Virus record (IMG/VR): IMGVR_UViG_3300032136_000018
Location: 1 to 28,329 of that record
DNA length: 28,329 nt
Source of the DNA: a virus
Taxonomy: Duplodnaviria > Caudoviricetes
Direction: 5' to 3' (one strand)
The stretch's first letter is position 1; each line of letters begins with the position of its first letter. Made by a program: the position numbers and the translations under genes. Shown here one piece after another: positions 1 to 28,329 of the stretch. The notes below the pieces were generated by a model. It was given only the letters and a program-made list of their open reading frames with translations. It was not told where the DNA came from and searched no databases.

Positions 1-43
1 TGGCGACCGCTGCATTTCCTCGGGGGAGACTCAGCGGAGGTGA

Positions 44-1819
44 CTAGATGGACGTTCTCTCGTTGACGAAGATGATCGCCATTTCGTTCATGTGGTTCTC
101 GTTATCCACGAATGCCTGGAACGGGAAATCGTGGACGATCTGCTCAGGCCCACCGATCTGCGGTGTGGTGCCACTGTAGTAGATCTTCGGGAACAGGCAG
201 TGCTTCTGAGAATAGACCCAGTGACCCGTGGGTGCTGTGTCTGTTCCCTGACTGTCGATGCGATTCTGGTCTTCAACGCAGCGAACCTCAAAGAAGGCTT
301 CGTCGCCGTCGAGATAAGCGTTGTAGAGGACCACATCATCGAACTCGGTGTTGAACGTACCCTCAACCGTTCTCTGCTGCTCTGGCAGACCAGCACGGTA
401 TCTGTCACCAAGCTGGAACTTGTCAGCGAAGAGGTTGTTGTTGAGGGTCCAGCTCGCGGACAGCACCTCTTGGAAAGTGCCGTTGATGTAGATACCAGCC
501 TTGAAGCTGGTGAGCGGGTTGAGAGCTGGCGGCTCGGTGACGCTGGTTCCCCATGTAACCTGCGGCGCAACCGGAAGTGTCGCACTGTGATCGTACTCGA
601 TAGAACCAGTACCGGAACCTGGGACACCTGTGAACACACCACTGTAGGCGTTGTAGCCTGTGTAGGTGATGTCATTCTCGGACTCCATCTGCACCGTGCC
701 ACCGGAGAAGTTGAAGCCGATGATGTCACCGGTCTGGATGCGCCACTCATCATTGATGGTGTAACCTGTGGCAGCGACAAACTGCACAGACACACCATTG
801 CTGAGCAGCTGAGCAGCACCGGTCATGCTAACGCCAGTTGTCCAGGTCACACCGTCATCGTCTGACCAATCGAACTCGTCAGTAGCACTGGCTTTGATGC
901 GATAGGCAGTCGCTTCGTTACCAGTGAAGGTGCCACTGGCAACCAGATCGTCGAGGCCAGAGCCAACGACCATCACTGGCTGACTGATGTTGCCGCTGTT
1001 GGTCAGGGTGAAGTCAGTGAGCGTGAAGGTTGTGTCACCAGCAGTGACATCGGAAACCAGCTCGCCACAAACGTACTCACCCTTACCGATGAAGGAGAAC
1101 GTGCCTGTGCAGATCTCCTGTGCCGTGAAGGTGTTCTCCGCTGTGTTGACTTTGCAGCCACCGTACACGAAGAACGCCACGTCACGACCGATCTCCCATG
1201 TGAGGCCGATAGGAAGATCGCGCGCTGCTTCGATGTAGTGCGTGTAGACAGCATCCCAGAAGTCATCGGTGCCGATGTAGCTCTGGAAGACCCACGCACC
1301 CTTATGAAGCGCTTGCCCTGGATCGGCAATGGTGATGTCAGCACCACCTGAGTCCAGCGAAGAGTAGGTAACTGCCTGTGTGGCCAGAAGCCCATCGCTG
1401 TCCTTGTAGACAACTGTGAGCCCCCAATCCGTTCCAGGCGTCGCCTCGAACACGGTGTTGTCATCCACAGTCAGCGTCAGACCGGACGTGTAATCCGATG
1501 CGATCTGAGTGCGAACACCACCGTCCACCTTCTGCATGGTGACATGATCACCAAGCGCATGTTTGTACAGAGTTTCGTATCCCTGCGTGTTCTGCTCGAA
1601 AGCGAGATCACCCGAGATGTTGCTCACACCCTGGGCACGCTTCGAGATACCACGGCTGGGATCGATTTCCTCTGAAACGAGACTTGCGATCTCGTTGTTG
1701 AACGTTTCAGAAACGAAACCTACTCTGCGAGTAGGTGCAACTGGCTCGCCCCAAGCGACCTCTTCCCCATAGGAAGTTTGGCCACGGGCACCAATTGCAA
1801 TTCGACCGAGAGTACCCAT
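44..1819 (-). CDS. Major tail tube protein (Phage_tube_2-like) with inserted beta-domains
   Basis: 591 aa. The N-terminus (GEEVAWGEP...SETFNNE...GDLAFE), YTHYI, GCKVNT...F...C.GTFSFIGK and C-terminal (SWTLNNNL...RTVEGTF...F) motifs are typical of tail tube proteins. It follows the tail terminator, has an AGGAG SD and C/G-ending codon bias like the capsid gene. Confidence 0.8.
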   Translation of the reverse strand: MGTLGRIAIGARGQTSYGEEVAWGEPVAPTRRVGFVSETFNNEIASLVSEEIDPSRGISKRAQGVSNISGDLAFEQNTQGYETLYKHALGDHVTMQKVDGGVRTQIASDYTSGLTLTVDDNTVFEATPGTDWGLTVVYKDSDGLLATQAVTYSSLDSGGADITIADPGQALHKGAWVFQSYIGTDDFWDAVYTHYIEAARDLPIGLTWEIGRDVAFFVYGGCKVNTAENTFTAQEICTGTFSFIGKGEYVCGELVSDVTAGDTTFTLTDFTLTNSGNISQPVMVVGSGLDDLVASGTFTGNEATAYRIKASATDEFDWSDDDGVTWTTGVSMTGAAQLLSNGVSVQFVAATGYTINDEWRIQTGDIIGFNFSGGTVQMESENDITYTGYNAYSGVFTGVPGSGTGSIEYDHSATLPVAPQVTWGTSVTEPPALNPLTSFKAGIYINGTFQEVLSASWTLNNNLFADKFQLGDRYRAGLPEQQRTVEGTFNTEFDDVVLYNAYLDGDEAFFEVRCVEDQNRIDSQGTDTAPTGHWVYSQKHCLFPKIYYSGTTPQIGGPEQIVHDFPFQAFVDNENHMNEMAIIFVNERTSI

Positions 1820-1830
1820 GGATTACTCCT

Positions 1831-2358
1831 TTACGTCACGCCTCTCCTGGTTTGGTCTAAGGTTTGGACTCCAAGGCGTATGAGTCCACCTTCGTAAAGC
1901 TTGTCGCCTCGCGATCTGTACATGATTTCGCCGCCTCTTATCAACGCACCTTTCGAACTAAGCCCGTTTAAGTCCGAATTGCGTCTCAAGATTCTAGCGA
2001 TATCCCAGAGCGCATCTCTTATCTCGTGTTTTCTTATCTTATTTTTTGCTTCTGCGTGATAATAGAACACATTAATCTCAATTTCATACTCGACCGTTTG
2101 TGGATACCTTTGTCCCATAGTGGTAGGACCTTCGCTCCAGTCAGAAAAAGAAACTGCAATTGCTGGAGGCTTAGGAATCAAAATAACATCTTCATCAAAC
2201 ACTTCAGTATTTCTTCTTATGTGTTTCAAGTTTTGTTCTGGATCGTCTTTCAATTCTCTTCTGAGAACTTCAACAACATTGTCTACAACATCTCTGAACA
2301 TATTATCGCTCAAGATAATGTGTTCGTTTGGTCTAACTTGAGGATTTGTGAGGCCCAT
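1831..2358 (-). CDS. Tail terminator / tail completion protein
   Basis: 175 aa; PAIAV motif followed by an alternating beta strand and a helix ending LRRNSDLNG; lies immediately upstream of the tube gene. Confidence 0.65.
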   Translation of the reverse strand: MGLTNPQVRPNEHIILSDNMFRDVVDNVVEVLRRELKDDPEQNLKHIRRNTEVFDEDVILIPKPPAIAVSFSDWSEGPTTMGQRYPQTVEYEIEINVFYYHAEAKNKIRKHEIRDALWDIARILRRNSDLNGLSSKGALIRGGEIMYRSRGDKLYEGGLIRLGVQTLDQTRRGVT

Positions 2359-2364
2359 TTTATA

Positions 2365-2982
2365 TTATCCTTTTTTGCCGAACAGCTCTTCGGAGAGATT
2401 GCCTGTTTCACGAATCAACATCTCGAATATTTCATTCTGTTGCCAAACAAACAGTCTAAAAATACCAACTCTATCGTTTGTTCTTTCCATCAATGCAGCA
2501 TCAACCAAGTTAGGATAAAGTTCGTTCAATCCAGAAATGTCAACTTCAACTTCTGCGCGAACCCTTTGATCGTCGCCTTCAACTCTTCCTTGGTTTCCTT
2601 TCAGTCCACCAACAATTGTGTCATGCATTGTTCCGGTAGCAATCCAGTTGTCGTCATACATAACAGGAAGCCAAGCATCGCCTCTTCTTTGAGTGGTATA
2701 TCCTCTTTGTAAATACCCAGCTTCGCGCAATATCCTTGGATACATATTTACAGGATGTGTCATCAAAGTTCTTTTTGTTTCTCTCCATCTCCTGCTTGTT
2801 GGAATATGACTAATGAAATCCATATTTCTTTGAAGATGCTCAATCAATTTCTTTCTAATCTTTGGCCAACTAAAATCTTTGAACCCTTGCGCTCCTATAC
2901 TGTCTTCCAGTGTGCCGAACGCAGCTTCAGCAAACTTCAGCTCCTTAATAAATTGCTTTGCATTTGTAGTAATCTTGAACAT
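2365..2982 (-). CDS. Neck / virion morphogenesis protein (putative)
   Basis: Lies between adaptor and terminator; TGATG stop/start overlap with the adaptor; IATGTMHDTI resembles the L.DTG.L..SI motif of neck proteins. Confidence 0.5.
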   Translation of the reverse strand: MFKITTNAKQFIKELKFAEAAFGTLEDSIGAQGFKDFSWPKIRKKLIEHLQRNMDFISHIPTSRRWRETKRTLMTHPVNMYPRILREAGYLQRGYTTQRRGDAWLPVMYDDNWIATGTMHDTIVGGLKGNQGRVEGDDQRVRAEVEVDISGLNELYPNLVDAALMERTNDRVGIFRLFVWQQNEIFEMLIRETGNLSEELFGKKG

Positions 2983-4199
2983 CAATAGTATCCTGTATCA
3001 TCCTCTGTATCGATAGTTCTTGTTCCGTACACAGCATCGTAGCCTGGGAACAACAAATCCCAATCAAGCAATCCATCGTAACTTTGGTTTGATCTGCTAA
3101 AGAATATATCAATGTCTGGTCTTCTCAAACCTTTACCAACACCAACAACACCCTTACCATCGAACAGAGAGTCCTCTGTAATCCAACGAGGTGCTGTTTG
3201 AATTGCAGCTCCAGACTCAGGATCGAAGTATTCGGTGTACTTCTTGATGTATCCGCTGAGATATCTCATCGCCTGCTTTGCCCAGCTCGAAAGATCGTTG
3301 TCTCTCTGTAGCAATGCAGTCGTGATGTCGTTTATGTTGTTTGGCAAACCTGTAATGGCTTGCTCATTATATATAGTAGTGTAAATGAAGAATGCGGCAA
3401 AACGACAAGTAGCAGCTGACACTGCTTTTGGAACCGTCGATCTTGTAAATCTTAATCCATCCTCCATTGCTTCTGTGTATCCAATGTTTTCCTCGAGAAT
3501 AACATCAACAAGAATCTCTGCATCTCTGACAAATTGAATTGCATCAAAAATCGACATATGACTGTCTGTATCCCACTGAATTGTGTCGTCCACAACAGGA
3601 GTACCAGACCAATCAGAGTTATTAATTCTGATTGAGTTGTCATCTGCGATAAAGTCGGTGTTGATATCACCCGTTCCTATTTCTCTCTTTTCATAGGAAG
3701 ATTCTTCACCAATCTCGAGCTTGAATTCAGTAACACTTGTGAATGTTAATGTGTAAGGGTAGGTCCCAGAATAATCAGGACTGATTGACAGAGCAGCTAG
3801 CTTGATGTCACCTGAGTTATTGCTATCAGCTCTCAGATTCTTGTAGCTATCAGAGAAACGAATCGTTCCTTCGTAGTTTTGTGAGCGCAGCAGTCTACGC
3901 ACGTCTTCGAATTTACAGTACGTTACATTAGGAGTGTATGCTTGAATTGGTTGAGAGAAGACACTCTCTGTTCCATCTGTTTGGATATACTTCCACTTGT
4001 ACCAGTGATATTCTGAACCGTCCTCATCGCCATATTCATAATACGATTCGTTTTCACAGAGTTCAATACGTGAGTTTGAATCTGTGATTTTGACATACGT
4101 GCCCCACTTGGTCTCTGCACGGTAGACATCAATGTAGTCAAAATCACAAGCAGTAGTGCTTATGTCTTCAACATGAATTGGAACATTAACTAATGACAT
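2982..4199 (-). CDS. Head-tail adaptor (Mu gp36/SPP1 gp15-like core) with N-terminal Fn3-like domain and internal insertion
   Basis: Core motifs YCKFEDVRRLL, DAEILVDVIL, VPKAVSAATCRFAAFFIY, AKQAMRYL. Residues 1-88 look Fn3-like (DVYRA...GTY...Y.YGD...WYKW...ES.FS). Confidence 0.65.
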   Translation of the reverse strand: MSLVNVPIHVEDISTTACDFDYIDVYRAETKWGTYVKITDSNSRIELCENESYYEYGDEDGSEYHWYKWKYIQTDGTESVFSQPIQAYTPNVTYCKFEDVRRLLRSQNYEGTIRFSDSYKNLRADSNNSGDIKLAALSISPDYSGTYPYTLTFTSVTEFKLEIGEESSYEKREIGTGDINTDFIADDNSIRINNSDWSGTPVVDDTIQWDTDSHMSIFDAIQFVRDAEILVDVILEENIGYTEAMEDGLRFTRSTVPKAVSAATCRFAAFFIYTTIYNEQAITGLPNNINDITTALLQRDNDLSSWAKQAMRYLSGYIKKYTEYFDPESGAAIQTAPRWITEDSLFDGKGVVGVGKGLRRPDIDIFFSRSNQSYDGLLDWDLLFPGYDAVYGTRTIDTEDDTGYY

Positions 4200-5004
4200 T
4201 CGGAACCTCCGCTGGATTCCATCCGGCGTCTAACTTCTTCTGAACAGCATCATAACCGACTTGATAGATTTCCTCAATTTTCTTCTGTGTGATGTTCATA
4301 AAGTCCATTGAGTTCCATGGAACATGGATATTGACTGTTCTAGAAAACACATCTGCGTCTTCAATGTGCTTTCTTTCAATCTCTGCCATCATTGAACCAA
4401 GAACAGCAATAGATGCTTCAAAAGCATTCTTTGGTTTTTCTGGCTTTGATTCTACAGAAGAAAGCAGTCTAAAACCAATAGCTTTTTCACCAACTAGATC
4501 GATTGGATAGTTATTAACAACACCACCATCAGTAAAGAGAGTGCCATCAAAAGGAACAACATCGAAGAGAAACGGGACACTTGCTGACATCCTCACTGCT
4601 TTGGGGACACTCATGGTTGGAGTGTTGTCTGGGTTGAAGACTCTGGCTTCTTTCTTTGCCAAATCTGTAGCAACCACATAGAGAGGAATCAAACATTGAC
4701 AGAATTTCTTTGGTGCGTATTTCTTCAATGCTTTTTCAAGTCCTTTCAATGAATACAATCCCCAATGATCTTTGCAGAACATTCGCCAGTTAAAGGACAT
4801 CACCTTCTTTGGAAGGATCTCGAGCGCGATACCCAGGCAGTCCTTTGGCTTCATGCCATTCGCCACAGGGCTGAAGGCAACTGCACCAGCTGAAGTGCCC
4901 CACAGCTCAGATGGATAGATACCATGATCATTCAAGCACTGAAGAGCACCCCAATGAGCATAGAGCGTTGCACCACCACCAGCACCAACAATAGGAAGTT
5001 CCAT
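4186..5004 (-). CDS. Patatin-like phospholipase
   Basis: Gly-rich oxyanion loop GAGGG, nucleophile elbow GTSAG, AVRMSASVPFLF and catalytic DGG (TDGGVVNNYP) are all present and in order. Start overlaps the upstream stop (TGATG). Confidence 0.93.
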   Translation of the reverse strand: MELPIVGAGGGATLYAHWGALQCLNDHGIYPSELWGTSAGAVAFSPVANGMKPKDCLGIALEILPKKVMSFNWRMFCKDHWGLYSLKGLEKALKKYAPKKFCQCLIPLYVVATDLAKKEARVFNPDNTPTMSVPKAVRMSASVPFLFDVVPFDGTLFTDGGVVNNYPIDLVGEKAIGFRLLSSVESKPEKPKNAFEASIAVLGSMMAEIERKHIEDADVFSRTVNIHVPWNSMDFMNITQKKIEEIYQVGYDAVQKKLDAGWNPAEVPNVIS

Positions 5005-5372
5005 CACGCTTTCGCTTTCTTTACACCATTTAGGCTTAACGCCACACCATTGACTTCATCTTTTATTGTCATAATTCTTTGTGTGTGTTGAGTTGCAAAT
5101 TGAATCACTTCAGCTGGATCTTCTTCACCACGTTCTACTCTTTGTGTCCAAAGAAGCGCTTCAACAACTCCACGATCTACCTTACCTAATTGAATCAATG
5201 CTTCTCCCAACAAAAAATCTGTGTTCTCATCTTGAAATTCTAATGCAGCACGTAAATCATCTACATCTATAATTCCTGCTTTCAATAACAGATTGCCTAA
5301 TGAATGTTTGTCTTCTTTTGCCTTATTTCTATTTCTTTTACTGTTCTTTCTAGAAAATAAAAAATCAAACAT
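5004..5372 (-). CDS. Stand-alone MshEN-like (c-di-GMP-binding type) domain protein
   Basis: Two tandem 24-aa motifs, SLGNLLLKAGIIDVDDLRAALEFQ and LLGEALIQLGKVDRGVVEALLWTQ, match RLGxx(LVI)(LVI)xxG(LVI)(LVI)xxxxLxxxLxxQ; both lack the first Arg and the second has two further substitutions. AGGAG SD. Confidence 0.8.
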   Translation of the reverse strand: MFDFLFSRKNSKRNRNKAKEDKHSLGNLLLKAGIIDVDDLRAALEFQDENTDFLLGEALIQLGKVDRGVVEALLWTQRVERGEEDPAEVIQFATQHTQRIMTIKDEVNGVALSLNGVKKAKA

Positions 5373-5381
5373 CTTGTTCTC

Positions 5382-5738
5382 CTATTCACTATCTTTATCT
5401 GTTTCAGTGTTGCTTTCTAAAAGTTTTATCTCAGGTTTTCCTATCAATTTAAGCAACGATTCTTTCATGACACATATTCTTTGAAATTCAGTCTTCAGCT
5501 CTTCAAGTTTATGTTTAACTCCTGATAATGCTTCCTTCAAAGATGTCAGTGTCATTTCTGTTTTAACATTATTCTCTACTTGTGCTACTGCCAATCCTGT
5601 TCCTTCTTTTCTAAGTATCCTATTCTCTCTTCGTTCAAAAAACCAAAGCATTAAAAAAACTGCTGAAACTGCGTAAGGACCACCATCACGCAATATTCCA
5701 ACAAGTTCTTTCAAGACTCCTATAAATGTTTGGTTCAT
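5382..5738 (-). CDS. Single-TM + coiled-coil membrane protein (holin/hemolysin-like, putative)
   Basis: Hydrophobic segment GGPYAVSAVFLMLWFF followed by ERRENR and a heptad-rich helix, the layout of BhlA/XhlA-type phage membrane proteins. Confidence 0.5.
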   Translation of the reverse strand: MNQTFIGVLKELVGILRDGGPYAVSAVFLMLWFFERRENRILRKEGTGLAVAQVENNVKTEMTLTSLKEALSGVKHKLEELKTEFQRICVMKESLLKLIGKPEIKLLESNTETDKDSE

Positions 5739-5769
5739 TATTCATCCCAATCTCGCTATATGGGAAGCG

Positions 5770-5913
5770 TCACTTATCTTTCTTCTCGCTTGTCAACTCA
5801 TTACGCTTTTTTTGTATTAGCTTTGTCACCTCACGGCTACCAATTTTTTCATAAAGCTTCACCAGATTACCCGGTTTCACTTCTTTTCCGTTAACCATGA
5901 TCTTCTTAGTCAT
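5770..5913 (-). CDS. Small basic hypothetical protein (47 aa), not in the ORF track
   Basis: Manual translation gives MTKKIMVNGKEVKPGNLVKLYEKIGSREVTKLIQKKRNELTSEKKDK*. A GAGGT SD precedes the ATG, which is 3 nt after the upstream stop. It fills the gap in the operon. Confidence 0.6.
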   Translation of the reverse strand: MTKKIMVNGKEVKPGNLVKLYEKIGSREVTKLIQKKRNELTSEKKDK

Positions 5914-5916
5914 TGT

Positions 5917-6603
5917 CTACACCTCATACCATTTATAACGTACAGCCATATCTACATCTACACTACCAATAGACACATATGAAGCACGTAAATAGAGACC
6001 AGGAAATACATCTCCTTTGGATGTAACTTCAATATCTCCTTCATTGCGACCTTCATGCATATACTCAGTTTTAACGTATTTTTCTAACACAAGAACATCA
6101 ACACCAACTGTTAAACCATAGAGAGCAAATAAACCAAGAACATCGTCTTTATCTACGATACTAAATTCAGCATAGTCACCCTTCTCTGCATTCTCACACC
6201 AATATGTTCCACCCTGTACGTAGATTTGAGTTGTAACAAGAATATCAAAGAAGCTTTGCGCGCCAGCTGTAGCTAACCATTTATTTCCTTCAAAGTGCCC
6301 CTTAGCTCCCGCTGTGTCCATGTACGTCGGGGCCACGATCATTCGTCCTTCAGAACTCAACGGTTGAATAACTTCATAATTTTTGAAATTAGTCTCAAAA
6401 TCAGTAGCATCTGAACTACCTTTGTTAATTCCACAAATTCTACATACAGGACCATCGATAGCTATGATATTGTACGCTTCACCCTCATCGACCCAGACGT
6501 AGCGCAGGATGGCGTAGGTGCCGTCGAGCCACTTCTTGAACTCAACCCAGCCCTCGTCACTGTGGTCGATCTCGACCTGACTACGTATTTGGACTTTGGG
6601 CAT
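5917..6603 (-). CDS. Hypothetical, probably virion-associated beta-rich protein
   Basis: 228 aa, coupled to the upstream gene (TAATG overlap); beta-rich C-terminal half; no family recognised. Confidence 0.55.
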   Translation of the reverse strand: MPKVQIRSQVEIDHSDEGWVEFKKWLDGTYAILRYVWVDEGEAYNIIAIDGPVCRICGINKGSSDATDFETNFKNYEVIQPLSSEGRMIVAPTYMDTAGAKGHFEGNKWLATAGAQSFFDILVTTQIYVQGGTYWCENAEKGDYAEFSIVDKDDVLGLFALYGLTVGVDVLVLEKYVKTEYMHEGRNEGDIEVTSKGDVFPGLYLRASYVSIGSVDVDMAVRYKWYEV

Positions 6604-9110
6604 TACGACTCCACCAACTGAACCAAGATATCGAAGTTGCGCTGCTTGCTCACGACTCCACCGTTGTACTCGATGACAAGCTCGGTCCCGGCCGGGAATG
6701 TTAGAGCACCTGGGCCGAACAACGTCTCGGTCTGTGCCGACGTGCTCTGGTCTTGGTGGTAGGCGAGCTGGATGAAGCCCATGAGCTTGATAGCGCCAGA
6801 TGACGACGTGGGACTCGTGCTCATGGCCTGCACCGACCTGACGCCGAGGTCCCCGGCCTGGAGCGTCAGCAGAACGCGCGTGCCCACGGCAGAGTTCTTG
6901 GTGAACGACATCGTGCCCGTGCGCCCACTCACGCCTAGTTCGTTGGTGTAGGTGACGGTGATATCGACATCGGACGCAGAACCGATCTGCTGTGTGACCT
7001 CGGCCGAGACGATGGTTGTGAACTGCGGTTCGAGGTACGAATCGCCGCCCGTGAAGACGTTGGTGATGATGTCGAGCGTGCCCAGCGTGATGACGGAGGC
7101 AAAACGAGATGTCGCCACCTCTGACTGGTAGCTGACGAACTTGAGGATGTAGCCATGATAGCCTGGCGGCACGGTGTACGACTGCACCCGTTTGTAGCTT
7201 CCGGCGACCGTGGCCCCGTCGCTCTTGCTGTAGTTGAGGTTGATGATCTTGGGCAGCGACAACTCACCATTGGGATTGCCGAACTGGATGGTGACGGGCA
7301 GACCGTCCTTGATGCCCTCGACAGCGAGACCGGAGCCGATGGATTCCGTGGCCACCTGGACTCTGTTGAAGTTGGCGAAGTAGATCGTGTCCACGGCCAG
7401 TGTCGTCGATGACGCCGGGATGCCGTCGTTCTGGATGTCTAGGTGCAGATCCATGTACGCATAGGGACCGGGGATGTGCAGAGTGTGCCGGGCCACGCGC
7501 ACGCTGTTGATGAACAGATGCACGGCACCCGCCAGCACCTCCAGACGATAGATGTTGTCTTCGTCCGTAGTCGCGCCAGCGGGCATCTTGACCTGCGTAT
7601 CCTCCACATCGTCGCCTGAGAACGATGTCCGCAGGGTGACCAACGAATCGTCGGTGCCGTCGAATATGATCAGGGCCTCGGAATCGGGGCTCGTTTCCGA
7701 ATCGCTGAAGCCGACGTGACCGATCTGGTTGGCTATGCGCTGACTGATACTGCCCTTGAACTCCAACACGAACGGCAGGTAGTCGCCAAGACGGCGCGCT
7801 CCGACCTCGGCATCCTCTGTCGTACCCGACGCCACCAGGATCTCGGAGCCCGTCTGCGTGATGGCGCAGCCCGTGTCAATCTGGTAGGCCCACAACGAGC
7901 GGTTGCCGTCGCCGTCGCCCGTCGTGCCCTCGTAGGGCTCATCGAGCAGCAGGTACTTGTCGCTGAGCACCTCGCCAATGAGCGCCCATGCCGTGTGCCC
8001 ATCGGCGTCGCGTTTGATGTAGTCGTCGGCACTCAGCTCCCCAAAGAAGGCAGTGCCGACGCCGGTTACCACGCGCGAGCCGTTGGTGAAGAAGACGCTG
8101 CCCGTCAGCGTCGAGTAGATCGCGCTGCCGGGAAAGTCGTCTCGGAAACTAGCCTCATCGGTGAGTACGTGCGAGCGCGTGCTGAGATTGCGCCCGGCGT
8201 CGAGCAGGAGAGCGCGGTCGGCCTCACGGTCTACGTGATTGTAGGGAGCCGGGGCATAGCCGTCCGTGGACGACGACAGTCGCAACTTGCCCTGGGGCGT
8301 CAAGGCTCGTGGCAGCGCCTCGGCAATAGGGCACAGACCCGTCTGCAACCGTAGGTAGGTCGTGGCCGCGCCGCCGATGTTCGTGACCACGACGCGGAAG
8401 TAGCTGGCAGTGGCCTGGAACGTGCGACTATCTCCCTCGGCGGTGAAAAAGTCCGCGCCATCGTGGATGTCCCAATTCACGCCGTCGGGAGACTGCTGCA
8501 CATCGACATGACACGGTTGGTCGGAAATGAAGCTGACCCTGATAGCAGAGATGCCCAGCGTCGGCTCGGCCTGACCCGTGAACGCGGCACCAGCCGCCAA
8601 GTTGTCTGTGCTGTTATTGTAGAACGACGGCTGCACGTCCTGGATGACAGCAGCGCGGGAGATCGACGAACCAGCAGAGCCACGAGCCACGACACTGGCT
8701 GTGCCACTGGTCCAGACCGAAGAGCGAGCACGACAGTATTTGAAGCCCACGCAAATGGTGCGGAAGATGCCGTTCTGCGTCGTCTGCGTGGCAACAGCCC
8801 TGTCTCCTGGCACCAGATAACCTGCGAGCGTGAACCAGTTGACGCCGTCGATGGACGCCTCACCGACTATCGTTCCCTCCCACGTCCCCGTGATCTGAAA
8901 CGAGGCGACACCGCAGCCCTCGCAATCCAGTGCCACGGTCTCGTTGAGGGCGGTGATATCACCGCTAACCACACGATCTTGAAGTTGGGCCGGTTGGATT
9001 GTGTCGCCCGTGGGATCGACGCGCCACGGCTTGTCAGACAGCCCCTTCTCTTCGTAGCCACCAACACCATCGCTACCGTAGATGACTCTGGCTTTGCTCT
9101 CGTCACTCAT
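6603..9110 (-). CDS. Large multidomain virion appendage protein (jelly-roll repeats, fibre-type beta-domain, ConA/LamG-like domain)
   Basis: 835 aa. Two S.DGVNW modules (EASIDGVNWF, QQSPDGVNWD), a TGSVFFTNGSRVVTGVGTAF fibre-type motif, and a lectin-like YRLEV...VHLFINSVRVARH segment. Confidence 0.6.
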   Translation of the reverse strand: MSDESKARVIYGSDGVGGYEEKGLSDKPWRVDPTGDTIQPAQLQDRVVSGDITALNETVALDCEGCGVASFQITGTWEGTIVGEASIDGVNWFTLAGYLVPGDRAVATQTTQNGIFRTICVGFKYCRARSSVWTSGTASVVARGSAGSSISRAAVIQDVQPSFYNNSTDNLAAGAAFTGQAEPTLGISAIRVSFISDQPCHVDVQQSPDGVNWDIHDGADFFTAEGDSRTFQATASYFRVVVTNIGGAATTYLRLQTGLCPIAEALPRALTPQGKLRLSSSTDGYAPAPYNHVDREADRALLLDAGRNLSTRSHVLTDEASFRDDFPGSAIYSTLTGSVFFTNGSRVVTGVGTAFFGELSADDYIKRDADGHTAWALIGEVLSDKYLLLDEPYEGTTGDGDGNRSLWAYQIDTGCAITQTGSEILVASGTTEDAEVGARRLGDYLPFVLEFKGSISQRIANQIGHVGFSDSETSPDSEALIIFDGTDDSLVTLRTSFSGDDVEDTQVKMPAGATTDEDNIYRLEVLAGAVHLFINSVRVARHTLHIPGPYAYMDLHLDIQNDGIPASSTTLAVDTIYFANFNRVQVATESIGSGLAVEGIKDGLPVTIQFGNPNGELSLPKIINLNYSKSDGATVAGSYKRVQSYTVPPGYHGYILKFVSYQSEVATSRFASVITLGTLDIITNVFTGGDSYLEPQFTTIVSAEVTQQIGSASDVDITVTYTNELGVSGRTGTMSFTKNSAVGTRVLLTLQAGDLGVRSVQAMSTSPTSSSGAIKLMGFIQLAYHQDQSTSAQTETLFGPGALTFPAGTELVIEYNGGVVSKQRNFDILVQLVES

Positions 9111-9700
9111 GAGAACACTCGAACTCTACCAGTCTCAAAGACTCCAGAGTAAGAGATTGTATCAGTCATAGTTTCAAGCACCGTTGTTCCATCAGTATCA
9201 TACAGATTCCACTCGATAGACGTTGCGTTAATACCTGTATAGGTAATAAGTTTTTCTAAAAATAACGTATCATCTTCTCTAAACCACTCAACCTTACTAG
9301 GAAATATTGGATTTGATGCTGTTATTGTTTTATAAGTTCCATTAACAAATCCTGGGCCTGGTCCCTCATCTATATAATGTATTAATTGTGGAATTGTTCT
9401 ATGTGAAGATACTGTTACTCCACCTGTACCAGCAAGTAATTCAGTTAACGTATATCCTTTATCATCAGTACCAGGATTTGTTACATCTCTAAAACGCATA
9501 TCTCCATTATCTGACCAAATTGCTAACGCCTTATTTCTTCTTCCAACCTCAACTACAAACAATGCTCCTGCTTCAATTCCATCTTCTAATGGTTCGATGG
9601 GCAGAGGAAAAGGAATAAGTGGACCGGGTTTCCCGCCTAAATTTGGCCATTCTTGTTTGATGACCTGGACTACTTCGTAGTTATCGGGAGTTTCCGGCAC
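9107..9700 (-). CDS. Hypothetical protein (fibre cluster)
   Basis: GTG start with AGGAG SD; ATGA overlap with the next gene; beta-rich C-terminus. Confidence 0.55.
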   Translation of the reverse strand: MPETPDNYEVVQVIKQEWPNLGGKPGPLIPFPLPIEPLEDGIEAGALFVVEVGRRNKALAIWSDNGDMRFRDVTNPGTDDKGYTLTELLAGTGGVTVSSHRTIPQLIHYIDEGPGPGFVNGTYKTITASNPIFPSKVEWFREDDTLFLEKLITYTGINATSIEWNLYDTDGTTVLETMTDTISYSGVFETGRVRVFS

Positions 9701-9729
9701 TCACCTACTCCTTTTCCCCTGCCAAAACC

Positions 9730-11310
9730 TTAGTATCCGCGACGACCGTAGTCAGCTATGGACACGAAAAGATCATCTGCGTTCTTTGCCCATCCTGCAC
9801 GGATAAGAGCATTGTTTGTTGATGGTATGGTAGCTGTAACTCCACCACCAACTGCCAACCAATAAATATCACCAGGAGTAGCCGAAGTAAGAATACTAAG
9901 GCATGGTCCTCTACTGACGATTGTTGCTGGATTGCCGGTTGTAGCTGTATCTTCAGAGACGCCGAAGATCTGAGCCTTTGTTGGCCACTGAGCTTGTGCT
10001 GCGTCTCCCTTGGCAACCTGATTCGCTGTTGTGCTCCAGTAGACTGGATCACCAGCAGAGATGTTCTCACTCACAACATAGTCATCGGCAATGCGATCAC
10101 CATCTGCCGACGCACCAACCAATTGACCAGAGCCATTGATTGTGATGGTCACGCCATCAACATTGACTTTCAAACCATTCGCATCTGCTGTGAGACCACT
10201 TGTTGTAGCCCCATATTTTACACCAAGCTCATTGGTGACGATTGCCAGTGTCGGATTGGATGCTTGGAGGTTGACTTCCAAGCCACCGTTGGAACCATCG
10301 AATACGATAGCCCCATCAGTCTCGAGCTTAACGGCAACACCGCTCGCGCCAACTTCAACACCAGCAGAACCATTCGGCAGCACCGAAAGAACTTTCGCTG
10401 GTGATGTTCCCGTCAGTTGGAGACCAGGAGTTGTGGCGAGAAGAAGTGTGATGGCATCTGCATCGATCTGAATACCATCTTTGACATTGGCATCGAGTTG
10501 GTTGAAAGTTTTTGTGAGACCTGCGCCAGCAACGATCTGCCCAGGACCGTTGAACATGACCCACTCACCTGGAGTGGCATCCCAAACGTATCCAAGGTTT
10601 TCGTAGACGCTGTTTTCACCAGCAACGGTGCGCCCCTCACCATCTGACGGTGGAGTAAACGCCCATGTGTTAGTGGTAGCGTTGTAGACCGCAACTTCGT
10701 TCTCTTGACCAGCAAAAGAACCAGCTGCGCTAGCTTCAACGATAATGACGTAGGTGCCATCCGGTGGCTCACCACCAGAATTCGCAAGAATGAGATTCCA
10801 CGAAGAACCATCCCATTCAACGATGTCACCGATGGCGAATGTTGACCAGTCACCACCTGTACCAGCGACGACGTAGGCTTTACCTTTGTCGTTTCCAGTG
10901 AGTGTCGGCGCAGTAGCCAACGCATCGTTGACCATGCGAAGGACTTGAACTTGATGTTTCCAGGCAACACCAGCTGCTACACTATCAAGCTGGTTCTTGT
11001 TGACTGCATCTGTACCAGCAGAACCGGGTGCCAAACCTGTGATAGAATTGGCATTCATAGTCAAATTACTGGTCAGATTCAAACCATCAAGGTCTGCGCC
11101 TGACTGACCGTATGCCAACGCATCTTCATCTGCTGTAGCAGAAGCCAAACCAGTGATCTTGTTTGGTGTACCACCACCAGTGCTGTCCATGGCGACAGCA
11201 CCGTTCATGGTGAGACCCTTGAGCGTGATGCTGTCTGCGGTTGGATCTACGCCTTGAAGGGTGGCGTAGTTACCGCTGAGAAGATGATAAACTGGAACGA
11301 CTTCTGCCAT
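9730..11310 (-). CDS. Fibre protein (YadA-stalk-like motifs, DUF2793-like region, beta-spiral repeats, C-terminal capsid-cement-like domain)
   Basis: ITGLAPGSAGTDAVNKNQL; YVVAG...W...DIVEWDG..W and FAGQENEVAVY....WAF.PP.DG; a series of ~17-aa G-L-x-x...L-x-V repeats; ISAGDPVY...IFGV...TPGDIYWL. Confidence 0.65.
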   Translation of the reverse strand: MAEVVPVYHLLSGNYATLQGVDPTADSITLKGLTMNGAVAMDSTGGGTPNKITGLASATADEDALAYGQSGADLDGLNLTSNLTMNANSITGLAPGSAGTDAVNKNQLDSVAAGVAWKHQVQVLRMVNDALATAPTLTGNDKGKAYVVAGTGGDWSTFAIGDIVEWDGSSWNLILANSGGEPPDGTYVIIVEASAAGSFAGQENEVAVYNATTNTWAFTPPSDGEGRTVAGENSVYENLGYVWDATPGEWVMFNGPGQIVAGAGLTKTFNQLDANVKDGIQIDADAITLLLATTPGLQLTGTSPAKVLSVLPNGSAGVEVGASGVAVKLETDGAIVFDGSNGGLEVNLQASNPTLAIVTNELGVKYGATTSGLTADANGLKVNVDGVTITINGSGQLVGASADGDRIADDYVVSENISAGDPVYWSTTANQVAKGDAAQAQWPTKAQIFGVSEDTATTGNPATIVSRGPCLSILTSATPGDIYWLAVGGGVTATIPSTNNALIRAGWAKNADDLFVSIADYGRRGY

Positions 11311-11328
11311 TTTCTATCTCCTTGGAGT

Positions 11329-11724
11329 CTACGGAACTTCCCGTATCACTCCCGTTTCTGTATCAATGCTGATCTTCACGTCTGGTCTCAAGCGGTATTT
11401 TTCTGTCAAACCTTTGTTGAATGCTTCATATTCTTTCTGATATTTATCCGCATCTTCTTGTTGTTGATTTCTAATACTCATCAATTGGTTCACTTTGTTT
11501 TGATGTTGTGCATCTTCAAGTTTCATAGCCATAGTAGTATTGCTCACGAGCAGCATTCTCTTTGTCATCTCAGCATCAAAGAGCTTAAACTGTTGAAGCT
11601 CTTCTTCAGTGAGATGCGGAAGATTCACCGCTTCATTCTTCTTATCTTCTTTTTTATCTGTCTCTCCATTATCCTTCATTTTGGTCACGTTGTCAGGTTG
11701 CTTCATTGCGTCTTCCTTGTTCAT
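11329..11724 (-). CDS. Coiled-coil hypothetical protein (possible fibre chaperone)
   Basis: 131 aa charged helical protein with AGGAG SD; ends ISIDTETGVI; directly upstream of the fibre gene. Confidence 0.5.
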   Translation of the reverse strand: MNKEDAMKQPDNVTKMKDNGETDKKEDKKNEAVNLPHLTEEELQQFKLFDAEMTKRMLLVSNTTMAMKLEDAQHQNKVNQLMSIRNQQQEDADKYQKEYEAFNKGLTEKYRLRPDVKISIDTETGVIREVP

Positions 11725-11736
11725 CTTTTTCTCCTG

Positions 11737-12480
11737 TTATCTTATACGTTGGCACATAGTCATATCTATGTGCAGTAAAAGCGTGTCAGGATTAGATGCA
11801 ACACCTAATACCTGCACGTAGTAAGGCGCAATCAACGGATCAGGCAATGCTGGTGGATGCACAGGCTGTCCACTCGAGCCCACAACCACCATTCCTCCTG
11901 ATGTGAAACCACTGAAGCCACTCACCTCTCCAATCTTTTTTATCTTACATTCAGTTGTTGTTATCTTCTCAGTTATGATTGCAATCGCAGGCATCTTTGT
12001 AAGATCAAAAATGTCACACTTTCGAACAACTGGTTTTTCTGTAACCTTGTCATCATATATATAAACACAATCACCAACCACTTCTAACGCAGAACAAAAT
12101 GCATCTTCTGGAAGTGCTTCTGGGTTAACATGAATTACCGATGCTTGAGCTACAATTTCTAAATCAACATCACCTTGAAGAACTTCAACAAGTTGTTCTG
12201 AAGTTGCTATCTCAACTTCAACTCCATCTCGAACAATATCTAAATCTACTTCTGTTTGTTCAATATCAACCTGTGGAGTAACTTGCTCAATATCTAAGTC
12301 TAATTGTTCAGAACCAATCTCTGGTTCCACAAGAACAACTTCGTGTTCGCCCTTCGTGATTTCAACTCTAACGACAGATCTATCAATGTTGATTTGATTG
12401 TCACCAGCAACGAGTTCAGAAGTTGAACTCCCTCTGACAACCTCAACTTGATTGCCGCCTTTGACGACCTCAACTGTCAT
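11737..12480 (-). CDS. Fibre-like protein: 9-aa acidic beta repeats plus cement-like C-terminal domain
   Basis: Repeats VDIEQTEVD/LDIVRDGVE/VEIATSEQL/VEVLQGDVD/LEIVAQASV. The C-terminal VGDCVYI...PAIAII...G.V.G...G..V.V...G...QVLGVA resembles the end of 9730-11310. Confidence 0.55.
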   Translation of the reverse strand: MTVEVVKGGNQVEVVRGSSTSELVAGDNQINIDRSVVRVEITKGEHEVVLVEPEIGSEQLDLDIEQVTPQVDIEQTEVDLDIVRDGVEVEIATSEQLVEVLQGDVDLEIVAQASVIHVNPEALPEDAFCSALEVVGDCVYIYDDKVTEKPVVRKCDIFDLTKMPAIAIITEKITTTECKIKKIGEVSGFSGFTSGGMVVVGSSGQPVHPPALPDPLIAPYYVQVLGVASNPDTLLLHIDMTMCQRIR

Positions 12481-12821
12481 GGAACAATCCTTGACTTCAC
12501 GTTGAATTTCACAAAGTCATAAGTAATCTGATTACCAGAAGCATCCCAGATAACAATTTCAGTGAGTGGCTTTCCAACTTCATTGAGTTCGCTAGCTCCA
12601 ATCGTAAATTCAAAAATGAATTCTCCTTCGGCAGCATCAACAATGGTGCCTGTTACGCTTTGTGGAGTTGAATATCCAATGTCCAATCTAAAACTGTATC
12701 CAGCAATATTGATAGGTGTTCTTTCACCTGTGTCTGGATCTACCTCTTTGTATGTGCAGGCAATGGCAGGCTGTGTGTCATTAACCTTGTACTCGAGTTC
12801 TGTTTGTGAACTACATGTCAT
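12477..12821 (-). CDS. BppU N-terminal-like Ig-fold protein
   Basis: NDTQP....TY....PINIAGY.......IVDA.EG...F.FT...L...G....EI.I....G...T pattern; GGAGG SD favours the ATG at 12821. Confidence 0.55.
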   Translation of the reverse strand: MTCSSQTELEYKVNDTQPAIACTYKEVDPDTGERTPINIAGYSFRLDIGYSTPQSVTGTIVDAAEGEFIFEFTIGASELNEVGKPLTEIVIWDASGNQITYDFVKFNVKSRIVP

Positions 12822-12848
12822 CACAGCCTCCGATTTTCACACCAGATA

Positions 12849-13511
12849 TTACCGAAGTGAAATATCCACTGTGATGAGATCACCAGCGGCACCGTAGCCA
12901 GCCCTGATGGTCCACTGATCACCAGATGTGTGTCCGGTGGTTGCAGTAAACGTGATGCTCACACCATCATCGAGCAGTTGCGCTGCACCTGTGATAGCAA
13001 CTGTGCTTGCCACCCAAGTAGAACCACCATCTTTTGACCAACGGAAGGTATCTGGACTTGTGCCGTCGATCTCCACGAGGTATTCCACTGCTTCAGAGCC
13101 AGTGAATGTTCCACTTGATGTTGCATCGTCAACACCAACACCACTGAATACAGCACTCTCAACAGCTGCACTCAGCGCACTGAAGATGAGTTCTGTGTAC
13201 TCAGCATTCAAGTCGATTGCGAACTTGAATTTTTTGTCAGCTGTAACAGCTTTTTCATAGATGAGATCTTCCAGCGCAAAAACTGGAAGAGCAGACTCAT
13301 CTTTTACTTGCTCGATGAAATCACTCGATTCATGACGAACAGTGATTTTGTCAACAACACTTCTTGTGAAATCAACAAAAACATCTGCGCGTCGGAATCC
13401 AGCTGTTCTGATGTTTCCAGAGCTTCTATCTTCTGTAAGCGCAAGCCCATCGATCTGTGCATCGTAGATTTGCGCTCTATCTTTGAGTTCTCCGAGATCT
13501 CTCTGTGCCAT
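12849..13511 (-). CDS. Virion beta-sandwich protein carrying a domain shared with the tail tube
   Basis: 220 aa; residues ~117-203 align with tail tube residues ~278-362 (SGTFTG.EA, WS.D.G.TW, TGAAQLL..GVS..F.A.TG.T..D.W.I). Confidence 0.6.
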   Translation of the reverse strand: MAQRDLGELKDRAQIYDAQIDGLALTEDRSSGNIRTAGFRRADVFVDFTRSVVDKITVRHESSDFIEQVKDESALPVFALEDLIYEKAVTADKKFKFAIDLNAEYTELIFSALSAAVESAVFSGVGVDDATSSGTFTGSEAVEYLVEIDGTSPDTFRWSKDGGSTWVASTVAITGAAQLLDDGVSITFTATTGHTSGDQWTIRAGYGAAGDLITVDISLR

Positions 13512-13522
13512 TTTCTTTCCCC

Positions 13523-13945
13523 TTAGTTGATAGTGTTAGACACCAGCAACGAAGACGTGTACATAATTCCACCACCAACTAACGTACCCAATAAAAAGAT
13601 TCCTACATCAACATACGCTTCAACACGTTCATCATCATTCATTGCTGCCATTTGTATGGATAGATTTTCAAAGTTATCCTTCCATTTCTTTGTGATATCT
13701 TCTTGTACTTTAAATTTCTCGTCTTTGATTTTCAGAAGTTCTTCTTGTGCATCTATCTTCGATTGTTGTTTAGCAATTGTTCTTTTCAATGAAGGAACTT
13801 CAACATCAATAATTTTCAACATCTCACGAGCCTTTTCAGGCTCAAAACAATACATCTCTCTGCCATCGGCAGCCTTACACTTCTCAGCTGCAATAGCACC
13901 AGTGCTAAAAGCCAAGCTCATTAAAACGAGCAAGAATCTCATCAT
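13523..13945 (-). CDS. Secreted coiled-coil protein with C-terminal TM (spanin-like, putative)
   Basis: Signal peptide MRFLLVLMSLAFSTGAIA, coiled coil, C-terminal hydrophobic VGIFLLGTLVGGGIMY; overlaps the upstream gene by 41 nt. Confidence 0.5.
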   Translation of the reverse strand: MMRFLLVLMSLAFSTGAIAAEKCKAADGREMYCFEPEKAREMLKIIDVEVPSLKRTIAKQQSKIDAQEELLKIKDEKFKVQEDITKKWKDNFENLSIQMAAMNDDERVEAYVDVGIFLLGTLVGGGIMYTSSLLVSNTIN

Positions 13946-14261
13946 CTGTCATCCCTTCGATCTTCATCTTCCCTGCTTCAATTTTCTTCTTCTCTTCAAC
14001 AATTTCTTTTTCAATCTCTCTGATATCTTTTATCTTAATTGTTTCTTTAGTTTCCAACACTGCCTTCTTCGTTTGCAGGTGGCTTACCTCATTTTTGGCA
14101 TTGGCCACCTGCAAACGAAGAAGCAAATCGGTTATCTTGAACCCGCGCATCTTAAACCAGAACGCGAGTGCTGTTATAACAAGCACAAGAAAGAGCAGTA
14201 ATAGAAGTAGTATCTTTACTGCGTTGGTCTTGAACCAACTCTTGATCAATTTCCAACTCAT
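13905..14261 (-). CDS. Inner-membrane spanin-like protein (N-terminal TM + coiled coil)
   Basis: Long hydrophobic ILLLLLLFLVLVITALAFWF followed by a charged coiled coil; ATGA overlap with the holin. Confidence 0.5.
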   Translation of the reverse strand: MSWKLIKSWFKTNAVKILLLLLLFLVLVITALAFWFKMRGFKITDLLLRLQVANAKNEVSHLQTKKAVLETKETIKIKDIREIEKEIVEEKKKIEAGKMKIEGMTDDEILARFNELGF

Positions 14262-14602
14262 TTGCTAATTCCATTCTCCCCAAGCTTTCCCTTGAGGAGA
14301 TCGCCGCTGTTCTTCCAAACAGCTTTCCACACCTGACCACTGATACCACCAATAGCAAGGCCGAAAACAATTTTCGTACCTAAGTTGGCAGCATCAATGA
14401 CACCAGGAATGAAAGCAGCTCCCATACCCAAAAGCATAGGAGCATAAGGAAGAAGAATCTCAACTGGAAGCTTCTTCAAAAGCTTCAGTTTTTGAAGAGT
14501 GGCTTTGACTGCACCAAGCAGAACTTGGATTGCAATCACCAACACCAAGTTATTCAGTGTCATCAAATCATCAAGCGAAACGAGTTTTGCTGCTTCTTCC
14601 AT
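14258..14602 (-). CDS. Holin (putative, ~3 TM)
   Basis: 114 aa with three hydrophobic segments (LPYAPMLLG, GLAIGGISG motifs) and a charged C-terminus; AGGAGG SD. Confidence 0.65.
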   Translation of the reverse strand: MEEAAKLVSLDDLMTLNNLVLVIAIQVLLGAVKATLQKLKLLKKLPVEILLPYAPMLLGMGAAFIPGVIDAANLGTKIVFGLAIGGISGQVWKAVWKNSGDLLKGKLGENGISK

Positions 14603-14616
14603 CACTTCCTCCTTCT

Positions 14617-14973
14617 CTAGAAATTCACGATCATCGAAGTGATGTCCTGTTGTGCGTCCAGAATGCTTTTAGCATTCACGTTGAACGACTCAGGATTGTT
14701 GTCATTGTAAAATTCCAATCGCGCTCTAGCCACTGCATTGTCAAAGCAGAATGTAAGAATCTTCTTGCTCTGATTCCCAGCGACACGAATAGAGCGTCGC
14801 TCGAGACCACGAACCGGATAGCCCCTGGCCTTGAGGAAGATTGCAATCTTCTTCTCTTGAGTTCGAAAAAGAAACTCAGGATCGTTCTTTGCCTTCTCAT
14901 GTAGATCGGGCTCGATCCCATCAAGCCAGTATTCGGCTTTCGTCACTTCTTCATCTTTTATACTTCTACTCAT
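14617..14973 (-). CDS. DUF5659-like protein
   Basis: IAIFLKARGY.......TFCF........EFY......VNAK.......I..MI pattern recalled from this phage family. Confidence 0.5.
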   Translation of the reverse strand: MSRSIKDEEVTKAEYWLDGIEPDLHEKAKNDPEFLFRTQEKKIAIFLKARGYPVRGLERRSIRVAGNQSKKILTFCFDNAVARARLEFYNDNNPESFNVNAKSILDAQQDITSMIVNF

Positions 14974-15008
14974 CTCATGCCCCTATCCGGTTCGAAGGTG
15001 ATCATCTT

Positions 15009-15407
15009 CTACTGCGGTGGGCGTGGTGTTCGCTTCGGCTCTTTCTTCTTCTCTTCGGGCTCGGGCTCGGGATCAGGAGTGGGCTCAGGTCTGACGACCT
15101 CTGCATCTGCGCCCTTCCGAAGCTCCTTCTGACGACTCTCAAACGCTTCGCGCAGATCTTCCACGCTGCCACCTTTGTTGAGAGTCAGAGTCTCGAAGCG
15201 TTTGCCAGTAGCTTTGTCTCTGAAAGTGTCCACTGGTGGCTCGAGAGCTTGGACCATGCGCTCCAGAATTTCATCGCCACTGAACTTCTGTGCCTTACGA
15301 CAGATCTTGACGTTGCCGCCAACCATCTTGGTCGTTTTTGTTCTTGTTTTGCAGTGCCATCCATCGAGATGACACTCGATTTCGAAACTGCTAAGCTTTT
15401 TTGCCAT
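15009..15407 (-). CDS. Hypothetical protein with Pro/Glu-rich tail
   Basis: AGGAG SD; first gene after the capsid terminator; PEPTPDPEPEPEE tail. Confidence 0.55.
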   Translation of the reverse strand: MAKKLSSFEIECHLDGWHCKTRTKTTKMVGGNVKICRKAQKFSGDEILERMVQALEPPVDTFRDKATGKRFETLTLNKGGSVEDLREAFESRQKELRKGADAEVVRPEPTPDPEPEPEEKKKEPKRTPRPPQ

Positions 15408-15445
15408 CACTTTTCTCCTGCTGTTTCCGTTGTTTTTTATCTTAT

Positions 15446-15497
15446 GAAAAATCTCAAAAGGTGGGGCACAGTTTCCCGTGCCCCTACCTTATGAGAT
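15446..15497 (-). terminator. Rho-independent terminator/attenuator after the major capsid gene
   Basis: Minus strand reads AAGGTAGGGGCAC-GGGAAACT-GTGCCCCACCTT then TTGAGATTTTT; the stem can be extended by ATCTCA/TGAGAT; ~25 nt after the capsid stop. Confidence 0.7.
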
Positions 15498-15519
15498 CTT
15501 CCTCACGCTATCCGCCTAC

Positions 15520-16773
15520 CTAGTAGACAGTTGCGATCAGGTTGCAGGTCGGATGGTACAGAACGGGGAGCCCAGAGATACCGGCGATCACCGACACCTT
15601 TGGAGGATCACCGTCATCATCCACGATGACCTTCCCGAACGGACCAGGCTGCGCGTTCATGATGCCACCGTTGTAGGGGCTTGGAGTGGAGACGTACTCT
15701 GCGAATTCCGTCCCACCTGTGGTCCCAGGAGGCACCGCACCCATGAGCAACGCGAAGTTGTCAGGGATGAAACGCTTCTTGATGCGAACGGTGGACCCTG
15801 CCGGGAAGGTCACGGTTCCACCGATGGCAGCGTGCGCGAAGGAAAGACCGGTCGGTGTGACCGCAACCTTCACTTTGCCGCCAGGCAGACGGGAACCGCT
15901 CTTGTGGATGAGCGTCACCTCGTCGCCTGCATCGACGCCAGGATTCTCACTGACGACGAAGCTGGTGCTGATCGGTGTGACAGGGGTCTCCAGCTTCATC
16001 TTGAAGTAGTAGCCCTTGTCGTAGACCTTGTACTCATAGCCAGCGAAGGTCTTCATCATCTCGTTGAGGCGCGCAGTGTTCATCTCGGCTTTGCCGGTGC
16101 CGGTGTAGTGCGCCTCCGCGAGTTCACGGATCTTCTCGTTCTGAAGCAGAAGCTTCTCGACGGCACGAGTGAAGAGCATGTACTCAGGGTCGATTCCCTC
16201 GTCCCTGAACAGGTACGCCCACTCGATGATGTCGTCTATCGGGTCAGAGTTTGCCAAGTCGTCCCAGGTGTCAGTACCCGTGAGAGTTGGCTTGAAGTCA
16301 GCAGGAATGCCGTAGTCCACCGAGAACTGCACGTCGGTCTGATCGATGTCCAGCGTACCGAACACCATCTGCCATTTGCACCACTCGATCCTTGTCTCGA
16401 GGCGCATACGGAGACCGCCGACAACCTCGGCCACACGATCCTCGGCTTTCGCCAGATCAGAAGCAGTACCGATCTTGCGGATCACCTTGAGATCGCGCTC
16501 GCTCAGCACTGTCTTCTCTCTGAAGTGCGCCGGGGTGAACTTGAACTGGCTCTGCCCACGGAACTCGACCAGGGGCGACTCCGCTCCCTGTGCGACTGCC
16601 TGGGTCATGCCGCCGATGTTGTCACGAACATCGACGATCACTTCGTCAGTTTCCTGAGTGACCATCGGAACGATAGTCGTCAGATAATACTGACTGTCGT
16701 CTGGAATGATCTCATCCAGCAGCTTGGAGATGTGTGCTGGCTGGAGGAGTTCGTGATTTCTCAGATCGTCCAT
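15520..16773 (-). CDS. Major capsid protein (Phage_cap_E / HK97 fold) with inserted domain
   Basis: FTPAHFREK, RLETRIEWCKWQ, VDYGIP, W......DPIDDI, VYD..Y, RFIPD, DPP....A....LPVL..P motifs; follows protease and decoration genes; strong codon bias. Confidence 0.9.
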   Translation of the reverse strand: MDDLRNHELLQPAHISKLLDEIIPDDSQYYLTTIVPMVTQETDEVIVDVRDNIGGMTQAVAQGAESPLVEFRGQSQFKFTPAHFREKTVLSERDLKVIRKIGTASDLAKAEDRVAEVVGGLRMRLETRIEWCKWQMVFGTLDIDQTDVQFSVDYGIPADFKPTLTGTDTWDDLANSDPIDDIIEWAYLFRDEGIDPEYMLFTRAVEKLLLQNEKIRELAEAHYTGTGKAEMNTARLNEMMKTFAGYEYKVYDKGYYFKMKLETPVTPISTSFVVSENPGVDAGDEVTLIHKSGSRLPGGKVKVAVTPTGLSFAHAAIGGTVTFPAGSTVRIKKRFIPDNFALLMGAVPPGTTGGTEFAEYVSTPSPYNGGIMNAQPGPFGKVIVDDDGDPPKVSVIAGISGLPVLYHPTCNLIATVY

Positions 16774-16832
16774 TTTCTGTTACTCCTTTTCAACAGGCTT
16801 TCCTTCAGAATCAGTAGGTCTCCTCCAGACAC

Positions 16833-17246
16833 CTACTCGTTCTTGATGATGATGCGCTGTGCCTTGGCACGCTCAGTTGCATCGAAGTGGGTCAGAACGT
16901 AGCCGCTGTCATCCACCAGCTTGTCGGGCTTGAAGACGCCAGCGAGGTAGACCTTCGCCACGAGGTTTTCGCCAGCGCTGATATCCAGCGGCACAGCGAG
17001 AACCACCGCTTCCGCACCAGCGAGCGCTATCTTGGCAGCAGCATCGAACTGCGTGTAGCGATTGCTCACAGTCGGGTCGGGCCACAGGACCAGACCACGA
17101 CGGAGATCAGTTGTGACATCGTGCTGCGTATCACGGCAGCTCGCGTCGATGGTCACAGACTGCTCGACGAGGTTTTCTTTGGAAGCAAGGATCTCCTCGC
17201 TGAGACCCGTGCCGTCAAAGCCATGGTATCCGTACACGTCACTCAT
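16833..17246 (-). CDS. Head decoration protein (lambda gpD-like position)
   Basis: 137 aa between scaffold and capsid; LRRGLVL, AVVLA, VYLAGVF...L motifs; GGAGG SD. Confidence 0.7.
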   Translation of the reverse strand: MSDVYGYHGFDGTGLSEEILASKENLVEQSVTIDASCRDTQHDVTTDLRRGLVLWPDPTVSNRYTQFDAAAKIALAGAEAVVLAVPLDISAGENLVAKVYLAGVFKPDKLVDDSGYVLTHFDATERAKAQRIIIKNE

Positions 17247-17319
17247 CTCGTTCCTCCGGGTTTCTTCTCTTTTTCTTCACAGAAGAACAGAAGAATGTTC
17301 AGTAAGCCAGGTCTCCTAC

Positions 17320-17985
17320 CTACTGAACGTCGTCTGCGCTTTTCACCTTGTAGCCAGCCCTAGAGAGAGCACGAGCACGACGCTTGGGATCGTCGATGTT
17401 GACCGGCTCTTCTTTATCCGAGAGCTTGACTTCTGCCTTGGTTGTGACAACAGGGGCGTCATCATTCTCACCCTTCAGGTTCTCGCTCAGCTTGACGCGA
17501 CGCTCCTTCGGGATGGTCTCCAAGATATCTTTGAACATCTTCTCGATGTTCGCTTCCACTTCCTTCTTCTCTTCGCCTTCACCCTCGCTGAACTTCATCG
17601 TGAAGCTGCCCACGTCTGCAAACATGTAGCGCTTGACGACTTCGATAGTCGCAGGAAGGTGATCCTCTTTCTCAAGGGTCTCACAGAAGAGACGAATCTG
17701 TGCCTGACGACGCTCTTCGTCTGCGACAGCCCAACGAGATTCCATCTCATCGAACTTCTTCTTCTGCTCCTCGAGAGCCTTGTTCTGCTCGTCGATCTTC
17801 TTCTGCTGCTCTTCGAACTTCTTGGCCTGATCGTCAGCGAATGCCTTCGCCTCATCATCAGCCTTCTGCTGAGCAACCTTGATGGTTGTGATCTGCTCGG
17901 TGTATGCCTTGGCGAGTTCGGAGTCCTTGTCGTCCAAGGCGTCGAGCTTCGTCTGGACATCTTTGATCATCTGCTCAAAGTCCAT
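17320..17985 (-). CDS. Nested in-frame scaffold protein (internal start, 221 aa)
   Basis: AGGAG 8 nt upstream of in-frame ATG (Met454, MDFEQMIK); GC and codon usage shift to capsid-like values here. Confidence 0.65.
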   Translation of the reverse strand: MDFEQMIKDVQTKLDALDDKDSELAKAYTEQITTIKVAQQKADDEAKAFADDQAKKFEEQQKKIDEQNKALEEQKKKFDEMESRWAVADEERRQAQIRLFCETLEKEDHLPATIEVVKRYMFADVGSFTMKFSEGEGEEKKEVEANIEKMFKDILETIPKERRVKLSENLKGENDDAPVVTTKAEVKLSDKEEPVNIDDPKRRARALSRAGYKVKSADDVQ

Positions 17986-19344
17986 GTTGCCGACTCCTTC
18001 TTCTTTTGTTTCTGGTTCTGGTGTTGCTGCTGGTGCAGCATCAAGGGACTTCAACACCTCATTGGCATGAGCCAAAAGGTGCGCCTTCGCCTTGGCGATT
18101 TCAGCAGGGGTAAACCCCTTGATCTGATTCCACTGCGCCAAAGCCTTCCTGAGAGCCCTGATATCTACAGAGCTGTCCTCTGCATGAGACTTGACATCAG
18201 GTTTGTGGTGAGACAACGCACGCTTCACCACATTCCCTGCCTTGTCTTTATTCATCAGGGCAAATGATGCATCAGGAAGCGTACTTTCAGGCGGTCGAGA
18301 TGTTGTCTCGGCTAGATCTATTTTCTTTTCTTTTATAGCTGTGTCCAGTCTGGTAACGATTTTTTCAATTTCCTCTTCGCTCACCTCCTCGTCACCAACA
18401 ACTTCAGTGAAAGTTTTGACCGGGGCACCATTCGTGACGGGCTTAGCACTCCTGAAACCCAAGCCATCTTCACTGAGCTGCACTGCCAACATGCCCGAGA
18501 TGTAGGGGCGATTGGTGACGCCACCCCCCATCAATGTGGGACCGTACTCTTTGAGTTTATCTGTGTTGCCGTCGTTGACTTCTTGCTCTTTGTAGTTGTC
18601 GTGAACCTCGGATGAGAAATACTTGAACCGCTTCTGGCGGATCATCTTCTCTCCATCCTCGGTGAACTCAACTTCGGCTTTCAGCACCCAACGACGTTTG
18701 CCATCGAAGAATTTTCTCAGGCTCATGCTCAGTTTAGTCACCCATGCGACTGCACCGAACCATGGCATGTGTTGAGCGTCAAAGGAGATGTCGCGATGAA
18801 TGATATTGTTTGCAAAGTTTTGAATACAGCTTGTAAAATATTTCTTATCAAAAACAATAGTTCCGTACCATGGATGCGCCCAAGTTCCAGAACGAAGAAG
18901 TTCCAATTGGGAAATTGCAGCTTTGTATTCGTCACTATCTTCGTCTTCTGCTTCGTCGTCTTCGTTTTTCTTTTTCTTCTTACAAGAAGAGGCTAAGCTG
19001 ATCTCACTGAGGACCAGGAAGCCACTCATACTTTCATCTTCCATTCCATTTTCATCAAAGAATAAATCGTAGCCAGGCTCGTCACTCGTCTCTTCAAAGA
19101 CGTGATCTTCCATTCCTTCAATTTCAGAAAGTTCAATCATCCCATCTTCGTCGATGGAGATAGCAATGCTCTCAGGCAGATCATATAGAGTAGAGAAGAT
19201 GTCTGCTTCTGAGTTCTTCTTTTTCTTCTGAGAAGCTTGGCAGATTGCCCACGCAGATTGCTCGCGTGTTTTCTTATTCTGGTTTGGCCTGAACTTAGGA
19301 TCTTTCAGAAGATCTTGGACACATCTATCGACTTTCGCTGGCAT
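17320..19344 (-). CDS. Prohead protease/scaffold fusion (Mu gpI-like protease)
   Basis: LLRSGTWAHPWYG, ISFDAQH, AVAWV, AEVEFTEDG...I....FKYFSSE, LMGGGVTNRPY; C-terminal coiled-coil scaffold. Confidence 0.85.
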   Translation of the reverse strand: MPAKVDRCVQDLLKDPKFRPNQNKKTREQSAWAICQASQKKKKNSEADIFSTLYDLPESIAISIDEDGMIELSEIEGMEDHVFEETSDEPGYDLFFDENGMEDESMSGFLVLSEISLASSCKKKKKNEDDEAEDEDSDEYKAAISQLELLRSGTWAHPWYGTIVFDKKYFTSCIQNFANNIIHRDISFDAQHMPWFGAVAWVTKLSMSLRKFFDGKRRWVLKAEVEFTEDGEKMIRQKRFKYFSSEVHDNYKEQEVNDGNTDKLKEYGPTLMGGGVTNRPYISGMLAVQLSEDGLGFRSAKPVTNGAPVKTFTEVVGDEEVSEEEIEKIVTRLDTAIKEKKIDLAETTSRPPESTLPDASFALMNKDKAGNVVKRALSHHKPDVKSHAEDSSVDIRALRKALAQWNQIKGFTPAEIAKAKAHLLAHANEVLKSLDAAPAATPEPETKEEGVGNMDFEQMIKDVQTKLDALDDKDSELAKAYTEQITTIKVAQQKADDEAKAFADDQAKKFEEQQKKIDEQNKALEEQKKKFDEMESRWAVADEERRQAQIRLFCETLEKEDHLPATIEVVKRYMFADVGSFTMKFSEGEGEEKKEVEANIEKMFKDILETIPKERRVKLSENLKGENDDAPVVTTKAEVKLSDKEEPVNIDDPKRRARALSRAGYKVKSADDVQ

Positions 19345-19359
19345 CGTAGACTCCTATGT

Positions 19360-20979
19360 TCAGGCGCGCTCTCTTGAGCGTCTCTCGCGACGAGTGCGAT
19401 CCTTTCGAGGCGTCGCATCCTTGTTGTTTTTATCTATCTTATCTTTTTTATCTGAAGGCGTGTCACCTGATGATTCTTCATCAGAGACATCATTAGAACC
19501 ATCATTATTACCACCATCGATATCCAATGGCAAGAATTGAGTCATTGATTCTGAACCAGGAATCTCGAGGAATTTGGAAATCTCTTTCACGGATGGCAAC
19601 CAGTTTGGCCAATTGCCATCACGCATGGCTCCTGAGTAGACCATGAGCATTCTAATCAGCACGTCCTTCATCAAGACACGCTTGCTGTAATTCAGCTTCT
19701 CTATCTTAATAGCACAAGGTACTATCTTGCTTGGAGGGAAGTTGTATTGAACGATATCAGGTATGACCTGAGTGTTCAGACAATCCTCAATGAATTGAGT
19801 GAGAGCTTCTTCTTCCAGAAGGTGAACATCAGTGTGACCTTCTGTTGTGGCGTTGGTCGATGCACCTTCAGCTGTTCCAACCTTGTCTGGAACAAAGAGG
19901 CCACGGAGCTTCAGAAGATTGAGATAGCGAAGAACCTCAAGGAAAAGTTCGCCACGCTGCTCATCTTCGATAAGCTCGAGGTTCCAAAGCTCGTTGCCGT
20001 TCTTGTCAAATTGTGATGGGATTGCTACTGCTGAGTTCGAAACAAGAGCGTAAGCTGCATCCAAAATCACATCAATGTTTGCAATTTTTTCACCATCTGC
20101 TTTTGTTGTAGAACCAAATGGTGCTTTTCCAACTGCTGCTGGAGCGCCACGACGCTCGAGATATCGCAGCATGAATTGAACAACGATTTGATACCAGTAC
20201 CACGCTTGATAGATGTTTTTGTAACGAGAACTTCCAAAGAAATTTCCATACTCATCGTCTAACGCAAACCAAACCATATCTTTGATATGGACTTTCGGAA
20301 CTCTCTTACCTTTGAAATCGTAGTAGTCTTGAGTTTGAGTGACATACTCAATATCTTCTGACTTTTCTTCTCTAATAATTCTAACTGACTTTGGATGAAT
20401 AAACTTAATCTTTTTAGGAACAACAGTATAACGATTATAAATAGTAGCATTCTTTCCATCGTCACCTTCTTGATCGATTCTTAATTTGACCTTTTCCCAA
20501 ACTTTCTCACCAGTTGCAAAACCAAACTGGACTGCGCGAAGCATCGACTTGACAAGCTTCTTGTAGATGGGACGCATACAGGCATCGACAACTGCTGCTA
20601 TCTTTGGATTGGAACATTCGATTCGATAATTTTGAGCCAGAATAGGAAGCTCGATGAGGGCAGTGCCAAGAGCGATCTGAGGATCTAGCCTCATTTTTTC
20701 ATAAGTAGAAATTGGAATTCTGTCAGGATTGTATTCTCCAATTCCTGCTTGCTTCTTCGCTACTCTCATCAAGTTAGGGTTACGATACCTAACTTTTGCT
20801 TCACCAAATTTTGGTTCTCTACCATTGTTCGCATCAACCAATCCATTTGCTAATTCTTTGTAGTCAGACATTTCTATCTGACCTTCGAACATTCCAAGAA
20901 TATTCTTCGCTATTGGAGGAAGCGACGATATCTCATTTTCGCTTGGGAACGGTGTTCTCAGAACATGAGCTTGTTGCAT
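19360..20979 (-). CDS. Portal protein (DUF935 / Mu gp29-like)
   Basis: YEKMRLDPQI, AVQFGFATGEKVW, GNFFGSS, YLERRGAP..VGK, H........I...LN.QVIP.IV.YNF; lies between terminase and protease. Confidence 0.88.
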   Translation of the reverse strand: MQQAHVLRTPFPSENEISSLPPIAKNILGMFEGQIEMSDYKELANGLVDANNGREPKFGEAKVRYRNPNLMRVAKKQAGIGEYNPDRIPISTYEKMRLDPQIALGTALIELPILAQNYRIECSNPKIAAVVDACMRPIYKKLVKSMLRAVQFGFATGEKVWEKVKLRIDQEGDDGKNATIYNRYTVVPKKIKFIHPKSVRIIREEKSEDIEYVTQTQDYYDFKGKRVPKVHIKDMVWFALDDEYGNFFGSSRYKNIYQAWYWYQIVVQFMLRYLERRGAPAAVGKAPFGSTTKADGEKIANIDVILDAAYALVSNSAVAIPSQFDKNGNELWNLELIEDEQRGELFLEVLRYLNLLKLRGLFVPDKVGTAEGASTNATTEGHTDVHLLEEEALTQFIEDCLNTQVIPDIVQYNFPPSKIVPCAIKIEKLNYSKRVLMKDVLIRMLMVYSGAMRDGNWPNWLPSVKEISKFLEIPGSESMTQFLPLDIDGGNNDGSNDVSDEESSGDTPSDKKDKIDKNNKDATPRKDRTRRERRSRERA

Positions 20980-20988
20980 CGCTAGCCT

Positions 20989-23004
20989 CTAGAATTTATG
21001 TGGAACAGCGTCAAAGAATTCGCCATGAAAAGCGTCCCTGCCGCTGAGCAAATCGCTCTTGTGGATTCTGCTCTTCACTAACTGCATAGTAGGTGCCATT
21101 GGATTGTCAGCTATTCTAATGATTGAATCGCCATTATGCAAATTTGATGCAAAACTTCTGCTATTGCCGATACCAATTATTTTTCCTGATTGAATAATGT
21201 TGTTTCTATCGTATTCATTACCACCAATACTTGCTAAGGCTTTAGACCAGAACTTATCACCATGATGTTTTCTGGATTTTTCAGCACCAAATTTTACATT
21301 TGCTGCCTCAGTAACAGTCTTCTTGATGCTATGGATTTGCTTTATCGACTTGGAATCATTCAGCAAAGCAATGGTTCTGTCTTCTAATCTGAAGCGGAAA
21401 TTCTTAGCCATGCGTGCTTTTGATTCAGGAGAAAAGTTCATCGACTCAATAACCTGTGGAAATTCAAATGCCAACGTCTCAGCTATGTCTGCACCATGCG
21501 AACCTTCTGTTCCGTCGATAGTAGCCTTGACAATTGGAAGCTTCTTGATTAGCAGCCTGACTGCTTCTTTCTGGATTCGATACGGTATATGAATCAGCTC
21601 TATCATCAACCTTTCGATATGCAGGTTGTACGTATCTAAGTCATGTTCCTCTAGTACGCTAATCTCTGAGCTATCTCTCTTCCGTCCAATATCCATTCCA
21701 AGAAGAAGATTTCTTCCAAAGCCTTCAACCTGCATTGCCAACAGAAGCTTGTCTACCATCTCTTCGATACCATCAAGAATTGTATTCTCATCATGGAATG
21801 AATTAGTATCGCAGTACCAATGAATATTCTCATCCTTGTAGTGGTTCATGATGGTGTCAGGCATCACCAAACCACTTTCACCCTTGACCGGAGCGAAGCC
21901 TACAGGAATCTCATCTGGATCGATATTGCCCTCGAGCAGCAAACCGCTTTCATCTTCAAAGACACAAGTGCGAATCATGTCCAACGGGAAGTAGGAATAG
22001 CTTTCGTCAGCCGTGTAGAGTTCGTACTCCTGTTGGAAATCTTCTTTGTCGATCATCGACTTGAAGATCATCTTCAATTTCTGAGTACCGAATACGCTGA
22101 CTCGCTCATCAGTCTCCATGAAAGGAGCGAGCTTTCTTGCTTCAGGAACATTGGTACAAAGAATTGGGCAATACCACCAAGGAATTTGTATACGTGAATA
22201 GTAAGGGAATGCTTCCCTATTATTCATAATCTCATAATGAAGAGTGCCCTTACCAAGTGGAGTAGAACCAACAGTGATTGTTCCTGAACCTCTGGTAATA
22301 ACAGGAACGGCAGCTGTGTAAATTTCTTCTGCCCACATCATGTGAGCAAACTCATCAAGAAGAATATCTGTGTTGTTACCCTTACCACGAGGTTGACGCT
22401 GGGCGAAGCTGAGAATTCTTGTGCGTCTACCTTTGTATTCGAACTCTAATGATTGCTTGTTCTCAACAGCACATTTTCTTTGATACTCTGTTGGCATCGA
22501 GTGATACAAATATTTTGCGAAGTAAATTTTTTCATTCGCTTCTTCTTTATCTTTTGAAATAAAAATTGTTGTCTGGACTAATTTCAAATGGCTTTTAGCT
22601 AAGGCTTCTCCAGCCTTACCGTAACTGAAACCAGTCTGCCTGGCCTTGTCCACACCTTTGAAGATTGATTGGTCGAGAAGATGTTCATCTTGGTAGTCGT
22701 AGAGCGCAGTAGGATCGCCATCTGCATCCTCGGTCAATGCAGCAAGCCACCCCGGAGGAGTGGACATCCACCTGTCCATCGTTTCCTGGTCAAGCTCTTT
22801 CTTGACTATTATCCGATAGCTAGGTGGAGTCCATCCTTCTGGTTTGGGAAAGCGTTTTACTGGTCGGGGAAAGCGCTTGGGTTTTTCTTCAACTGATTTA
22901 AGTTTTCTTTTCTTCGATTTTTTCAGTTGTTTTTTCTTCGATTCAACAGCTTCATCAAAGTGTGATTCTATACTATCTTTTATGTCCGAACTAATTGATA
23001 ACAT
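20989..23004 (-). CDS. terL: Terminase large subunit (Mu gp28-like, Terminase_6)
   Basis: LYDYQ Q-motif, KARQTGFS Walker A, ILLDEFAH Walker B, STP motif, FQQEYE, nuclease GMDIGRKRD and HGDKFWS.ALA. Confidence 0.93.
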   Translation of the reverse strand: MLSISSDIKDSIESHFDEAVESKKKQLKKSKKRKLKSVEEKPKRFPRPVKRFPKPEGWTPPSYRIIVKKELDQETMDRWMSTPPGWLAALTEDADGDPTALYDYQDEHLLDQSIFKGVDKARQTGFSYGKAGEALAKSHLKLVQTTIFISKDKEEANEKIYFAKYLYHSMPTEYQRKCAVENKQSLEFEYKGRRTRILSFAQRQPRGKGNNTDILLDEFAHMMWAEEIYTAAVPVITRGSGTITVGSTPLGKGTLHYEIMNNREAFPYYSRIQIPWWYCPILCTNVPEARKLAPFMETDERVSVFGTQKLKMIFKSMIDKEDFQQEYELYTADESYSYFPLDMIRTCVFEDESGLLLEGNIDPDEIPVGFAPVKGESGLVMPDTIMNHYKDENIHWYCDTNSFHDENTILDGIEEMVDKLLLAMQVEGFGRNLLLGMDIGRKRDSSEISVLEEHDLDTYNLHIERLMIELIHIPYRIQKEAVRLLIKKLPIVKATIDGTEGSHGADIAETLAFEFPQVIESMNFSPESKARMAKNFRFRLEDRTIALLNDSKSIKQIHSIKKTVTEAANVKFGAEKSRKHHGDKFWSKALASIGGNEYDRNNIIQSGKIIGIGNSRSFASNLHNGDSIIRIADNPMAPTMQLVKSRIHKSDLLSGRDAFHGEFFDAVPHKF

Positions 23005-23020
23005 GAAGCACCAAAAACCA

Positions 23021-23308
23021 TCACTTCGTTTGCAGGTACTTGTGTGCTTCTTTGGTCTTCTGTGAAAGAACTGAACGATGCTTTCTGCGCGCGACCGGAT
23101 GCCCAGCGAGCTTCGATTTCTTCTTCGCTGGTGGGGTTGCTCTCTTGACCGCTGGTGGTGGGGGCTCGGGCATTGTCTCCTCGAGCTTCATAGCCTCTGG
23201 CTCTTCCATCACCTTGGCCTTCTCATCTTCCTCCACAGGAGCCTCCTCCTTCTTCTTCCTGCTGAAGATCCTTGTTGAGATGCCTTCTTTTTTTTCTTCG
23301 TCACTCAT
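23021..23308 (-). CDS. Low-complexity charged hypothetical protein (95 aa)
   Basis: True start is probably MSDEEKK at 23308 (AGGAGG SD, overlapping the terS stop) rather than 23422. Confidence 0.55.
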   Translation of the reverse strand: MSDEEKKEGISTRIFSRKKKEEAPVEEDEKAKVMEEPEAMKLEETMPEPPPPAVKRATPPAKKKSKLAGHPVARRKHRSVLSQKTKEAHKYLQTK

Positions 23309-23807
23309 TTGTACCCTCCTTCTTTGGTTCATCCTCAGATGGCATCTCAACCAAACTGAGATGCTGTTGTCCTTCTTTCTGTGCCTTCTTATATCGTTCA
23401 AGCAGAGCATCTTGTAGCTCATGCTTGTGAGTCATCTCGCCTCTAGATGTAGCATCACCAGGAGTATCGACTCTGATTTCATTGTTCACTTCTCGAATCT
23501 TGCTAAGTAATGTAGTCAGCGGAATGTCTCTCAATTCACGAGTGTTTGCTATTCTATTGTGCGCTTCTTCATATAGCCTGCCCGACAGAATTTTGTTCTG
23601 TTTTGCACGCCATTTTGCATCAATGCCTTCAACCCTTTGCATAGCCTTCTCAAGCTCGGCTGCAAAGTCGGGTTGTTTCATCCACTTACGGAGCGTCTTC
23701 TTTTTGATGCCAAGTTCGCGCGCAACGGCTTCTTCATCTTGTTGACATGCAACAAGAAGGTAAATTGCTCGCCTTTTGCGGAATGCGTTTCTTTGTTTCT
23801 TGAACAT
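23301..23807 (-). CDS. terS: Terminase small subunit (N-terminal HTH)
   Basis: EEAVARELGIKKKTLRKWMKQPDF helix-turn-helix followed by helices; first gene of the operon, upstream of terL; AGGAG SD. Confidence 0.7.
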   Translation of the reverse strand: MFKKQRNAFRKRRAIYLLVACQQDEEAVARELGIKKKTLRKWMKQPDFAAELEKAMQRVEGIDAKWRAKQNKILSGRLYEEAHNRIANTRELRDIPLTTLLSKIREVNNEIRVDTPGDATSRGEMTHKHELQDALLERYKKAQKEGQQHLSLVEMPSEDEPKKEGTNE

Positions 23808-23890
23808 TTGGAATACTCCTATGAATAAATTCTATAAGAAAAAAGGACTCATCGCAAGGTGCGATTGTGGTATATATGTAGTGAAACCTC

Positions 23891-23919
23891 ATACTATACA
23901 GAAACGTTCTTGAAGTCAA
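23891..23919 (-). promoter_or_regulatory. Sigma70-type promoter for the morphogenesis operon
   Basis: Minus strand TTGACT-N17-TAGTAT in the divergent intergenic region, ~85 nt upstream of terS. Confidence 0.55.
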
Positions 23920-23934
23920 AAAGAGGCAGAGATT

Positions 23935-24861
23935 ATGCATAGGGTTGTGCTTGTGGATGGGAATGCCCTGGCATTCAGGAGTCTCTTCTCCCATGAGACT
24001 CTGACCACCAAGCTCAAAGGCAAAGTGGTCTTCACTGGCATGGCTTTCGGGTTCTTAAAAGGGCTCCTAAGTATTATCGAAGAAAAAACCTTTGATAAAA
24101 TTGTGGTCTTTTGGGACGGTGGTTCCGATAGAAAAAAAGAGATCTTCCCAGACTACAAAGCCAATAGAAAACTCAATACAAAAAAGATGAAGTACAGGGA
24201 CATAAAAAATTCCTTAAAAACATGCAGACGACTCATGAAGCTCATTGGTATCGAGCAGTACCGGGTGAAGGGAGAGGAAGCGGACGACTTGATCTCGAGC
24301 TACATCGCCCAGCATAAGGACGAGTGGGAGCAATTCGTCATCTACTCCAACGACCACGACTTCCTGCAAATGCTCCGCATGAAGAAGGTGAGGGTGCTCC
24401 AGCGTAGGTCTGGTGAGAGTCGATGGTGGACCAAGAAGAAGTTCATCAGGGAGTACGAATACAAGAAGAGTCGTCTAGGCTTTCACCCGAAATATTACCC
24501 TCACTTTCTAGCAATCGTAGGCGACTCCACAGACAACATCCCTGGCATCAAAGGGATCGGACCACAGACAGCAGTAGATATCTTCAGTCAGGTTAACTCT
24601 CCAACGTTGGAAGAAATTGAAAGTGAAATCCATACAATGGTTCTGACAGAAAATGTGAGAACCAAACTAAAAGAAGGAATGGAAATAGCTAGAATGTTTC
24701 TTAGTATTATCACACTCAAACTAGACCTAGAGCTAGTACCTCTCGAGACACCAAGGCAAAGACCAAGAAAGTTGCTTGATTTGATGATGGCGCTAGAATT
24801 TAGAAGTATCTACGAAAACGAAAACGATATGTCTGAGCTATGTAACTTAGGAGAACGATGA
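23935..24861 (+). CDS. 5'-3' exonuclease / flap endonuclease (PolA N-terminal-like)
   Basis: LVDGN, VFWDGG, YKANR, EADDLI, SNDHDFLQ and GDSTDNIPGIKGIGPQTA (H3TH) motifs. Confidence 0.93.
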   Translation: MHRVVLVDGNALAFRSLFSHETLTTKLKGKVVFTGMAFGFLKGLLSIIEEKTFDKIVVFWDGGSDRKKEIFPDYKANRKLNTKKMKYRDIKNSLKTCRRLMKLIGIEQYRVKGEEADDLISSYIAQHKDEWEQFVIYSNDHDFLQMLRMKKVRVLQRRSGESRWWTKKKFIREYEYKKSRLGFHPKYYPHFLAIVGDSTDNIPGIKGIGPQTAVDIFSQVNSPTLEEIESEIHTMVLTENVRTKLKEGMEIARMFLSIITLKLDLELVPLETPRQRPRKLLDLMMALEFRSIYENENDMSELCNLGER

Positions 24862-25073
24862 AGAATCAACCAAAACCAGATGAAAAGATTGTTCCACTCA
24901 AGCTCATTCAAGATCGAAGCGAGTTTTCTGCTATAGGTACGTGCAAATGTGGTCGCACTCTTACCATGACCAATCTTCACAAGTCAATAGATGAACCACT
25001 CTTAGCGCAAGCCGAAATGATTTGCGGTGGGTGTCAAAGAGCTTATAGGTTCATTGTTGTAGAACAGGAGTAA
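24858..25073 (+). CDS. Small Zn-ribbon protein
   Basis: CKCG...CGGC; ATGA overlap with the exonuclease; AGGAG SD. Confidence 0.55.
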   Translation: MKNQPKPDEKIVPLKLIQDRSEFSAIGTCKCGRTLTMTNLHKSIDEPLLAQAEMICGGCQRAYRFIVVEQE

Positions 25074-25076
25074 ACA

Positions 25077-25580
25077 ATGACAAAAAGAAAACACCACCCA
25101 TTTGGTCCAATGGTGAAACTCAGTAAAAACTTCACATATGGTGAGATGACTAAATCTAAAACAGCACAAAGAATGGGTATCAAGAATATACCAAATTACG
25201 AACAACTAGATGCTTTAATCGATCTCTGTGTTAATATTCTTCAACCAATTCGTGATCACTTTAAGAAGCCGGTACATGTTAACAGCGGCTTCCGTGGTAC
25301 AGAGGTAAACAATGCTGTTCCTGGCAGCAGCAGAACAAGCCAACACAAGAAAGGTGAAGCTGCTGATATCGAAATTTACGGTATCTCGAATATTGCTCTT
25401 GCTGAGTGGATCAGAGACAATCTTGAATTCGATCAATTGATTCTTGAGTATCATACTCTTGAAGATATCAATAGTGGTTGGGTTCATGTTAGTTATACAT
25501 ATAGGCGAAGAAATAGAAGACAAGTTCTTTCAAAACTCTCTGGTGAGAAAAGATATCGCAAGGGGCTTGTTACTCAATGA
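25077..25580 (+). CDS. Peptidase M15A family endolysin (Zn peptidoglycan peptidase)
   Basis: LSKNFT..E...S.TA, LQPIRD, SGFR, SQH..GEAAD, FDQLILE, WVHVSY. Confidence 0.9.
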   Translation: MTKRKHHPFGPMVKLSKNFTYGEMTKSKTAQRMGIKNIPNYEQLDALIDLCVNILQPIRDHFKKPVHVNSGFRGTEVNNAVPGSSRTSQHKKGEAADIEIYGISNIALAEWIRDNLEFDQLILEYHTLEDINSGWVHVSYTYRRRNRRQVLSKLSGEKRYRKGLVTQ

Positions 25581-26074
25581 GCAAACAGATTCGTTTCATG
25601 CGGCCTAGTCCGCAATCTATTATCAACGACATCTTCCTGCGTGGTGCTCAAGCTGAGCGCACCATGATGATTATCGTTGATAGCTACTTTGTAGGACAAC
25701 CTGATTCTGTCAAGCCAGGAGATAGAGTTCCGCCTCTATATAATCTTGGTATAGAATCTGAAAAGAAAGCTTTAGAGATATTCGAAAAGACAATGAAGCA
25801 ATTGAAGGCTACTAATTGGAAATTCAGAATGACTTCGGATATCGGAAAAGGACCGTATCTTGAGGTGATAAAAAAATACACAAGCAAAGAAGTGAAGTTC
25901 ACTGACTTCGAATCATTTGCAGATAAGACACGTTCTCTGATTGTCTTTGCTAGAAGAGACAGTCGTGGCGATCAGTGGGAAAAAATCGCCAACAGATATC
26001 TCGAGCTGGGTAAACCAGTTTGTGTGGTAGACGAGTTTGGCGTGAAGAGATATCCTAGAACAGATTATCCTTGA
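25577..26074 (+). CDS. Hypothetical protein, weakly SLOG/YspA-like
   Basis: C-terminal LIVF...DSRG.....IA......GKPVCVV resembles the SLOG C-terminal motif; ATGA overlap with the endolysin. Confidence 0.4.
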   Translation: MSKQIRFMRPSPQSIINDIFLRGAQAERTMMIIVDSYFVGQPDSVKPGDRVPPLYNLGIESEKKALEIFEKTMKQLKATNWKFRMTSDIGKGPYLEVIKKYTSKEVKFTDFESFADKTRSLIVFARRDSRGDQWEKIANRYLELGKPVCVVDEFGVKRYPRTDYP

Positions 26075-26316
26075 CCTACCTGCCCTCTGGGCTTTCCTCT
26101 AGCTCTAGCACCAGCAATGCGACTAATATCTCTAGTCGCTTTCTTCACGGTATCAGGATCTCGACGATCAAGTGTAGCTGGAGGGTCAGCAATTCTTTCG
26201 AGATGGTGTTCGATTCTTTTTAAATGCAAATTTAGTTTTCGAAACTCAGCCAACATGTAGTTTCTAACATGCAATTCGCTAATCAGATGTTCCTCTCTCT
26301 TTGTTTCCTCAGACAT
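26065..26316 (-). CDS. Hypothetical protein
   Basis: GGAG SD before MSEETK; short coiled coil; stop overlaps the convergent plus-strand gene. Confidence 0.5.
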   Translation of the reverse strand: MSEETKREEHLISELHVRNYMLAEFRKLNLHLKRIEHHLERIADPPATLDRRDPDTVKKATRDISRIAGARARGKPRGQVGQG

Positions 26317-26359
26317 TTGCTTCTCCGTTCTTCGCTTCATCTTCTTTTGTTTTTTATAC

Positions 26360-26593
26360 TTATTCTTCTTTTAGAACTGTTTTCTCGGGAGCTATCTTTG
26401 CTAGCTCACGTTCAACAGTAAACTTCACATCACGAATGAATTCATCACGCATGAAGGATGGTGGTTCGCCTCTTGGGCTTTGAGCGTGCTTTGGATACGC
26501 CTTCCACAGTTTGTTAAACCATTTGTTCCACAGATATTCAGGAGTACCACGCCTATATCTGTTGGCCATATATCTTTCAGGTTTGTGTGGCAT
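26360..26593 (-). CDS. Hypothetical protein
   Basis: Likely start MPHKPERY overlapping the end of the kinase gene; same strand as neighbours. Confidence 0.45.
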   Translation of the reverse strand: MPHKPERYMANRYRRGTPEYLWNKWFNKLWKAYPKHAQSPRGEPPSFMRDEFIRDVKFTVERELAKIAPEKTVLKEE

Positions 26594-27251
26594 CTTTTCT
26601 TCTGATGTGTGGATACTCTTTGAGGATGGCTGCAACAACCACCTCTGGATTTTGATTACGACAATTCCAAGGAATTCTTATCACCTTTGTCTTACCAGAC
26701 CATTCATGTTTTCCATGTTCAATACGAACCATCAAATCATAGTGTTCGTTTCTAACTTCAACCAGATAGTCTAAATCAATCTTCTTCTCAGCTTCTCTGC
26801 CTCTACTCTCAATGCGCGCCATTGCTTCTTCTGGATACACATCAAGATAAACCATCAATGCAGAAGCTTTTGGTCTATTGAAGATATTCTTGTAGAAGAG
26901 CTTGTATAGCTCGTGCTCTCTTTCTTGAATGTTGCCTCTCTTATAGTGTACAGCTTCGAAAGCCTCATCACCAGGCAACCCTCTATCAATCACCACAGCA
27001 TCAAACTGAGTTCCAAATAAAGCTTCAGCTGTAGCAAGCTCATGTATCTCACCGCGCTTCAGAGCAAACCAAAGCTGAGCTAATGCAACAAACTGTTCTG
27101 GCTTCTCATACGAATCACCAAAATAAGGATTCTGTTCAAATGGTTCATCGAACGCTCTGATGTTCAACATTGTTCTCAGATATTCCAACAATGTTGTTTT
27201 GCCACCACCAATGATGCTCTCCAACCAAATGATAGGACATTCTTTCATCAT
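26577..27251 (-). CDS. Deoxynucleoside kinase (dNK family)
   Basis: P-loop ESIIGGGKTT, EP...NPY, DR...D, VYLD..PE....RI..RGR..E..I..DYL. Confidence 0.9.
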   Translation of the reverse strand: MMKECPIIWLESIIGGGKTTLLEYLRTMLNIRAFDEPFEQNPYFGDSYEKPEQFVALAQLWFALKRGEIHELATAEALFGTQFDAVVIDRGLPGDEAFEAVHYKRGNIQEREHELYKLFYKNIFNRPKASALMVYLDVYPEEAMARIESRGREAEKKIDLDYLVEVRNEHYDLMVRIEHGKHEWSGKTKVIRIPWNCRNQNPEVVVAAILKEYPHIRRKDATQT

Positions 27252-27742
27252 AACCATCCTGTGTTTTTAAGAGTCAAAAATACAGTACCAATAATTACAC
27301 AAGCTCCCATCAATCTCAAAGTCCATGGTGATAAATCTATATTCCTTGCTGCTTTTCTTAAATCAGATTTCTCAGACATTCCAAGAGAACCAACAAACAA
27401 ATCTACAAGAGCAGAACCACAAAATACCATCATGAAGTAAGAGGTAGGCGCAGGCATCAGACTAACAAATGGCAAAGCTATAGCACCAAGAACATCAGGT
27501 ATCCTTGGTGCTAAGCTTATTGCCGCTTGCTGTTTTTCGTTAACTCTTTTTAGTGGAATGTAGAAGCAGGAAGCAAACTGTATTCGAAAATGTTTGGCTT
27601 CCTTGAGTTTTGGAATAAGATTTATTTCCCAATAGGAAATACCCACAAGTAGGCGGGCCATTAGAACATGAGACAATTCGTGAATGGCTGCCCACAGCAC
27701 GTAGCATAGAGCAGCAAAAGCCACTAGCAAAAACCACACCAT
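27248..27742 (-). CDS. Membrane zinc metalloprotease-like protein (M50/DUF3267-like)
   Basis: HELSH (HExxH) directly after TM1, ISLAP motif, downstream SD motif, about four hydrophobic segments. Confidence 0.6.
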   Translation of the reverse strand: MVWFLLVAFAALCYVLWAAIHELSHVLMARLLVGISYWEINLIPKLKEAKHFRIQFASCFYIPLKRVNEKQQAAISLAPRIPDVLGAIALPFVSLMPAPTSYFMMVFCGSALVDLFVGSLGMSEKSDLRKAARNIDLSPWTLRLMGACVIIGTVFLTLKNTGWL

Positions 27743-28147
27743 CTACTGCCCCAAAACCTCATCCTTGAACTTCTTCAGGACACGAGCCTTGGCTACGGTC
27801 TTGGCCTTGATGCGTATCTTCTCCCCTGTGGCCGGATTGCGCCCCCAGCGAGCCTTGGTGCGCCTCTTGGTGAGCTTAATCATGCCGGGGATGGTGAAGG
27901 AGCCATTCTTCTTCACTTGCTTCACAGCGAGTTCTACGAAGTCTGCGATGAAGTCTCGAGCCTCCCCTGGCTTCATCTCATAGAGGTCAGCCATGTGGCG
28001 GGCGATCTCCATTTTGGTCATCGCCTTCTTGGTGGTGGCCTTCTTTTTCTTGGGCTTGATCTTTCCGCTTCTCACATCCCTCCAATACTTCTTCATACGT
28101 TCACTAGCAGTCATCACCTTCTTCTTTGTCTTCTTCTTCGCTGGCAT
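27743..28147 (-). CDS. hup: HU family DNA-binding protein with Lys-rich N-terminal extension
   Basis: MTK.EI...A, FTIPG..KL and AR.GRNPATGEKIRI.AK motifs; AGGAGG SD. Confidence 0.9.
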   Translation of the reverse strand: MPAKKKTKKKVMTASERMKKYWRDVRSGKIKPKKKKATTKKAMTKMEIARHMADLYEMKPGEARDFIADFVELAVKQVKKNGSFTIPGMIKLTKRRTKARWGRNPATGEKIRIKAKTVAKARVLKKFKDEVLGQ

Positions 28148-28169
28148 CTTATCCTCCTTTTATCTTGTG

Positions 28170-28244
28170 TGGTGGGCCTACCAGGATTCGAACCTGGGGC
28201 CTATCGGTTATGAGCCGATGGCTCTACCGCTGAGCTACAGGCCC
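28170..28244 (-). tRNA. tRNA-Ile2 (CAU anticodon, lysidine type), with encoded CCA
   Basis: GGGCCTGTAGCTCAGCGGTAGAGCCATCGGCTCATAACCGATAGGCCCCAGGTTCGAATCCTGGTAGGCCCACCA folds into a cloverleaf with anticodon CAT. C4-G69, C5-G68 and C29-G41 favour Ile2; there is no C1 mismatch or triple G-C anticodon stem of initiator Met. Elongator Met is not fully excluded. Confidence 0.88.
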
Positions 28245-28250
28245 GCTGTC

Positions 28251-28329
28251 CTACGCGCTTTCTCTGTAACTTCGATATCATCAAACAGAACAGGAATCTT
28301 TGCTTTGAATGTATCAAGCAAAGGAATGG
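28251..28329 (-). CDS. thyX: 3' end of a truncated CDS, probably flavin-dependent thymidylate synthase
   Basis: Translates to ...IPLLDTFKAKIPVLFDDIEVTEKAR*, resembling the ThyX C-terminal PLL....K..IP..FDDI; only 25 codons are visible. Confidence 0.5.

Follow-up and report, generated by a model that had tools for sequence, protein, structure and literature searches.

A late-operon phage cassette of a membrane protein, an MshEN-type protein and a patatin, with a possible c-di-GMP input to lysis

Gene organization of the cassette and its flanks

The window, meaning the whole 28,329-nucleotide stretch of the viral record IMGVR_UViG_3300032136_000018 that was analysed, carries a cassette of three genes on the minus strand. 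As read from the ORF list, these encode a single-pass membrane protein of 118 aa (5382..5738), which is the hub of the cassette, a stand-alone MshEN_N-type protein of 122 aa with a match slightly below the cut-off of NCBIfam NF053729 (5004..5372), and a patatin-family acyl hydrolase that matches PF01734 (4186..5007; 273 aa with the GTG start, 272 aa with the ATG at 5004). An ORF check placed all three where an earlier note on this DNA had put them. The junctions described there are exact, with a 9-nt gap between the membrane gene and the MshEN-type gene, a TGATG stop/start overlap between the MshEN-type gene and the patatin gene, and a 14-nt overlap of the patatin stop with the gene at 2982..4199. 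The late-operon position and the membrane- and lysis-like setting were also borne out.

The virion-module gene at 2982..4199 (minus strand, 405 aa) flanks the cassette and lies outside it. It had been called a head-tail adaptor. The position agrees with this call, and the N-terminal 89 aa of the protein show 31% identity to an adaptor-like protein of a related locus (L098) that matches PHROG 442; searches of Pfam, PHROG and NCBIfam returned no family for the 405-aa protein. Because of the lack of a family match, the label rests on position and on the L098 match, and the adaptor is putative. The gene following the patatin is a different one in L098, L014, L010, L022 and L188. On the other side, two minus-strand genes of 47 aa and 228 aa (5770..6603; tblastn and ORF lists) precede the cassette, as they do in L005, L009, L098 and L188 and do not in L001, L087 and L022. 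Homologs of the 228-aa protein are present in seven further phages, with no cassette within 4 kb. The window also encodes an M15 endolysin (25077-25580). Further membrane genes, at 13523-14605, form a second holin/spanin-like set, with PHROG matches only at E 0.1-0.2. A scan for promoters and terminators gave chance-level counts (9 against 8.8 expected; 2 against 2.7 expected).

Properties of the three proteins

The tandem MshEN motif that had been noticed in the 122-aa protein proved to be real. The protein matches NF053729 (E 7e-9), nine of nine PDB sequence matches are PilF, MshE or PilB, and the HMM and structure check of 5004-5372 placed it at about 1 Å RMSD from MshE/PilF. Its NF053729 score of 35.4 bits lies below the 38-bit cut-off, which five relatives pass (L006, L009, L014, P0008 and L192), and a Pfam search gave no match to PF05157. 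The protein has a basic and aromatic N-terminal tip, the tandem motif at residues 24-77, and a long C-terminal helix at residues 86-116. In the AF2 model (pLDDT 79-89 across residues 21-80), the two tandem 24-residue motifs are predicted to lie in a four-helix bundle. The top 11 Foldseek matches of this model were c-di-GMP-bound PilF GSPII-B or MshE (E 0.4-1.9), seven of them with an RMSD of 1.0-1.2 Å over 52-54 residues. A BFVD fold search returned nothing at E <= 0.001.

Residues G26, Q47, L55, G56, L59 and Q77 are invariant across 13 aligned relatives. They include the equivalents of the polar-contact residues Gly11 (G26), Gln32 (Q47), Gly40 (G56) and Gln61 (Q77), and of 34 further small relatives, 31 retain all four. 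Conservation is selective for the ligand contacts: 5 of their 12 columns are invariant, compared with 1 of 42 in the rest of the domain (Fisher p 0.0013). The hydrophobic triads L25/L29/L39 and L10/L54/L58 are represented by L40, L44 and L55 and by L25, V70 and L74, with position 54 variable in the family.

Both motif arginines are replaced in the window protein, by Ser in motif I and by Leu in motif II. Leu is among the residues allowed at a motif start (Arg, Lys or Leu); the Ser is not and occurs family-wide, as part of a family-specific D-x-x-S at the beginning of motif I (Ser in 31 of 34 small relatives, and in only 2 of 181 motif matches within long proteins). A Ser at this place cannot stack on guanine. 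PilF GSPII-B is reported to bind c-di-GMP at 6 nM without Arg, and Leu as the first residue of motif II to bind better than Arg (PMC11731258). Given this tight binding by an arginine-free domain, the phage protein may bind despite its missing arginines, and we rejected their lack as a sufficient argument for a degenerate motif. Changes of Arg9 in MshE are described as costing at most about fivefold in binding, and Gly11 as essential (PMC5013675). A stable N-cap is reported to block binding in PilF GSPII-A (PMC12002112), and the non-binding XpsE lacks G11, G40 and Q61. Judged from the conserved residues and the predicted model, the MshEN-type protein probably binds c-di-GMP.

The patatin assignment also stood (PF01734, E 7e-27; Gly-rich loop, GTSAG and DGG intact). 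The match, the Ser-Asp dyad and the Gly-rich oxyanion loop are those of a patatin-like acyl hydrolase, with dyad and loop as described for FplA/PlpD (PMC5724010). The catalytic Ser38 and Asp159 are invariant in 15 relatives, and the protein has no extra nucleotide-binding domain. For its AF2 model (pLDDT 86.5), the nearest solved fold is PlpD, followed by CapE/CapV. An Arg or Lys after the patatin Gly loop has a phosphate-binding role. The PlpD Arg at this position aligns with Thr13 of the window patatin, and Arg/Lys is absent in 14 of 15 relatives; the substrate may therefore not be a phospholipid. A CBASS effector was considered and rejected: the protein scores 20.9 bits with NF041079, where the cut-off is 200, and the 38 window ORFs that were scanned include no CD-NTase family.

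The 118-aa membrane protein contains one pass and a C-terminal coiled coil, an anatomy like that of BhlA/UviB holins. The membrane segment is short (17 residues) and moderately hydrophobic (mean hydropathy 1.24). Searches of Pfam, including PF10960, PHROG and NCBIfam gave no family for this protein, and its homolog in L006 has a sub-threshold match to Holin_BhlA (17.9 bits against a cut-off of 22.6). An ESM Atlas feature match to a BhlA cluster (0.90, 187 of 256 features) serves as a lead only.

Conservation of the cassette and the partner of the MshEN-type protein

The trio is conserved beyond the window phage, with all three genes in nine independent loci (the window, L001, L005, L006, L009, L014, L087, L098 and L188) and patatin identity down to 29%. 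One of these loci lies in a myophage whose genome is complete and whose portal belongs to another family (G004), and in L188 the gene order is rearranged to patatin-TM-MshEN. Across siphophage- and myophage-type genomes, the structural genes that come after the cassette vary. A single-TM coiled-coil membrane gene was present within three genes in all 12 patatin-clade loci with context, and all 10 MshEN loci had one immediately ahead of the MshEN-type gene. In L186 and L192 the membrane gene matched the profile only weakly (E 0.02-0.03), and in L188 it was assigned by appearance. The MshEN-type gene directly adjoins the patatin gene in 7 of 10 loci. The two are apart in L014 and L188, and L192 contains a membrane-MshEN pair with no patatin on its 45-kb fragment. 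A different small protein occupies the MshEN slot in 3 of 12 patatin cassettes (L010, L022 and L186). These substitutes are unrelated to MshEN and resemble the MshEN-type protein in the N-terminal tip and the C-terminal helix; those of L010 and L186 are 32% identical to one another, and no MshEN motif was found in the complete L186 genome, in which the patatin is present.

Viral scans with four alignments (A1, A3, A7 and A8) gave no locus beyond those already collected, and the membrane-protein alignment was too variable for such a scan. Among 50,697 cultured phage records, the MshEN-type protein was unmatched and the patatin gave four weak records. The range of viruses shown here to carry the MshEN-type gene is to be read as a lower bound. 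The gene cluster around a distant phage patatin (L164) includes small membrane genes and a gene for a DUF5675 protein. No GGDEF, EAL, HD-GYP or integrase family was found among the ORFs scanned, which were 82 of the 97 listed for G001 (outside bases 58,000-71,000) and 75 of the 82 listed for G004; the ORFs were picked mechanically, and some genes may have been missed. Relatives fall in bins labelled Thorarchaeota, Thermoplasmatales and Halanaerobiales; as host labels these conflict, and they probably reflect mis-binning of phage contigs.

The substitutes bear on the reading that the MshEN fold is a ligand-free adaptor here, the small protein being a structural partner only (antiholin-like or a tether) in an envelope or lysis accessory. 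Filling of the slot by unrelated proteins with a similar tip and helix speaks for it, together with the loss of both arginines, the conserved Ser in motif I, and the existence of non-binding GSPII domains (XpsE, PilF GSPII-A). However, the contacts G11, Q32, G40 and Q61 are among the most conserved columns, of which XpsE has lost three, and the arginines are dispensable in PilF GSPII-B. We consider this reading unlikely, and prefer one in which the MshEN-type protein binds c-di-GMP.

As to its partner, the earlier note had proposed a split sensor-effector pair, in which the MshEN protein would bind the patatin directly and c-di-GMP would switch the lipase on or off. The frequent adjacency of the two genes, their TGATG translational coupling in the window, the persistence of the trio after the L188 rearrangement, and the presence of the nucleotide-gated CapE/CapV among the closest patatin folds are consistent with this proposal. 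The gene trees, however, point to the membrane protein. In a comparison of eight loci, with groups named after the identities were seen, the membrane and MshEN trees both group L005 with L098 (97/98 and 97/97); the patatin data reject this grouping (p-AU 0.006), and the membrane and MshEN data both reject the patatin grouping (p-AU 0.0003). The MshEN and patatin trees are thus incongruent. Patatins that have MshEN neighbours are not monophyletic (p-AU 7e-7; at least three changes), and the patatin of L014, which has such a neighbour, is sister to that of L186, which has none, at 100/99. The separated genes of L014 and L188, the L192 pair without patatin, and the cassettes of L010, L022 and L186 without MshEN also argue against a fixed pair. 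Since the MshEN gene is co-inherited with the membrane gene and not with the patatin, a quarter of the cassettes (3 of 12) carry a substitute, and the AU tests reject a tree shared with the patatin, direct gating of the lipase is quite unlikely. Complex prediction for the MshEN-type protein, patatin and c-di-GMP scored 0.00 in two of two runs, which bears neither way.

Proposed role and comparison with known systems

Our preferred reading, held tentatively, is that the conserved late-operon cassette helps to break the host envelope, as an accessory lysis unit whose MshEN-type protein binds c-di-GMP and acts on the membrane protein rather than the patatin. For ligand binding, coiled-coil contact, lipase activity and the role in lysis timing or efficiency, we infer the following. 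The patatin would hydrolyse host membrane lipids, and the single-pass membrane protein would serve as a holin-like anchor. The MshEN-type protein would bind host c-di-GMP and act via the membrane protein, which its C-terminal helix would contact as a coiled coil, and not directly on the patatin. The phage would read a host signal late in infection, and the cassette would influence when, or how efficiently, the cell is lysed. Since the cassette also occurs without the MshEN-type protein, its c-di-GMP input would be optional. A stronger version, that uncultured phages encode a membrane-tethered c-di-GMP receptor gating a holin-like/patatin lysis unit, with the sessile or motile state of the host setting the timing or manner of the burst, is possible and somewhat on the unlikely side.

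The MshEN-type protein could instead be a nucleotide sponge, draining host c-di-GMP or cGAMP and thereby weakening immunity or altering the biofilm or pilus state, with its neighbours incidental. Anti-defence genes of phages are usually early, and the late-operon position therefore counts against a sponge: the gene lies directly behind the membrane gene in a late structural operon in all ten loci, and the C-terminal helix is retained across the family. We regard a sponge as very unlikely, even though the protein is a small, stand-alone putative binder, phage sponges of cyclic nucleotides have been described, MshE is reported to bind 3'3'-cGAMP weakly (PMC5013675), and phage peptides that disturb c-di-GMP have been reported (PMC8085984). 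Most improbable is a virion- or assembly-associated patatin for entry, with the trio in a head-tail/fibre module: the trio does have fibre-like genes on one side and the putative adaptor, with the 14-nt overlap, on the other, and canonical lysis candidates are located elsewhere in the window, but the cassette stands ahead of different structural genes in different phage types, and the gene it never lacks encodes a membrane protein.

Interference with c-di-GMP and sponging of immune nucleotides are known from phages, and our literature searches found neither a phage-encoded MshEN receptor nor a c-di-GMP input to lysis. If the stronger version of the lysis-unit reading is true, a phage would be sensing a second messenger of host housekeeping, and not destroying or sponging one that serves immunity. 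As the protein is soluble and of 122 aa, its reading as a c-di-GMP receptor is directly testable. The family-specific D-x-x-S would either widen the MshEN consensus or hint at a different ligand. The cassette also offers a tractable test of patatin-assisted lysis, hitherto proposed only for phage WO.

The phage protein resembles Vibrio cholerae MshE (PDB 5HTL) and Thermus PilF GSPII-B (PDB 8PDK) in its tandem 24-residue motifs, the predicted four-helix fold at about 1 Å RMSD, and the retained equivalents of Gly11, Gln32, Leu39, Gly40 and Gln61; as in PilF GSPII-B, its motif II begins with Leu. Unlike these proteins, it is viral and stand-alone, without an MshEN_C subdomain, ATPase or enzyme domain, and has the motif I Ser (D-x-x-S), a 6-residue spacer, and an added N-terminal basic tip and C-terminal helix. 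The membrane protein is like BhlA/UviB (PF10960) in its small size, single short N-terminal hydrophobic segment and charged coiled-coil tail, whereas it gives no PF10960 match and one homolog scores under the cut-off.

For Wolbachia phage WO, a lytic cassette has been proposed that pairs a patatin with an adjacent holin-like gene upstream of the tail module (PMC9203015). The present cassette has the same layout: next to the patatin, and close to the tail module, lies a small gene for a holin-like protein with one TM segment and a coiled coil. The likeness is one of gene layout, with a lysis role only putative in both. By contrast, the ORFs scanned gave no ankyrin match, where the WO cassette has an ankyrin gene, the third member here is an MshEN-type or other small protein, and an M15 endolysin is encoded in the window and in G001, where the WO arrangement has no canonical endolysin. 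With this endolysin and the second holin/spanin-like set in the window, the patatin would therefore not take the place of canonical lysis, which is the role put forward for it in WO. The CBASS effectors CapV and CapE share with the cassette the patatin fold, the Ser-Asp dyad, their place among the top structural matches and a cyclic-nucleotide theme, but in CapV and CapE the effector itself binds the nucleotide; in the phage cassette any sensor would be a separate protein.

Conservation of the three-gene cassette

The cassette comprises, on the minus strand, a membrane gene (5382-5738, 118 aa), an MshEN-type gene (5004-5372, 122 aa) and a patatin gene (4186-5007). The gene positions described in the earlier note proved exact, as did the 9-nt gap before the MshEN-type gene, the TGATG overlap with the patatin gene, and the 14-nt overlap of the patatin stop with a 405-aa gene (2982-4199, minus strand). 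After duplicate loci had been combined, and with L008 (the window itself) and L011 (which has no DNA upstream) left out, the complete trio was present in 9 independent loci, window included. The gene order of the window recurred in L001, L005, L006, L009, L087 and L098, while L014 contained a zinc-ribbon gene between the MshEN and patatin genes, and L188 had the order patatin-membrane-MshEN. Zinc-ribbon proteins were encoded inside or just before the cassette at L014:708-1040 and L006:404-763. The genome that contains L098 (G004, complete, 110 kb) carries a gene for baseplate J, and its portal belongs to another family. Large head-region proteins of G004 contain inorganic pyrophosphatase and Hint, ddrB-ParB and SAM-lyase, and zeta-toxin-like kinase domains (L182:10053-18334, L183:3981-7103).

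Three loci (L010, L022 and L186) contained the membrane gene, a different small protein and the patatin. In L010 and L186 (L010:420-659, L186:5489-5740), the MshEN slot is filled by an unannotated second small-protein family, with 32% mutual identity, and L022:5811-5999 encodes a third type. No NF053729 match was detected in the complete 148-kb L186 genome. In L192 the membrane and MshEN genes were paired, and no patatin was present on the fragment, which is 45 kb long and 25% complete. Profile matches were weak for the L186 and L192 membrane genes, and the L188 membrane gene was identified by its appearance. The membrane-protein and MshEN profiles gave no match at the remaining patatin loci of two 80-locus sets, and 7 of 11 further new loci had none of the three cassette genes within 4 kb.

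Predicted fold and putative ligand contacts of the MshEN-type protein

The assignment of 5004-5372 to MshEN, made in the earlier note from motifs, was supported by profile and structure comparisons. The protein scored 35.4 bits against NF053729, below the cut-off of 38, and had no match to PF05157; five relatives passed the NF053729 cut-off (4/10 MshEN-type proteins in one set, 1/4 in another). All nine PDB sequence matches were PilF, MshE or PilB. The AF2 model contained four helices across residues 25-80, with a C-terminal helix at lower confidence. A Foldseek search with this model returned c-di-GMP-bound PilF GSPII-B or MshE in the top 11 rows, seven of which aligned at 1.0-1.2 Å over 52-54 residues, with E-values of only 0.4-1.9. 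The Atlas contained three virus-rich clusters of 95-122 aa proteins with similar features.

Contact positions were mapped on MshE from PMC5013675. The contacts G11, L25, L29, Q32, L39, G40, L58 and Q61 are kept in the window protein, while L54 is replaced by Val, R9 by Ser and R38 by Leu. Across 13 relatives (16-82% identity to the window protein), 5/12 ligand-contact columns were invariant, versus 1/42 other domain columns (Fisher p 0.0013); the earlier relative set gave 5/12 versus 2/42. An exhaustive profile search yielded 8,478 proteins at E <= 0.001, those listed being mostly long and multi-motif. From the best 150 of these, 34 newly listed small relatives (short, single-match, near full length) were picked, one of them, the L098 protein, having also contributed to the profile. 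G/Q/G/Q were all retained in 31/34, with D-x-x-S as the opening of motif I (Asp 32/34, Ser 31/34), conservation being inflated by the profile selection of these matches. Ser occupied this position in 2/181 motif matches in 109 long proteins, and lies outside the extended MshEN consensus. According to PMC11731258, PilF GSPII-B, which lacks the Arg, binds c-di-GMP at 6 nM, and L196R weakens binding fourfold; Leu or Met at motif II is therefore compatible with tight binding. A stable helix cap prevents binding in PilF GSPII-A, as described in PMC12002112. On balance, the MshEN-type protein is somewhat more likely than not to bind c-di-GMP or a closely related ligand.

Candidate partners of the MshEN-type protein

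The patatin matched PF01734 (E 7e-27), and Ser38 and Asp159 were invariant in 15/15 aligned relatives. Its predicted model (pLDDT 86.5) was nearest in fold to PlpD, followed by CapE and CapV, and no extra nucleotide-binding domain was found in it. The Arg after the Gly loop, which has a role in phosphate head-group binding, is Thr in the window patatin and missing in 14/15 relatives, so the substrate may not be a phospholipid.

The earlier note proposed that the MshEN-type protein and patatin form a split sensor-effector pair. The membrane gene directly preceded the MshEN gene in 10/10 loci, and the patatin adjoined it in 7/10. Pairwise identities across 8 loci gave rho 0.53 for membrane versus MshEN and -0.09 for MshEN versus patatin, the pairs not being independent. 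L005 and L098 were joined in the membrane (97/98) and MshEN (97/97) trees. For groups named after the identities were seen, this grouping was rejected by the patatin data (p-AU 0.006), and the patatin grouping by both membrane and MshEN data (p-AU 0.0003). In a 16-row patatin tree, 12 phage enzymes formed a single clade against 4 bacterial ones (100/99). A clade of the 9 patatins with an MshEN neighbor was rejected (p-AU 7e-7), and the tree implies at least 3 changes of state. An MshEN neighbor can thus be exchanged or missing beside these patatins, which is evidence against an interface dedicated to the MshEN-patatin pair.

The 118-aa membrane protein has a single short hydrophobic segment and a coiled-coil-like tail. 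It passed none of the holin models; holin support comprises a sub-threshold BhlA match of one homolog and an Atlas feature match. In a distant phage, a DUF5675 gene and small membrane genes immediately precede a patatin (L164:3529-5855), giving a second example of a patatin set in a lysis-like cluster.

Genome setting and proposed role

A scan of 38 ORFs identified the window as a tailed-phage late region, mainly on the minus strand, with genes for terminase small and large subunits, Mu-like portal, protease, major capsid protein, fiber-like proteins, the cassette trio, the 405-aa protein and tail tube. The 835-aa fiber-like gene (6603-9110) has 61% GC, versus 34-43% in its neighbors, a composition that suggests recent exchange. 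An HU/IHF-like DNA-binding protein with a lysine-rich N-terminal extension of 40 residues is encoded at 27743-28147. Oriented against the structural operon, 23935-26074 (plus strand) encodes a 5'-3' exonuclease, an M15 peptidase with an endolysin annotation (25077-25580, plus) and two unknown genes. The exonuclease and endolysin layout is alike in G001 (L092:8530-10169). G001 (110 kb) is the nearest of the relatives that have a long contig, and encodes a 3,752-aa tape-measure-type protein.

Three small membrane genes follow the capsid region (13523-14605, minus), encoding a multi-TM protein (weak PHROG holin match, E 0.22), a TM and coiled-coil protein (weak Rz-like spanin match, E 0.11), and a coiled-coil protein that has a signal peptide and, at its C terminus, a hydrophobic segment. 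They are possibly the canonical holin/spanin set. Because of the endolysin and these further membrane genes, it is unlikely that the phage relies on the cassette alone for lysis.

We propose that the cassette may be an accessory envelope-breaking unit. The single-pass membrane protein would be its hub, and the patatin would act on host membrane lipids. A small cytoplasmic protein would partner the membrane protein and tune the unit, in most members carrying a probably functional c-di-GMP module. We infer every step from c-di-GMP binding through to lysis.

A full-text literature search, which covered few subscription journals, showed no phage-encoded MshEN receptor among the entries and abstract openings listed. 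The cassette is real, conserved and undescribed in the literature searched, and is assembled from known parts. Its closest counterpart among described layouts is the holin-like/patatin cassette proposed for phage WO (PMC9203015).
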